A DNA stretch of 64,000 nucleotides from Candidatus Bathyarchaeota archaeon (lineage in GTDB: Archaea > Thermoproteota > Bathyarchaeia > Bathyarchaeales > Bathycorpusculaceae): the NCBI GenBank assembly GCA_963777155.1, contig CAVZPM010000009.1, positions 1-64,000 on the forward strand, read 5' to 3'. The position numbers and the translations under genes were made by a program. The notes below the pieces were generated by a model. It searched no databases. It was not told the origin of the DNA and saw only the letters and a program-made list of their open reading frames with translations. Below, piece by piece: positions 1-64,000 of the stretch (its first letter is position 1; the number at the start of each line of letters is the position of its first letter).

Positions 1-124
1 CAAATAGAATATTTGATTTGGCAATTTTGGATTTTATAAATTGCGACAGAAATGTCAACTGTACTTCTTGTCGGCATAATGAGGTTTGCTGAGGCTCTGG
101 CTCCGAAAGAATATAAGGCATCAA

Positions 125-490
125 TTAGACAAAAATTGTGGGGGCTATTGGGATTTGGTTTTTGTTGTTTGTTACCATGGTTTTGCATATGGCGTTTAGT
201 TGGTTCTCGGTGAAGTTTAGGACACTCTTGCCATCATTGCTTATGTGGTATACTTTTCGCGGCCTGTCAGCATCCATGTTCCAGGAGCTTGTTAAATAGC
301 CTTTTTTCTCTAGTGTTCCTAGTAGAGGATAGACTGTACTTGGCCCAAAGTATACACCGTAAGTTTTGCGGATTTTTGTGATTAGTTGGTATCCATGCAT
401 GGGTTCATGCTGTAAATATTCGAGGATTATCATGTCGAGTAAGCCTTTGGTTAGTTTTGTTTGTGTTTCTTTTTGATAGTTTTTCATCAT
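125..490 (-). CDS. PadR-family transcriptional regulator
   Basis: KGLLDMIIL...PMHGYQL...GPSTVYPLLGTLEKKG...RPRKVYHI is a typical PadR winged helix. Confidence 0.92.
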   Translation of the reverse strand: MMKNYQKETQTKLTKGLLDMIILEYLQHEPMHGYQLITKIRKTYGVYFGPSTVYPLLGTLEKKGYLTSSWNMDADRPRKVYHISNDGKSVLNFTENQLNAICKTMVTNNKNQIPIAPTIFV

Positions 491-522
491 GTTAATGTTT
501 CTCCTGTTGCTTTGTTGTACGT

Positions 523-557
523 GTAAGCAATGTGTCTATTTAAGATACATTTCTTAC
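523..557. promoter_or_regulatory. Imperfect inverted repeat over the TATA box of the PadR gene; putative autoregulatory operator
   Basis: GTAAGCAATGTGTCT-ATTTA-AGATACATTTCTTAC, 15-bp arms with 2 mismatches, centred on CTTAAATA (minus strand). Confidence 0.55.
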
Positions 558-893
558 GTCTTCATAGTGCGTAAAGTGCCAGATAAACCCTCGCACATAC
601 CGCAAGCATACCAAACTACCCCATGCCGCCTAACTGTCGGACACAAGAACATATCAATACGTGAAATATTACTTAGAAAACCATATTTCAACGCGTCAAG
701 GAACTGTGCAACAGAACTACAAAAACAAAGGCGCAGCTTGCAGTATCGACACCTTGAGCAGAATAATTGAAGCAGTAATCAGAGGGGCAATATCTCTATT
801 CTTCAGAGCAATGGAAGGCGCAATCATATGGCAAACTAAAGCGCTATTGATTGCATGAAGCTTAAATCTCTGGATCATAATCACTGATGTGGG

Positions 894-1277
894 TTGCATA
901 TGGGTGCGTTTCAAATAGAAAAGTGCCAGGTAGTTTGGTCTAAAGATTCTCCTTCAGAAAAAGATAGACAATCAATAATCAAAGAATTAAGAGAAATGTC
1001 TTTTGAAATCCAGGAAGCTGTTAATTTCACTAAAGAATTAAGCGAAGTCAAAATGAATGAAGTCAAGTTCTGGCTAAGTACAGAGGGCGAAATAGGCTAT
1101 ACCTTATCGATTTATTATGATGTTCATGCTAGTGCATGGGGTATGATGCTTGAGGAAAATGAAACAAAAAATATTTCCCCTAAAGTTGTGGGTGAAATCG
1201 CCTGTACTGATCCCATGACCTTAAGCTTTATTGCACCTGAGAATATTCTTAAAACGGAACCCCTTTCCAGTCTTTAG
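894..1277 (+). CDS. Hypothetical protein
   Basis: 127-aa ORF with protein-like acidic composition; family not recognised. Confidence 0.6.
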   Translation: MHMGAFQIEKCQVVWSKDSPSEKDRQSIIKELREMSFEIQEAVNFTKELSEVKMNEVKFWLSTEGEIGYTLSIYYDVHASAWGMMLEENETKNISPKVVGEIACTDPMTLSFIAPENILKTEPLSSL

Positions 1278-1389
1278 CTACTCTATCGTCCTCAAAGTTA
1301 TGTCGAAAGCGTCGAGTTTGTGATTACAAGGTGACAGTCACATCGTCTGTTATCCTTCATGAGCATTTAACATATATTACGACACAAAT

Positions 1390-1872
1390 ATGGTGTTTGG
1401 ATTGCCCGAGAAAGATCTCAATATTCACTTTACCAAAAAAGCAGTAATCGCCGCAACATGCATTCTAGCAATTATTGTTCTCGGCATTACAATAGAGGAT
1501 GCCGCTTCAGACAAAAGCATTGTCTATGCACAGACCATAAAGGGGATAGGAGTTGGAATATATTGGGATCAGGCTTGTTTGAACAAAACTCTTTCACTTA
1601 ATTGGGCCACAATAGCGGCAGGTTCAAGCAATAGTTTAACTGTTTATGTTAGAAACGAAGGCAATTCGGCAGTTTCGTTGTTGTTAAGCACATCAGAATG
1701 GGTTCCGTCCTCCGCTTCAAGCTACATCTCTCTAAACTGGAACTACACCAACCAAGCACTCAAAACAAATGAAGTAATTCCCTTAGAATTAACGCTAACT
1801 GTATCTCCCACTATCGATGGAATGACTGATTTTAAACACCTAACTACCATAACTGCAATAGGCATGAACTAG
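1390..1872 (+). CDS. Hypothetical secreted or membrane-anchored beta-rich (Ig-like) protein
   Basis: N-terminal hydrophobic segment; TVYVRNEGN...LELTLTV Ig-like pattern. Confidence 0.75.
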   Translation: MVFGLPEKDLNIHFTKKAVIAATCILAIIVLGITIEDAASDKSIVYAQTIKGIGVGIYWDQACLNKTLSLNWATIAAGSSNSLTVYVRNEGNSAVSLLLSTSEWVPSSASSYISLNWNYTNQALKTNEVIPLELTLTVSPTIDGMTDFKHLTTITAIGMN

Positions 1873-2188
1873 CAAAACGGCGCACTTATTTTTCAAAATT
1901 AAATTCCGATAAAACTAAGTCTTTTGATATAAGTGCCTTAATTCATGCTCTAAAGAAGCCTCAAAAGGTACTGCTTTTCTAATAACGATAAGAAAATAGC
2001 CCTTAACCTTAAAAGAAAAGCTTCAATAAACCTGTTATTAAAATCCACACCGTACTCCTTAACTCTAGTATCCACCACGTCCAGGTTCTCTTGCACTCGC
2101 TTTAAAAGAAAGAAAAATCGTCACCACCAACTACGAGCATAAACCTCTGGAAAAGACTTGCCTGAATCTTTTTCCAACAGCAGTCTAT

Positions 2189-2320
2189 CTAAGCCTGTCT
2201 TGACTGTTGTCTTCCAGCTCTATCGAGTTTTTTCTTCTTCCGGGAATCTTCTCTATCTTTCTTTTTTCGAGGCTGAGGTTTTCCCCGATCGCGTTCTCCT
2301 GTTTCGCCTTTCTTACTCAT
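2189..2320 (-). CDS. Small highly basic protein (43 aa, not in ORF track)
   Basis: MSKKGETGERDRGKPQPRKKKDREDSRKKKKLDRAGRQQSRQA; archaeal SD AGGTGA 7 nt before ATG. Confidence 0.6.
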   Translation of the reverse strand: MSKKGETGERDRGKPQPRKKKDREDSRKKKKLDRAGRQQSRQA

Positions 2321-2412
2321 CTAATTATCACCTTCTAACAAAAGAAAAAACTCTTTCTCTTTTATAGAATACGGTTCCTTAAATTATACAATGTTTAAGA
2401 GTTTCTTATGAT

Positions 2413-3414
2413 TTATGCAGAGAAACAGGGAATTAAGCAATCAAACGAGCTATTTTGATCGGGTGTTTCGAGGTTTAGCTGCCTCATTAGTGCCTTGTAT
2501 CTGTTTCTAATGGTAACTTCTGTAACTCCGGCAGCTTCAGAAATGGCTCTTTGTGTTATCTTTTCGTTATTCTGAAGACAAGCAATGTAGAGAGCAGCTG
2601 CAGCCATGCCCATAGGGTCTTTTCCAGCCAAAAACCGTTTTCGTCTCGCCTCGCCAAGTATTGCAATTGCAGCCCCCTGTGTCTTACCCGATATTTCATT
2701 CTTTTCTGCAATTTTTGAAACGTACGTCAAAGGATCAGACGGCGGCATATGAAAATCAAGCTCTTGAAACATCATTCTATAGCATCTTGAAACATCTTTC
2801 TTATGCACTAGACTCGCTTTAGATATTTCGCTAAGGGTTTTTGGTGATCCGCTTTTGCGGCAAGTAGCATAAAGTGTGGCTGCGGTGACGGCGTTGATTG
2901 ATCTTCCCCGGATTAAGCCTTTGTCCAGCGCTTTGCGGTAAAGAAGCGCGGCTTTTTCTCTGATTGGTCTTGAAATGTTTAGTTTGCTTGATAAACGTTC
3001 AAGTTCACCCATGGCTTGAGCGAGGTTTCGATCGTAGGATGAGTGGACTCGGCTCCGTATTTGCCACTTCCTAAGACGCCACATCTGTAATCTAGTGGAA
3101 ACGGGTAGATTTCTTCCGAAGGCATCTCTGTCAACTTGGCTGATGTTTGTGGATAATCCTTTATCATGAATCGAATATGATGTTGGTGCACCGACACGGC
3201 TTCTTGAGGTTTTCTCTTCTTGAGTAAAAGCGCGCCACTCGGGGCCTTTATCAAACATCTGCTCATATAGAACAAGACCGCAGTCACCGCAGATTGTTTC
3301 GCCCGTGTCATAGTCGTGGACGAGATTTTTGCTTGCACATTCTGTGCACTTATCAGCCAAACGCTGATGCGTTTTAGAAACTTCTTTGGTTACATTAACT
3401 AAGGTTACACTCAT
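2413..3414 (-). CDS. tfb: Transcription initiation factor B
   Basis: Zn ribbon CxxC...CxxC, GPEWRAF B-reader, two cyclin repeats, GVTEVTIRNRYK. Confidence 0.97.
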   Translation of the reverse strand: MSVTLVNVTKEVSKTHQRLADKCTECASKNLVHDYDTGETICGDCGLVLYEQMFDKGPEWRAFTQEEKTSRSRVGAPTSYSIHDKGLSTNISQVDRDAFGRNLPVSTRLQMWRLRKWQIRSRVHSSYDRNLAQAMGELERLSSKLNISRPIREKAALLYRKALDKGLIRGRSINAVTAATLYATCRKSGSPKTLSEISKASLVHKKDVSRCYRMMFQELDFHMPPSDPLTYVSKIAEKNEISGKTQGAAIAILGEARRKRFLAGKDPMGMAAAALYIACLQNNEKITQRAISEAAGVTEVTIRNRYKALMRQLNLETPDQNSSFDCLIPCFSA

Positions 3415-3636
3415 CTTTCCAACTCAATTTGGTTGCTCAGAATCGTCACATAACCATAAAATCCCGCTTTAGGAAATAAAAAAATGATAATGCAATCTGC
3501 GCAATCTACCTAAAAGAAGGGTTGTAGTTATTATACATGATTTTGTTTTCTAGACAATTAGATGGGAAACACACAGAGTTATCAAGAAATTGTGCTAAAC
3601 TCTTCAGGAAAAGAAAGCAGTCTTATTCGCTCTAAA

Positions 3637-3915
3637 CTAATCTTTTATGGCTTCTATGAAGCTCATAACATTCCAGAGTTTTACCCGCGTGTAAGGAGGC
3701 ATATTAGGGTCCTGCAGAATCTCGTCGAGCATCGACACAGCGTTTGAAGCTCGAACGGCAGGGGTATATTCGGCGCTTTGCAGGGCACTCATGGCATCTT
3801 TTGCAGAACGACGAATGTTTCGCGGTGTTGTACTGTCTTCCGAGACCTCGCCAAGAACGACTAATGCTTGCTGAATCTTCGCTTCATACTCATCAGATTT
3901 TTTCTTGCGTACCAT
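3637..3915 (-). CDS. UPF0147 family protein
   Basis: DSTTPRNIRR...LDEILQDPNMPPYTRVKLWN signature. Confidence 0.92.
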   Translation of the reverse strand: MVRKKKSDEYEAKIQQALVVLGEVSEDSTTPRNIRRSAKDAMSALQSAEYTPAVRASNAVSMLDEILQDPNMPPYTRVKLWNVMSFIEAIKD

Positions 3916-3992
3916 AAATAGTTCCCCTTCAATGCACCATGGCAGTGACCAAGTTATATAAGCATTGACACGTATTTACTTTGGGGTTCTAT

Positions 3993-4358
3993 ATGCAACC
4001 AAAAACAGACAACACACTTGTGAAACGAGGAGCAAACCTGCTGCTACAAGGCGCCGCCTTAACTGACCTCTCATGCCCAAACTGTACATCTCCGCTGTTT
4101 AGACTTAAAGATGGCACACTTTGGTGCGCAAAAGATGAGAAAAAAGTAATAGTCGTCAAAGAAGGGCAAGAGCCACCCAAACAACCGGCAGCAACCATTA
4201 ACGCTTATGACAAACTTGAAGCTACCCTAATGGCAAAGATTGAAGAAATACAGGTTAAGATTGAAAAAACCCAAGATGTCGACGAGTTGCAAAAACTCAC
4301 ACTTGCCCTAAGCGAACTGTTAAACAGTGTTGAAAAAATCAAAAAAATTAAAGGCTGA
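3993..4358 (+). CDS. UPF0148/autoantigen p27-like Zn-finger protein
   Basis: LLQGAALTDLSCPNCTSPLF...WC; usual neighbour of UPF0147. Confidence 0.85.
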   Translation: MQPKTDNTLVKRGANLLLQGAALTDLSCPNCTSPLFRLKDGTLWCAKDEKKVIVVKEGQEPPKQPAATINAYDKLEATLMAKIEEIQVKIEKTQDVDELQKLTLALSELLNSVEKIKKIKG

Positions 4359-4367
4359 GCCCAAAAT

Positions 4368-4883
4368 TTGACTTTGGGTTTCTATGAAAACTTCCCAACA
4401 GGCATACATAGAATTGATACCTTCACCTCTACTCTTTCAAACAAACTACTTCAACAAAAACTAATCCAGATTTTTTACGAGGCTAACCAAAGAGAATTTA
4501 CTTTTGAAGAAGTCACAAACCCGACAGTGCCACAGGGCAAGGTGATTTTTGAGTTTGGTGTAGCAGAAGCGGGGAACTTCAACTTCATAGACGAGGAAGA
4601 ACTCAAAAAAACACTGGAGTATTTGACAAAGGAGCGGCTGGTCAGGATGGATTTTTTCTGCTCTATTCGTTACTACAAGGGCAAAGACGAAAAAAAGACC
4701 CCGTTGAAGTTTGATTATTACATGCTAAGAACCATTTTCAACAAGGAAACATTTGAAGTTCAGGTGTTTCATGAACGAGGACCAAGATATATTTCACCTG
4801 AGGATCTAACTGCATTTGTTTTCAACAGAGTAAATGAGGTATCAGGCAAGAACAGGAAAGCCCTCAAGAAAACAGGCATCTAG
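4368..4883 (+). CDS. Hypothetical protein
   Basis: 171-aa ORF co-oriented with the upstream gene; family not recognised. Confidence 0.75.
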   Translation: MTLGFYENFPTGIHRIDTFTSTLSNKLLQQKLIQIFYEANQREFTFEEVTNPTVPQGKVIFEFGVAEAGNFNFIDEEELKKTLEYLTKERLVRMDFFCSIRYYKGKDEKKTPLKFDYYMLRTIFNKETFEVQVFHERGPRYISPEDLTAFVFNRVNEVSGKNRKALKKTGI

Positions 4884-5003
4884 CATCAAGGGGTTCACCA
4901 GAAGGTAAGTTTTTATTTGAACTATAGCCGAAAGTTATATTTCTAACCGAATACTCCTTAGAAAAGACAGCAATAATAATTACCAAGAAAAAGGCCATAT
5001 ATT

Positions 5004-5963
5004 ATGTTACCTATCGAAGTTTCAGCCTTAAAAAAACACTACGGAGGATTAAAAGCTGTAGACGGCATCTCCTTTTCAGTCAACCAAGGAGAAGTCTTTG
5101 GACTCTTAGGTCCAAATGGCGCAGGTAAAACCACCACCATAGAAATCATGGAGGGTTTGCGTGAAAGAGACGGCGGAGACGTAAAAGTCCTCGGGCTTGA
5201 CCCGTGGAAAAACGGCTACGAACTGCACAAGAAAATAGGAGTTATTCCGCAGGAGTTTACTTTTTTTGAGAAAACAACTCCAAAAGAAGCAATAATTTAC
5301 TATGCTGATCTCTTCGGCATCAAGGTTAATCCCGACGAGATTCTAAAAGAAGTCCTACTTGAGGAATCCGCCAAAGTCAATTTTGATAATCTCTCAGGCG
5401 GGCAGAAACAGAAGACAGGTCTTGCTCTATCATTGGTTAACTCACCTGAACTGCTTTTCCTTGACGAGCCTACCACAGGCTTGGACCCCAACGCAAGAAG
5501 AGCTATTTGGGAAGTTATACGCAGCTTAAAAGCTAAGGGTAAAACAATCATCTTGACAACCCATTATCTGGATGAGGCACAGCAACTCTCTGACCGAGTA
5601 GCCATAATGGATCATGGACGCATAGTAGCGATGGGGACTACCGAAGAAATAATTCAACAACATGGCTCAGGTGAACGGCTAGAGATTCATGGGAACGAAA
5701 AACTCGCCGAATACATCAAAACCAATACAGAATTGAAAGTTGATTACGACAAAGCCAGAGGCGAAATCACCATTCCATTACAAAAGAAAATTGACGCTCT
5801 CGCAGCGCTGGCAGCTGCAGAACAGTCAGGTTTGGAATGGGGTGACATCCAAACGCGCCAAGATAGCTTAGATGACGTTTTTGTTAAGCTCGTCAACGAG
5901 CCCGTCGGCGAGCAAGGAGAAACGGCATCTGAACAGAAAGCCAGCAAAAAGCGGAGGCGTTAA
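5004..5963 (+). CDS. ABC-2 type transporter ATP-binding subunit
   Basis: GPNGAGKTT, LSGGQ, LFLDEPT, TTH motifs. Confidence 0.96.
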   Translation: MLPIEVSALKKHYGGLKAVDGISFSVNQGEVFGLLGPNGAGKTTTIEIMEGLRERDGGDVKVLGLDPWKNGYELHKKIGVIPQEFTFFEKTTPKEAIIYYADLFGIKVNPDEILKEVLLEESAKVNFDNLSGGQKQKTGLALSLVNSPELLFLDEPTTGLDPNARRAIWEVIRSLKAKGKTIILTTHYLDEAQQLSDRVAIMDHGRIVAMGTTEEIIQQHGSGERLEIHGNEKLAEYIKTNTELKVDYDKARGEITIPLQKKIDALAALAAAEQSGLEWGDIQTRQDSLDDVFVKLVNEPVGEQGETASEQKASKKRRR

Positions 5964-5965
5964 GT

Positions 5966-7078
5966 TTGATCAGTGGAAAGCGTATATACTCAGATTTCAA
6001 AGTCTTCAGCAGAGGATACCTCAGAAATAAGTTCGGATTATTCTTCGGCTTAATATTCCCAGTAATCTTGATTTTGATTTTCGGAGCGATCTTCGCAGGA
6101 GGAAGCACCGGAAAAGTAAATGTCTACGCTCAAAACCTAGACTCAGGTCCGTTCCCAACAGGACAAAACCTCGGCACAGGCTTCTTAGAAGCATTAAACA
6201 AATCTAGCACAATTACAGTGATAACGGTGGATGCTTCAGTGGACTTTTCAAAATACTTGGCGGATCATTCAGCATCAGACGGCATATTGATTCCTCAAAA
6301 CTTCACATTAGACTATGCGCGGAGCCAGCAAGTAAACGTTACAGTTTATGGTAACCCAACCTCAAGCACAAGCGGTATAGTGAGCGGAACGGTTAGTGGA
6401 TACGCCAATTATTTTAACCTCCAACGCTTCAACGGCACGATGGTTATAGGATTAGCGTCTGCAACTGTGAATACTCAACAAACAAAATACATTGACTTCT
6501 TGATTCCAGGTTTAATCGGTTTCTCAATACTTACCAGCCCAATGTTCTCGCTAGTTAACATTTCCTCTGAGTACAAGAAAACAAAGCTGTTCAAGCAACT
6601 CTCGCTTACACCGCTAACAAAGATGGAGTGGCTAATATCCAAAATGATATGGTACATTGTCTTGACAATCGCTGGCTTCCTACTAATGGTTGGTGTTGGC
6701 ATTTTTGCTTTCGGTGCACACGTTGCAATAACACCTTGGCTAATACCCTTTCTTGTCTTGGGTCCAATGCTGTTTGCATCGCTCGGTATGCTGGTTGGCA
6801 CTGTGACAAAGAACCCAGAAACTGCCGGCGTTATAGGCAACATCGTAACGTTCCCCATGATGTTCCTCGCAGGTACTTTCTTCCCCATCAGCAGCATGCC
6901 ACAATACTTGCAGACTTTCGCTCATGTATTACCCCTATTCTACGTTACAGAAGGCTTAAACAACGCTATGGTCTACGGAAACATTAACAATGCAATAATT
7001 GACATTGTTGTCCTCGCGGTCATTACAGTAGTTATCTTTGCTTTGGCAGTGAAGCTGTTCAAGTGGAGAGAAGACTAA
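5966..7078 (+). CDS. ABC-2 type transporter permease
   Basis: Six TM segments with an extracellular loop; FPMMFLAGTFFP...MP..LQ...LPL. Confidence 0.94.
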   Translation: MISGKRIYSDFKVFSRGYLRNKFGLFFGLIFPVILILIFGAIFAGGSTGKVNVYAQNLDSGPFPTGQNLGTGFLEALNKSSTITVITVDASVDFSKYLADHSASDGILIPQNFTLDYARSQQVNVTVYGNPTSSTSGIVSGTVSGYANYFNLQRFNGTMVIGLASATVNTQQTKYIDFLIPGLIGFSILTSPMFSLVNISSEYKKTKLFKQLSLTPLTKMEWLISKMIWYIVLTIAGFLLMVGVGIFAFGAHVAITPWLIPFLVLGPMLFASLGMLVGTVTKNPETAGVIGNIVTFPMMFLAGTFFPISSMPQYLQTFAHVLPLFYVTEGLNNAMVYGNINNAIIDIVVLAVITVVIFALAVKLFKWRED

Positions 7079-7227
7079 ACCGCTAACCCACCCTTTTCTT
7101 TTGGGGCATATTTGGAGCTTATTAGGATCCTAAAAGCGATTTCACGCAGAAAAGATAGAAGAATGGGGCAGTTCTTTTTCCACAGGGATAGATTCTATTG
7201 ACAATTTTTCAAGTCAGTAGCAGATTA

Positions 7228-7839
7228 CTAAGATACAAAACTCTTGCAAGCCTTAAGCAAACCTAAAACCACAGCGTACAGCTCGTCAGCCACAGCTTCT
7301 TTGGGTTTATCGCCGTCGACTCTTACCAAGTCACCCTTCTCAACAAACATTAGGTAGACATCCCTAACTTTCTGCTGGGTCTCCAATGTCTCCATTACTG
7401 ATTTCTTTCGTTGCAAACGTTCCAGAACATGCTTGGGAGCCACGTCGATGAAAAGACTGAAATCCGGCTGCAATGCCCGGGCGTTAATAGTTTTAATCCA
7501 ATCAAGACTTAGCCCTGCGCTACCCTGATAGGCCATTGAGGAGTAGACGAAGCGGTCACATATGACAAGTTTGCCTTCATCTAACGCAGGTTTTATCTCT
7601 TTTTCAATATGATCAATGCGGTCGGCAGCAAAAAGAAGAGCTTCAGCTTCGGTTGGCAAACGTTTGTCCTCGTAGAGGCAGCCTTCACGGATAAACGTGC
7701 CTATTTTGCCTTGACTGGGCTCTGCCGTAAGCAGTACACTATAACTTTGGGAGAGCTTTTTTGCCAGTAGAGTTGCTTGAGTGGTTTTTCCGCTCCCATC
7801 TAAACCTTCGATAACTATGAAGATACCTTTTTTGCCCAT
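7228..7839 (-). CDS. tmk: Thymidylate kinase
   Basis: IEGLDGSGKTT, LLFAADR, CDRF..SS.AYQ. Confidence 0.97.
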   Translation of the reverse strand: MGKKGIFIVIEGLDGSGKTTQATLLAKKLSQSYSVLLTAEPSQGKIGTFIREGCLYEDKRLPTEAEALLFAADRIDHIEKEIKPALDEGKLVICDRFVYSSMAYQGSAGLSLDWIKTINARALQPDFSLFIDVAPKHVLERLQRKKSVMETLETQQKVRDVYLMFVEKGDLVRVDGDKPKEAVADELYAVVLGLLKACKSFVS

Positions 7840-7918
7840 GTTTGTCGCTCCAGCTGCTTAGCGTTACACATTAATGGAAGTTGCCTAAATATAGTCTTAC
7901 AATTGTGAGGTTACGCTT

Positions 7919-9199
7919 GTGCCTAAGAATTATTGGGGAGAAATCAAGGATCCTGTACACGGCTATGTGTACATTACGGAAGAAGAGAAGAACATAATTG
8001 ACTCTTACCCAATGCAGCGTCTACGAAGACTAAGGCAACTGGCTGGATCCGAATATGTTTACCCAGGCGCCAACCACACTCGTTTCGAACATTGCTTAGG
8101 CGTCATGTACCTCGCTGGTCAAGTGCTTGAGAACCCAAATATTTCACGCGTTGTAAGCGAAGAAGAAGTGGATGTTTGCCGAATCTCAGCGCTACTCCAC
8201 GACGCTGGACACGGTCCATTCTCCCATGTTTTTGAGCATCTACTCATAAAAGATCTTGATAAAACACATGAAGACATCACTTCATGGATAGTCGAGAAAA
8301 GTGAAGTAGGCGAAAAACTTTCAAAGATGGGATACAACCCAAAAGAAGTGGCCGGATTAGCGGTTGGAAAACTACATAAGAAAAATAGGGCATTTCTGGA
8401 TCAAATCATCAGCAGTGCTGTGGATGTTGATAAACAGGACTTTATCGTCCGAGATACCTATCATACAGGAGCCGAATATGGGTTCATCGATGTCTACCGC
8501 CTTCAACATGCACTGGACATTTTGGGCGAGAACTTAGCTGTGGAACTAGGTGCATTGTCAGCATTGGAAGCCTTCATGATTGCCCGCATTGAATCCTTCA
8601 AGAGCATCTATTTTCACCGTGTCGGAAGAGCAGCCCAAATCATGCTTGCAACCGCGATGGACAAAGCCAACAGTGAACTCGGCTTAACAGCATTCAAAAC
8701 GCCTGAAGAATACTTGGAGCTGGATGATTACACAGTTTGGTCTGCACTTAAGAAATGCAAGGCATCCAGGGAAATCATTAGCAACCTGGAGCAACGCCGC
8801 ATGCTCAAGTGCGCCTATGAGCGAACCTTCTATGAGAAAGACGCGATGATTTCAAGTTTGTTCGGCAGAGAAACGTATAGACTCCAGATTCAAAGTGAAA
8901 TCGCAAAAGAAGCGAGCGTGGGTTTAGAATCAGTCATTATTGATGTACCAACTGTCCCGTCTGTTCCTTATCACCATGCCGTTCTCATGGAATCGACAGA
9001 GATACCGGTATTTACCAAGGGTCAAAAAGGCGAAAAAAACCTCCAGCGGCTCAGCGAAAGTTCAAAGATTTTTGAAACCCTCAAAGGCTTCATGAATATT
9101 TTACGCGTCTACACAAACGAAACCGACCGCGCCAAAGTGGAGAAAGCAACCGCCAAGATTCTAGGCAAGATTCCTTCCGCAGCCAAAATCTCTTTCTAA
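7919..9199 (+). CDS. HD-domain phosphohydrolase (dNTP triphosphohydrolase/SAMHD1-like)
   Basis: DPVHG, QRLRRLRQL, HTRFEH, LLHDAGHGPFSH, DVDKQDF. Confidence 0.93.
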   Translation: MPKNYWGEIKDPVHGYVYITEEEKNIIDSYPMQRLRRLRQLAGSEYVYPGANHTRFEHCLGVMYLAGQVLENPNISRVVSEEEVDVCRISALLHDAGHGPFSHVFEHLLIKDLDKTHEDITSWIVEKSEVGEKLSKMGYNPKEVAGLAVGKLHKKNRAFLDQIISSAVDVDKQDFIVRDTYHTGAEYGFIDVYRLQHALDILGENLAVELGALSALEAFMIARIESFKSIYFHRVGRAAQIMLATAMDKANSELGLTAFKTPEEYLELDDYTVWSALKKCKASREIISNLEQRRMLKCAYERTFYEKDAMISSLFGRETYRLQIQSEIAKEASVGLESVIIDVPTVPSVPYHHAVLMESTEIPVFTKGQKGEKNLQRLSESSKIFETLKGFMNILRVYTNETDRAKVEKATAKILGKIPSAAKISF

Positions 9200-9280
9200 A
9201 GCGAGTAACGCTTTTTCTTAAATACTAGGTGTTGCTTAGACAAATAAGTGCAAATGTTTTAGCGTGAGAAGGAAAACAAC

Positions 9281-9805
9281 GTGTCGAAGGAACCTGTAGA
9301 AGACAAAAAAATAATCAGTGTCAGGATCAAACGAAGGCCAGAAGTAAAAGGTGAGCCATCACTGCTCTATTCGCAAAAGGAAATACATACGTTTGTCACC
9401 GAATTTGTTTCTTCTTGGATAAGAGGAGACATAATCATCCGTTTTCCAACTGCGGCAGAACTCGCTAAGCAGACACCGCTAAGTATAGCGTTTCCAAAAG
9501 ACCCCTCGGTGAGCGCTGAACTAAAAATCAAAGAGCACTACGTCGATTTGCTATCTGTGGTCGCAGGAATCAAACCAGCCTCAACCGATGAGCAGGAACA
9601 GGCAATCTCTGAAGTCTTCAAGATGCTACTTATGTTCCGCTCAGCTAACCGTATAGAGGGCAAAATAATCTCAAACGACTTGGAAAGAAGAATCCAAGAT
9701 CTCGAAAAAACATCGGCGAACCAAGCCAAACTCGTCGACCAAATAACGGCTTTTTTGTTTACTCCAAAAAAACCCAAACAGAACAGCCAGTTAGCTAAAC
9801 AGTAG
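9281..9805 (+). CDS. Hypothetical protein with C-terminal coiled coil
   Basis: 174-aa ORF; LERRIQDLEK heptad pattern. Confidence 0.7.
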   Translation: MSKEPVEDKKIISVRIKRRPEVKGEPSLLYSQKEIHTFVTEFVSSWIRGDIIIRFPTAAELAKQTPLSIAFPKDPSVSAELKIKEHYVDLLSVVAGIKPASTDEQEQAISEVFKMLLMFRSANRIEGKIISNDLERRIQDLEKTSANQAKLVDQITAFLFTPKKPKQNSQLAKQ

Positions 9806-9867
9806 TTCTGGAAGGGTAAGGTTTATTCGAAGGAAATCGCATTCTGCTTGATGCTTCTAGTTTAAGC

Positions 9868-9945
9868 GCTCCGGTAGTATAGTCCGGTCAAGTATACTGG
9901 CCTTTCGAGTCGGCGACCCGGGTCCGAATCCCGGCCGGAGCACCA
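9868..9945 (+). tRNA. tRNA-Glu(TTC), CCA encoded
   Basis: Acceptor GCTCCGG/CCGGAGC, anticodon loop CT-TTC-GA, T-arm CCGGG-TCCGAAT-CCCGG, ends ACCA. Confidence 0.95.
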
Positions 9946-10143
9946 CCCTTACACCTATAATTGTTTTTCTTATTTAGGAATTGAATTCTTGTTCATTTAG
10001 AGAATTGAACCAACTCAACATGTATTCAGACAAATTCAAACCTCTTGTTTTCTTCAGGGCGCGAAGCACTGAAGATAAAACGGGTTATGAGAGCTCTGGC
10101 TGTATTTGGCAGTAACAAAATAAGAAATAAAAATAGAAGGCTA

Positions 10144-10851
10144 TTAAGGTGGAGGAAGCTGCTTTCCGCAGTGTGGGCAGAAGGTGGCATTTGGATCTTG
10201 GGGAGCGCCGCAGTTGGAGCAGAAACGTGTTGCTTGAATTGTAGGTACAGAGGCTTGTGGAGGAGTGTAACTGTATGGTTGCTGTGGTACTTTGATTGAG
10301 AAGAAAGCGATGGTTGCAAATACCCAAGCGAGGAATATCAGCACAAACCCAACTAGTATTATAGTAAGTATTGCACCCAAGAATAGGAGCAGCCCAGCTG
10401 TTTCAAACATGTGTTCGCCTGACTTTTCCGCAAGAGCATTAAACGCTTTTCTAAGGTTCATTGCAGCTAACAAGTAAAAAATGAACACTACAGCAATTAC
10501 CACGAAGAAAGATACTAGTCCAAAGCCTACACCAAGTGGACCAAACGCAAAGATACTGAATGCGCCACCGAGTATGAATAGAGGTACCATTATGGCGATT
10601 GCGATTGCTGCAATGATTAGAAAAATCAAACCTCTAAGAACATCATGATAGATACGGTCATCTTTGTAGTATTCTGCAAAGCCTTTCATACCTACGAAAA
10701 CCAGTATAATACCAACGATACTAACAAATGGAAACATTAGCAATATTGAGCCTATGCCAGCCAAGTTTTTGTTAGATTCCAAGTCACTCAATCTATTTAT
10801 TCTCCAATACAGCGCATCTATTGAGGGTAGATAAAAGACTTTTGTAAACAA
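10144..10851 (-). CDS. DUF996-like membrane protein with C-terminal zinc ribbon (start probably TTG at 10791)
   Basis: LAGIGSIL...LAEKSGEHMFETAG pattern; FCSNCG...FCPHCG. Confidence 0.85.
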   Translation of the reverse strand: MFTKVFYLPSIDALYWRINRLSDLESNKNLAGIGSILLMFPFVSIVGIILVFVGMKGFAEYYKDDRIYHDVLRGLIFLIIAAIAIAIMVPLFILGGAFSIFAFGPLGVGFGLVSFFVVIAVVFIFYLLAAMNLRKAFNALAEKSGEHMFETAGLLLFLGAILTIILVGFVLIFLAWVFATIAFFSIKVPQQPYSYTPPQASVPTIQATRFCSNCGAPQDPNATFCPHCGKQLPPP

Positions 10852-10985
10852 ATTACCGTGATCGTTTAAAATATGGAAATTGAAATATAATTTTAGCCCA
10901 AATTTTGGTTAGCATAATTCACTTATTTTTATGAGAAGGATAGTAGAGAGAACTTGGACTTTCATTTACCCAACAGTAAATAAAT

Positions 10986-12551
10986 ATGTCGACCAATGAA
11001 CACTTAGGAAGAATCACCTTGACCAGCAATATAGAAGCTGATTATCGGAAACTTTTATCGATAACCAAAGATGTCGTGGTGCTTTCAACGGCTGAAGGCA
11101 TAATCCATTGGGACATGGAAGTTTATATGCCGCCAAAAGCTGTGGAGCAACGCAGCCAACAACTGGCACTTCTAAGCCGAATTCACCATAAATTGGGAAC
11201 TAACCCAGAAATAGGAAAACTTCTAAATTCAATCCAAGCAGACAAAGGATACCAAGCACTCGACGAAGTCAAGAAACGCAACCTGTACCTTATTAATAAA
11301 AGCTATCAAGAACAAACTGCTCTTCCTGAAAAACTGGTCGCTGACCTTGCCATGCAGGAAGCAATAACAGTCAACTTATGGAAGAAAGCTAAAGCACAGA
11401 AGAACTTTAACATCTACAAATCAGACCTGCAAAAACTGTTAGACCTAAGCAAACAAGCAGCGGAAATCCTCATGAAAGTAAAGCAAGTCAAGACACCCTA
11501 TGAGGCGTTGCTGGATAATTTTGAGCCAAAAATGTCCGCAAAGACGATTACTGAAACATTTAGCCAATTGCTTTTGGGCTTAAAACCTTTGATCACAAAG
11601 ATTGAAGATCACCAGATCAAGCCACCCACCCAAATCCTCAAAGTAACAGTGCCAGTTGATAACCAACGCAAAATCACTCAGCTAATAACACAGACACTTG
11701 GCTATGACACCTCTTCCTCGAAAGCTGCGGGAAGAGTAGACGAGACTGAGCACCCCTTCACAACAGGCTACTATGACGATGTACGCATAACTACCCACTA
11801 TTACCCTGAAAATTTTGCAAGCTCAGTTTTTTCTGTGCTACATGAAAGCGGCCATGCAATCTATGAGCAAAACCTCAACTCCCAATGGCAATATCAACCT
11901 GTGGGGTCTACATGTTCATTTGGCATACACGAATCGCAATCCCGATTCTATGAAAATGTCATTGGCCGCTCTAGAGAATTCTGGATGGACTTTCTACCCA
12001 AAATCAAACAAACAGCGCCAAGTCTGGGTAGCCTCCAGCTGGAACCGTTCATCCAAGCCATAAACCGAGTTGAACGCTCAAAGATCCGAATCGAAGCAGA
12101 CGAGGTAACCTATAGCCTTCATATTATAATCCGATTTGAGCTTGAAAGGGACCTTTTTTCGGATAAAATTTCAGTAGATGAATTACCAGAAGTATGGAAC
12201 CAGAAGTACGAGGATTACCTCGGTGTAAAAATCATCAACGATGCGGAGGGTGTAATGCAAGATACGCATTGGGCAAGCGGGTTGTTCGGTTACTTCCCAA
12301 GCTATACCTTAGGGAATATTTACAGCGGACAATTAACCGCTGCACTTACCAAAAACCTGCCCGACTGGTGCAACCAACTATCAGAAGGAAAACTTGAAAG
12401 TGTTAACAGTTGGCTAAAAACGAACATTCACCTCAAAGGTGACCTTTATGACCCTGAAGAACTAATCAAACTTGCTACCGGAAGAAACCTAGATTCGGAA
12501 CCATACCTAAAGTACCTAAATAAAAAATACAGTAGCCTGTATGGGTTTTAA
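10986..12551 (+). CDS. Carboxypeptidase, M32 (Taq-type) family
   Basis: HPF, DVRITT, HESGH, HESQ, IRIEAD, QDTHW, GYFPSY. Confidence 0.96.
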   Translation: MSTNEHLGRITLTSNIEADYRKLLSITKDVVVLSTAEGIIHWDMEVYMPPKAVEQRSQQLALLSRIHHKLGTNPEIGKLLNSIQADKGYQALDEVKKRNLYLINKSYQEQTALPEKLVADLAMQEAITVNLWKKAKAQKNFNIYKSDLQKLLDLSKQAAEILMKVKQVKTPYEALLDNFEPKMSAKTITETFSQLLLGLKPLITKIEDHQIKPPTQILKVTVPVDNQRKITQLITQTLGYDTSSSKAAGRVDETEHPFTTGYYDDVRITTHYYPENFASSVFSVLHESGHAIYEQNLNSQWQYQPVGSTCSFGIHESQSRFYENVIGRSREFWMDFLPKIKQTAPSLGSLQLEPFIQAINRVERSKIRIEADEVTYSLHIIIRFELERDLFSDKISVDELPEVWNQKYEDYLGVKIINDAEGVMQDTHWASGLFGYFPSYTLGNIYSGQLTAALTKNLPDWCNQLSEGKLESVNSWLKTNIHLKGDLYDPEELIKLATGRNLDSEPYLKYLNKKYSSLYGF

Positions 12552-12730
12552 GTGGGTTTCTTCTTGGTTATTTCCTTGAAGATGTAGAGGACAAGGTAGG
12601 CTACGACTGAGCCGATGAATAAGTATATGCCACCATATCCAACTAATGCATTGTAGGTGTTGGCACCATAAAGGAAAAGCAGAAATCCGGCGATGAATAA
12701 GCCTAACAATACCCAGTCAGTGTAAGACAT
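12548..12730 (-). CDS. Small two-TM membrane protein
   Basis: 60 aa, two hydrophobic helices, basic tail. Confidence 0.65.
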   Translation of the reverse strand: MSYTDWVLLGLFIAGFLLFLYGANTYNALVGYGGIYLFIGSVVAYLVLYIFKEITKKKPT

Positions 12731-12937
12731 TGAATCCCTCGGTAAAGTTTAGCCATTCAATACGACCCTGCAGATATAAAGATTTACTGAAAATAACCAA
12801 AATTTTTACCGCCACAAAAAAACAAATAAAAAACGACAACTCACCGCTAAGAATGCCACACCCAACTTCAATCGCCCAAGCACATCCGACATTCTTATAT
12901 ATACGATCACATACTCAGAGCGTTCGAGGCAAAATAA

Positions 12938-14377
12938 ATGTCGGGAACAGACGTTAGAAAGCCAGAATCACGAAACGAACTTATAAAAATGTTGACTGAA
13001 GCAGCAAAAAAGGAAGTTGGTTCTAAAGTTAAGCCGACAAAACCGACAGTTGTCGGAACCGCAAAGGAAATGGACATCCATAGAGACACCATTTACTCAT
13101 GGTTAAAGGAGTATAATGTCGATTTCAAAGAAATCATTGACCACATGCCGACAATTGATGACGACACTGAAGAAAATTCAGGACCAACATATCTAATTGG
13201 CGAATCGCTATTAGGAGAAGGAAACGAAGTTGCACACATCGACCTCATGATAGGCGATAAAAATGGACCCATTGGACAAGCATTCGCAAATGGCATGACG
13301 CAATTATCAGCCGGTCACACACCAGTTCTTGCAGTAATCAGACCTAACCTGCCGCCAAAGCCGCACACACTAATAGTGCCAAAAGTCACCATTAAAAACA
13401 TGGAGGATACAGGAAAAATTTTTGGCCCAGCACAAGCAGCAGTTGCAAAAGCCATCGCTGACTCAGCCGAAGAAGGAATCATTCCAGCAAATAAATTAGA
13501 CGAATGGGTTATTATCTGCAGCGTATTCATCCATCCCAAAGCAGTCGATTACCGCAAGATATACCAATATAATTATGGCGCAACAAAAATGGCGTTAAAA
13601 CGGGCATTAAAGAAGTATCCAACGCTGGAAAAGATAATCTACGACAAAGACCGTGCAAAGCACCCAATTATGGGCTTCCGCGTACCACGCTTATGGAGAC
13701 CACCATACCTCCAAATTGCACTTGATGCACCCTCGCTTGAAGGGGCAAAGAAAGTCATCGAAGCTCTTCCAGGTAGCGACAGAATCATACTCGAAGTCGG
13801 TACACCGCTAATCAAACGATACGGTACAAGAGGCATCAACGAACTACGCCAGATAGCAAAGGACAAATTCATTATAGCAGATCTAAAAACCCTTGATGTT
13901 GGTAAAGTTGAAGTAGACATTGCATACGAAGACACTGCAGACGCTGTTGTTGCAGCGGGCTTAGCACCACCAGAAACATTAGATGCAACAGTACAGGAAG
14001 CCAGGCGTCTAGGAATCTACGCAGTCATCGATATGCTAAACGTAGAAGATGTACTTGGCAAGTTGAAATCAATTAAAGACTTCCCAGACATCGTCATACT
14101 GCATCGAGGCATTGATCAAGAAAGCGGAAGAAGCTGCGGACTAGAACGAATAAAGATGATACGCCAAGCATTCCCTAACAAGAAATTCTTAATCGCAGTC
14201 GCAGGTGGAATCGTCCCAGAAACAGCCAAAGAAGCACTAGATCAAGGCGCAGACATACTTATCGTCGGCAGATACGTAACACAATCCAAAGACATCGAAC
14301 GCTCAGTGAGAGACTTCCTCGAATTGACCCCAAGCATGCGCGAAGACGTTGACTTATACAGAGTCCACACAGAATAA
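12938..14377 (+). CDS. fae-hps: Bifunctional formaldehyde-activating enzyme / 3-hexulose-6-phosphate synthase with extra N-terminal HTH-like domain
   Basis: [17 protein letters not shown]...[11 protein letters not shown] (Fae); [20 protein letters not shown] (Hps). Confidence 0.93.
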
Positions 14378-14417
14378 ACCTAAAACCGAGCGATAACTCG
14401 CTCAACCACTTTTATTT

Positions 14418-15659
14418 TTATTTCTTAATCGCGAAGATTTTCAGAATCAAAAAGGCACAGAAGAAAGCTAAACCTGCAATCACAAAAGTTGGTGCAAAAC
14501 TTAATCTTTGAGCTAAGAAAGGTCCAAGAAAAGAACCTAATCCTGCTCCTAAACCAACAAGTCCATCAAAGAACCCAGTTTTTCCCTCGGGAATAAGTTC
14601 CATTGAGAGAGAAATCATCATAATGTAATACATAGCGAATGTAAAGCCTAGGAGAACTAGAAGAACCCCTGTCATGATTGTGGGTGAAAAGGCAAACTCG
14701 ATAACCCCTACAAACAAGAAAATAAGCAGTCCGCGGATGAGCACAAATCGCGGCATTTGTTTTCTTAAATCCATCGACCTTGCACGGTTACGGATTAGGA
14801 AGTAACCTACAGTTGCTCCAATCGAATTTAGGATGTAAAAGACATAAACCATGCTTGACTGACCATTAAAGATCGTTTTTAAGTAGATTGGCAAAGGTGT
14901 AAAGAAGAGACTTGTTGCTAGTGAAAAGGCTACAATCGCAAAGGCGAATCCTGGAAAGCTTTCCTTTTTAAGCGAACCTTTCCAGCGTAAACTGTATGAT
15001 TCAATACCACGAGAGGCAAAATCAAGGGTTCTCTCCATTCCTACCAAGCGGCGTTCAAAAATTAATAATGGATCAGCAATTAAGGCTATAGAGAGGATTA
15101 ACGCAACTACGCTTAAAGCGCTACACAAGTATAACGTGTAAGTTGCCAAAACAGTTGAATTAAGGGAAGCCGTAAACGCAAACAAGCCAATGCTAAGTAC
15201 CAAACCAATTGCTAGCCCAATAATAAAACCAATTTCTGTAATGGCTTCATAGAAGCCGTAAGACTTCTCCCAATCATTGCGGCTATAGTGTTCGGCGATG
15301 AGAATATTTTTTGGAGCTTCGTGCGAGACATGAAGAACCTGCATTACAACGTATAAAATTACGAAGGGGATAACGCTTTGTGCAAAAGGTAGCGCCATCA
15401 AAAACAGAATGATTGCTGAGGATAAAAAGGAAAGAAGAATAAACAATTTGTAGTGACGTGTGGCGTCACAGAGGTACCCCCATAGAAAGGAGGCAGGAAT
15501 AGAACAGAATATTGCAATTGAAGTCATTACGCCCAAAGCGACAAGGGGACCACCAAGAACACTAGTGTCTTTGAAAGCCACTAGGTAAAGCGGTATGAAG
15601 ACACTTAAAAGTCCAAACGCTATCTCGTGAAAGAAGAACCCTAGCCGCCACATAACCAC
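14418..15659 (-). CDS. MFS transporter
   Basis: About 12 TM segments; WGYLCDATRHYK motif-A-like. Confidence 0.9.
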   Translation of the reverse strand: MVMWRLGFFFHEIAFGLLSVFIPLYLVAFKDTSVLGGPLVALGVMTSIAIFCSIPASFLWGYLCDATRHYKLFILLSFLSSAIILFLMALPFAQSVIPFVILYVVMQVLHVSHEAPKNILIAEHYSRNDWEKSYGFYEAITEIGFIIGLAIGLVLSIGLFAFTASLNSTVLATYTLYLCSALSVVALILSIALIADPLLIFERRLVGMERTLDFASRGIESYSLRWKGSLKKESFPGFAFAIVAFSLATSLFFTPLPIYLKTIFNGQSSMVYVFYILNSIGATVGYFLIRNRARSMDLRKQMPRFVLIRGLLIFLFVGVIEFAFSPTIMTGVLLVLLGFTFAMYYIMMISLSMELIPEGKTGFFDGLVGLGAGLGSFLGPFLAQRLSFAPTFVIAGLAFFCAFLILKIFAIKK

Positions 15660-15796
15660 AACTCCACTTCACTGTTAAATTAAAACTTTTACCTTGATAA
15701 ACTGGACTTACAGTAAAATGGGCTTTGATAAGAAAAATTTGCATAAATACTTAATAGAGAGAGCACCCAACTTCATACTCCGCTGGAGAGAATATC

Positions 15797-16195
15797 ATGG
15801 CAAAGTTTAAAGTAATAGTTTCCGATCCCCAAGCAGGAACATCCAAAGTAGTTGAGCTTGAAGAAGCACGCGCAGCCCCCTTCATAGGCAGAAGAGTAGG
15901 GGAAACCATGGATGGCTCAGTTGTAGATTTACCAGCACACACAGTCCAGATTCTAGGCGGCTCCGATAAAGACGGCGTTCCCATGAGGGGAAACGTTCAT
16001 GGCGGTGTACGCAGAAGAGTCGTGTTAAGTGGTGGAGCAGGTTTTAGCCCAAAAAAGAAGGGCGAAAGAAAACGGAAAACAGTTCGAGGAAACATTATTA
16101 CCGACGAAATCGCTCAAATCAACATGAAAATCACTGAGAGACCAGCTAGCGCAAAAGCTCCAGAAACCAAGGTCGAGCAAGCACCTAAACAGTAA
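15797..16195 (+). CDS. rps6e: 30S ribosomal protein S6e
   Basis: GGSDKDGVPM, GERKRKTVRGN. Confidence 0.97.
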   Translation: MAKFKVIVSDPQAGTSKVVELEEARAAPFIGRRVGETMDGSVVDLPAHTVQILGGSDKDGVPMRGNVHGGVRRRVVLSGGAGFSPKKKGERKRKTVRGNIITDEIAQINMKITERPASAKAPETKVEQAPKQ

Positions 16196-16285
16196 TTTTG
16201 CTTTTGTGTATGCTTAAACCTTATAAACTCGCATAATTAATTCATCCTTTATTCGCCAGTATTTATTGGAAAGAAGAAGAACCAT

Positions 16286-17533
16286 ATGAGTAACACTAGT
16301 AAAGCCTTGCCTAAGCAGCCAGAAGTCAACATCGGCACTATCGGCCATGTTGACCATGGAAAAACCACTCTAGTCCAATCGTTAACTGGAACTTGGGCGT
16401 CACGACACAGCGAAGAACTCAAAAGGGGCATTACAATTAAACTCGGCTACGCTGACATGCCGATATACAAATGCCCGAAATGTGAGCCTCCAAAAAACTT
16501 TACGATCAAACCTTATTGTGAAGCCTGCAACTCTGAGGCAGAGTTTGTTCGCGCCATAAGTTTTGTTGATGCACCCGGGCACGAAGCATTGATGGCTACG
16601 ATGCTCAGTGGCGCAGCAATTATGGATGGTGCAATCTTGGTAATTGCAGCTGATGAGCCGTGTCCTCAACCACAAACACGAGAACACCTTGCAGCAGCAG
16701 AAGTCAGCGGTATAAAGAACCTAATCATCGTTCAAAACAAAATCGACATTGTAGACGAAAAGCGCGCATTGGAAAGTTACAAGGAGATAAAAACCTTCAT
16801 TAAAGGCACAGTCGCAGAAAACGCACCGATTATCCCTATTTCTGCTCAACGTGGAATAAACATCGATGTACTCCTCACAGCAATGCAAACAATCATTCCC
16901 ACGCCAAAGAGAGATGAAACCAAGCCTCCAATGATGTTTGTTATCCGCTCCTTTGACATTAATAAACCAGGAACAACCATTGATGGATTGGAAGGCGGCA
17001 TCATCGGTGGAACCATTGCTCAGGGCAAGTTTGTTGTTGGAGAAGAAATTGAAATTCGCCCAGGCGTAATGGCTGAACGTGAGGGTAAAACAGTTTATGA
17101 CCCATTAATCAGCGAAATAATCAGTCTCCAAGCGGGCAACCAAGACGCAAAGGAAGCCACATGTGGGGGACTTGTTGGAGTTGGAACATTGCTTGACCCA
17201 TCCTACTCAAAGGCTGACGGGTTAACAGGCAGTATCGTGGGTAAAACAGGTCAACTTCCACCAACATTAACTGAACTGACGCTGGAGACACATGTTTTGG
17301 AACGTGTCGTTGGAACAAAAGAGTTACAGAAAGTAGAAAAAATCAACCCAGACGAAGCCCTTCTGCTCCATGTTGGCTCCGCAGTGAATGTTGGTAAAGT
17401 ACTCTCAATCAAACAGAACATGATTAAGGTCAAGTTGACAAGGCCGATTTGTGCCTTGCCAGGTTCCAGAGTTGCCATCAGCAGAAAGATTACTGCTAGG
17501 TGGAGACTCATCGGATACGGGCTCGTCAGATAA
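16286..17533 (+). CDS. eif2g: Translation initiation factor 2 gamma subunit
   Basis: GHVDHGKTT, RGITIKLGY, DAPGH, QNKID, WRLIGYG. Confidence 0.98.
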   Translation: MSNTSKALPKQPEVNIGTIGHVDHGKTTLVQSLTGTWASRHSEELKRGITIKLGYADMPIYKCPKCEPPKNFTIKPYCEACNSEAEFVRAISFVDAPGHEALMATMLSGAAIMDGAILVIAADEPCPQPQTREHLAAAEVSGIKNLIIVQNKIDIVDEKRALESYKEIKTFIKGTVAENAPIIPISAQRGINIDVLLTAMQTIIPTPKRDETKPPMMFVIRSFDINKPGTTIDGLEGGIIGGTIAQGKFVVGEEIEIRPGVMAEREGKTVYDPLISEIISLQAGNQDAKEATCGGLVGVGTLLDPSYSKADGLTGSIVGKTGQLPPTLTELTLETHVLERVVGTKELQKVEKINPDEALLLHVGSAVNVGKVLSIKQNMIKVKLTRPICALPGSRVAISRKITARWRLIGYGLVR

Positions 17534-17542
17534 AAAAGCGAT

Positions 17543-17983
17543 CTATTCTTTTACTATTCCCTTTTTTTGCAAGAAATCATGTGCTTTCTGCAAAACATCC
17601 TTTGCATTTTTGAAGTTTAACTTCTCCATAGCCTGCGCATAATCCATCCAGACGAAGCCAATGTGTTCAAAAGACAAGGTAACCTTGTCTGTGTGCGACT
17701 CCATAATGAAAAACACGACTTCCTTATGAACCGTTAAACCTTGTCTTCGATAGAAGTAAGCTATGGTTTCTTTGAAGCCGTCGATGAATTGGGCGTCGAT
17801 TATGCCTGTTTCTTCTTTAAGTTCCCGGATCGCTGTTTCTTTTTCAGACTCATTCGGTTCAACGTTACCTTTGGGGAAATCCCAATGCCTCGCTGCATAA
17901 TTAAGTAGGAGGTATTTGGAATGGTTTTCCTGTTTGATGAATATGACGGCGCCGCATGATTTCTCCCGAATCACTACATTCAC
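17543..17983 (-). CDS. NUDIX hydrolase (Ap4A hydrolase-like)
   Basis: HWDFPKG..E..E....A.RELKEETG; LSFEH. Confidence 0.92.
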   Translation of the reverse strand: MNVVIREKSCGAVIFIKQENHSKYLLLNYAARHWDFPKGNVEPNESEKETAIRELKEETGIIDAQFIDGFKETIAYFYRRQGLTVHKEVVFFIMESHTDKVTLSFEHIGFVWMDYAQAMEKLNFKNAKDVLQKAHDFLQKKGIVKE

Positions 17984-18103
17984 CTAGTTGTGCTCAAATC
18001 AATTATTCTATCTATTTAAAGTAATACTAAATTTAAGTCAAAGCCTCCCCGCAACAAAATGTATTAAGTCTAGAAAAGAAAGCTTAGAGTCAGGAGCATC
18101 CAT

Positions 18104-18532
18104 TTGTCGGCTTTAACGCCTAAAAAACTTGAACCACTAAAGGTTATTTTAGATTCTAACGCACTCTTTGTCCCGTTGCAGTTTAGAATTGACATCTTTG
18201 AGGAAATTAAACGGTTGTTAAATCGAAACGTTGAGTTTGTATTACTCTCGTCTGTTAAGCGTGAGCTTGAGATGCTTGCAACCAAGGATTCGCCTAAGAT
18301 CCGCAGGGAAGCTCTTTTTGCTTTGAAGCTTGCGGAAAAATGTAAGTATGTTCCAGTTGAAAACGATGGAGAGTTGACAGTTGACGACGCAATTGTGAGA
18401 GTTGCTAAGAAATGGAGTTCTCCTGTATTCACGAACGATATACAATTAAAGAGGAAGCTAAGAGATATAAGTGTGCCAGTGATTTATGTGAGACAAAAAT
18501 CGCGTCTAGACATTGACGGGTTGATATCGTAG
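18104..18532 (+). CDS. PIN-domain protein (Fcf1/Utp24-like)
   Basis: VILDSNAL, VDDAI, TND; conserved position before rpo7. Confidence 0.9.
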   Translation: MSALTPKKLEPLKVILDSNALFVPLQFRIDIFEEIKRLLNRNVEFVLLSSVKRELEMLATKDSPKIRREALFALKLAEKCKYVPVENDGELTVDDAIVRVAKKWSSPVFTNDIQLKRKLRDISVPVIYVRQKSRLDIDGLIS

Positions 18533-19123
18533 ATGTTCAAACTAATTACTCTTCAAGATACCATTCGCATTCCACCTGAAACCTTCGGCAAGCCACTTGA
18601 AAAAGTTGGCCGTGAACAGGTAAAACAGAAGTACGAGGGAATCGTGGATGAAGAATTAGGTTACGTTATAGCGGTTACAGGTATACAAGTTAGCCCAATT
18701 GGAAAAATCATACCTGGCGACGGCGCAACCTTCCATAAAGTGACTTTTTCTCTATTAGCATTCTACCCGATTATCCAAGAAATTGTAGAAGGAGACGTCG
18801 TTGAAATCGCTGATTTTGGCGCTTTCGTCCGCATCGGACCAGTCGACGCGTTGCTTCACGTCTCACAACTCATGGATGACTACATTTCATACGACGAAAA
18901 GCAAGGGGTACTTCTCGGGAAGGAGAGTAAAAGGAAACTAACCACAGGCGACCAAGTCCGCGTCAGAATAACCGCGGTGTCTCTTGGCAGAATTGGAAGT
19001 TCAGGAAAAATCGGTGTAACCGCAAGACAACCATTCCTTGGCAAGTTAGATTGGCTAAAGATAGATCAGGGCAAAGCGGCACCTGATAAGAAAACAGGGG
19101 AAAGCGCTGAAAAAGCAGCATAA
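18533..19123 (+). CDS. rpoE1: RNA polymerase subunit Rpo7 (E')
   Basis: GKIIPGDGA, S1 domain FGAFVRIGPVDALLHVSQ. Confidence 0.97.
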   Translation: MFKLITLQDTIRIPPETFGKPLEKVGREQVKQKYEGIVDEELGYVIAVTGIQVSPIGKIIPGDGATFHKVTFSLLAFYPIIQEIVEGDVVEIADFGAFVRIGPVDALLHVSQLMDDYISYDEKQGVLLGKESKRKLTTGDQVRVRITAVSLGRIGSSGKIGVTARQPFLGKLDWLKIDQGKAAPDKKTGESAEKAA

Positions 19124-19141
19124 AAACGGAGTTGTAATTGA

Positions 19142-19327
19142 ATGAGCGAAAAAGCATGTTCAAACTGCCATTACATAACTAAGGACAATAGTTGTGCAAG
19201 ATGCAAATCAACCAATTTTAGCGAAGACTTCAGCGGCTTAGTGGTCATGTTTGACCCCAAGAGTTCAGCTATCGCGAAAGCGATGAACATTAAAGAGAAA
19301 GGCAGATACGCTCTAAAAGTCCGCTAA
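19142..19327 (+). CDS. spt4: Transcription elongation factor Spt4
   Basis: ACSNC...CARC...SAIAKAM...GRYALKV. Confidence 0.96.
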   Translation: MSEKACSNCHYITKDNSCARCKSTNFSEDFSGLVVMFDPKSSAIAKAMNIKEKGRYALKVR

Positions 19328-19391
19328 GCTGTCACAATATATCCGCGGTAGCTTCATAACCTACCAAGCGTTTTATTTTTTTGACTCAGAG

Positions 19392-19920
19392 ATGACAGCA
19401 GCATATATTCTAACGTCCGAGCTTCGTTTAAAACTAAAAGAGCCCTTTGGTAGTCTTATTCAGGGTACACCTGATGAAACGATGGCTAAAATGAAGATAA
19501 CTAGTCAAAAAAGAAAAGCCATCAAGAATTATTTCGGTAGGAGATGTTGTTTCCCTTAACCTACATAAGGAAGGTATAGAGCCACAACTTACGATTATCG
19601 ATAACGTTTCCTTAAGGGAACAGGCAATGCCTCAAGAAGAGAATGTGGAAAAAACCGTTTTTGTAGATAATCCTCAAGGAACAATTACACAGGAGGCAAT
19701 CCTGGCTATTAAGAATGCCATAGAGGAGAAGGTGCATACACATATTGTGGTTAAAGGCGAAGAAGACCTGCTCACACTTGTGGCGGTTTTGCTTGCGCCC
19801 GAAAAGGCTTTTGTGGTTTATGGGCAACCGCATTGCGGTATTGTGCTTGTTAGAGTAACTTTAGAAAGGAAAGCTCGGGCTCAAGAGTTCCTAAACGCCA
19901 TGAAAGCTTCGAAAAGCTAA
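19392..19920 (+). pseudogene. GTP-dependent dephospho-CoA kinase (DUF359) interrupted by a +1 frameshift near 19500
   Basis: First frame LRLKLKEPFG; next frame IISVGDVV...IID...GEEDLL...YGQP; conserved position between spt4 and rps24e. Confidence 0.85.
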
Positions 19921-19963
19921 ATAAGAAGAATATTGTATGAGTTTACGCCTTAAGTGAACATTA

Positions 19964-20272
19964 ATGCAAGTCAAAATAGATTCAACCAAGGATAATCCGC
20001 TTCTAAAACGGAAAGAAGTAGGTTTCACTATTGTTTCAGGTCCAAAAGAGAAAACTCCTCAAAGATTGGTAGTTAAGAAAGCTGTAGCTATCGAACTTCA
20101 AACTGGCGACGATGTAGTTTTCATTAAAAAGATGCGAACAAAAACAGGAACCAGCATCACCGTCGGAGTAGCCAACGTTTACAAGTCCGTTAATCAAGCA
20201 AAAATCGTTGAACCGGAATACATCCGCAAACGGAACAGTCCACCAGAGAAACCTAAAGAGGCGGCCGCATAA
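19964..20272 (+). CDS. rps24e: 30S ribosomal protein S24e
   Basis: NPLLKRKEV, EPEYIRKRN; gene order. Confidence 0.95.
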   Translation: MQVKIDSTKDNPLLKRKEVGFTIVSGPKEKTPQRLVVKKAVAIELQTGDDVVFIKKMRTKTGTSITVGVANVYKSVNQAKIVEPEYIRKRNSPPEKPKEAAA

Positions 20273-20580
20273 TGGCACCAGCAAAACCAACAGCTCCAAA
20301 GAAAGAAGACGCTTCCGCAGCTAAGAAGGAAGAGGCAAAACCAGCAGCAGCCGCGACAGCCCCAGCAGAAGCAGCACCAGTAAAGAAAGCGGAGAAAGGC
20401 AAACGCGAAAAGAAACACAAAGAAGAGAAAGGTGTCCACGCAATGTACAAGGCAGAGGGCGATAAAGTTTCTAGAGCACGTCCAACTTGCGAGCGGTGTG
20501 GTCCAGGGTACTTTATGGGAGACCACCACGACAGATACACTTGCGGTCACTGTGGCTTTACTCGCTACAAACAGAAATAA
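20272..20580 (+). CDS. rps27ae: 30S ribosomal protein S27ae with Ala/Lys/Glu/Pro-rich N-terminal extension
   Basis: CERCGPGYFMGDH.DRYTCGHCG. Confidence 0.95.
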   Translation: MAPAKPTAPKKEDASAAKKEEAKPAAAATAPAEAAPVKKAEKGKREKKHKEEKGVHAMYKAEGDKVSRARPTCERCGPGYFMGDHHDRYTCGHCGFTRYKQK

Positions 20581-20625
20581 GCAGTTTTAAATCTTCCAAC
20601 CGCAATATTCCTTTTTTGATCTATC

Positions 20626-21054
20626 ATGATTAGAGTGAACGTAGTTATTACTAGCATTTCTGGAGAACGTTTCTGGGATATTAGAAAGCCAATTCCGCCA
20701 ATTCAGATTAACACTAACATTAACCTTGTTGGCATGGAAAAGAAACCAGATGAATCTTTAGAGGTGCCTTTTGTTTTGTCGATTGGTTACAATCCGTCCA
20801 TAGCTCAGTTGAGCTTAAAGGGGAACGCTTTTGTTAACGGTGAAAAAAGCGAACTTGATAAAATCCTTAAGGACTATGATCAAAAAAAGCCTCCGGCACA
20901 AATAATCATGCAATCAATATCCAACGTTGTCTTCATCGAATCCGTATTAATTTCGAGAACGCTAAATATTCCGCCACCGATTCCACTCCCCCAGATTCCT
21001 GAGGCAGGAAAACCAGCAAGCGCAAAGCCTGAGGGACGAGACTACAGCGCCTAA
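20626..21054 (+). CDS. Conserved-looking hypothetical protein
   Basis: 142 aa ending ...SRTLNIPPPIPLP; function not recognised. Confidence 0.8.
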   Translation: MIRVNVVITSISGERFWDIRKPIPPIQINTNINLVGMEKKPDESLEVPFVLSIGYNPSIAQLSLKGNAFVNGEKSELDKILKDYDQKKPPAQIIMQSISNVVFIESVLISRTLNIPPPIPLPQIPEAGKPASAKPEGRDYSA

Positions 21055-22547
21055 AGAAAACCCTTAAACTTTTTTGCCAAAGCATCAGCAATCTTTAGCT
21101 CAATTGGGAAACTAAAGTTTCTGTGGCACCAACGGTATTTCTCAATCCTGTTCATTATGCCGTAGGCAAACTTGAATGATATGGTACGTTCTTTTATTCT
21201 CGCTTCAGGATAAAACGCAAGGCGAGTAACTGCTGAAATTGTATGTAGCTTTTCGATCTGTGCTTTGCTGTGCCATGGCGGATTAAAATGGAACACTTCT
21301 ATATTTCCCCAGTCTTCGAGTGATTGAGGTGGTACAAATTCTGAGGGCAGGTATTGCATGACTGTACTTGGGAATGGAGTGTAGACAAAAATGCCATAAT
21401 GCTGTGTTTTAGGGTTAACATCTCGCATTCGGTCCATTAAATTGAAAGTGTCCTCTAAATCCTCATCTGTTTCGCCAGGCAAACCACTCATCCAAGATAC
21501 ATATGGCTCAATGGAGGGAGCCCAACGTCTCAAATTTTCTACCGACCTCAGCATTTCATCTGCAGTCACATCTTTGCAGATAAGTTGCTGGAGACGGTCC
21601 GAACCTGATTCACCTCCAAAATCTAACTCAACGCATCCAGCCTTCTCTAAGAGCTGAAGAAAATCTTTATCGTAGGTGGCTAGGTAATCGAAACGGCAGT
21701 TGGCGCGCCAGTGAACATTAAGATTTCTTTCTAAAAGTCCAGTACATATTTCCTTCACACGGGACTCATCCACAAACACATTGTCGTCGATTGGGTCTAT
21801 GATTTTGATGTGAGGGTATTTTTTCAGGATATACTCAATTTCATCAAGGACTCTTTTTGCGCTTTTTCCTCGCCATTGGCTCTTGTTAAATATTGAGTTG
21901 TAACAGAAACCACACCTATGGGGGCATCCTCGGCTGGTTTGAATATGAAAACGGCCTGACTTAAACGATGGGTACTTATCCATTCGAAGTAGGTTATAGG
22001 GTAGAGCTATGGGTATTGCATCTAAATCAATTACCTTTCCATCAGGGTTACTTCTGATTAAACCATTAACATTGTATGTTATACCTGCAACATCCTCAAG
22101 TGGTCTGTTTAGGGCAAGAGCCGATGCAAGATCTTTAACGATTAATTCGCCTTCGCCTCGGACAACTATGTCGACAAAATCGTTTTTTGCAGTTTGTTCG
22201 GGCAGAAGAGTTGGGTGAACACCACCCCAGACCAGCAGGCATGAAGGATTATGCGCTCTTACATAACTGGCAAACTCTAGTGCATACTTGATTTGTAAAC
22301 CACTCATGCAACTAATTCCGACAAAAACTGGATTCCCAACTTTTATTTGGCGATAATCTTCTAGACGCATATCAAGAATACGAACATTAAACCCATCTTG
22401 TTTTAGCGAGGCGGCAATATGTAAAAGGGCAAGCGGAACCTGTGGGTCAGGCGCTTTGAATTTTCCCGGGAAAACAAGCAAAACATCCTTTTGACCGCCA
22501 GAATGCAAGTTACGAGAACGAGCTATGCCGGACTGAAAACGTGGCAA
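21051..22547 (-). CDS. Cobalamin-binding radical SAM protein
   Basis: N-terminal B12 domain (WGGVHPT, VVRGEGE); SRGCPHRCGFC; GGESGS. Confidence 0.93.
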   Translation of the reverse strand: MPRFQSGIARSRNLHSGGQKDVLLVFPGKFKAPDPQVPLALLHIAASLKQDGFNVRILDMRLEDYRQIKVGNPVFVGISCMSGLQIKYALEFASYVRAHNPSCLLVWGGVHPTLLPEQTAKNDFVDIVVRGEGELIVKDLASALALNRPLEDVAGITYNVNGLIRSNPDGKVIDLDAIPIALPYNLLRMDKYPSFKSGRFHIQTSRGCPHRCGFCYNSIFNKSQWRGKSAKRVLDEIEYILKKYPHIKIIDPIDDNVFVDESRVKEICTGLLERNLNVHWRANCRFDYLATYDKDFLQLLEKAGCVELDFGGESGSDRLQQLICKDVTADEMLRSVENLRRWAPSIEPYVSWMSGLPGETDEDLEDTFNLMDRMRDVNPKTQHYGIFVYTPFPSTVMQYLPSEFVPPQSLEDWGNIEVFHFNPPWHSKAQIEKLHTISAVTRLAFYPEARIKERTISFKFAYGIMNRIEKYRWCHRNFSFPIELKIADALAKKFKGFL

Positions 22548-22717
22548 CTGAAAACCTCAGTAAAAAATAGCCAATAGCTGTATTAACACTTTACTTAATT
22601 GAACCCGAATTAGTGTTTGGGTGCTTAACCCATGGAAGTGCAGTTTTGAGGAGTAGCATGTGGGTATGCGAAAACATCAATAATTAAGAAGAAAGGAAAA
22701 TAGAGGAAAGGGTTGGT

Positions 22718-23122
22718 TTATTTTAGCGGCACATACATCGAAGAACGTGATGCACCGATACCTGGAGTTCCATGTCTAACAGGTTTGTTGGTTATGGCGA
22801 ACTCTCCTAGGTAGTGACCAATCATCTCTGGCTTGATATCCAAAGCGACAAAATCTTTGCCATTATGCACACCAATTTTGGCACCCACCATCTCTGGTAA
22901 GATGATCAGGTCTCGGACATGGGTTTTTATTGTAACATCTTTGCCTTGTTTCTGGATTTCTTTGGCTTCGCGTAGTTTTTCGAGCAGTATGCGTTGTTCC
23001 GCTGTTAGTCCGCGTTGTAGGCTTCTTCTTTGGCGTGAAGGGAGCAGATTGATGAATTCATCCATGGACATCCCTGTTAGATTGGCAAGGCTGTGTCCAC
23101 GATAGTTAAATTCTTTCGGCAT
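22718..23122 (-). CDS. rps19p: 30S ribosomal protein S19 (uS19)
   Basis: [29 protein letters not shown]. Confidence 0.98.
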
Positions 23123-23167
23123 CTTTCATCTTTCCTAAACTTGATTTTGTCCTCTATTATAGTTTCC

Positions 23168-23908
23168 TTATCGTATTGCCCGTTTCTTCTTTTGCCCTGG
23201 ACCACGTGCAGCGATGAGTCCGACTTTTTGTCCTGGTGGAGCGCCATGCGAAGTTGTTGTGCATCTGCGAGAGCTACGTTTGCTGCTTCCGTATGGGTGA
23301 ACTGCAGGAACCATTTTGCGACCACTAGTGCGCGGGTAAGTATGGCCTTTTGCTTTCATTAAGTGGAATTTCTCGCCAGCCTTCAGGAACGGTTTTTCGA
23401 TTCTTCCCGAAGCTGAAATTACTCCAACAGTTGATAAGCAGTAGTCGTCAACATAGCGTGTTCTTCCCGAAGGCAATCGTATCAGGGTACCTTGTGGTGT
23501 GTGACCGACAACGGTTGCGTATGCGCCTGAAGATTTTGCCATTTTTCCTCCATCACCTGGACGGAGTTCAAGATCGCAAACTATTGTTCCTTCAGGAACT
23601 TTGCCCAAAGGAATAATGTTGCCTATTTCAGCTGGAGCTTTTCCGCCGAAGCAGATTTGTTGTCCAGTAAAGACACCTTCAGGAACAACTGTGTAAATTG
23701 ATAAGCCATTCTCGAATTTAATTAGTGATAGAGGTGCTCCGCGTCCTGGATCATGTACAAGGTCGGTTATGGTGCCCATTATTGAAGCTTCGAAGGATTG
23801 TTTTGGCGCTATTGGTGGATACTTTGCTGGAGCAACACGTTTGTGGGTATTGGCACGGAAGTTTCTTCCACCGCGACCACGTCTTTGAACACGAATTCGT
23901 TTTCCCAT
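23168..23908 (-). CDS. rpl2p: 50S ribosomal protein L2 (uL2)
   Basis: MGKRIRVQRRG, HDPGRGAP, PPGQKVGLIAAR. Confidence 0.98.
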   Translation of the reverse strand: MGKRIRVQRRGRGGRNFRANTHKRVAPAKYPPIAPKQSFEASIMGTITDLVHDPGRGAPLSLIKFENGLSIYTVVPEGVFTGQQICFGGKAPAEIGNIIPLGKVPEGTIVCDLELRPGDGGKMAKSSGAYATVVGHTPQGTLIRLPSGRTRYVDDYCLSTVGVISASGRIEKPFLKAGEKFHLMKAKGHTYPRTSGRKMVPAVHPYGSSKRSSRRCTTTSHGAPPGQKVGLIAARGPGQKKKRAIR

Positions 23909-23928
23909 AAGTCATGCCTTCTTTATGT

Positions 23929-24189
23929 TTAGAGTATTCCAAGTTTGATTGCTACGTCTGAAGCTCGAAATTCTGGTTTTAGCTTCACAAACGCTTTCTT
24001 TTCGCCTTGAGGAGTAACGAGTAGGTTTACTTTGCTAACTTTTACCTCGTAGAGGGTTTCTACAGCACGTCTAACGTCGGCTTTTCCGGCTTTAAGGTTG
24101 ACTATGAAGATTAGTTTGTTGTCTTTTTCAACCATTACGCTGGCAGATTCTGTCATCAAAGGAAAAGTGATTATATCATTAAGGTCCAT
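23929..24189 (-). CDS. rpl23: 50S ribosomal protein L23 (uL23)
   Basis: PLMTESA...GEKKAFVKL. Confidence 0.97.
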   Translation of the reverse strand: MDLNDIITFPLMTESASVMVEKDNKLIFIVNLKAGKADVRRAVETLYEVKVSKVNLLVTPQGEKKAFVKLKPEFRASDVAIKLGIL

Positions 24190-24194
24190 TAGAT

Positions 24195-24974
24195 TTATTC
24201 TCCATATAAAGTTGTTAGTTTTTCGATTGCGCCATTAGTCCAAACAGTTAATCGCCCTGGATGAGTCCCTGGAGCAAGCATTTCTGTATTAAGATTAGCT
24301 ACCGTGGTTACTTCAACTCCTGGAAGGTTAGAAGCCGCATTTACCAAGCTTTTACCGTCAACAACCACTATTAGTGGTCCTACGGCTTGCTTCATTTTTC
24401 TTCCTCTGCGTTTGCCTTTGCCTGCGCGAATGTTACGACTATCCTTCACTCGGGTTAAGTCTTGGTCAATGCCAAGGTTCACGAATGCGTCTTCGACTTC
24501 TTTTGCCTTGGTTAAGCTTTCGAAGGCATCTTCTATCACTAATGGAAACTGGGGGACTTTTTCGGTTTTATGTCCACGGGAAGTTACAGTTTCTTTCTGG
24601 GCTGTTGCTGCGATAGCTGAAGTAAGTGCTAATTTTGCTTCTTTCTTTGGAATGCTCCTTAGAATGCGTTTTTCAACTTTTGGTGGATGGGGTTGTCTTC
24701 CTTTAACGGTGCTTGGAGCAAAAGCAGCTCGTCCACTGCCGCTTTTAATTCTTGGAACTCTTGCGGTTGCGCTACCTGTTCCGCGTGATTCTGCAGTGGT
24801 TTTCTTTCCAGCCATCAGATCTCTACCCTGTGGCTGTCTTCTGTTGGACTGTATTGCTAAAACCGCACGTTTTATCACGTCTGGTCTTAGCGGAGTTGAG
24901 AAAACTTTAGGAAGTTTGATTTTGCCTGTTGCTTTGCCCTGTAAATCAAAGATTTCTGCTGTTTTTTGTGTCAT
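24195..24974 (-). CDS. rpl4: 50S ribosomal protein L4 (uL4)
   Basis: RPDVI, IRAGKGKRRGR, LAPGTHPGRL. Confidence 0.98.
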   Translation of the reverse strand: MTQKTAEIFDLQGKATGKIKLPKVFSTPLRPDVIKRAVLAIQSNRRQPQGRDLMAGKKTTAESRGTGSATARVPRIKSGSGRAAFAPSTVKGRQPHPPKVEKRILRSIPKKEAKLALTSAIAATAQKETVTSRGHKTEKVPQFPLVIEDAFESLTKAKEVEDAFVNLGIDQDLTRVKDSRNIRAGKGKRRGRKMKQAVGPLIVVVDGKSLVNAASNLPGVEVTTVANLNTEMLAPGTHPGRLTVWTNGAIEKLTTLYGE

Positions 24975-24986
24975 CGCTTATTTCTC

Positions 24987-26003
24987 CTATTTTCCTTGTG
25001 GGGACTCCAGTGAGATATATGTGACTTGTGGTGCTGCTTCAGGTGCTTCTGTTGGTGGACGGGCTGGAACTCTTAGGCGAATTTGGCGTTTTTCTGTTCC
25101 AGGTACGCTGCCTTGGATAAGGATGTATGGTCCGTTGACTTCGCCGTATCGGACATATCCGCCTTTAACTGTGACTTCTTTGCCGTCTTTTCCGATTTTT
25201 AGGATACGTTTGTTGAATTCGATGCGTTGGTGATAACCCATCTGTCCAGCTCTTGGAATTGAGTACATTAGGTGGTGTGGGTTCCATGGACCAAGAGTGG
25301 CGATTCCACGTTTGGTTTTTCTGCCTTTATGCTGTAGGCAAGTTACTCCCCAGCGTTTAACTGGACCTTGGAAACCTTTGCCCACTGTTATGCCGCCGAC
25401 GTCTATGTATTGTCCGTCTTTGAACACTTCTTCAGGGGTTACTGTTTTGCCCAAAAGTTGTTTAGCGTATTCGAATTGTTGGGCGATTGTTCCGCCGCCG
25501 ATTTGGATTTCGCTTGTTTCTGGTTTCTTCTTTGAGAGACTGGTTTGTGATGGCTGAGTTGCGGCGATGACTCGAACTATGTTTGTTTGTTCGAGGTTTT
25601 GAGAGAGTTTCTCAATCATTGCCTCAGTGTTAAAGTTGTCTGGTAGAACTAGCGTTCGGTCGAGTAGGGCTGGTGGGTCTTTCATCCAAGCTTCTGATAT
25701 GTTTTGAAGCCCGTACGGTGTTTTAGTGTAAGTTCTAATGCCACAGATTAGGATAGGTGGCGTTTCGAGTATGGTTGCTGCTCGTGCAACTTCTTTACCG
25801 AAATGAGGAGAACGTTTACGGTCCTCGATTGTGAATACATAAGTCATGCCTGCTTTGTAGGCTGCTGAAAAACCTAAGAGTTTAGGAGAGTCAGATTTGA
25901 TTTCTGGCCAGTATCTTATTCGTGCTGTAGGTTTCTTTGCACGATGCCTTGGCAAGTAGGCTAGTGAACCATGTTTTGGAGCATGAGTTTTACGATGTCC
26001 CAT
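24987..26003 (-). CDS. rpl3: 50S ribosomal protein L3 (uL3)
   Basis: YKAGMT, GKGFQGPVKRWG, RAGQMGYHQR. Confidence 0.98.
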   Translation of the reverse strand: MGHRKTHAPKHGSLAYLPRHRAKKPTARIRYWPEIKSDSPKLLGFSAAYKAGMTYVFTIEDRKRSPHFGKEVARAATILETPPILICGIRTYTKTPYGLQNISEAWMKDPPALLDRTLVLPDNFNTEAMIEKLSQNLEQTNIVRVIAATQPSQTSLSKKKPETSEIQIGGGTIAQQFEYAKQLLGKTVTPEEVFKDGQYIDVGGITVGKGFQGPVKRWGVTCLQHKGRKTKRGIATLGPWNPHHLMYSIPRAGQMGYHQRIEFNKRILKIGKDGKEVTVKGGYVRYGEVNGPYILIQGSVPGTEKRQIRLRVPARPPTEAPEAAPQVTYISLESPQGK

Positions 26004-26456
26004 AGTACTTCAGCTTCGCGCCTCTACCAAATAGTAAAAGGGGTTATAAACGTTGCCTTCAAAAACGCAAAAGGATGGTGCAACTATTGAAAAAGCATTC
26101 AGGCACTTCCAGGTTATTTAGCGGCGCTAGATTAGCTTTTTGTGCTTAGCTATCGTTTGCAACTGATAAGATTTACCAAAGTTAATATTTTTTTTGTTAT
26201 GAGTTGCTTGCTGACGGATTTCTCTTATGGATTAAAATATGGGTGTTAGCCCTTAAAGTTGCCTCTGTTCATTAGAGCAAACTTTGATGCATTTAGTTTA
26301 GAATTGAGCGATAAGCAACATTAAAACAGAAACCTTGCGCAACATCTAGCGTTGACCACCTGTTTAAACCAGGAATTTTCAGATTCGTGAAGCTGAAAAT
26401 CTTGGCTTAATGCAGTGAAAACTCTTTTAGCCACAACTGCAAATGTTTAGGCTGGA

Positions 26457-26582
26457 GCCGGGGTGGCGGAGTGGTTATCGCGCCAGCCTCGAGATCAAAC
26501 AAAAGAGGGCTAAAGCCAGAAAATGGCAAGATAGCTGGTGGGCTTCGTGCTCGCAGGGGTTCGAATCCCTTCCCCGGCGCCA
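26457..26582 (+). tRNA. tRNA-Ser(CGA) with a 39-nt intron at 37/38 (26494-26532), CCA encoded
   Basis: Acceptor GCCGGGG/CCCCGGC, anticodon stem CCAGC/GCTGG, long variable arm, GTTCGAATC, discriminator G, relaxed BHB. Confidence 0.93.
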
Positions 26583-27271
26583 ACCATACTAACCACAGTA
26601 CACATGCATTATTTTCTTTTTCCAGGAGGAAAAAATGTTTGCATTGATTTTTTCTTCTTTCAACTTAAAGTTGATTCCTAACGCTATCCATCAGTTAACG
26701 GGTAGAAGAAGAAGCGCCCGTGCAGCAACCTTCTTCTTCTCTTAAAAGGTGGTTATAGTCGAAAGTTCACAACAAAAAGCCATTTTTCCCAACTGTTTTT
26801 CTCAAGCCGTTAAGTTACAGAATTTTGAATGAACTGTTAGTCCAGTCCAGCAAGCAGCTGATGCTTCAGAAATTTTCAATGTTGTTCAAGAGAGCTACCA
26901 GAAAATAATTCAAGTGCATCCAGAATCCCAGACATCAAAGATTATTAAGACAACCAGTTTTATTATGTATTGATTAAATAAGGGACATTCGACAGTTGAC
27001 CACCCAAGAAAAATTGCCAGCATACGGCGAACCATGAAAACAGATGCAAAAGTCTGAAGTGGCAATTAAGATCATTCCTCTTCTAAAGATCGAACCTAAT
27101 AGAATGCTACAAAAATGGAAAGTGCCTTCTATTGGATTTTAACCGAATTCTCAAGCTCCTCATGTCGATAAATTTGTGTTTGAACTTCTTCTCGCACAAC
27201 TTTTCAAGTAAAATCTTCAGTCAGTGTATCTGGGTTAATTTTATATTTGAATCCCGACAAACTATTGCTTA

Positions 27272-27484
27272 ATGAGTGGATTTGGCAAAATGCAGATGAT
27301 TGCTGAAGGCATCAGTGATTTTGGTGATTTTAAGGCTGTTTTGTTTAGAACAGCTGATGGACGTCATTTTGTACGCTATGAGTCCTTGAAAGATTTGGAG
27401 AAACCCCATATAGAGTGGCTTCATGGAACTGACTATTTAGAGTGGCTCAGATGCCTAGTCTACAATCAACATTGCAAGCTATAG
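27272..27484 (+). CDS. Small hypothetical protein
   Basis: 70-aa ORF with TTTATAT TATA-like box about 30 nt upstream. Confidence 0.55.
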   Translation: MSGFGKMQMIAEGISDFGDFKAVLFRTADGRHFVRYESLKDLEKPHIEWLHGTDYLEWLRCLVYNQHCKL

Positions 27485-27575
27485 ACGCAATATAACGACT
27501 ACCTGGAAGCTCGATTTTTATTAAAAACTTTTAGGTATAATAAATAAAGAAAGCGCAGCGGTGGTAAAAAACCGC

Positions 27576-29408
27576 TTACATGTAGGTTATGTCGTCCCAC
27601 GGATGTCTGTACAGACCCTGCTTGAGCCGCTTCTGGTCAAGGAAATGCGCTGTCATGCCAATGGTTCTGCCAAGAACAAAAAGCCCGTTTAGTGCACCCA
27701 TCTTTATGTATTCATTCGATTCCTCTTTGGACAATTCGTTTCTAAGCATGTCGACGAAGCAGATGCCGATGCAGCCGTCTACGTTGAGGATGAGGTTGTC
27801 TTTCTTTGCGGTCGTTAACTTCTCCACTTCTAGGGCATAGTCGAGGAGCGGCGTGGCTTTGAAGTTTCTTTTCGCGTATTCTTTCATAATGGTGACTCGC
27901 ATGTCAGGGTTGTTGACGCTCTTGATTAGGTGACCGATGCCCTGAATGTTTTCTCCTTTGTGCTTCATCTCCTCGACAAACTGCGCAGGAGTAAGACCTC
28001 GATCATACGCATCAGAGAACGCTTGCGCTGCACCATCGATGGCGCCTCCAAATCTGGGTCCAATGGTTAGTAAGCCGCTTGCTACTGAAGACATCAAATC
28101 TTTCCCTGCGCGTGCTGCGACTATTGCGTTATGGGCGCCTGAAACTGCTGGTCCATGGTCAGCTGTCACCATTATAGCCATTTCAATGAATTTGGTTGCG
28201 TATTGGGGAAACTTTTGCTTAAACCACAGTATGCTTAGTACGCCGCCGATGCCTATGTCTTGTTTGACGACTTCGGATATTGGCATTTTGCCGTAGAGCA
28301 GTTCTTCGCCGCGGTCGTCAGAGATTGTGCAGATGAAGTTTGAAGGTTTACGGATGAGACCTTCCTTTAGCGCTTTGGCGTAGTCCATGGGGATTTTTGG
28401 CACTGGAGGCTCTGGTTTTGGTTTGATTATGCCTTTCTTGACCAGGCTTTCGTATGTTTCCTTGATTTTTTGGTCGTAGTCGTCATATGAGCTGGGAACT
28501 ATGGCTCCTGCAGCTCGGAGCGCCGCATTCTTTGCATCTGCAGTTTCTACTTCGCTGCCTGCTTTTGCGCCGGCATGCCCGAATTGAACTTCGGTTTTGA
28601 AGGCTTTGGAGCATGTGCCAGTAACCCAAATCACCAGCGGCTTGGTTATCTTCCCGGTTTTAAGTGCCTTCGCTATCTCATATTCGGCGCTTCCGCCTAC
28701 TTCACCAAGGCAAACCAACATCTTTATGTCCGGTATGTTCTCGAACCTTACCAAGTGATCTAAAAGTGTGGAGCCCGGATAGGTGTCTCCGCCAATGGCT
28801 ATACCCTCATACAAGCCATCAGTGTTTCGAGCGATTATGTTGTAGGCTTCGTTGCTTAAACCGCCGGATTTAGACACAAAACCCACGGAGCCTGGTCTGT
28901 GAAGTTTGGAGTCGATAATGTTCTCGATTGTGCCGCCGGCATTGCCTATTTTGAAGCAGCCAGCTTTTATGCCGCCGACTGTGGCGGGACCGATGATGAC
29001 TTTTCCCAGAGCTTTTGCCTTAGCTGTTACCAGTTTCATTCGCCGCTCGGGCACGCCTTCCGCGATTATCACAATCGTCCGTAACTGAGGGATTGCTAGC
29101 GCTTCTTCCGTAGAGGGTGCAGCGGATCGGAATGATGCGAAGTTTATCATGACATCTACGTTGGGATGCATCTTCGCCGCTTTCTCGATGGTCTTGTAGA
29201 CGGGTATTAGGATTTCCCGTGTCCCGAAGAAGAATTTTGCATAGCCGTCGCTGCCAGTCGGGTTAATTATCGCTGCTACGGACGGGGTTTCTCGTCCTGA
29301 GGCGTAGTCGAAGTCGAGCATCCTCTGTGTTGCATTGACCTGGTTGTTGTAGATGAATGACTGCGTAGTTTTGCTAAACAGTTCACTGTTGGTAGTTGTC
29401 TTTGACAT
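27576..29408 (-). CDS. aclA: ATP citrate lyase alpha subunit
   Basis: [23 protein letters not shown] phospho-His, [30 protein letters not shown]. Confidence 0.96.
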
Positions 29409-29409
29409 G

Positions 29410-30724
29410 TTAGTTTGCTCCTTTCAAAGCCATTGAAACAATCCTTGTCATGTGTGTTTCAGGTCCATAGACTTCGATCGGAACACCCAGTTTTTCGCCA
29501 AGCTGTCGCATCTGTGCCAATCCTTCCTTGTAGTTGGGTCCGCCTCTTCGCACGAAAATCTTCACTTTGTTGTCTTGGAGTTGTTTTTGGTATTCTTTGA
29601 GCGCTTTCATTATGCCCTTGAACGTCGCGGCTACGTCAGTGAAGTTTGCTATGCCTCCACCTATAAGCAGGAACTTTGCCTTTCGGGTTTGCCTTCCTTG
29701 TCATGAGGTCGAGGATTGTTTTGGCATACAGGTAAGTGAATTCTTCGCTTGGATCGCCTGAGTACTCGCCATAGTTTGCCAGCTCATACATGCAGCCTAA
29801 ATCGGTGATTGTGTCAGCGTATATGACAGATGCGCCGCCACCTGCCACCATAGTCCAGACTCTACCCTCAGGGTTAAGCACGGTTAACTTAAGTGAAGCT
29901 CCAGTCTTAGAGTCCAAGTCCTCGATGTAAGCCTCCTCGTTAGTAAGTGTGCGACCAAACGGCGCTGGAAACTCTATCTTACCCCATTTCTCTCCGCTCT
30001 CAAACTCGGCTGTGGTATCGAGTTTGGCTGCAAGGTCCACTGGAATAACTGAATCCTCAGTAACCGCAACTGGATTTATCTCTAAGTATGTGAAGTTGAG
30101 GTCTGCATAGAATTTGAATAGAGATTCGATGAAGCCTGCAACACGTGCTTTGCGATCTGCGGGCATATTTGTGAGGAGTTTCTTCTCAAGTTCCTCCGCT
30201 GTTGGGTACGTGCCGATGGGCACTTCGAAGCGTACGGCTTTACTGTCGACATCTCCCACGTTGACGCCCCCTTCATGGTGGAAAAGTATGGTGTCCCCTG
30301 TTTCGGTGGATATTATGGCAACGTAGCATTCATCCGATTCCTCGTAGGTCACGAACGGTTTAATAATAAAATGTGTAAGTTGCCCCACGGTTCCTTTGTC
30401 GGCGGGTTTTCCGTCTGCGTCGAATTTACCGTAGATGGTTATGGGCGCCTTGGACTTTTCCTTTATCCATGCTTTGGCTTGGTCGTAGCTTACGCCAACG
30501 AGGACCAGTTTGTTCTTTCCCCTTCGTTTTATGAGTTGGTCGGGTTTAACAACCAGCTTCTCAGTGTTCAGCCAGGAGTATTGATTCGGCAATTGGTCCA
30601 TGTCAGTGTTTGGCGCTACCGTTACGATTTTATCGGATATCTCGTATTTTCCGTTGGAGTAGTCTTTAAAGAGACGGGCGAGCATTCGTGTTCCGTCTGC
30701 TTCTCGTATTGCTTTATGTGCCAT
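29410..30724 (-). CDS. aclB: ATP citrate lyase beta subunit, interrupted by a +1 frameshift near 29672
   Basis: [31 protein letters not shown]; next frame continues [19 protein letters not shown]...VRRGGPNY...GPETHMT. Confidence 0.92.
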
Positions 30725-30733
30725 CGTGTTTCC

Positions 30734-31951
30734 TCACTTGAGTTTCTTTTGGAGCCCTTTTGCAACCTCAGCAATGAACTCTTCGGTGGAAACCTGCTTG
30801 TTCTTGGGGTCCGGCGTAGCAACGAGCAGCAGATCACCTGTCATTATGCCACTTTCAACAGTTTCAAGTGCTGCGTCCTCAAGCTTCTTTGCGAACTCCA
30901 CGACTTCTGGTGTTTCGTCTAACTCACCTCTCTTTCGCAGGCAGCCTGTCCAAGCGAAGATAAGCGCCATGGAGTTGCTGGATGTTTTTTCGCCCTTGAG
31001 GTATTTGTAATAGTGTTTCTGAACGGTACCGTGGGAAGCCTCGAATTCGTAGAATCCCTGTGGGCTGACGAGCACCGAAGTCATCATGGCTAAGCTGCCG
31101 TAAGCAGAGCCCAACATGTCGCTCATGACGTCGCCGTCATAGTTCTTGCAGGCCCACAGCAAACCCCCCTCAGTCTTCATAATTCTTGCAACCGCATCAT
31201 CGATGAGCGTGAAGAAATATTCGAGCCCAGCTTCCTTGAATTTGGCTTTCCAGTTAGCTTCGTATTCTTGCTCGAAGATCTTCTTGAATTGAGCATCGTA
31301 TGTCTTAGATATTGTGTCCTTTGCTCCGAACCATAGGTTGATTTTCTGGTCGTAAGCGTAGGTGAAACATGCTTTAGCGAAGCTTGCGATTGATTTGTCA
31401 GTGTTGTGTATACCTTGGATTATACCGGGACCCTTGAAATCCTGGATTGTTCCACGCCATAGTTCCTTGCCAGTGATGCTAGTGAACACCAGCTCCGCTT
31501 TTCCTGCTTCTGGTACTCGGTACTCACAGTTCTTGTACACGTCGCCATAAGCGTGCCTTCCAATGTGGATGGGTTTCTTCCATGACCTAACTGCAGGCAA
31601 AACATTTCTAACCAAAATCGGCGCCCTAAAGACTGTGCCATCTAGTGCAGCTCGAATGGTTCCGTTGGGGCTACTCCATTCCTGCTTGAGATTGTATTCT
31701 TTCACGCGGTCTTTGTTAGGTGTGATGGTGGCGCATTTGACTCCGACACCGTATTTTTTAATGGCTTCGGCAGCTTCAAGGGTTATCTTGTCCCCTGTTT
31801 CGTCTCTTTTTTTCAGTTGGAGGTCGTAGTAGACAAGGTTCATGTCGAGGTAGGGCAAAAGAAGTTGGTCTTTTACCATTTGCCACATTACTCGGGTCAT
31901 TTCGTCGCCGTCGATTTCAACTATTGGTGTCTTAACATTTATTTTGCTCAT
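30734..31951 (-). CDS. icd: Isocitrate dehydrogenase, NADP-dependent type II
   Basis: [38 protein letters not shown]. Confidence 0.97.
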
Positions 31952-31963
31952 GGGTTTAAGCCT

Positions 31964-33898
31964 CTATTTTTTTACTGTGTAGGGGAGTAAGCCGCCTTCG
32001 AAGAGGATGTCCTTCTGTCTCTGCGAAAGGTTGTAGATAAGATCGATTTTGATGTTCTTAGTCTTATCCACTAAGATTACTGGCTCATCGTTCTCCAGTT
32101 TCTTCTTCAGGTTAGGAATCTCGATTTCGTCACCCTGATCTATCTTGTTGTAGTCATCAATGTTTTTGAAAGATAGCGAGATAATGCCGAAGTTAACTAG
32201 GTTAGCTGAGTGAATTCTCTCAACGGACTTTGCTATAATTGCTTTAACACCTAGATACATTGGGCAAAGGGCAGCGTGTTCTCTGGAACTTCCTTGTCCA
32301 TAAGATTCTCCGGCAACTATAACCGTAGCTAATCCTTTAGTTTTGGCGTCCATTGCTCTTTTTGGGAAGTCTTTGTCAAGCGGTTCAAAAACATATTTGG
32401 AGTATTCGGGCACATTGGAACGGTATTTTAGTCTGGCTCCAGCTGGCATGATATGGTCGGTTGTAATTTTATCACCCACTTTTATGCCGATAACACCTTT
32501 GATTTCGTCTGGCATTTTATCGTTAACTGGCGGAGCGCCGATGTTGGGTCCCCTTACAATTTCAACGTTTTTGTCAGCATCATTTGGGAAAATAAACATG
32601 GAATCATCCACTAGGAACTTGTTTGGCATATCCACTAGGGGGTAATTTATTCCCGTCGTTCGTGGGTCAGTCATCTTTCCAGCGATTGCTGACACCGCTG
32701 CAACCTCGGGGCTCACAAGGTAAACTTGCGCGTCTGCGGTGCCGCTTCGTCCCTCAAAATTTCTGTTACTTGTCCTAAGAGAGACGCCTGCTGATTTGGG
32801 GCTTTGGCTGTTGCCGATGCAGAAGCCACAGGTTGCTTCAAGCAGTCTAGCGCCGCTATCTATCAGGTCACCGATATAACCGTCTTTTGTCGCCATCTGA
32901 AGCACCTGTCTTGAGCCTGGCGCTACTCCAAACGATACGTTTGGGTGAACTTTTTTGCCTTTCATTATTTTGGCGGCGGTGGCTATTTCTTTGTAAGACG
33001 AGTTGGTACATGACCCCAGCATAACTTGGTCAATTCTTAGGTCTCTCAAATTGCTAACTTTGACTATGTTGCCGGGACTGTGCGGTGCCGCTGCAAGAGG
33101 CTCCAGTTCACTAAGGTCCAGGTCAACTACCTTGTCATATTCAGCATCATCGTCAGCTTTTAGCTCGACCCAATCTGCCTCTCTGCCTTGAGCTTTGAGA
33201 AATTTTTTGGTTTCTTCATCGGAAGGGAATATGGAGGTTGTGACACCCATCTCTGCGCCCATATTGGTGATCGTTGCTCGTTCTGGGACGGTGAGGTTCT
33301 TTACACCCGGTCCAGTATACTCCATGATGACACCGACATTGCCCTTAACTGTGAATATTTCTAGCATCTTCAGGACTACGTCTTTGGCGCTAACCCATGG
33401 TTGAAGAGCGCCCTTGAGGTTTATCTTATAGACTTTTGGGCAGGTGATGTAGAATTCGCCTCCACCCATTGCTACTGCAACATCTAGACCACCGGCGCCT
33501 ATGGCTATCATGCCGATGCCGCCTCCAGTCGTTGTGTGACTGTCAGAACCGAGAAGTGTCTTGCCAGGCTTGCCAAACCGTTCCAGATGGACTTGATGGC
33601 ATATTCCATTTCCTGCCTTTGAGTAGATGATACCGTATTTAGCGGCTACACTTTGAAGGTACTTGTGGTCATCAGCGTTCTCAAAACCCACTTGGATTGT
33701 ATTGTGATCAACGTAGCTAACGGAAAGCTCGGTCTTCACCTGTTTGAGACCCATAGCCTCAAACTGGAGGTAAGCCATCGTTCCTGTCGCGTCCTGAGTC
33801 AGGGTTTGATCAACCTTTATTCCTATCTCTTTTCCAGGTACGTATTCGCCTACAACCAAGTGTTTTTCCAGTATCTTCCGTGTAAGGGACTTTCCCAT
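31964..33898 (-). CDS. acn: Aconitate hydratase
   Basis: QDATG, VDHN, GICHQVH, DSHT, GSCTNSS, CGFCIG, NRNFEGR, GSSREHAA. Confidence 0.95.
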   Translation of the reverse strand: MGKSLTRKILEKHLVVGEYVPGKEIGIKVDQTLTQDATGTMAYLQFEAMGLKQVKTELSVSYVDHNTIQVGFENADDHKYLQSVAAKYGIIYSKAGNGICHQVHLERFGKPGKTLLGSDSHTTTGGGIGMIAIGAGGLDVAVAMGGGEFYITCPKVYKINLKGALQPWVSAKDVVLKMLEIFTVKGNVGVIMEYTGPGVKNLTVPERATITNMGAEMGVTTSIFPSDEETKKFLKAQGREADWVELKADDDAEYDKVVDLDLSELEPLAAAPHSPGNIVKVSNLRDLRIDQVMLGSCTNSSYKEIATAAKIMKGKKVHPNVSFGVAPGSRQVLQMATKDGYIGDLIDSGARLLEATCGFCIGNSQSPKSAGVSLRTSNRNFEGRSGTADAQVYLVSPEVAAVSAIAGKMTDPRTTGINYPLVDMPNKFLVDDSMFIFPNDADKNVEIVRGPNIGAPPVNDKMPDEIKGVIGIKVGDKITTDHIMPAGARLKYRSNVPEYSKYVFEPLDKDFPKRAMDAKTKGLATVIVAGESYGQGSSREHAALCPMYLGVKAIIAKSVERIHSANLVNFGIISLSFKNIDDYNKIDQGDEIEIPNLKKKLENDEPVILVDKTKNIKIDLIYNLSQRQKDILFEGGLLPYTVKK

Positions 33899-34269
33899 AA
33901 ATATCTCATCCTTGGAAAGGATTGTTTTGCTTAACAGCATATAAACGTTGTCAATTTACAGGATGAATACATCACCCCATTTACTTAATACAAATTTAAG
34001 TAAATTTTGGAAAATTGTGCAAAAAATAGCCAAAAAGCGCAAAAATGGAACAATACTGTTGCTGCCACAGTGGAAACAGTTAGGGTACACTGATTGAGTG
34101 AACGGTAGATTGTTCCTGTCAATGGCTTAAGTCATTTTGTATCCCGTTAAAGATAGGTTTTCAATTGGTTAAGAGAAATCAAAAACTGCTGTTTACCTGT
34201 CTGTTTAAAAGCCTTGAATAGTCATTTAGTGAACTTTTCCTGAAAACTCTAATGACTAAGAGCTTAGGG

Positions 34270-34566
34270 TCAGCTCATGAAAGTTGGGTGTGCATCTTCT
34301 TCGTTGATATGATGCATTACATGCAGTGCTAAGCCCGTGGCTGCGCCTGCGGAAAGTCCCAAAAGCAAGTTTGTGAGCCACGAATAATTCCCCACTAGAC
34401 CCAAGACAACTAGGGCATCAAAACCCAATGCAACTGCCAAGTAACCTACACACCACATTTTAACGCTCATACCTCTTGGCTTGTTGATTCCAATTCCTCC
34501 AAGTATGCCTAGCATTATTAGAAAGCCTACTAATGCGTAAATCCAGTCGTAACTCAAACCATTCAC
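34270..34566 (-). CDS. Small three-TM membrane protein
   Basis: 98 aa, three hydrophobic segments, His-containing C-terminus. Confidence 0.65.
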   Translation of the reverse strand: MNGLSYDWIYALVGFLIMLGILGGIGINKPRGMSVKMWCVGYLAVALGFDALVVLGLVGNYSWLTNLLLGLSAGAATGLALHVMHHINEEDAHPTFMS

Positions 34567-34802
34567 CTGTTATAATTGGCTAAGTTCCGTTTTGAGGTTA
34601 ATTAGGTTATCGAAACCTTAACTGCAGAAAGATACAGTATCAGTAAAACAGCGAGAGCACCGCTATCTTTTTTTACCTACTACAGGAAATCTTTAGGCTC
34701 AAGGGTGTGTAAGCAGTAACAAACTTTGACGAAAGGCAATGCCACAGATGGGCTCAACTCCTGATTAACCGAAAACAGAAACTCATAGAAGCCCAAGTTG
34801 CC

Positions 34803-36785
34803 ATGGAACAAAGTAATTTTGACTTAGCAAAGCAGTTGTATAACCAAATTTTCAACGGAGTTATGGGCAAACAAGCCGATCCGGGAATGGCCGGTTCACT
34901 TTTGTACCACATGGCCATGGTTTCAAAGATGGAATCGGAAACCCAAGTGCTCCTTAATGCACTAAATGTTGTACTGCCGGATGTATCTGTGCAGTTGAGT
35001 AAGATTTACTTTGATTTTGAGTCTGACGCAAAGCAGCTAACCCAAAATATAGTTCCCTTCTCAGTAAGTTTTAAAGAGATCGCCACCAGCTCTCGACCAA
35101 CAAGTGAAGAAAAAATAAAATTGTTTACAAACCTTAAGCAAGAAAATAAAAAAGTCGAAGTCCTCCTAAACAACAAGAGCCCCGAGGCAAGCGAAGCGTT
35201 AGAGAAATTGTTCGACAGGTGGGCAGAGCAAGTTATTCGGATGCGACTTATCCAAGAGTACGAAACAATCAAAGGCTTACTAGTTACAGCTGAGTTGGCA
35301 AAAACCATAGGTTTACCTGCCCTTGAAAAAGTGATGAAAGCAGTCCAAGAAAAGTTTGGTATGGAAACAGTCAGCATTGCCCTCGATGTAACACTTAAGG
35401 TTGGTATGCGACGGGAGAAACTGCAGTCAGTCATGCTTAGCGATCACTTCATAAACATGACCATGAGCAACGAGACCCTTGACGGACACATGGAATTTTT
35501 GAACTGCCCCATATATGGAAGCCATCATTATGCCCATGAAAAATATGGCGTAGACGACAAGGTTTCTGGGTTGTTCTGTACTCATTTCTGTTTTGCCCAC
35601 GCCAAAGCCATGCTTGACACAGTTCTGCCTTTTCCCTTCACGCTATGGCAGCCTAAACTGATAGCGACCCATGGCAACTGTGAATTCTACCTAAAACTTG
35701 CATATACACCAGAAGCAAAGTCAGCAGAGCGGTTTGTTCCTTTAGTAATGTCTTGGAACGTTACTCGCGAATGCAACATGAAATGCAGTCACTGTTACAT
35801 TAACGCGACAGAAAAGAAACTATCAAATGAATTGTCCACTCAAGAAGGCAAAGACCTCATGGACCAAATTTGCCAAGTTAGCAAACCACTACTCATACTC
35901 AGCGGTGGCGAGCCACTCTTGCGCCCAGACATTTATGAACTAATCCGTTATGGCTCATCTAAGGGCTTGAAGATGGGGCTAGGAAGCAACGGAAGTCTCA
36001 TCGATGAGACGGTTGCGGCTAAACTCAAAGCAGCTGGAATAGCAACGGTTTCAATCAGCTTGGACTCCCATATTCCATCGCAACACGACGAGTTCCGAGG
36101 AGTGGCAGGTTCATGGGAAAAAGCAGTCAACGCTTGCAAGGTTTTAAGGAAAAACAATGTGCTCGTCCAAATAAACACCACTCTAACTCAGCAGAACTAC
36201 AACCAAATAGATGATATCATGAGTTTGGCAGAGGAAATTGGGGTTGAAAATTTCCACTTGTTCTTCCTTGTTCCGACAGGTCGAGGTGCTAAACTAGAGG
36301 ATATTTCACCTCAAAAATACGAAGACATGATAACCAATACCTTCGCTAAAGTTGCAAAACACAAGTTAAACGTAAGACCTTCCTGTGCACCTCAGTTTAT
36401 GCGCATTGCCAAAGGCATGGGTTTAGACATGAGGCAGTGGGTTCGCGGTTGCTTGGCGGGCTTGTACTACTGCCGGATTTACCCCAACGGAGACGTAACT
36501 CCCTGCCCCTACCTGCCTATAAAACTTGGGAACGTCCTCGAAGAAGACTTCAAAGAAATCTGGTTTAAATCAAACATCTTCAAAGCATTGAGGAACCCCA
36601 ACGCGCTCAAAGGAAAATGCGGTGCATGCGATTACCGCTCGCTGTGCGGTGGCTGCCGTGCACGGGCTTATGGACTTTCAAGCGACTTTATCGATTACTG
36701 CGGCGATCTTCATGAACCAGAAGAACTTAAGAAAGAGTATTTGACTGAGGACCCATGGTGTGTCTATCAACCAAAAACCTCTTAA
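34803..36785 (+). CDS. Radical SAM/SPASM protein (AhbD/NirJ-like) with about 310-aa unknown N-terminal region
   Basis: WNVTRECNMKCSHC, SGGEPLLR, SPASM CLAG...PCPY...CGAC...CGGCRARAY...DPWC. Confidence 0.9.
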   Translation: MEQSNFDLAKQLYNQIFNGVMGKQADPGMAGSLLYHMAMVSKMESETQVLLNALNVVLPDVSVQLSKIYFDFESDAKQLTQNIVPFSVSFKEIATSSRPTSEEKIKLFTNLKQENKKVEVLLNNKSPEASEALEKLFDRWAEQVIRMRLIQEYETIKGLLVTAELAKTIGLPALEKVMKAVQEKFGMETVSIALDVTLKVGMRREKLQSVMLSDHFINMTMSNETLDGHMEFLNCPIYGSHHYAHEKYGVDDKVSGLFCTHFCFAHAKAMLDTVLPFPFTLWQPKLIATHGNCEFYLKLAYTPEAKSAERFVPLVMSWNVTRECNMKCSHCYINATEKKLSNELSTQEGKDLMDQICQVSKPLLILSGGEPLLRPDIYELIRYGSSKGLKMGLGSNGSLIDETVAAKLKAAGIATVSISLDSHIPSQHDEFRGVAGSWEKAVNACKVLRKNNVLVQINTTLTQQNYNQIDDIMSLAEEIGVENFHLFFLVPTGRGAKLEDISPQKYEDMITNTFAKVAKHKLNVRPSCAPQFMRIAKGMGLDMRQWVRGCLAGLYYCRIYPNGDVTPCPYLPIKLGNVLEEDFKEIWFKSNIFKALRNPNALKGKCGACDYRSLCGGCRARAYGLSSDFIDYCGDLHEPEELKKEYLTEDPWCVYQPKTS

Positions 36786-37111
36786 GTCATAGTTATCTTT
36801 CAAAAACTTCAACAGACAAGTGAAGCGGCTTTGGCAGCCCGCAAACACAGTATTCCAGTGGCTGTGGACCGCCAAATAAATCTTGGAAGGCGCAAAAAAT
36901 GAAGGTTGCCCACCCCCCCTAATACAAACAAAGTCGTTACAGCAGCAACGCCACTTGAATCATGGTTGCCTCAGGATACGCTGAAGGCGCGGATGCACTA
37001 AAGCAACTTGCTTCTCCAACTCAAACCTGTTCAGCATCGTAGCCAGCAACCTTTAGAGTACGTGCAATAATACTATAAGGCAGAAAACCCATATTCGTAT
37101 CCAATCTTAAA

Positions 37112-37483
37112 ATGGGGGAAAAAAAAGCGTTCACATGCAAAAACTCTTCCTGCAGAAAGACATTTGCTACTCCCCTTAAGACAATAAACCTGCAAGAAAA
37201 CACAACTGAACCATACTACGCCTGCCCATATTGCCTTACAAAACTGGAAATGGAACAACCCAAGAGAGAGAAAGAAACAGGTCCTTTTGAACCACTTTCA
37301 AAAAGGCAGTCTGAAAATAATCAGAACGAAAGCAAAGAGAAAAATAGAAATAGAGAAAAGCCCTCAGATTGCCAGCTTCACCTTGGATATTTAAGTGAGC
37401 GTTCTTCAAAAGAGCAAATTCCAGACGGCTGCCTTGTCTGCAAAGACATCGTTGAATGTATGCTTAAAAAAATGCGAGATTAA
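37112..37483 (+). CDS. Cys-rich putative Zn-binding protein
   Basis: CKNSSC...CPYC at N-terminus; C...H...CLVC...C at C-terminus. Confidence 0.75.
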   Translation: MGEKKAFTCKNSSCRKTFATPLKTINLQENTTEPYYACPYCLTKLEMEQPKREKETGPFEPLSKRQSENNQNESKEKNRNREKPSDCQLHLGYLSERSSKEQIPDGCLVCKDIVECMLKKMRD

Positions 37484-37569
37484 ATCAAAATTTTAATAAG
37501 TCCCACTTCATTTAGGAAAAATAAATTAAAAAAACTGGATAGGAAATAATAAGAAGAGAATAAAAGATT

Positions 37570-37938
37570 TTACTTCTTTTTCTTTGCTGCGGATTTGTCT
37601 TCGGTGGTTGCTGCTTCCGTTGCGGGAGCCGGTTCTTCAACTTTTTGATCGTCTTTCTTTTCTTCGATTTCAGTTGTGATCTCTTCGATTGGTTTTGGAG
37701 GCGGTGTTGTTGCCATTGTCCATCCGATCCAAGCCCCAATGAAAAGTATAGCTACGAAGGCAATGAATACTGGCACTGCAATTACCCAAAATTGAATTTT
37801 AAATAGGTCAGTAGTTGAGCTGAGTAGCCCGATAGAGACTAACCAAGTTGGATAGAACAGCGTAACAAGGTAACCGATAGCGACTACAACGCAAACGACT
37901 AGTATTGCTCCACCTATTCCTTGATCTTTGCTAACCAT
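37570..37938 (-). CDS. Two-TM membrane protein with charged tail
   Basis: WIGWTMATTPPPKPIEE motif following two TM helices. Confidence 0.85.
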   Translation of the reverse strand: MVSKDQGIGGAILVVCVVVAIGYLVTLFYPTWLVSIGLLSSTTDLFKIQFWVIAVPVFIAFVAILFIGAWIGWTMATTPPPKPIEEITTEIEEKKDDQKVEEPAPATEAATTEDKSAAKKKK

Positions 37939-38017
37939 TTAGTGATTCACCACTTTATAGCCATGTATTCGCTTAATCAATTTAAAGTTTGTCATTGCCC
38001 TTCAAGTGCTCGGTTGA

Positions 38018-39274
38018 TCAAGTAGTACCCATTTCCCAGGTTGACAAGTACTTTTTCTGTTCAGCGGTGAGCTCATCGATTGAAACATTCATAGATTTCA
38101 GTTTTAGCTCGGCAACTTTTTCATCGATCTCTTTTGGAACAGTATAGACTTTGGTTTGGAGTTTAGATGTTTTGGCGAGGTGCTCTGAACATAAGGCTTG
38201 GTTTGCAAAAGACATGTCCATGACTTCTGACGGGTGACCTTCTGCGGCTGCGAGGTTAACCAGTCTACCTTCGGCGAGGAGGTAGAGTTTTCTGCCATCC
38301 TTTAAAGTGTATTCTTCCATGTTGGGGCGCATCGTCCGTTTGGCTTTTGTGAGCCCTTCTAAGTCTGGAATGTTGATTTCTACGTTAAAGTGCCCACTGT
38401 TGCACATAATAGCGCCATCCTTCATCTTTTGCAAGTGTTCTTTACGTATGACACTTATGTCACCTGTAGCTGTGACGAAAATGTCACCGATGGGTGCTGC
38501 TTCAGCCATGGGCATGACACGATAACCATCCATGACTGCTTCTAGGGCGCGGGTTGGTTGAATTTCTGTCACTATAACGTTGGCTCCTAAGCCTCGCGCA
38601 CGCATAGCTATACCTCTGCTGCACCAGCCGTATCCTCCAACAACAAAATTTTTGCCTGCGAGTAGAACGGAGGTTGCCCGCATAATACCATCGATGGTGC
38701 TTTGGCCCGTTCCATAGCGGTTGTCAAAGAGGTATTTTGTGTATGCGTCGTTAACTGCTATGATTGGGTATTTGAGGCTACCATCCTGTTCCATGGCTTT
38801 TAGGCGAACTACACCAGTAGAGGTTTCTTCGGTTCCGCCTTTGACGTCTTTAATTTGGTTTTGTCGTTTGCTGTGAAGCATTCCTACGACATCTGCGCCG
38901 TCATCCATTGTCATGGTTGGTTTGAAATCAAGGACTTTGTCTATGCATTTGTAATAGTCCTCAGTATTCTGTCCTCTCCAAGCGAAAACGTGTACCCCGC
39001 TATCTGCTAAGGCTGCGGCAACGTCGTCTTGGGTTGATAGGGGGTTTGAGCCGCATAATGCGACTTTAGCGCCTCCTGCAATAAGTACTTTGATGAGCAC
39101 TGCGGTTTCTTTGGTTACGTGGAGACACGCAGCTATTGTTTGACCTTTAAGCGGTTTTTCTTTCTCAAAGCGAGTTTTAATAATTGTTAGAACAGGCATG
39201 TGCTTTGATGCCCACTCGATCTGCAAGTGACCTTGTGGTGCTAAACTTTTATCTTTAACTTGGAATTCTTCCAT
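38018..39274 (-). CDS. ahcY: S-adenosylhomocysteine hydrolase
   Basis: [39 protein letters not shown]. Confidence 0.98.
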
Positions 39275-39404
39275 GAATATTCCTTCTTTTTAGGAACATT
39301 GTGTCTTCTACCTATTTAGAATTTGCTTCGAAAAGGCAGGATGTAGGTGCAAACTCGAAAAAGTTTAATTATGCAAGATCCAGACCTACATGTGAGAGGA
39401 TAAA

Positions 39405-40010
39405 ATGAAGGAACCTTTTGCCTCGTTTGTTAAAAAAGAGTTAGGTCCGAGAACGCTATTGATAACATGCGGGTTGCCTGCAAGTTATAAAACAGAAACA
39501 GCAGAGGAAGTCTCCAAAATTAAGGGTTACCCTATTCTCCGCAGCGACTTGATTCGGTTGGAAGTGCTTAAGAATGAAGATATTTTTGATGTGAAAGTTG
39601 CGGGAAACATGAATAAGCGATTATCAGTTTACGATGAAGTGTTTCGCCGCGCTGATGAATTAGCAGCAAAAAGTAAAGACGGCTTAATCTTGGATGCTAC
39701 GTTTGTTACGCAAGAACTTCGCAGACGCTCGGCTGAGATAGCTGCAAAAAACAACATGACTTTTGTTATTCTTCAAACCAGTTGCCCCCAAGAAGTATCG
39801 CTTTCCAGAATTAAGAAGCGAACCAAAGAGAAGTACGAGTCCAACGCATTAACAGAAGAAGCATATCAGGCCAACAAGAACAAGTTTGAACCAGTTGACA
39901 TAGGTGACCTTAAGAAAAAATATCCAACGCTCAAAGTAACTCACCTAACTGTTGATACCTGCCGCGACGAAACCGACCAATGGTTCGTAGTGGGAATGGA
40001 GAAAAAGTAA
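39405..40010 (+). CDS. AAA_33-like P-loop kinase with deviant Walker A
   Basis: CGLPASYKT, LRSD.IR, ILDATF. Confidence 0.8.
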   Translation: MKEPFASFVKKELGPRTLLITCGLPASYKTETAEEVSKIKGYPILRSDLIRLEVLKNEDIFDVKVAGNMNKRLSVYDEVFRRADELAAKSKDGLILDATFVTQELRRRSAEIAAKNNMTFVILQTSCPQEVSLSRIKKRTKEKYESNALTEEAYQANKNKFEPVDIGDLKKKYPTLKVTHLTVDTCRDETDQWFVVGMEKK

Positions 40011-40021
40011 AGAGTGCCGCC

Positions 40022-40888
40022 ATGAAAATTGATTTGCACGTTCATTCGAAAGGTTCCGACGGAAAATTCACTATTGCAGAAATAATAAGAGAGGCCAAGA
40101 CCCGAGATATCGACTTACTCGCGATTACAGACCATGACTCCATCGGTTGCCAAACCCAAGCTTTCGCTCAGGCTGAAAACGCAGGCATAAAATACATCAC
40201 TGGTGTAGAGTTGAATGTCACTTTTTCACATCCCAAGTATCATGAGGGAAAAGTAGTTTCATTGGATTTTTTGGGTTTTCAATTCGATTCTAGCAACAAG
40301 GCGCTAGAAAGCAAATTGGAGACAATGGCGAAGTACAGGCAGGAACGGGCGGCTAAAATCCTTGACAATCTCAACGCGGAATTCAAGAAAGAACAGATTA
40401 CAGCATTAACTAAGGACGATTTTCGGAAAATTGAAGAGTCAGTAGACGGGGTATTCGGCAGACCCCATATAGCAGATTATTTAGTTAAAAAAGGAATTGT
40501 TAAAACGCGTCAAGAAGCTTTTGATAAATATCTGGTCAAATGTGACGTGCCAAAGTTCCCACTTCACCTTGAAGAAGCATCAAAACTCATTCGAGGCGCT
40601 GGCGGAAAACTGGTTTTGGCTCACCCTAACGATCCTCATGGAACCTCACTTAAAATTCTGAGTGAAGTTCTTGCTGAGCAGACTGAGATTGTCGAGGAAG
40701 CAATGCTTCCTTACATCGATGGCGTTGAATGTTGGCATTCCCGAAGCACCCCAGAAACAACCGATCAATACATTGCTTTCGCAATGCAGCAGGGACTCAT
40801 CATGACTGGGGGAAGTGACTGCCACCAAAAACCAATCCTGATGGGGACAGTTCAGATCCCAGATTGGGTAGCAAGCCAATTCAAATAG
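40022..40888 (+). CDS. PHP-domain phosphoesterase (TrpH/YciV-like)
   Basis: DLHVHS..SDG, AITDHD, GRPHIA, LAHP, GGSDCH. Confidence 0.93.
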   Translation: MKIDLHVHSKGSDGKFTIAEIIREAKTRDIDLLAITDHDSIGCQTQAFAQAENAGIKYITGVELNVTFSHPKYHEGKVVSLDFLGFQFDSSNKALESKLETMAKYRQERAAKILDNLNAEFKKEQITALTKDDFRKIEESVDGVFGRPHIADYLVKKGIVKTRQEAFDKYLVKCDVPKFPLHLEEASKLIRGAGGKLVLAHPNDPHGTSLKILSEVLAEQTEIVEEAMLPYIDGVECWHSRSTPETTDQYIAFAMQQGLIMTGGSDCHQKPILMGTVQIPDWVASQFK

Positions 40889-40896
40889 AAAAAGAC

Positions 40897-41904
40897 TTAG
40901 AGAGTATGAGCATATTCAGTGGCTAGTTTAAAGTAGTCTTGAGCTTCTCTGATTGCAGATGCCTTTTCTTCGTGTTTTATGTTTGTGTCGTCAAGTCTGA
41001 AGCTGATTACTTTGCCGCGCACATACGCACGGTAGCATTTGTAAAATGGGAGCAGCAAGGTTAGCTGTTGGTCATTAGAACACGCGATGTATTGCTCTAT
41101 GAAGCGATCTGCCAGGTTACGTCGTTGCTGGAAATCCAAATCCATTGCTAAGAAGGCAACGTCCGCAGCAACGTCAGAATAACGGAAACGATCGTTAAAT
41201 TCTATAGCATCGAATATACAGATTTTTTCTGTAATGAAAATGTTACCTGAATGAAGATCCCCATGGCAATCTCGAATGCGTTTGTCAACTATTCGACTTT
41301 CAAAAAGTGCATTGTTTTTCTCCATGAAGCAGTTGATTTTCGTTTGAATGAATTGGAAATCTGTTTGCGAAATAGTTTGGTTGATGTATTTTGTGGTTTG
41401 AGCAAAGTTTTCGTCCCAGTTAGTCTTAATTATTTTCAGGGAGCCGAACTCGTTTATTTCTGGACTTGTCTGCGCTTTTGAGTGGAACTCAGCAACTATA
41501 CGTGCTATCTCATCAATTTTTTTTTGGTTCACTTTATTTTGTTTTAGTAGTACTGCCATGATTTTTTCTTGTGGCAACCGCTTCATCTTTAGGGCGTATT
41601 CGACGGTTTCACCGTTGCCGTTTATTTTGATGCTGTTTGATTTGTTGATATTAACAACTTCGAGATATATTTCTGGGCAGAGGCGCCTGTTTAATTCCAA
41701 CTCTTTCTCACAGTAGAAACGCCTTTTTTCAAGGGTTGAGAAATCGAGAAACCCGAAGTTTACGGCTTTTTTCACTTTATAAACATAATTCTTGGTTAAG
41801 AATACAAAGGATATGTGGGTCTGAATGAGGTCTATCTTGCCCGTCTCTTGGGGATAAGCTTCTGGTTTAAGTAGGGCATCTATCACTTGCTCTTGATTTT
41901 GCAT
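40897..41904 (-). CDS. Aminoglycoside-phosphotransferase-like kinase (N-terminal half of Rv2004c-type proteins)
   Basis: QTHISFVFL, YKVKK.V.FGFLDFST, E..LNRRL, CHGDLH, FDAIEF, YRAYVRGKV. Confidence 0.9.
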   Translation of the reverse strand: MQNQEQVIDALLKPEAYPQETGKIDLIQTHISFVFLTKNYVYKVKKAVNFGFLDFSTLEKRRFYCEKELELNRRLCPEIYLEVVNINKSNSIKINGNGETVEYALKMKRLPQEKIMAVLLKQNKVNQKKIDEIARIVAEFHSKAQTSPEINEFGSLKIIKTNWDENFAQTTKYINQTISQTDFQFIQTKINCFMEKNNALFESRIVDKRIRDCHGDLHSGNIFITEKICIFDAIEFNDRFRYSDVAADVAFLAMDLDFQQRRNLADRFIEQYIACSNDQQLTLLLPFYKCYRAYVRGKVISFRLDDTNIKHEEKASAIREAQDYFKLATEYAHTL

Positions 41905-42048
41905 GCAGCTGTCTCCTTTCGGATATATTCTTGTGAACTTGCAACCAATAAATATAGGGGTCCATTTTTTTCCGTAAGGATTGGTTTAATGTCTTTCCAG
42001 TTTTGGTTAACTTTATATGCGACTTACCGAAAAGATTTTGCGATAAAA

Positions 42049-42162
42049 GTGGAAATCGACAAAGCAGAGGACCTAAAGCAAACACTCGTGAATAGTGGTT
42101 ACTCTATCGATGTAGCTGAAAAAATTGTAGCGCACTATTTTAAAGATATTGAAAGTGTTTAA
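42049..42162 (+). CDS. Putative 37-aa small protein
   Basis: GTG start about 30 nt after CTTTATAT; MEIDKAEDLKQTLVNSGYSIDVAEKIVAHYFKDIESV. Confidence 0.4.
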   Translation: MEIDKAEDLKQTLVNSGYSIDVAEKIVAHYFKDIESV

Positions 42163-42763
42163 CGTACTCCAAGACTTTGTCAGCCTGTTCCTTAGAAATA
42201 TGTTTTCCCAGGTATAGTGAGTTTACGATATCCGTGATTTTTGCTAGAGAGTGAACTTGATAGCCGAGTTTTTCTAGTTTTTCTTTACCGCCGTGCTCAC
42301 GGTTTACCACGACTAGCAAATGTTTTACAGAGGCACCGAGATCCTGGAGGGGTTTAATGCCTTCGACTTTGGATAACCCTTCGCTTATTACGTCGTCGAA
42401 GAAGATTATTTGGTCGCCTTTGTTTACGTCTGCACCTGCTATTCTCCCTGTGACACCGTAGGCTTTCTCTTCTTTCCGGACAATAATGCAGGGTAGGTTT
42501 AGGTTGCAGGCAATGCTTGGCGCAATCAATGCACCCTTAAGTTCAATGGAAGCTAACTTGTCTATTTGGTCGACAGCCATTATTCCCTTGATCTTTTCCG
42601 AAGCGGCTTCAGCTATTGTGCAGAGTTGTTTCGGCGCAGAAAGCACTCGTGCTAAGTCGATGTAGTAAGGGCTTGTTGCTCCAGACTTGATTTTAAAACT
42701 ACCGAATTTTAAGCATCCGGAAAAATAAAGAGCGTCAGCCACTCTATCTGTAACAGTTGACAT
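42140..42763 (-). CDS. pyrE: Orotate phosphoribosyltransferase
   Basis: FGSFKIKSG.TSPYYID, RKEEKAYG, FDDVISEG. Confidence 0.92.
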   Translation of the reverse strand: MSTVTDRVADALYFSGCLKFGSFKIKSGATSPYYIDLARVLSAPKQLCTIAEAASEKIKGIMAVDQIDKLASIELKGALIAPSIACNLNLPCIIVRKEEKAYGVTGRIAGADVNKGDQIIFFDDVISEGLSKVEGIKPLQDLGASVKHLLVVVNREHGGKEKLEKLGYQVHSLAKITDIVNSLYLGKHISKEQADKVLEYVKHFQYL

Positions 42764-43151
42764 GTGAAATTTCCCTGAGTTGAATGCTCACTTGCAGATT
42801 TAACCCTTTACCATCTTATTTTTCGGTCACAAGGTGAGTTAAGAAGTAAGATTTTTCCCTCATTAGCCCATCGCAAAAAAGAGTCTGTTTTTTTCCTGAG
42901 CAAAAAGAAGGGAAGACTTTACAAACTTATGATTAAGAGTTATCTACGAATAGTTGCTGTTTGATAGGACAATAACAGTTGCATTTACAGAATTGGGTAA
43001 GGCTTGTTTTGGGTCGATTTTGATATTTGTTTTTGTAAAGGCTGCAGGGTACAGTGTAGAATTGTTAGAGAAGATGAGGTTCTTTTAGGCGCCGACTGAA
43101 TGAGAGCCCTCCGGATTTCCCAAGCCAACCGCAGGTTGAAAAAAACGAGGG

Positions 43152-44126
43152 TTAAACGACCAAGTCAGCCATGTCTACGCTTCTCTCGTAAATCTGCCTA
43201 AGAAAAGACACTGCCGACAAAATCTGAGGCATCAAATCTACCGACGAATCCTTCGCCAACTGTTCAATGCTTGAGTAGGTCGACTCGATTTTCTCGCGTA
43301 GATTTCGAACGTTTTCTGCTAATGAAATATCCTTGTTTAAGAAAGCTCTGATTGCTTGCTCGTTAGCTCCAGAACAGGCAAATAGCAGTTCAGACAGCAA
43401 CTTACGAAGGTCATCAGATAGTTTGATTCCGTTGAGTGCCAAAGTGTTTGAAGCAAACTGAACACAGGAGTCACCGATTCCTTCGATTAGGCTTGCAGCC
43501 AAACGATAGTCTAAGCACTCAATGGGCGTGATCCCAAGTTTATCACTCAACCTTGGATTCTGGATAATCGTCCGAAGAGTTCTTACGAGCAAAAAGTAAA
43601 GTCTGTTGCTTTCGTTGTCACGTGAGACCACGCTTTTAGCAAGCTCGAGATCGCTGTTAATAAAAGAGTTAGTGACATCTTTAATCATCCCTGCGACTAA
43701 ACCATGGTTTCGCTGTAGAATTTTTTCAGGCAAAAACCCAAAAGGTTGTTGTGATATGCTCTGTAGGGAAATCTTGCAAATGTTTTCTTCTACGATCTCT
43801 AAGCCTGCCAGAGAACTAGCTGTTGTCTTAACTATTTTTCTTGCAGTGGCATCGATCCGATCCTTGACTTCAATGTTAATAGTATCATAGCCTAACAAGT
43901 ATCGACCCACAATTTCACGCCCCAAAAAAGGACCGACACCCAAAATTGCAACTTTAGGTTCAGGTTCAGCCGCGTTCTTAGGATCAACAAGAAGTTTACC
44001 TTCACCTGTTACCTCCAAATTTACTAAAGCTCCTTTCTTTAAGCCGTTTTCTTTAGCCCAATCTCTGGGTAGGCAAACAAAGAAAGTTCCTGTTGGTGTT
44101 TGCTGAATTTTACGTGATTCACTCAT
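43152..44126 (-). CDS. Phosphate uptake regulator (AbrB + PhoU domains)
   Basis: RKIQQT..GTFFVCLPRDWA AbrB domain; two PhoU repeats. Confidence 0.92.
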   Translation of the reverse strand: MSESRKIQQTPTGTFFVCLPRDWAKENGLKKGALVNLEVTGEGKLLVDPKNAAEPEPKVAILGVGPFLGREIVGRYLLGYDTINIEVKDRIDATARKIVKTTASSLAGLEIVEENICKISLQSISQQPFGFLPEKILQRNHGLVAGMIKDVTNSFINSDLELAKSVVSRDNESNRLYFLLVRTLRTIIQNPRLSDKLGITPIECLDYRLAASLIEGIGDSCVQFASNTLALNGIKLSDDLRKLLSELLFACSGANEQAIRAFLNKDISLAENVRNLREKIESTYSSIEQLAKDSSVDLMPQILSAVSFLRQIYERSVDMADLVV

Positions 44127-44364
44127 ATGCATTTGCACCTTGGGAAGATATAACATATCTAAACTATGGTTTGATTATTTAAATTGAATTGATTTTACAT
44201 AACTTATCGACCAAAAATACAATTCTAAAAGAATAGAGCAAGAATCCTTGGTTTGAATTATTTTAAGAAAAAGAGAAAGGGAAAACAAAAAACAGTAAAT
44301 AACTCAAGAGCATAACTGCCTAACATAAAAATCGTCTCTGACTATTGGTCGAGGTAAGAACTCG

Positions 44365-45939
44365 ATGAACGCGCAAGAAAAACTTCAGAGGGCAATCCAA
44401 GTAACAATCGCCGCGGGATATCAACTAAACAGCGAAGCCTTCGAGTTTCTATGCCAAAACTGCGAAACAAGCGATCCAGTCACCATCATGAATCTCGCTT
44501 TTGAAAGGATACAGGCATTGCAGGAAAAGCCAATGTTTATTGAGAGAGGTTTTTTGGAAGCTCTCCTACAGCCTGCGATATCAGTGCTCGAAACACACTT
44601 GCCAGAGTTAAAAAAACCCCCAGAACCGCAAGCTACTATGGAACCTCTGACGACCCCAGAGACGATTATTGATGAAGCCGAATTCTATCCATACGCAAAA
44701 GACATACCTGCAGACTTCAAAATCATAGAAGACGCAACGGGCAAACTGAGCTCAAACGGAACACTCGACGAATACGTACTTTATTTTCAAGACCGCTTCA
44801 AACGCATTGAACACTTGCTAAGACAGAGAATGGACGTTAAAGCTGCAACCTCAATTCTGGAAGCATTAAAATCACCTGCAAAAACCAAACTAAAAATTAT
44901 CTGCATGTTAACTGAGAAGCGGGATTCAAAGAACCACACTATTCTTTCTGTTGAAGACTTGCAGGGTAGCGCAACTGTGCTGGTACCCCAAAAAGCGGCT
45001 GAAGAAGTTAAGAAGAAAGTCCTCATGCTTCTTCCTGATCAAGTAGTATGCCTGGCCGTAATCAAAACCCGAACCAACCTCCTAATGGTTGAAGACATTA
45101 TCTTTCCAGAGATAGGTAAAAAACAGCAACAGAGGGCAGAAGAACCAGTCTATGCAGTTCTTACTTCCGACATTCATATCGGTAGCACCAAGTTCACTAG
45201 AGATTCCTTTAAAAGATTCATACTCTGGCTCCAAGGTAAATACGGAACTCCAGAGATGCGGGAAATCGCTAGCCGAGTAAAGTACATCTTGGTCGCTGGA
45301 GACATTGTTGATGGCGTGGGAATCTATCCCGGCCAACAATATGAACTGACCATACGCGATGTGCACAAACAATATGACTTTGCTGCAAAATATCTTGAAA
45401 AGATTCCGGATTACATTGAAATCTTTCTCTCTCCGGGGAACCATGATGCAGCTCGTAAATCATTACCGCAACCAGCTATACCTGAAGGGTACCTAACAGC
45501 GATTAAAGGAAAAAAGAACATTCATTCAGTCGGTAGCCCATGTCTTCTAAGCCTTCATGGAGTTGAAGTTCTCATGTACCATGGTAGAAGTTTAGATGAC
45601 ATAATAGCGGTTATCCCTGGAATGGACCATGAACATCCCGAGAAAGCAATGCGGCTACTTATCCAGAGCCGTCATCTAGCACCTGTCTATGGCGGAAAAA
45701 CAATGCTTTCCCCAGAAAACCGAGATTACCTCGTTATCGACAGAGTGCCAGACATTTTCCATGCTGGGCACATACATGTTTTAGGTTATTGTAATTACCG
45801 TGGTGTGCTAGTTGTTAATTCGGGGGGTTGGCAAGACCAAACCGACTATATGGAGAAGTTAGGATTGGTCCCTACACCAGGAAAAGTGCCAGTGGTGAAC
45901 CTGCAAACAATGCATATTACTGTTTTGTCATTTAACTGA
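44365..45939 (+). CDS. polD1: DNA polymerase D small (exonuclease) subunit DP1
   Basis: SDIHIGS, AGDIVDGVGIYPGQ, PGNHD, YHGRS, FHAGHIH. Confidence 0.97.
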   Translation: MNAQEKLQRAIQVTIAAGYQLNSEAFEFLCQNCETSDPVTIMNLAFERIQALQEKPMFIERGFLEALLQPAISVLETHLPELKKPPEPQATMEPLTTPETIIDEAEFYPYAKDIPADFKIIEDATGKLSSNGTLDEYVLYFQDRFKRIEHLLRQRMDVKAATSILEALKSPAKTKLKIICMLTEKRDSKNHTILSVEDLQGSATVLVPQKAAEEVKKKVLMLLPDQVVCLAVIKTRTNLLMVEDIIFPEIGKKQQQRAEEPVYAVLTSDIHIGSTKFTRDSFKRFILWLQGKYGTPEMREIASRVKYILVAGDIVDGVGIYPGQQYELTIRDVHKQYDFAAKYLEKIPDYIEIFLSPGNHDAARKSLPQPAIPEGYLTAIKGKKNIHSVGSPCLLSLHGVEVLMYHGRSLDDIIAVIPGMDHEHPEKAMRLLIQSRHLAPVYGGKTMLSPENRDYLVIDRVPDIFHAGHIHVLGYCNYRGVLVVNSGGWQDQTDYMEKLGLVPTPGKVPVVNLQTMHITVLSFN

Positions 45940-45954
45940 CTTAGACACTACCAG

Positions 45955-47181
45955 CTAAATTCTTGTGGGATATTTGGGGGAATATTCAAATAAACGACTA
46001 AAGCGGTTATCACCACCAAGAACATCTCTAATCAAGCTACGGGAAATCTCCAGTCTAATCTTCTTAGTTCTGCCGTATCGACCCATGCTTACAACTTTTG
46101 CGTTTACAAGACCCATCGAATCAAGCTCATTGACCAAAGTACCTAAACGACGTTGCGTAAGAAGCCCAGAGCCCATCTCCCCGCACAATTCGTTGTAAAT
46201 GTCGTATATTTCCCCGGTTGTAGCGCTCGGTTTGTTTAGATGGTAAACACTCAACAGCACCAGCTTGGAATGCAAAGTCAAGTTATTTAGAGCTTCAACC
46301 ACACGGTTGTGCTCAATGTGTTTCTCCGCTTGGCGCACATGCTCTTCAGTAATTATTTTAGCACCTAAACGTTCAGCAACTTCTCCAGCCACGCGTAACA
46401 GATCCAAAGCTCGTCTAGCATCTCCATGTTCCGCTGCAGCTAAAGCTGAGCAAATACTTAATGCTGAATCAGATAACACTCCATCTTGGAAAGATAATTT
46501 TGAGCGTTCAAGCAAAATATTTCTGAGCTCACCAGCATCATACGGTCTAAAGACTAGTTCTTCTTCACTTAGTGAACTAAAGACCCGTGGGTCCAGAAAT
46601 TCTTTTAGGCGCAAATCATTGGATATACCGATTAGGGCAACTTTGCTTTTGGTTAGCGTTTCGTTTATCCTTGTCAATTCATACATGAATGCGTCGCCAT
46701 GTTCCTTAATCAACGCATCAACCTCATCTAAGACTATTATGAATATTACTCTAGATTGATCTAACCCTGCTCGGAATCTGTCGAAAACTTCTCCCGAAGA
46801 TAACCCTGTGAAGGGAATTGATAAACCCACACTTTGGCTCAGACTTGCAAAAACCCTATATTCAGAACCTGTCATCCTGCAGTTTATGTAGCAGAATTTT
46901 ACTTGCGCACCATACTCCTTAGCCTTGGATTCCAGATGACTTAAAACATATTTTGTTACAGCTGTTTTTCCTGTGCCAGTTTTTCCGTAAATGAAGATAT
47001 TTGAACATCTTGAGTCTCTCAACACTGGAGCAACCGTTGCACCTAAAAGTCTGATCTGGTCTTCGCGGTGTGGAAGCTTTTCAGGAAGATAATCATGTCT
47101 TAAGACCTCACGGTCCTTAAACAATTTAACACCGTTAACGAAGTTTTCGAATACATCATCTAATACATTTGAGTTGCCCAT
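45955..47181 (-). CDS. cdc6: Orc1/Cdc6 replication initiator
   Basis: LPHRE, GKTGTGKT, LDEVD, GDARRALDLLR, GRYGRT. Confidence 0.98.
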   Translation of the reverse strand: MGNSNVLDDVFENFVNGVKLFKDREVLRHDYLPEKLPHREDQIRLLGATVAPVLRDSRCSNIFIYGKTGTGKTAVTKYVLSHLESKAKEYGAQVKFCYINCRMTGSEYRVFASLSQSVGLSIPFTGLSSGEVFDRFRAGLDQSRVIFIIVLDEVDALIKEHGDAFMYELTRINETLTKSKVALIGISNDLRLKEFLDPRVFSSLSEEELVFRPYDAGELRNILLERSKLSFQDGVLSDSALSICSALAAAEHGDARRALDLLRVAGEVAERLGAKIITEEHVRQAEKHIEHNRVVEALNNLTLHSKLVLLSVYHLNKPSATTGEIYDIYNELCGEMGSGLLTQRRLGTLVNELDSMGLVNAKVVSMGRYGRTKKIRLEISRSLIRDVLGGDNRFSRLFEYSPKYPTRI

Positions 47182-47217
47182 TAGCCCATCCCTCTTATTC
47201 TATAGGCAACACGGTTA

Positions 47218-47794
47218 TTTCGAGTGGAACAGATAAAGGATACACTACAAAAAACTGGTTTTAGAACACAACAATCCTAAAAATCAATGAAAACAAGCGT
47301 TAACAACCAAACAAAGCAAGAGAAGACACACCCCAACGCTTCTACTGGAGAAATAAGCCACTTAAAAGAAAAGTACTAATTATAATATATGTAAATATAT
47401 ACTCTGGTAGGTTAAAAGTTCTTAAGTATATTAATAATTGTCATCCAAGAAATTAGACAAACATTCTGCAAATATTTTTTCAAGCTTTCCTGTCTTCTTT
47501 TTATCCTAAAACTTCGAGAGGAAACGTAGGGGTGGCCCTAAAACTAATTTATCTATGGAAAACACTTGGTTATAGATGGCAAGTTGTTTGATTTTAGCAT
47601 AATCTCGGTATAATCAACTCCGAGTAAAATTTGCCTCTTTTCGGAATAAAATTATGTTTGGCTTCACGTTCACAAAATTGTGAATACGTATGAAATAACA
47701 AAAATTCTGTTGGATTGTCAAGCTCTTTTTCCTATTAATTACCCTATTTCTGTCTTTCACAAGTGAATAAGCCACCCCTTCACTTCTACTGGAA
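47218..47794. promoter_or_regulatory. Replication origin (oriC) with four ORB elements in alternating orientation
   Basis: 47218+ TTTCGAGTGGAAC; 47331-47350(-) CTCCAGTAGAAGCGTTGGGG; 47512+ CTTCGAGAGGAAACGTAGGGG; 47775-47794(-) TTCCAGTAGAAGTGAAGGGG; AT-rich spacers; upstream of cdc6. Confidence 0.9.
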
Positions 47795-47968
47795 AACCGA
47801 AACAAGGACTGAACAATAATCTTTCAGCCTATCTGTTTATCTGTGAAGCTGGTAATAGCAATAAAGCTCCAAAAACAGCCGAATCAGCAAAAACAAGCAC
47901 TAATCCACCTTTTCATATGTGTCCAATTCACCGTAACAGCTTTAAGGTGTGAAGTGCAAAGTTGTGAA
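47663..47968. repeat. Cluster of GTGAA/TTCAC motifs upstream of the 142-aa wHTH gene
   Basis: 10 copies at 47663, 47669, 47680, 47756, 47763, 47779, 47843, 47927, 47949, 47964, including TTCACAA-AA-TTGTGAA. Confidence 0.7.
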
Positions 47969-47989
47969 CAACCTTAAGGTGTATCTGGG

Positions 47990-48418
47990 ATGCCGGCTCG
48001 TAAAATGCGCGTTGAGCTGTTCGATAGCGATGGTAATCGATATACCATTGCTTTTGAGGGTCAAGTAACCCGCGATAAAGCTCTGCGCCTACTTGACCTT
48101 GTCGAATTGCTAGGTGGTACACCTGGAGAAGGTCCAACTGTAAGCACAGGGCCAGTGATGCCTAACCGTGCCTTGTCACGTTTTGAGAAAGTCCAGTTGG
48201 TTATCCAAAAGAATTTTCCATTAATTTGGTTCTCTTCTAAAGACATTCAATCCATTTATGAACAGGAACTCAAAGAGCCAGTTGGCCTAAGCACTGTATC
48301 CACTTACCTCTCAAGGATGTCTGCTAAAGGTATGCTGATGAGGACTGGCGGATCAAACAGCCTCAAATACAAGACTGCGCCAAATGTTCCACAGGCAATT
48401 AAGCAGCGTATAAAATAG
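47990..48418 (+). CDS. Uncharacterised protein with C-terminal winged helix
   Basis: WFSSKDIQSIYEQELKEPVGLSTVSTYLSRM..KG.L.R.G wHTH pattern. Confidence 0.85.
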   Translation: MPARKMRVELFDSDGNRYTIAFEGQVTRDKALRLLDLVELLGGTPGEGPTVSTGPVMPNRALSRFEKVQLVIQKNFPLIWFSSKDIQSIYEQELKEPVGLSTVSTYLSRMSAKGMLMRTGGSNSLKYKTAPNVPQAIKQRIK

Positions 48419-48419
48419 C

Positions 48420-48456
48420 TTCACAATCTCTTCACAATATAGCATCAACTTGTGAA
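48420..48456. repeat. Three GTGAA/TTCAC motifs in the convergent intergenic gap
   Basis: TTCACAAT at 48420 and 48431 (11-bp spacing); GTGAA at 48452. Confidence 0.65.
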
Positions 48457-48476
48457 TGAAGCTAAAGATTTTATTG

Positions 48477-49337
48477 TTAGGTTGTTGGAGGTTCAGCCTT
48501 CTGTAGCAGAGCTTCCATTTCTTTCTTGATAGTATAGAGGAACGGAATCTTTCCTGCTTCCCTCTCAACATATCCTTCTTCATAGATCTTCTTCATCAAC
48601 CGTGCAGTATGCTCTCTACTAAGGTGGACTCTCTCTTTGATTTCCGGGGCAGTCTTCGCGCCTTCTTTTAAGAGCATTTCAAGCACTGTGATCTCTGTGT
48701 CAGTTAGAGCTGCTAAGGCTTTGTCGCGTCTAATGGGTACAGGTGGCAATAGAATTTCTGTTCTAATCTCTTGCTGTGGTTGAGCAACGGATAGTTTCTG
48801 GATTTGTTCCTCGAACCCTGCAATTCTATTTTTAAGAGATTCCTGTGTAGCCACGATGTCTTGGAGCTTTGCCTCTAATCCGGACAACCCAGACGTGATG
48901 GTGACATTGTTTTGCGTGTTTACTGATAAGTTCTTCGTAATTGTCTTTGACATCTCTTGCTGTGATTGGCTAAGCGCGCTAAGTTGGATTTCGAGTGGCT
49001 CGATTTTGCCCTCTAATCTTTCTGCTTTTCGGTGGCTGGCATCAGCTGCGATGTAGCTGCCATCGACTTTGGAAACCATTGTGTCAAATTTGTTAGCTTC
49101 ACGTTTTAATTCACGGTTGAAACTTAGCACAATATCCTCAATGAACTCTCTAGCTTTCTCATATTCTCTATGTGCCCTGCGTATTTGACGATAATATTCA
49201 TACGCAGCTACCGCTGTTAAAGCTAATAATACGCCAAAGATTATTGCCGTTAGGTCAACCGTACTTTTCCTCCCCTGTGATTTGACCGTGACCCCGCGTG
49301 ATTTAACGGTTGCATCACACATCACAGTATTCTCCAT
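48477..49337 (-). CDS. Membrane-anchored coiled-coil protein with C-terminal winged HTH (true start probably near 49262)
   Basis: TM AIIFGVLLALTAVAAY; long heptad region; LTDTEITVLEML..EG.KTAPEIK..VHLSREHTARLMKKIYEEGYVER. Confidence 0.87.
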   Translation of the reverse strand: MENTVMCDATVKSRGVTVKSQGRKSTVDLTAIIFGVLLALTAVAAYEYYRQIRRAHREYEKAREFIEDIVLSFNRELKREANKFDTMVSKVDGSYIAADASHRKAERLEGKIEPLEIQLSALSQSQQEMSKTITKNLSVNTQNNVTITSGLSGLEAKLQDIVATQESLKNRIAGFEEQIQKLSVAQPQQEIRTEILLPPVPIRRDKALAALTDTEITVLEMLLKEGAKTAPEIKERVHLSREHTARLMKKIYEEGYVEREAGKIPFLYTIKKEMEALLQKAEPPTT

Positions 49338-49560
49338 GGAAATTTAAGGTTATTGGTGACATCAATCCATGTTAGATATGACATCACACATCACAAACCG
49401 CCAAAATCCCTTCTGCTTATGTTTATCCATGTGTTAAAATAGCTTTGATTTAGCCTTATTTTGTGGAATAATCCTTGATTATTGAACCTGCGTGATATGT
49501 GATTTACTTCCTAAAAATATGGAAAAAATGATTGAATAACCTGTGATTTGTGACGTCACA
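49277..49560. repeat. Dense GTGAY/RTCAC motif array (cluster 1)
   Basis: 13 copies; CATCACA-CATCACA tandems at 49313 and 49382; palindrome TGTGACGTCACA at 49549. Confidence 0.85.
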
Positions 49561-50053
49561 GGAGCTCTTCTGATGGACTAGAAAGCCGTTTTAAGCTCGT
49601 TTCGAGCTCCGTTCTGATGATTTCTATGACTTTTAGGTGGTCTTTTAGTTCCTCTTCCTTGCTAGGTATGTCCTGGTGAGCCTCGACATATTCGTGCAGT
49701 TTATTGGCTATTTCGAGGTATGGGTCGAGAGTTGTGGTCTCAAAAACACCCAAATACCCTAGAAGTAGTACTGTGTAGATGGATTTAATGACGTTTTCAT
49801 TGGACTGTTTTAAGGTCCTATTAAACGATCCACGACTTATTTTAGCCCTTGTTAGCCTTAAAGCGGCTTTTTCATCGTACTTTAGCTGTTTACCCGATAT
49901 ACTCTCGGCTAAAACGTTAATGAGCAAAGTTTCCAGTTGTGTTTTTGTTAAATGGCTATTTTTAGCCAGAATTTGCACAATAGGGTCGTTTAACGCCCCA
50001 TTTAACCAAGCTGTTACGCCGTCTTTTAGCTTCAAATCTATGCTTTCCTCCAT
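49556..50053 (-). CDS. Uncharacterised helical protein with HTH-like segment
   Basis: LTKTQLETLL...YDEKAALR....ISRGSFNRTLKQ; acidic C-terminal helices. Confidence 0.82.
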   Translation of the reverse strand: MEESIDLKLKDGVTAWLNGALNDPIVQILAKNSHLTKTQLETLLINVLAESISGKQLKYDEKAALRLTRAKISRGSFNRTLKQSNENVIKSIYTVLLLGYLGVFETTTLDPYLEIANKLHEYVEAHQDIPSKEEELKDHLKVIEIIRTELETSLKRLSSPSEELL

Positions 50054-50403
50054 ACTCCAAATGGATACAGATTTGTATACTGCGCCTGCTTTTTATCCTT
50101 TAGACGGACCCTAAACTCTCAAAACCGCTCAATAAAATGGTCAAAACAGCACTAAAACGCTAAAATAACTCTAAATTTCAGACCTTTATTAAAATCTACA
50201 GTAATTTGGTACAATTAACATAATAAAGGCTAAAATATCGGGAGGTTTTTCAGTGAATATGCCTGAACTTTACACAAAAAATGCACTTTTGTAGGCGCAC
50301 CAAACCCGCCACACCTCTTTTTTTAATATTTCCGACGAAATAGCACACAGTTTTAGCTGCCTATTCTATAATTAAAACACATTTTTACATGCAAGTCTCC
50401 CAT

Positions 50404-50495
50404 GTGACACCATTAAAAAAACCTGTGATGTCACTAAAAAACCGTGATTTAGCCAAAATTCACTTGATATCACAACCCTGTGATTCACCTGTGAT
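50404..50495. repeat. Dense GTGAY/RTCAC motif array (cluster 2)
   Basis: 7 copies at 50404, 50425, 50430, 50444, 50469, 50480, 50491, including GTGATGTCAC. Confidence 0.85.
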
Positions 50496-50530
50496 GCCAA
50501 ACTCCAAGGCGACGATATATGTGTGAGGTG

Positions 50531-51364
50531 CTAAATTTGCTCTGAAAGCCGCTTTAGTTGATCATAAATCTCCGGTCTGAGATCACGGAGTGTAGGAATG
50601 AATGTTTCAGCGGCCCTCAAATCGCCAAAATCTACTTCGCAGACCACAAAATCCTCTTCATCATACTTTGCTTTAGCTAAAACGTCGCCTGTTGGACCCA
50701 CAAGGCGACTTCCACCCCAAAACTGCAGCCCATCCTCAACTCCTGCAAGGTTAACATATGCGAGATACGCGGTATTTTCCAAGGCTCTGGCGGCTGTTAG
50801 GATTTCAAAGTAGCCTCTACGCACCGCCGGTGACGCGGAAATGCAGATTATGAGTTGTGCACCCTTCAATCTCGGCAGCCTAAATACTTCTGGAAAGAAA
50901 ACATCATAGCAAATTGTTAATCCAATGTTTCCGATTTCAGTTTGGAAAGCCGCTGGCTCATATCCAGGCCGAAAATATCTTTTCTCCTCAAACACGCTGT
51001 GAGTAGGCAAGTACATTTTTCGGTATTTACCGATTAAACCCTGTGGCCCAATAAAGACTGCGGTGTTATAGACTGTTGCTTGAGTTTTTTCGCTTAGTTC
51101 AGGCATCCCAAAAATGATGTACATACCTGTTTTCTTGGCTAGCGTCGTTATCTTCTCAGTTGTGGGTCCAGGAATTGTTTCAGCCAACTCGTATACTTGA
51201 TCTAAAATAACATAACCCGTCAAGCACATCTCGGGAAAAATGGCTATATCTGCACCCTGCCGTTTTGCTTCTAAGGTCAAATTCTCAATTTTTTGCAAGT
51301 TCTCGGTTTTGTTTTCCCGTTTACTACTTATCTGGCACAGGGCAAGTTTGATTTTATGCTTCAT
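50531..51364 (-). CDS. Carbon-nitrogen hydrolase (nitrilase family); probable glutaminase partner of NadE
   Basis: FPE, YRK, ICYD catalytic triad; directly downstream of nadE. Confidence 0.92.
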   Translation of the reverse strand: MKHKIKLALCQISSKRENKTENLQKIENLTLEAKRQGADIAIFPEMCLTGYVILDQVYELAETIPGPTTEKITTLAKKTGMYIIFGMPELSEKTQATVYNTAVFIGPQGLIGKYRKMYLPTHSVFEEKRYFRPGYEPAAFQTEIGNIGLTICYDVFFPEVFRLPRLKGAQLIICISASPAVRRGYFEILTAARALENTAYLAYVNLAGVEDGLQFWGGSRLVGPTGDVLAKAKYDEEDFVVCEVDFGDLRAAETFIPTLRDLRPEIYDQLKRLSEQI

Positions 51365-51374
51365 TTTTCCACTT

Positions 51375-52235
51375 TCAATAGATGTGTCTTGGGAGCCTAA
51401 AATCGTTTCCCACAGTTCTAAACCCAATTTTGGGCGCAATAGGCATTCTTCTTTTATGCTCGTTTGCCAACCAACGAGCTTTTACCTTATCCACTAAATT
51501 CTGTTCAAGATCCAACTGAATCGCGATGTCATTGGTTGTCAAGAAGCGTTCAAGCCCATAGAGGATTAGGTCTAAGGTTTCATATTTGATTCCCAGTTCT
51601 GACTCAGCTAACTGATTCGGCCAGAGCGCAGGTGTCGAAGGCTTCAACGCAAGTTCCTTGGGTATGCCAATATGTATTGCGAGTTTACGTACTTGTGTCT
51701 TGTAGAGGTCAATTATTGGCGCTATGTCTGCTGCTGCGTCTCCCCACTTGGTAAAGTAGCCCATCATCGTCTCGGACTTGTCGGAGCTACCACAGACGAT
51801 TCTGTTCTGTTTGTTAGCGTAGTAATAGAGGTAAATCATTCGTGTCCTAGCCTTGATGTTGCCTTTACAAAGTCTATCTGATTGGTCAAAAACAGGAATT
51901 CCCCCGTAGAAGCAGCTCAAAACCTTGGACATATCGCAAACTTGCGTTTGCAGATGAAATAGTTCTGCAACCACTTTGGCGTCATCAATGTCTTTTTGAT
52001 TAAAATTTTCCTTTTCAGGCAACATTAGGCCTAAGACGTTTTCGCCCCCCACTGCTTGGCTCGACAGACCCGCGATGGTTGCACTGTCCACTCCTCCGGA
52101 GAGACCTAGAACAATCCCTTTTGCCCCTGTGTTTTGAACGTATTCTTTGATGAATCGGCAGATCCTTTCTTGAGTCTCCAAAAAATCTATCTCTAACAAG
52201 GACAGCGTTAACTTCACTTGCAATGGCAGCCTCAA
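51375..52235 (-). CDS. nadE: NAD+ synthetase
   Basis: LGLSGGVDS, GNIKARTRM, GYFTKWGD, DLYKTQV. Confidence 0.97.
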   Translation of the reverse strand: MRLPLQVKLTLSLLEIDFLETQERICRFIKEYVQNTGAKGIVLGLSGGVDSATIAGLSSQAVGGENVLGLMLPEKENFNQKDIDDAKVVAELFHLQTQVCDMSKVLSCFYGGIPVFDQSDRLCKGNIKARTRMIYLYYYANKQNRIVCGSSDKSETMMGYFTKWGDAAADIAPIIDLYKTQVRKLAIHIGIPKELALKPSTPALWPNQLAESELGIKYETLDLILYGLERFLTTNDIAIQLDLEQNLVDKVKARWLANEHKRRMPIAPKIGFRTVGNDFRLPRHIY

Positions 52236-52316
52236 TAACGATGGTTAGTAGGCAAGTATTTAAGGACAAGCATAAATATTATGAACATTACCAGACGAGT
52301 GAAGAAGGTTTATTGT

Positions 52317-52580
52317 ATGGGGCGAAGAAGGAAAAAAGTTGTTCATATCCCAAAAAAACGATTACCAAAGTTCTTCTCTTGCCCTAGATGCGGAAAAGAA
52401 ACTGTGAGAGTAGAAATCGTCAGGGAAGAAGGTGGTCATGCGACTGCGCAATGCAGCAGTTGTGGCCTTAAAGAAGACTTCCCAGTTAAATCAGCACAAG
52501 GCGAAGTTGACGTTTACTGCATGCTAACCGACAGCGTTTACGGCACCCAAAAAAGAACACCCGTAATAAAAAAAGAGTAA
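52317..52580 (+). CDS. elf1: Transcription elongation factor Elf1 homolog
   Basis: MGRRRKK...FSCPRCG...CSSCG...VDVY. Confidence 0.9.
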   Translation: MGRRRKKVVHIPKKRLPKFFSCPRCGKETVRVEIVREEGGHATAQCSSCGLKEDFPVKSAQGEVDVYCMLTDSVYGTQKRTPVIKKE

Positions 52581-52596
52581 CTGAAGGATCTTTTGT

Positions 52597-53343
52597 ATGC
52601 TTGGACCTATCGAACGGTACTTGCTTGAAAAAATAAAAACCGATCGCTCAATCCACATAACACTTATAGACCCGGAAAAAGTAACTGCTTCCGCAGCATC
52701 ACAGATTGCAGAAAGTTCTAAAAACAGTGGAACAGCCGCCATTATGATTGGAGGCTCGACCTTTGTTTCTGAAAATCATCTCGACGATGTTGTAAAAGCA
52801 ATCAAATCGAAAGTGAACATTCCAACTATTCTTTTCCCAAACAACGTCACAGGAATAAGTAGCCACGCAGACGCGATATGGTTCATGTCCCTGCTTAACT
52901 CAGTAGACCCCTATTTTCTTATTGGCGCTCAAATCTTGGGTGCCCCCCTCGTTAAGAAATATGGTATCGAACCGATTTCTATGGGCTACATCATTGTCGG
53001 CGACGGAGGAACCGCTGGCATCGTTGGGAAAGCAATCTCTGTTCCTTACAACAAGCCTGAACTTGCGGCAGCTCACGCTCTTGCAGGTCAATATCTTGGT
53101 ATGCGTTTTATCTATCTTGAAGGTGGCTCTGGAGCAGCAAACCCTGTCCCTCCTGAAATGATTAGTGCTGTTAAGCACCTGATTGATATTCCCTTGATTG
53201 TCGGGGGCGGCATAAGAAGCAAAGAGCAAGCGTTCACTGCAGCTTCAGCTGGAGCCGACATAATCGTCACGGGAAACGTCACAGAGTCAAACGATGCAAA
53301 CAAGAGAATATCCGAAATCATCGCAGCGATAAAAACAGGATAA
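52597..53343 (+). CDS. Geranylgeranylglyceryl phosphate synthase
   Basis: LIDPEK, IGGST, SLLNS, YLEGGSGA, VGGGIR, VTGN. Confidence 0.96.
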   Translation: MLGPIERYLLEKIKTDRSIHITLIDPEKVTASAASQIAESSKNSGTAAIMIGGSTFVSENHLDDVVKAIKSKVNIPTILFPNNVTGISSHADAIWFMSLLNSVDPYFLIGAQILGAPLVKKYGIEPISMGYIIVGDGGTAGIVGKAISVPYNKPELAAAHALAGQYLGMRFIYLEGGSGAANPVPPEMISAVKHLIDIPLIVGGGIRSKEQAFTAASAGADIIVTGNVTESNDANKRISEIIAAIKTG

Positions 53344-53435
53344 ATCTTGAAGTTACTTTTAGTTTTTTGTTTTCTTTCTTATTTTAGAAAGCCAAAATAA
53401 CCCATCTTTCTATATCTTGCGGGAGAGCTGTAAAC

Positions 53436-56400
53436 TTGAATATTAGCAAGGGCTATCAAAATTACGTTGAGACACTGGAAAACCAGTTAAGACAACTCTA
53501 CATCATAAGCGATAGCGCCCGAACAAAAGGGCTCGACCCTGCACTAAAAACAGAATGCATAAGAGCTCAGGACATCGCCGATTTGGTAGAAGGTTTGGTT
53601 GGGCCTAAAGGTGTTGCCCTTAGCATCCGTGAGCTCAGCAGCAAGATGCCTCGTGAAGAAATAGCCTTCAAGGTTGCCCAAGAAATTGCTCAAGGCAAAT
53701 TCGCTCAAATGGATCAAGAGCAGCTGGCTGAGCAGGCTATTCGAACGGCGTTAGCAATCTTCACAGAGGGCTTAACCGCGGCGCCAATTCAAGGTATTGC
53801 GCAGGTTAAAATTAAAACAAACGCTGACAGGTCTCGTTATCTTGCGGTTTATTTTGCTGGGCCTATTCGTTCAGCAGGCGGCACAGATCAAGCATTGACT
53901 TTGGTAGTGGGCGATTATGTGCGGCGTGAACTCAACCTGGATAGGTATAAACCCACCGAAGAAGAAGTTTCCCGTTTCGTAGAAGAGCTGCGCCTCTATG
54001 AACGCTCCGTTGGGCGTTTTCAGTATCACATTCCAGACGAAGAACTTCGAAAAGCGCTAAACCTAATTCCTGTCGAATGTACAGGCACAGAATCCGACCC
54101 CGTTGAGGTGTCATCATACCGTAACTTGCAAAGAGTTGAAACAAACCGCGTCCGAGGCGGTGCCCTCCGTGTTGTAAACGATGGCATAGTAGGACGCGCC
54201 CAAAAAGTCTATGTAATCATCGACAAGTTAGGTTTCCAAGGCTGGGACTGGCTGAAAGAGTTCAAGAAGAAATCCGAGAAAAAATCCGGTGGCTTCATGG
54301 ATGACGTCATCGCAGGGCGCCCAATTTTTGCTTTTCCTTCAACCCGTGGCGGTTTTCGCCTAAGGTACGGTAGGTCACGAAACACTGGGCTATCAGCCGT
54401 AGGTATTCATCCTGCAACAATGGCTGTGGTTGAAAATTTTCTTGCAGCTGGCACACAGATGCGTCTGGAATTACCCGGTAAAGGCGGTGTCACTATGCCA
54501 GTCGATAGCATCGAGCAGCCTGTGGTTTTGCTCAAGGATAACTCAGTAGTTCGTGTGTCGCTTGAAAATTACGGCGATATTAAGGGTAAGATTCAAAAAA
54601 TCCTCTTCCTCGGAGATATTCTCATTGATTTTGGCGATTTTCTCTATTGCAACAAGGCACTTCCACCCTCGGGATACGTAGAGGAATGGTGGGCTAAAGA
54701 CCTTCAGAATGCGTTATTCGCTAAATATGGCGCTGATTATAGAAAGACTACAATCTCTTGTAATCTTTCCGTGGAAAAGTTGGAAAGTTTCATACTTGAC
54801 CCTTTTCTAAACAAACCCACAGTTAAAGAGGCAATCGCGCTTAGTCAAAACATAGGTGTCCCACTGTCCCCTAATTGCACGTTCTTCTGGACAAGTTTAT
54901 CTACTATTCAAGAAGTCGAATCCTTGCGAAATTGGTTGGCTTGCTCCGACGTAACTGTAGATGATAGGGGTATCTCTAAAATCACGGGAACTGCTAATAA
55001 TGATGTCGTTACGTCGCTTCGAAAGATCTTTGCACCCCATCGAATCGTCGACGGCAAAGTAGAGTTAATTGGTGAAGATGCGGCTGCTTTCGGATTCACT
55101 CTCGGTTACGGCAATCCACGGTTCACTCAGCCTTTGCAAGCGACTTCGGTACTTGAGTTGCTGAGCCTGCTATCTGGCGTGCAAATCAAAGATAAAGCAC
55201 CAACATACGTGGGTGGACGCATGGGTAGACCCGAAAAAGCCAAACACCGCGAAATGAAGCCAAACGTCCATGTCCTTTTTCCAGTTGGTTTGAAGGGTGG
55301 CTCCCACCGTGATCTGATGGAAGCGGCACGGCAGGGTCCAGTGTTCGTCGAGTTAGCTAAACGCAAATGTCCCAACTGCAAAACATATACACCCAAAGTT
55401 AAATGTGACAACTGTGGCTTTGAAACCGTCCACGAGAAAAGCTGCCCGCGCTGCGGCAGAACAGTGAAAGATAGCGGATGTTCAACCTGTAAAACAGACG
55501 GTGTCCTCTATCAACGGCAGCCTATTAACTTCAAAGAACAAATAGACAAAGCATCAAGCAACCTTGGCTGCCAGGCGCCAAAAATGCTGCGCGGCGTTAA
55601 AGGCTTAACCAACGCAGATAAGACCCCTGAAATCATCGAAAAAGGCATCTTAAGGGCAAAGCATGGATTATCTGTTTACAAGGATGGTACCATACGCTTC
55701 GACGCCACAAACGCTCCCTTAACACATATTACACCAGCTGAAGTCGGTGTATCGATCGAAAAGATGCATCAGATGGGATACCTCGCGGACACCAATGGAT
55801 TACCCTTAACTGACCCTAACCAAGTCTGTGAACTAAAAATTCAAGATGTCGTTATTCCTTGGCGTGCAGGAGAATACTTCGTCCAAATCGCCGCATTCAT
55901 CGATGATCTATTAACTCGTGTGTACAAGCAACCTGTCTTCTATAATGTTAAGAAGGCTGAAGATTTGGTTGGTCACTTGCTTTTTGGGTTGGCGCCGCAC
56001 ACATGTGCTTGCATTTTAGGAAGAGTGGTCGGTTTTACTGATCGTAACTTGATTTATGCTCATCCTGTTTGGCATTCGGCTAAACGTCGTGACTGCGACG
56101 GAGACGAAGACGCCATCATGCTTGCGCTCGACACGTTGATAAACTTTTCACGAATCTATTTGCCTGCGCAAATCGGCGGAATCATGGACGCGCCAATCTT
56201 GCTTATCCCCTTTGTGAACACTAAAGAGGTGCAACGGCAAGCCCACGACTTTGACGTCAGCGCCACCTACCCCATAGAATTTTATAAGAAGACTTTGGAG
56301 AAGTGCGATGCAAGACCCGCAAGTGCTTTAATGGATGTCATTAGTCATCGATTGGGAACTGAAGCCCAGTTTGAAGGCTTCCAATACACAACTCCGTGCA

Positions 56401-56846
56401 CAAACATCAACTTAGGCAACGCCAACAGTTCGTATAAAGAATTCAAATCAATGATAGATAAGCTTCACATGCAGCTGGAACTTGGCGAAAAAATAGAAGC
56501 TGTTGATGCAAGGAAAGTAGCCCTTAAAGTTCTCAACACGCACTTCATGCGTGACATTGCCGGAAACTTGCGTGCATTCTCAACTCAGGGCTTCCGATGT
56601 AAATCCTGCAACAAAAAGTTCCGTCGACTGCCTCTTAAAGGGAAATGTCCATTTTGCGGCGGCAAACTAACACTTACGGTTTATCGAGGTGGAATAGAGA
56701 AGTATCTGGTGGCTGCTCAACAATTGGTGGATAAGTATGGTTTGCCAAAGTACTACACGCAACGCATGGACCTAATCAAGGAAGAGATAGCTATGATGTT
56801 TGATAACAAGAAACCCAAACAAGCCACGCTTTTCGACTTCAAGTAG
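53436..56846 (+). CDS. polD2: DNA polymerase D large subunit DP2 (no intein)
   Basis: AGPIRSAGGT, RLRYGRSRNTG, RMGRPEKAK, KRRDCDGDED, C-terminal Zn finger and PIP box QATLFDF. Confidence 0.98.
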   Translation: MNISKGYQNYVETLENQLRQLYIISDSARTKGLDPALKTECIRAQDIADLVEGLVGPKGVALSIRELSSKMPREEIAFKVAQEIAQGKFAQMDQEQLAEQAIRTALAIFTEGLTAAPIQGIAQVKIKTNADRSRYLAVYFAGPIRSAGGTDQALTLVVGDYVRRELNLDRYKPTEEEVSRFVEELRLYERSVGRFQYHIPDEELRKALNLIPVECTGTESDPVEVSSYRNLQRVETNRVRGGALRVVNDGIVGRAQKVYVIIDKLGFQGWDWLKEFKKKSEKKSGGFMDDVIAGRPIFAFPSTRGGFRLRYGRSRNTGLSAVGIHPATMAVVENFLAAGTQMRLELPGKGGVTMPVDSIEQPVVLLKDNSVVRVSLENYGDIKGKIQKILFLGDILIDFGDFLYCNKALPPSGYVEEWWAKDLQNALFAKYGADYRKTTISCNLSVEKLESFILDPFLNKPTVKEAIALSQNIGVPLSPNCTFFWTSLSTIQEVESLRNWLACSDVTVDDRGISKITGTANNDVVTSLRKIFAPHRIVDGKVELIGEDAAAFGFTLGYGNPRFTQPLQATSVLELLSLLSGVQIKDKAPTYVGGRMGRPEKAKHREMKPNVHVLFPVGLKGGSHRDLMEAARQGPVFVELAKRKCPNCKTYTPKVKCDNCGFETVHEKSCPRCGRTVKDSGCSTCKTDGVLYQRQPINFKEQIDKASSNLGCQAPKMLRGVKGLTNADKTPEIIEKGILRAKHGLSVYKDGTIRFDATNAPLTHITPAEVGVSIEKMHQMGYLADTNGLPLTDPNQVCELKIQDVVIPWRAGEYFVQIAAFIDDLLTRVYKQPVFYNVKKAEDLVGHLLFGLAPHTCACILGRVVGFTDRNLIYAHPVWHSAKRRDCDGDEDAIMLALDTLINFSRIYLPAQIGGIMDAPILLIPFVNTKEVQRQAHDFDVSATYPIEFYKKTLEKCDARPASALMDVISHRLGTEAQFEGFQYTTPCTNINLGNANSSYKEFKSMIDKLHMQLELGEKIEAVDARKVALKVLNTHFMRDIAGNLRAFSTQGFRCKSCNKKFRRLPLKGKCPFCGGKLTLTVYRGGIEKYLVAAQQLVDKYGLPKYYTQRMDLIKEEIAMMFDNKKPKQATLFDFK

Positions 56847-56884
56847 CTAAAGCTTTTCAAGTTAAACTACCAATCTATTGGTCG

Positions 56885-57157
56885 GTGGAAGAGAAAATCA
56901 AAGAAACAATGCATCCTAACGCTTACCTGACGCAAATCAGAAACGTCCATAGCGGTCTTGCGGCTAGAAACAAAATCCTGATTTTGCTTGAACGCCAAGG
57001 CTTTGCGGCTTGCAAGATTGCCAAAGAATCAGGCTTGACTTATGGTGTTGTAATTCACCATCTTAATCTTCTGAAAAATGAAGGAACTATCGAGCGGAAA
57101 GGTAATAAGCGATATATTTGGTTGGTGACGGGTTTTGGACAGAAACGTCTCAGTTAG
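56885..57157 (+). CDS. Small winged-helix (ArsR-like) DNA-binding protein
   Basis: IAKESGLTYGVVIHHLNLLKNEG. Confidence 0.82.
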   Translation: MEEKIKETMHPNAYLTQIRNVHSGLAARNKILILLERQGFAACKIAKESGLTYGVVIHHLNLLKNEGTIERKGNKRYIWLVTGFGQKRLS

Positions 57158-57456
57158 AAAGTACATGCGCAAGGTGAGTTTTGGCATTTTGGGCATTTAA
57201 AGTTGTACTTATTCAGGGCAGCTTTTTCAAGGTCTATGCCCCTGATGTTGGCAAGGGATGCAAGCCAAGCAATGACGTCAGCAAACTCTTTTTCAGTAGC
57301 TTCTTTATCTGTTCCTTTTAGCTCTTGGCCTAACTCGGCGACTTCATCTACAAGCCAGTTGAAAGTTCCATCTATTCCACGTTCGGAATCACGTTTGAAA
57401 TAGAGCTGCTTCATCATTTCTTGAAATTCATGGATTTGCAGCTTCTTCACCTTCAT
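57154..57456 (-). CDS. MazG-like nucleotide pyrophosphohydrolase
   Basis: WLVDEVAEL, EFADV.AWL.SLAN, KY...CPKC..SPC.C. Confidence 0.9.
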   Translation of the reverse strand: MKVKKLQIHEFQEMMKQLYFKRDSERGIDGTFNWLVDEVAELGQELKGTDKEATEKEFADVIAWLASLANIRGIDLEKAALNKYNFKCPKCQNSPCACTF

Positions 57457-57765
57457 TTTTTTACTCGGCTATAACATATTAGCTCAGTTATTCATGGGTT
57501 TCTGTGTTTTGGTTGATGCTTTTGTATACAAAAAGCTCTAAAGCTCTAACATGCTAATACTTCTGGGAATCACCTATAGTGCCTACCCCTTAGGGCTTCT
57601 TACACTTCAGCTATCTCTTCACCATGAATCCCGCTAATGAGCTCCTGATATGTTCTGGAAGTCAAATGACCCCACTTTAGGCAAGATTGCTGATGTTTGG
57701 CGCAAGATTAATTAGTTTAGGCGAATATTACGCATGTATCATAGTTACTAGGGTAGCGATATTTA

Positions 57766-57939
57766 ATGAGTATGAGAAAAAAGAAAAAAGATACCGGTCC
57801 AATGCCTGCTGCAAGTGCAGGTTTGCTAAGGTTCTTTGAGGAAGAAACCGAAGGCGTAAAAATCAGGCCAGAGTTGCTTGTGGTCTTCGCGGTTTCACTG
57901 ATAGTTATATCTGTATTGGCCAAAGTTTTCTTCCCATAA
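57766..57939 (+). CDS. secG: Preprotein translocase subunit Sec61beta/SecG (57 aa, not in ORF track)
   Basis: MSMRKKKKDTGPMPAASAGLLRFFEEETEGVKIRPELLVVFAVSLIVISVLAKVFFP. Confidence 0.92.
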   Translation: MSMRKKKKDTGPMPAASAGLLRFFEEETEGVKIRPELLVVFAVSLIVISVLAKVFFP

Positions 57940-57945
57940 ACGCCT

Positions 57946-58236
57946 TTATCTTCTAGTTGGCGTAGGGTGCAATACTTCTATTCTTTGAACAGAGTTTAGA
58001 TGCAAGAATAATTCGCTTCTTTCCTCTCGGCTAGCAACCTGCGGAATGGGCTGGGCGATGGTTGACCTTAAAACGATTGCTTCCGCCTCAGATAGCCAGA
58101 TTCCTGACGGCTCATGCGTTACCGCCATCAGGGTGCCTTCAAAACCGTAAGCGGGGTCTAGAATTACCCTGATTTTTTTACCCACGTTTCGCTCCAGCAT
58201 GTGGAATATTGACGGGGGCAGGTCTTGATCTGGCAT
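57946..58236 (-). CDS. Divergent Sm/Lsm-fold protein
   Basis: VGKKIRVIL....FEGTL...IWLSEAE...LFLHLNSVQRIE fits the Sm1/Sm2 pattern. Confidence 0.65.
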   Translation of the reverse strand: MPDQDLPPSIFHMLERNVGKKIRVILDPAYGFEGTLMAVTHEPSGIWLSEAEAIVLRSTIAQPIPQVASREERSELFLHLNSVQRIEVLHPTPTRR

Positions 58237-58480
58237 AGAGTTCGCAAACTAATAAGATAGGACTTCTAGGGATAAAACAGTTCCCTTACCAAAACATGTT
58301 GGTTTCCAGCTGTAACTACTTGAAAACAGTTCCCTGAATCCTACCCTTAGCGCTCTTTGTGCTAAAACACTGTTTTAACACTTTTATGTTAATCAGATTA
58401 ATGTATTTCGTGTTCTGGATGGAGCGAAGAGCCTGAGCTAAATTTTAATAGGGCTAACAGGTTTCATAGGGGAGAGAAAT

Positions 58481-60289
58481 ATGACGCCTGATGGTTCTCT
58501 TAATCATTCAATGGATAGTGCAACTAAACACTATTCCTCAATGTTTTATCTTCCATCATACAAAAAAGCCCTTTTAGCCGTCGCCGCCATCTGCATTATC
58601 GCAATTAACCTCTCTACCCTGTTACTTTTTCCCTCCTTGAGCAGTTTAGCACTGGGCATTTCCCTCTTCATCATAACCTACACAACCAGCGCAATCGTAA
58701 GCAAATCTCTGCTCAAAAAAGACCCCATATTCTCAATTAGAAGAACATTAGCATTGTCCGCTGTCGGCTGGGCTATATGGCTTGTTTTCATCGTTTTGGG
58801 CGTCGGCTTAAGCTTCTGGTTCGGTTGGTTACTCTGGGTAAAACTTACTCTCCTAGGGTTCGCCGCGGTTGTTACCCTTAGGTTTTTGGTATTCAACGCC
58901 ACCTCCACAGCAGAGAGATGGAGACAACTCTTGTCTATTATGCTCGAACCAATCTTGAGCATTGGGGCCTTTTTGGTTTTTTGGGCATCCATTTCAAACG
59001 CAGTTGTCTTTCAAGTTTTGCCCTTTATCGTTTTATCCCCAATAATTGGTTACTTAGCCGTGTATATGCTTCTTTCTTCTATTGACCGTTTAGGCAAAAA
59101 AAACTACTCGCTTTCAGCGCTACCTCTGTTTAAGGCTTTTCTGCTTAACTGGGTCACCGATCAAAGCGAACCTCTTGAAAAACATCTTGAAACGATGGGG
59201 AGAGATGCAGACATAGAAGTCACCCTGCTAAAGTTTGATGCTGCCAAACCCAAAGCAGCAATAATCGTTCCCCAAGTGCATCCCGGACCATTCAAAAACA
59301 TAGGCAGCAGCCTTTTGCCTTCGCTTCTCAAACGGGAAGTCGAAAAAGAGTTTGGCGGTGATGCTTGTGTTCCATTGGGGCTTCTAGGGCATGAACTGGA
59401 CTTGGCTTCACAATCTCAAAACTACAAGATTGCTAGACAGGTAATTTCTTCTGCCAAGTTTAAGGCTCAAGCAGTCTCGGCTTCTCCACTTGTTTGTGTG
59501 AGCGAAGGCGCCGCAACGACTTCCTGCCAAATCTTCGGTGACACAGCATTCCTCTCTTTTACCCTCGCTCCTAAAACCACTGAAGATTTGCCTCAAGAGC
59601 TAGGACATATAGTCGTTGAGGAAGCAAAAAAGTTAGGTCTCACAAATGCCATGGTTGTTAATTGCCATAACTGCTTAACTAACATAATTGACACATCTGA
59701 GCATCTTGATGAATTGCAGCGGGCGGCTTTTAGGTGCCTCCAAGAAGCCATTGCAATACCAACAAAAAAATTTAGCGTTGGATCTGCCACCGTTTTTCCT
59801 GCAGAATTCAGCCTTAAAGCGGGCATGGGTGCAGGAGGAATCACAGCGATAGTTGTTCAAGTAGAAAACCAGAAAACAGCTTACATAATTATAGATGGCA
59901 ATAACATGGTTCCTGGTCTACGCGAAAAAATTCTTAGCGCTCTATCAAGATTGGGGTTTGAATCCAGCGAAGTCTTTACAACAGATACCCATGCAGTTAC
60001 CGCTTCGATTACGGGGCGGCGAGGTTATAACCCTGTCGGCGAAGTTATCGACCATGCCTTGCTTATTCAGTACATAGGTGAAGTGGCAAAGAAGGCGGAA
60101 GCAAACCTTGAAGAATGCAGTGCTGGAAGCCGAACTTTTGTTGTGCCGCAAGTGCGAGTAATCGGTGAAGACCGCTTAAAATCTATAACTACCTTGGTTG
60201 ACAAGACGATTGTGAAGGCAAAACAAGTTGTGTTTCCTATCTTTGGAGCCGAAGGTTTACTGTTAATCTTGCTTTTGCTACTTTTCTAA
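58481..60289 (+). CDS. DUF2070 family membrane protein
   Basis: N-terminal TM bundle; HPGPF.NIGSS, DGNNM, TTDTH. Confidence 0.9.
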   Translation: MTPDGSLNHSMDSATKHYSSMFYLPSYKKALLAVAAICIIAINLSTLLLFPSLSSLALGISLFIITYTTSAIVSKSLLKKDPIFSIRRTLALSAVGWAIWLVFIVLGVGLSFWFGWLLWVKLTLLGFAAVVTLRFLVFNATSTAERWRQLLSIMLEPILSIGAFLVFWASISNAVVFQVLPFIVLSPIIGYLAVYMLLSSIDRLGKKNYSLSALPLFKAFLLNWVTDQSEPLEKHLETMGRDADIEVTLLKFDAAKPKAAIIVPQVHPGPFKNIGSSLLPSLLKREVEKEFGGDACVPLGLLGHELDLASQSQNYKIARQVISSAKFKAQAVSASPLVCVSEGAATTSCQIFGDTAFLSFTLAPKTTEDLPQELGHIVVEEAKKLGLTNAMVVNCHNCLTNIIDTSEHLDELQRAAFRCLQEAIAIPTKKFSVGSATVFPAEFSLKAGMGAGGITAIVVQVENQKTAYIIIDGNNMVPGLREKILSALSRLGFESSEVFTTDTHAVTASITGRRGYNPVGEVIDHALLIQYIGEVAKKAEANLEECSAGSRTFVVPQVRVIGEDRLKSITTLVDKTIVKAKQVVFPIFGAEGLLLILLLLLF

Positions 60290-60295
60290 GATTGC

Positions 60296-60850
60296 TTATC
60301 TTGATTTTAGTTCTTTCGTTTGCCTCTTAGGTTTTCTCTTTAATTCCGTGCCACAGACTTGACATTCCTTGAATTTACTGCTAGCGGCGTATTCTTTGTA
60401 GCATGCTGGACAATACCTTATCCACTCTAAAAGCCGTTTTATACCCAATGTCGCTAACGACAAAAAATCCACACCCATTTTTGTGGCTACATTCTGTATT
60501 GAATAGTCATCTGTAACTAATTGGGGCATACAACCTGCAGCTTTCAGTTCCAAGGCTAATGCCAAAAGCTGTTTGTCTGTTTCTGACAGCTTGAAGGAGT
60601 CTCCTACTTTGTTGCCGAATGATTCTGCTTTGACTTGAAACTCTTCTGTCGGAGCTTTAACCTTGAGTTTACCACTTTCAATTGCCATTTCAAGCCGCAT
60701 CTTAATCATTGACTTTCTGCGGATTTCTTCCTCAACCTTGGGTACCGTAACCTGTTCGGCGTCCAGAGAAAAAGAGTCAAAACCAGCCACAAAAGCGGAA
60801 GTATCTAACACAATAACTCTTCTAGCGGGAATACTTTGGGAGCTTTTCAT
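60296..60850 (-). CDS. nob1: Nob1-like endonuclease (PIN + Zn ribbon)
   Basis: LDTSAF, LSETD, TDDYSIQNVA, CPAC...CQVCG. Confidence 0.93.
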   Translation of the reverse strand: MKSSQSIPARRVIVLDTSAFVAGFDSFSLDAEQVTVPKVEEEIRRKSMIKMRLEMAIESGKLKVKAPTEEFQVKAESFGNKVGDSFKLSETDKQLLALALELKAAGCMPQLVTDDYSIQNVATKMGVDFLSLATLGIKRLLEWIRYCPACYKEYAASSKFKECQVCGTELKRKPKRQTKELKSR

Positions 60851-61710
60851 TATGTTCCCTTAAAAAGCAACCTGTTACGGAGCCTATCGTAAAAGTCTGT
60901 TTCAAGGTCAAAGTCCGTTTCAAAGCGGATAAATGAAGTTATATTGGTGGATTTGGTGACTTTTATGGTCTCATCAGCGCTTGTAAGTCTACGGTAATTG
61001 CCATCGATCAAAACAAGCATCTCTTTAGGACGTTCGACCTTGAAAGAAAGGGTGGAGTCAGCGGGAAACACAAGCGAACGGAACACGGTTAAGGAACAAA
61101 TTGGTGTTAGAACAAACCCATCAACTTCTTGGTCTAGAACTGGTCCTCCTGCAGAAAGCGAATATCCTGTAGAGCCCGTTTGGGTGGCAACAATTAATCC
61201 GTCGGCTTGACTTTTCAAGATGGGTTTTCCGTTTTTGAATACTTGTGTATATAAGATTTTTGAAGGTTCACAGGCGGAAACTACAACATCATTTAAGGCG
61301 TCAGGTAACTTTTCTTTGCCCACTGTAACGGATAGTTTTGCGCATTCTTCTATCTTGTAATCGCCCTTGAGGATTCTATCAACGGCTTTGCGGGCGTCTT
61401 TTGGTTCAACTTCGGTTAGAAATCCTCTAACGCCCATGTTGATTGTTAGAATTGGTGGTTCAGGCTTAGGAACAGTGATGCATGTTCGCAGTATGGTTCC
61501 GTCGCCGCCGATTGCTATTACAAAATCGGTTTTCATTTTTGCTAGTGGAATAAAATCTTCTTTTGAACTAACTTTGTCGGCGAGGCTATCTTCTACATAG
61601 ACTTTCAAGCCTTTCTGTTTCAGGTACTCCGATAGTTCCTCAGTTAGTTTTAGCGCCGATTTTTTATCGTAGCGGGCAACTAAACCTACACTTTTGAACA
61701 CTTTTTCCAC
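60850..61710 (-). CDS. nadK: NAD kinase
   Basis: GGDGT, GFL, LND, ADG.IVATQTGSTGYSLSAGGP. Confidence 0.96.
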   Translation of the reverse strand: MEKVFKSVGLVARYDKKSALKLTEELSEYLKQKGLKVYVEDSLADKVSSKEDFIPLAKMKTDFVIAIGGDGTILRTCITVPKPEPPILTINMGVRGFLTEVEPKDARKAVDRILKGDYKIEECAKLSVTVGKEKLPDALNDVVVSACEPSKILYTQVFKNGKPILKSQADGLIVATQTGSTGYSLSAGGPVLDQEVDGFVLTPICSLTVFRSLVFPADSTLSFKVERPKEMLVLIDGNYRRLTSADETIKVTKSTNITSFIRFETDFDLETDFYDRLRNRLLFKGT

Positions 61711-61793
61711 CGCTCAGTTACTAGCGTAAACCTTAATCTATATATGGGTGTTGTTCTGAATTGCATTAAATAGAATTAATCTGTGGTGAGCGT

Positions 61794-62186
61794 ATGAGCA
61801 GACCAGTAGATGTTGGAGAATTACGCGTAGGCGGCTACATGATGATTGAAGGCGAACCATGCCGCATAGTAGACATAGCTAAATCTAAACCTGGAAAACA
61901 TGGATCAGCCAAAGCAAGAATCGTCGCAATAGGCGTCTTCGACGGCCAAAAAAGACAGTTCGTAAAACCAGTCGACCTTGGCGCAGAAGTTCCAATAATC
62001 GACAAAAGAGCTGGCCAAGTGTTCGCTATTAACCCCACAGGTGTGCAAATAATGGACTTAGAGACCTATGAGTACTTAGATGCTCCGTTCCCAGATGAGC
62101 CAGAACTCAAAGCTAAACTTGTTGCTGGCGCAGAAATTGAATACTGGGCAATACTTGGGAAAGTAAAAATAGTTCGAGTAAAATAG
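61794..62186 (+). CDS. eif5a: Translation factor aIF5A
   Basis: SKPGKHGSAK hypusine motif. Confidence 0.98.
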   Translation: MSRPVDVGELRVGGYMMIEGEPCRIVDIAKSKPGKHGSAKARIVAIGVFDGQKRQFVKPVDLGAEVPIIDKRAGQVFAINPTGVQIMDLETYEYLDAPFPDEPELKAKLVAGAEIEYWAILGKVKIVRVK

Positions 62187-62264
62187 ATAACTTTTCTTTT
62201 TCTCGGTTTCCTATTTTGTTTTAGTTTCATTAATGTTTATGTTCTAGCTTTGAGCCTTTCTGCA

Positions 62265-62334
62265 TGAAGCCAATGATGCATGAAGAGCCGTCTGAATTGT
62301 GAAGAATAATCAATATGGGGAAACTGAGGCTTCA
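62265..62334 (+). ncRNA. Box C/D guide sRNA
   Basis: Terminal stem TGAAGCC/GGCTTCA; C ATGATGC, D' CTGA, C' GTGAAGA, D CTGA; D' guide ATGAAGAGCCGT. Confidence 0.8.
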
Positions 62335-62461
62335 AATTCGTTGATACGCTTACTAAAAAACGGCTTCCCTTGAAAAACACCTCAAATTCTGGGGCTATTA
62401 ACTGTTTATTTTGTGTAAACTTTATCTAAAAGAATAAGAATGTTTAGGCTGGAGACTCTGG

Positions 62462-63805
62462 ATGGCACTAGATAAGCTGGGTTCTTCGTTGACCTCAGCC
62501 ATAAAGAAGCTTTTCAAAGCTGGTGTAGTGGATGAAGCCGCAGTGAAGGAACTTGTCCGCGATATCCAACGTGCCCTGCTTCAAGCAGACGTAAATGTCC
62601 AACTTGTACTAGAAATCTCTAAACGCATCGAAGAACGAGCTCTAAACGAAAAAATGCCTCCTGGAATCTCGCGAAGAGAGCACGTCATAAAAGTGGTTTA
62701 TGAAGAATTAACACGTTTTGTTGGCGACAAACCTGTTCAGCTCAAGGTTGAACCAGGCAAGAAGAAAATTGTCATGTTGGTGGGTATTCAAGGTTCAGGA
62801 AAAACTACTCATGCTGCCAAGCTCGCAAGGTATTTCCAGAAAAGAGGATTAAAAGTTGGCTTGATTTGTGCGGATACATATCGGCCAGGAGCCTATAACC
62901 AGCTTCAACAGCTGTCAACAAGAACAAATACTCCTTTCTTTGGGGACCTTAGGGCGAAAGATCCTGTAAAAGTTGCCAGGGAAGGTCTAAAATTATTTAG
63001 CGATAAAGATTTGATAATCGTTGACACGGCGGGTAGGCACAAGGAAGAGAAAGATCTAATCAAGGAAATGAAGGACCTTGAAAAGAATCTTCATCCTGAC
63101 GAAGTCATCATGGTTATCGATGGCACGATAGGTCAGCAGGCTCTTGCACAAGCAAAAACCTTCCATGAAGCAACCCCCATCGGTGCCATTATCGTAACCA
63201 AACTCGATGGTTCCTCACGCGGCGGAGGGGCACTTTCCGCGGTTGCAGCAACGGGTGCACCAATCAAATTCATAGGTACAGGTGAAAAAATAGAGGACCT
63301 TGAAGCGTTCATTCCCTCGCGTTTCGTCGGTCGCCTTTTGGGCATGGGTGACTTAGAGACGCTTCTTGAAAAAGTTAAAGATGCTGAAATTAATGTTCCC
63401 CAGAAGAAAGCCAAAGACATCATGAGCGGCAACTTTACGTTAACAGATATGTATGAGCAATTCCAAGCGGTTAAAAAGATGGGACCTTTCGGCAAAGTGC
63501 TCAAAATGATTCCAGGAATGTCCGCCGATGTGCCAGAAGAAATGCTAAACACGGCCGAGGGGCGCTTGGATAAATGGGGTATAATCATTCAGTCCATGAC
63601 TCCAGCGGAAAAGGAGAACCCTAAGCTTTTGAATTCTTCACGGGCAAAACGCATCGCACGCGGTTCAGGAACAACAGAAAAGGAAGTCAAAGAACTACTC
63701 AAGCAGTACGTTATGATGCGAAAGATGCTCAAGATGTTTAAACATAAAAAGAAGTTGCCCTTCGGTTTGGGTGGCAAAGGCATGGGTATGCCTGGTATGA
63801 AGTAG
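62462..63805 (+). CDS. srp54: Signal recognition particle protein SRP54
   Basis: GIQGSGKTT, DTAGR, TKLDG, M domain IIQSMT..E...RIARGSG. Confidence 0.98.
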   Translation: MALDKLGSSLTSAIKKLFKAGVVDEAAVKELVRDIQRALLQADVNVQLVLEISKRIEERALNEKMPPGISRREHVIKVVYEELTRFVGDKPVQLKVEPGKKKIVMLVGIQGSGKTTHAAKLARYFQKRGLKVGLICADTYRPGAYNQLQQLSTRTNTPFFGDLRAKDPVKVAREGLKLFSDKDLIIVDTAGRHKEEKDLIKEMKDLEKNLHPDEVIMVIDGTIGQQALAQAKTFHEATPIGAIIVTKLDGSSRGGGALSAVAATGAPIKFIGTGEKIEDLEAFIPSRFVGRLLGMGDLETLLEKVKDAEINVPQKKAKDIMSGNFTLTDMYEQFQAVKKMGPFGKVLKMIPGMSADVPEEMLNTAEGRLDKWGIIIQSMTPAEKENPKLLNSSRAKRIARGSGTTEKEVKELLKQYVMMRKMLKMFKHKKKLPFGLGGKGMGMPGMK

Positions 63806-63815
63806 GCTAAGTGCC

Positions 63816-64000
63816 ATGGATGTTCTAGAAAAAGCCTATGAGATTCTCAGCAAATTCCCGCTTTGTGACCACTGTTTAGGTAGACAATTCGCGTTGTTGG
63901 GTTACAGCATGGAGAACAACGTGCGGGGGAACGCATTAAAAGTCAGTTTGACAATGCTTGCCAATGATCTTGCCCAGGAAAAAAAAGTCGAGGGCATAAA
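63816..64000 (+). CDS. pus10: tRNA pseudouridine synthase Pus10 (partial, runs off window)
   Basis: MDVLEKA...LCDHCLGRQFALLG...N..RG N-terminus. Confidence 0.85.
   Translation, partial: MDVLEKAYEILSKFPLCDHCLGRQFALLGYSMENNVRGNALKVSLTMLANDLAQEKKVEGI

Follow-up and report, generated by a model that had tools for sequence, protein, structure and literature searches.

In a Bathyarchaeia genome (a 2.29-Mb assembly), three small putative DNA-binding proteins, called A, B and C here, adjoin an inferred replication origin, and sequence comparison indicates that the core promoter of each of their genes carries a conserved repeated element of its own. The best explanation, to which we give a probability of about 40%, is that A, B and C are an ancient origin-adjacent trio of predicted sequence-specific DNA-binding proteins, each of which would bind its own element and repress itself, and that the array of B would form a membrane-attached complex 1.5 to 3.3 kb from oriC. 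The core claim is that the N-terminal helix of B would insert it in the membrane, leaving the coiled-coil stalk and the wHTH on the cytoplasmic side; on its 20 half-sites, in two clusters that bracket gene C, B may build a membrane-attached nucleoprotein complex, which would tether to the membrane the DNA at that distance from the oriC ORB boxes. Self-repression would hold B near the amount that fills the arrays, and C would control itself through its own palindrome. Given that in this order A-boxes also lie between inverted ORBs and at the 3′ end of A, and that in most relatives the promoter of A abuts the outermost ORB, A probably links the expression of its own gene to the binding of Orc1 at the origin, or the reverse; the NurA-like and HerA-like genes that follow A in relatives would come under this coupling too. 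The arrangement as a whole would constitute an origin-proximal anchor with a logic comparable to that of RicO/ricS or RacA/ram.

The genes, their DNA elements and the putative origin

The three open reading frames lie beside cdc6 and oriC where the first-pass annotation had placed them (Table 1), and the Pfam matches of the Cdc6 protein are strong. ORB-like boxes flank an AT-rich stretch beside orc1/cdc6, as an archaeal oriC is expected to do, and the stretch is a putative origin on these grounds. Five of the ten matches to the ORB pattern in the window fall inside oriC, at four sites. The site at 47784 is matched on each strand, and two of the four sites carry a G-string, in inverted orientation. 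The assembly holds two Orc1/Cdc6 genes, the other one at C35:46956.

Table 1. Features of the locus, with positions counted in the window, i.e., the whole 64,000-nucleotide stretch of DNA that was analysed (a point marks features without a strand)
Feature	Position	Strand	Description
Orc1/Cdc6 initiator gene	45955-47181	-	Pfam Cdc6_lid 85.5 bits, Cdc6_C 82.9 bits
Putative oriC	47182-47800	.	ORB-like boxes and AT-rich stretch; pattern scan, sequence inference
ORB-like box sites of oriC	47219, 47340, 47513 (+, G-string 47529), 47784 (-, G-string 47772)		Pattern scan
AT-rich stretch of oriC	47362-47460	.	AT content up to 90%
A-boxes (TTCAC/GTGAA) between two inverted full ORBs	47663-47783	.	Starts 47663, 47669, 47680, 47756, 47763, 47779
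Lone GTGAA between origin boxes and A promoter	47843-47847	+	Motif scan
Candidate operator at A promoter	47927-47968	+	TTCAC-N17-GTGAA around TATA-like element
Gene A, 142 aa	47990-48418	+	N-terminal beta-beta-alpha domain, C-terminal wHTH
Second A-box triple, between 3′ ends of A and B	48420-48456	.	TTCACAAT, TTCACAAT, TTGTGAA
Gene B	48477-49337	-	Predicted N-terminal TM anchor, heptad-periodic stalk, TrmB/MarR-type wHTH
GTGAY array 1, 13 copies	49277-49559	.	Spans B promoter and 5′ end, reaches C stop codon
Gene C, 165 aa	49556-50053	-	Predicted all helical, C-terminal helical hairpin
Palindrome GGATACAGATTTGTATAC	50063-50080	.	10-27 nt upstream of C ATG
GTGAY array 2, 7 copies	50404-50495	.	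350-440 bp upstream of C, just beyond CN-hydrolase stop

Pfam, PADLOC and NCBIfam place none of the three proteins in a functional family that has been characterised, in agreement with the initial description of the genes as being of unknown family. The wHTH expected in A is found in its AlphaFold2 model (pLDDT 70) at residues 64-129, behind a beta-beta-alpha unit at 4-41 and a linker. Foldseek returned generic wHTH matches with E about 0.01, and AspA (5k5o) was among such matches, at rank 31 (E 0.03). In the promoter of A, a third GTGAA lies 10 nt downstream of the TTCAC-N17-GTGAA unit and is followed by an AGGTG ribosome-binding-like element and then by the ATG. This triple-site layout has two occurrences in the genome, both of which flank gene A, and the box at 47779 is part of an ORB itself.

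The architecture first proposed for B, with one TM helix, a coiled coil and a C-terminal wHTH, was confirmed by prediction in each of its parts and fits that of a membrane-DNA linker, as had also been claimed. B contains a single hydrophobic stretch (residues 27-45, Kyte-Doolittle 2.28), which is followed by basic residues and preceded by a tail of at most ~28 residues, leaving no room for a sensor domain. Residues 50-200 have a strong hydrophobic periodicity of 3.5 residues that was reached in 0 of 2000 shuffles. The wHTH (residues 211-270) is of the TrmB/MarR type and exceeds both curated Pfam cut-offs (TrmB, PF01978, 32.3 bits against 25.6; MarR, PF01047, 26.8 against 24.6), and its NCBIfam matches to Lrs14/Sta1 are weak. 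Outside the wHTH, no further domain scored above a Pfam cut-off, and thus no effector or dimerisation domain of the TrmB/MarR family was found.

For C, the predicted structure (pLDDT 90.7) is all helical, but the HTH-like region proposed for it amounts to a weak lead: residues 32-106 or so may form an HTH of the sigma-4/LuxR-like kind. The matches behind this lead are likewise weak: SigD4 at a Foldseek E of 3-4, EsrB with Z 6.0 and rmsd 2.8 for 64 residues aligned over 32-106, and an Atlas cluster (score 0.79) with Sigma70_r4 in 14% of its members. A search of 70 members of the C family gave no Pfam match at E up to 0.01. The palindrome upstream of C (GKATAC-N6-GTATCC) is the sole strict match in the genome, and a like element precedes 38 of 43 C homologues, against an expectation of 0.016 per 140 bp.

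The counts of 13 GTGAA/TTCAC copies (47663-48452) and 20 GTGAY/RTCAC copies (13 at 49277-49555 and seven at 50404-50491) proved exact, and these clusters are the densest in the assembly. In 300-bp windows over the 64 kb, the maximum is 9 for GTGAA (mean 0.71, 99th percentile 3) and 12 for GTGAY (mean 0.78, 99th percentile 5). In the whole assembly, the top GTGAA cluster has 9 copies and the next has 6, while the locus holds the top GTGAY clusters, with 13 and 8 copies, array 1 being the genome-wide maximum. One other GTGAY cluster of 8, the sole one besides the locus, lies at C13:56051 and is an unrelated 30-bp coding tandem repeat. Array 1 includes the palindrome TGTGACGTCACA, and YTGTGAY half-sites stand on either side of the TATA-like element of B. 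An unbiased 5-mer search upstream of B found ATCAC, TCACA and CGTGA to be enriched. Genome-wide, 7 of 23 TGTGAY pairs and two of four GTGAYRTCAC palindromes lie in 1.3 kb of the locus. A look at three complete genomes of Bathyarchaeia showed that paired GTGAY sites cluster nowhere but at the A/B/C locus, which holds 7 of 31 matches in one, 8 of 40 in another and 12 of 55 in the third. Thus, the recognisable sites of each protein are almost confined to this locus.

Conservation among relatives

The island runs in the order PolD-small, Orc1, oriC, A, B, array, C and PolD-large, which is common to Nitrosopumilus. The order PolD-small/Cdc6/oriC/A/(B)/C/PolD-large is kept in 12 of 14 order-level loci, in most class-level loci and in four Nitrosopumilaceae genomes. 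A is single copy in 132 of 201 phylum genomes and C in 120 of 151 class genomes, B was found in 35 of 41 relatives, and the mean column identity within the order is 64% for A and 68% for C. Linkage to cdc6 and oriC, which the first-pass annotation wished to see examined, reaches far outside this genome: 12 of the 14 order-level loci and 17 of the 20 class-level loci have Cdc6 within the stretch examined. At the phylum level, A is near it in only 7 of 20 loci and distant in the other 13. In addition, B is missing from 9 of the 20 class loci, all of which retain C and eight of which also retain A, so that B is dispensable. Synteny covers the whole neighbourhood, including the genes for NAD synthase, CN hydrolase and GGGPS, which makes adjacency to oriC weak evidence of function.

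Both sets of motifs are conserved in relatives. At least eight GTGAY copies within some 300 bp were found in 31 of 36 loci with B and in 0 of 19 without it (maximum 7), a cut-off that was set post hoc for genomes that are related, so that the counts are not independent. By this comparison, the GTGAY arrays travel with B rather than with C; this, together with C having a palindrome of its own, does not support the part of the original proposal in which C coats them. Array 2 is the conserved block in the genus alignment, and in other families a second GTGAY array lies at the start of a 110-aa gene. The wHTH of B has an invariant helix, (S/T)REHTxRLMKK, and both this recognition helix and the GTGAY motif are invariant from Bathyarchaeia to Nitrosopumilus; the predicted membrane-anchored wHTH protein has thus kept its recognition helix and its motif over a very long time. 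A TM helix is present in 23 of 36 B homologues. Five phylum-level B-like proteins have none; four of these are without a strong array, and one (L050) has 9 copies. In four genus relatives, the region matching the first ~25 codons of B is not open. Hence the GTGAY copies that had been assigned to the 5′ end of B are indeed present, but they may sit in promoter or 5′UTR DNA.

The box layout around the TATA-like element of A recurs class-wide, and at this level the promoter-proximal A-boxes alone are conserved and pass the cluster test. The intra-origin boxes are conserved at the order level only, where genus and order relatives have boxes whose distances to A and to Cdc6 match those seen here. 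Three to five copies within 120 nt after A also occur in three of the 14 order loci (L014, L021 and L025).

Anchor, circuit or machine

We consider it a serious possibility, and the main rival, that the locus is a local transcription circuit only, in which A, B and C are ordinary autoregulated factors acting on themselves and on their immediate neighbours, namely the NurA-like and HerA-like genes downstream of A in relatives, C, which the B arrays enclose, and, in other families, the 110-aa gene with its aminotransferase neighbour. Adjacency to oriC would then be inherited gene order, and the anchor of B would be regulatory, serving, for instance, proteolytic release or sequestration. All three motif sets overlap their own core promoters, the classic layout of archaeal repressors, so that plain autorepression explains much of the pattern; the class-wide restriction of conserved A-boxes to the promoter, the array at the 110-aa gene, the many lineages that have lost B and the synteny of the metabolic genes all agree with such a circuit. 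A precedent for a misleading origin association also exists: the available text on the conserved origin-adjacent operon OapABC/ArvABC of haloarchaea describes it as first suspected in replication and now assigned to vesicle formation (PMC10927574). Its proteins, a small GTPase, DUF2073 and DUF2072 in that account, are unrelated to A, B and C, and the case is a warning against inferring function from origin proximity. On the other hand, no regulon is visible, and factors whose sites are essentially confined to the locus would regulate little beyond themselves. Furthermore, 20 half-sites are many for an operator, B is without a sensor domain outside the membrane, and the identities of A and C within the order, together with the phylum-wide presence of A, are far above those of typical lineage-specific regulators. 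A membrane-inserted binder would, moreover, have to hold its target DNA at the membrane in any case.

Several observations speak against an anchor. The sites coincide with the TATA, BRE and transcription-start positions, so that ordinary autorepression suffices without a structural role. The loss of B from class loci, the TM-less B-like proteins and the distance of A from Cdc6 at the phylum level point the same way, as does the confinement of all sites to 1.3 kb, in contrast to the wide spread of RacA sites.

A more ambitious proposal, which we regard as unlikely, is an origin-segregation machine in which B on the GTGAY arrays fixes the origin to the envelope and A ties the complex to Orc1-bound oriC. 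There is a similarly small chance that it would represent the first archaeal chromosome-membrane anchor, predating the split of Bathyarchaeia and Nitrososphaeria, and it is just as doubtful that the NurA-like/HerA-like pair, cotranscribed with A in relatives, would supply a DNA-translocating motor. A NurA-like gene and a HerA-like ATPase lie between A and B in 8 of 14 order relatives; the ATPase scores 33.7 bits for DUF87/HerA (cut-off 23.2) and far below cut-off for NCBIfam HerA and CedD, and the NurA-like gene, at 19.2 against 21, is below the NurA cut-off. In the present genome, no such pair lies between A and B or was found with the query used. The description of the system as ATPase-less consequently holds for the window, in which AAA_31 (ParA/MinD-type) had no match, but not beyond it, given the ATPase of relatives and the 11 AAA_31 matches elsewhere in the assembly, 10 of them over the cut-off. 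If true, such a machine would be a previously unrecognised system in lineages without a known one.

It is distinctly unlikely that the locus is an origin-control module, in which A, possibly with C, modulates the binding of Orc1 or the firing of the origin through the inter-ORB boxes, and B holds the newly replicated origin at the membrane, delaying re-initiation as in bacterial origin sequestration. Such a role would suit the order-level A-boxes between two inverted full ORBs, one of them within an ORB, the ORB-like boxes that many class loci have at most ~130 nt from where A starts, and the divergence of A and Cdc6 across oriC, which is kept in order-level and most class-level loci. Against it stand the lack of intra-origin boxes above the order level, the phylum-level loci in which A is away from any Cdc6 and the second Orc1/Cdc6 of this genome, which is without the module.

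Lastly, it is very improbable that the arrays arose by chance or from base composition, or that the region is what is left of a mobile or defence element, and the conservation data already contradict this. In its favour, the motifs have only 5 nt, defence systems are known to include HerA-like/NurA-like pairs, and the ATPase of the relatives has weak PADLOC HerA matches. However, the arrays rank first genome-wide at a position conserved across two classes, the genes occur in single copy and in a shared order in nearly all of the class, and the PADLOC matches of the trio are weak (best E 7.5e-6), coming from the wHTH and coiled coil of B plus one for A, with none to any defence family as a whole.

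Comparison with known systems

In the available portions of reviews, SegAB and AspA-ParBA are the only archaeal segregation systems named, and both are from other lineages. The present locus is a concrete, testable candidate for chromosome positioning or separation in Bathyarchaeia and ammonia-oxidising Thaumarchaeota, with three uncharacterised protein families that each have a predicted cognate DNA element. It is conserved beside an origin in two classes of abundant archaea, among them Nitrosopumilus species that are in culture, in which ChIP, footprinting and microscopy are feasible. Even a regulatory circuit alone would provide a promoter grammar for archaea that have received little study, as well as three pairs of protein and motif.

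As in ParABS, repeated cis sites lie beside the gene of a putative binder (13 and 20 copies, conserved in relatives). However, no parA or parB gene adjoins A, B or C, and none of the three matched a ParB-family Pfam entry at E up to 1. According to the accessible text of one account, SegB and the wHTH protein AspA are dimeric site-specific binders whose palindromes, just upstream of their own cassettes, are taken as centromeres, AspA spreading over >200 bp; both systems require an adjacent ParA-type ATPase, and neither binder is membrane-anchored (PMC5120986). Whereas segB sits directly downstream of segA (ParA), no ParA-type gene adjoins A/B/C, and neither parB nor parA adjoins the wHTH gene A.

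In plasmid type II and Ib centromeres, such as ParR/parC, an array of about 10 short repeats lies around the promoter of the operon that encodes the binder and serves as both centromere and autoregulatory operator; the operon includes a ParM or ParA motor, and the binders are RHH proteins. The arrays at B's own promoter are similar, but the window has no motor, and B is a predicted membrane-anchored wHTH protein and not an RHH protein. Archaeal wHTH regulators of the TrmB/MarR/Lrs14 type typically repress their own genes from sites that cover the TATA box and the start of transcription. B differs from these in having a TM anchor and a 150-residue stalk in place of an effector domain, and no visible regulon.

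Closer in architecture is RicO of S. aureus, which, in the available part of a preprint, has a DNA-binding domain, a membrane helix and origin-proximal ricS sites and is proposed to anchor the origin at the cell periphery (bioRxiv 10.64898/2026.03.06.710092). B also joins a predicted specific DNA-binding domain to a membrane element near origin-proximal sites, a likeness of architecture only and not of homology. As described there, RicO is bacterial and has an N-terminal DNA-binding domain and a C-terminal amphipathic helix, while the order would be reversed in B, whose membrane element would be a true TM helix and which also has a long coiled coil and a wHTH of the TrmB/MarR type. In addition, the sites of B lie on its own promoter.

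In Bacillus subtilis, RacA/ram and Noc/NBS are systems in which a DNA-binding protein fastens sites on the chromosome to the pole or membrane; RacA combines an HTH with a coiled coil and anchors via DivIVA, whereas Noc is related to ParB and carries an amphipathic helix. Judged by its predicted wHTH and TM helix, B fits the class formed by RacA, RicO and Noc, in which one protein unites a specific DNA-binding domain with a membrane or pole-targeting element. The sites of RacA and Noc are spread over hundreds of kilobases, whereas those of B form a compact array beside its gene, all within 1.3 kb.

The origin-proximal island and its conservation

Genes A, B and C lie in an island that also holds Orc1/Cdc6 and both PolD subunits (see the table). 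We read the intergenic stretch between Orc1/Cdc6 and A as a putative oriC, given that a pattern scan places ORB-like boxes at four sites within it (47219, 47340, 47513 and 47784, the last matching on both strands), which make up five of the ten pattern matches of the window. The string GGGGTGG, in inverted orientation, is found on two of these four sites, and an AT-rich stretch occupies 47362-47460. A search of 47000-50700 against Rfam gave no match at E values up to 1. The assembly holds a second Orc1/Cdc6 gene (contig C35, 46956-47210), near which there is no copy of A, B or C and no motif cluster in genome-wide scans. We also observed that most order and class relatives keep the AbrB/MazE-PhoU fusion gene beside that of the PolD small subunit.

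Features of the island, and a gene pair found in relatives (window positions unless a locus is named)
Feature	Position	Strand	Remark
PhoU/AbrB-like gene	43152-44156	-	AbrB/MazE-like domain fused to PhoU domains
PolD small subunit	44365-45939	+	
Orc1/Cdc6	45955-47181	-	
Intergenic stretch, Orc1/Cdc6 to A			808 bp
Gene A	47990-48418	+	
Gene B	48477-49337	-	
Gene C	49556-50053	-	
CN hydrolase, NAD synthase, Elf1-like, GGGP synthase			beyond C
PolD large subunit	53436-56846	+	
NurA-like and HerA-like pair	L013:4979-7514	A's strand	also in L015, L016, L018, L019, L022, L023, L024

The placement of the trio beside cdc6, as described in the first-pass annotation, recurs in relatives. Cdc6 lies in the fetched stretch of 12 of the 14 order-level loci, the other two stretches stopping at a contig end, and all 14 keep B next to C, with A present in 13. 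Of 20 C-centred loci at class level, 17 have Cdc6 and 15 have A within the stretch; of 20 A-centred loci at phylum level, only 7 have Cdc6 nearby. Four of these seven are complete Nitrosopumilus genomes of about 1.6-1.8 Mb, in which the island reads PolD-small, Cdc6, an ORB-bearing origin, A, B, a GTGAT array, C, GGGPS and PolD-large, and in which B has its TM helix, stalk and wHTH. All three genes are essentially single copy; A was found in 132 of the 201 phylum genomes, B in 35 of 41 relatives and C in 120 of the 151 class genomes. We conclude that the module is real and ancient. Public records label its proteins "hypothetical protein" or "winged helix DNA-binding protein", and no description of an A-B-C module was found in the openly accessible literature searched, including PMC5898192 and PMC7617429.

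Some variations on this layout were also seen. In Nitrosopumilus, the DNA of one locus reads as a small AbrB/SpoVT-like frame between A and B (L047:3280-3430, minus strand). In other families of the order (L016:9656-11153, L018, L019, L022, L023 and L024), C and the CN hydrolase are separated by an aminotransferase gene and by a conserved gene of 110 aa that belongs to no known family, and the second GTGAY array lies either where the 110-aa gene starts or at the CN hydrolase stop. A related-locus search with the alignment of B reached close Bathyarchaeia relatives only. Among 80 public records with close copies of the B locus, two (L114 and L115) go under the names Methanocella sp. and Limnocylindrales bacterium, names that likely stem from wrongly binned contigs.

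Motif arrays and their predicted cognate proteins

Both motif counts proposed earlier were reproduced, with 13 GTGAA/TTCAC copies (A-boxes) at 47663-48452 and 20 GTGAY/RTCAC copies, 13 of them at 49277-49555 (array 1) and 7 at 50404-50491 (array 2). In 300-bp windows across the 64 kb, the locus is the maximum for GTGAA (9, mean 0.71) and for GTGAY (12, mean 0.78), and so it is in the whole 2.29-Mb assembly, where the next-best GTGAA cluster after the 9 here has 6 copies and the GTGAY clusters of 13 and 8 are the maxima. The sole other 8-copy GTGAY cluster (C13:56051) was dismissed as a 30-bp tandem repeat that mimics a GTGAC cluster inside a predicted 507-aa surface protein (C13:56003-56338), and the next-best GTGAA clusters (C22:19651 and C11:37601) were dismissed as copies scattered within coding DNA.

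Paired sites are similarly local. Seven of the 23 TGTGAY pairs of the genome, and two of its four palindromes, fall within 1.3 kb here, and in three complete Bathyarchaeia genomes the paired GTGAY sites cluster solely at this locus (7/31, 8/40 and 12/55 matches). The triple-site layout of A matches twice in the genome, at A's promoter and A's 3' end, the strict C palindrome matches once, and assembly-wide scans with the A, B and C motifs showed no regulon. That these factors would bind so little beyond their own locus suggests that binding at the locus may itself be their function, as in partition systems; alternatively, they may have another role unrelated to DNA. A separate 24-nt element, TGTGAY-N-AAG-N-GACAGTCACA, occurs at three distant places of the assembly (window 1319-1342, C13:24189 and C32:70782).

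In order to assign the arrays, 55 loci were scored with an HMM of B (presence at E below 1e-8), an array being called where any 300 bp held at least 8 GTGAY copies, a threshold picked after the counts were seen. The array is found at 31 of 36 B-positive loci vs 0 of 19 without B, where the maximum is 7 copies; the genomes compared are related and not independent, although the B-less loci span at least 12 families. Eight class-level loci have A and C with neither B nor array, and a ninth B-less locus (L027) keeps C and lacks A and B. Since an unbiased 5-mer search 5' of B also returned ATCAC, TCACA and CGTGA, these observations together tie the GTGAY arrays to B, and the earlier suggestion that they could be C's sites is not borne out.

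Each gene has a different upstream arrangement. Bathyarchaeia-wide, the DNA upstream of A has TTCAC and GTGAA some 13-17 nt apart with a TATA-like element between them, a second GTGAA roughly 10 nt further on, and then a ribosome-binding-like AGGTG and the ATG; at least two A-boxes fall within 130 nt upstream in 32 of 49 homologues (background 0.30), and in Nitrosopumilaceae GTTAAC occupies the A-box positions. Order-wide, the DNA 5' of B runs GTGATgtGTGAT, roughly 20 nt, GTGACGTCAC, ccataa, CTTAAGTT, 15-20 nt, GTGATgtGTGAT and several ATCAC with 5-6-nt gaps. Upstream of C, 10-27 nt before the ATG, is a palindrome, GKATAC-N6-GTATCC, present among 43 homologues in 31 (strict) or 38 (loose), vs 0.016 expected per 140 bp, and its symmetric changes fit an RNA hairpin and a DNA operator alike. 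Thus, A, B and C each carry their own element on their own core promoter. Such an element over the core promoter is the usual layout of archaeal autorepression, and we infer that all three may be self-repressing. In the 350 bp between array 2 and the C promoter there is also a conserved block (the complement of CAAAAGTGCATTTTTTGTGTAAAGTT, 50265-50291) that is kept in most genus relatives, with no ORF of at least 50 aa and no Rfam match.

The three proteins

Gene B encodes one hydrophobic helix (residues 27-45), a segment (50-200) whose strong 3.5-residue periodicity was matched by none of 2000 shuffles, and a domain (211-270) that passes the Pfam TrmB and MarR cut-offs and whose recognition helix, (S/T)REHTxRLMKK, is kept unchanged from Bathyarchaeia through to Nitrosopumilus. 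Basic residues after the TM helix indicate that the stalk and wHTH face the cytoplasm, and the tail before it, at 0-28 residues, is too short to hold a sensor outside. Where B truly starts is uncertain, as start codons vary among relatives and the first 25 or so codons as called (49262-49337) are not open in genus relatives L013, L014, L020 and L026; the GTGAY copies "inside" B may instead be promoter or 5'UTR DNA.

For A, the model (pLDDT 70) predicts a beta-beta-alpha domain joined by a linker to a wHTH, with only generic wHTH neighbours in Foldseek. The model of C (pLDDT 90.7) predicts seven helices; Foldseek gave no clear structural neighbour, with no match reaching E 0.001, and the VIA-wide neighbour list, mostly helical hairpins at Z 6-7.5, is uninformative. 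Neither the A nor the C profile matched PDB sequences below E 0.05. No Pfam family was found for C among 70 family members, and a sigma-4/LuxR-type HTH is weakly suggested by three leads. The predicted complex of B (residues 47-286) with C scored 0.00, which counts neither for nor against contact.

Possible roles: membrane anchor, regulatory circuit or origin control

Our best reading, to which we give roughly a 40% chance on sequence grounds, is that the three proteins are self-targeting binders that repress their own genes, and that B would form a membrane-attached complex on origin-proximal DNA. With its 20 half-sites filled, B would, whatever its purpose, keep DNA that lies 1.5-3.3 kb from the ORB boxes at the membrane. 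The absence of sensor room in B, the basic residues after its TM helix, the A-boxes between ORBs and the ORBs close to A's start were counted in favour, and RicO of S. aureus offers a recent bacterial precedent (bioRxiv 10.64898/2026.03.06.710092). A purely regulatory circuit of A, B and C is a serious contender, only slightly less probable: promoter overlap alone accounts for where the sites lie, relatives have lost B repeatedly, and the whole island is syntenic, metabolic genes included, all of which weighs against an anchor. So do five distant B-like proteins that are soluble, four without strong arrays and one (L050) with 9 copies, and the fact that A is often far from any Cdc6. The origin-adjacent haloarchaeal OapABC genes, which proved to drive vesicle formation (PMC10927574), also advise caution. 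An origin-control role for A is unlikely, even with A-boxes between two inverted full ORBs in the source's order, one box being part of an ORB, and an ORB within about 130 nt of A's start at many class-level loci.

In PADLOC, A and the wHTH and coiled coil of B matched weakly, C did not match, and no defence family was matched as a whole; an NCBIfam search gave nothing above cut-off. The first-pass annotation had called the system ATPase-less, which holds for the window and fails beyond it. Eight of the 14 order loci have a gene pair between A and B, downstream of A and on its strand, that encodes a NurA-like protein of 330 aa whose Pfam NurA match misses the cut-off and a HerA-like ATPase of 515 aa whose DUF87 match exceeds it; the pair is absent from the window and was not found with that query in the assembly, which is 91% complete. 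Outside the window, the same assembly has ten ParA/MinD-type stretches over the cut-off.
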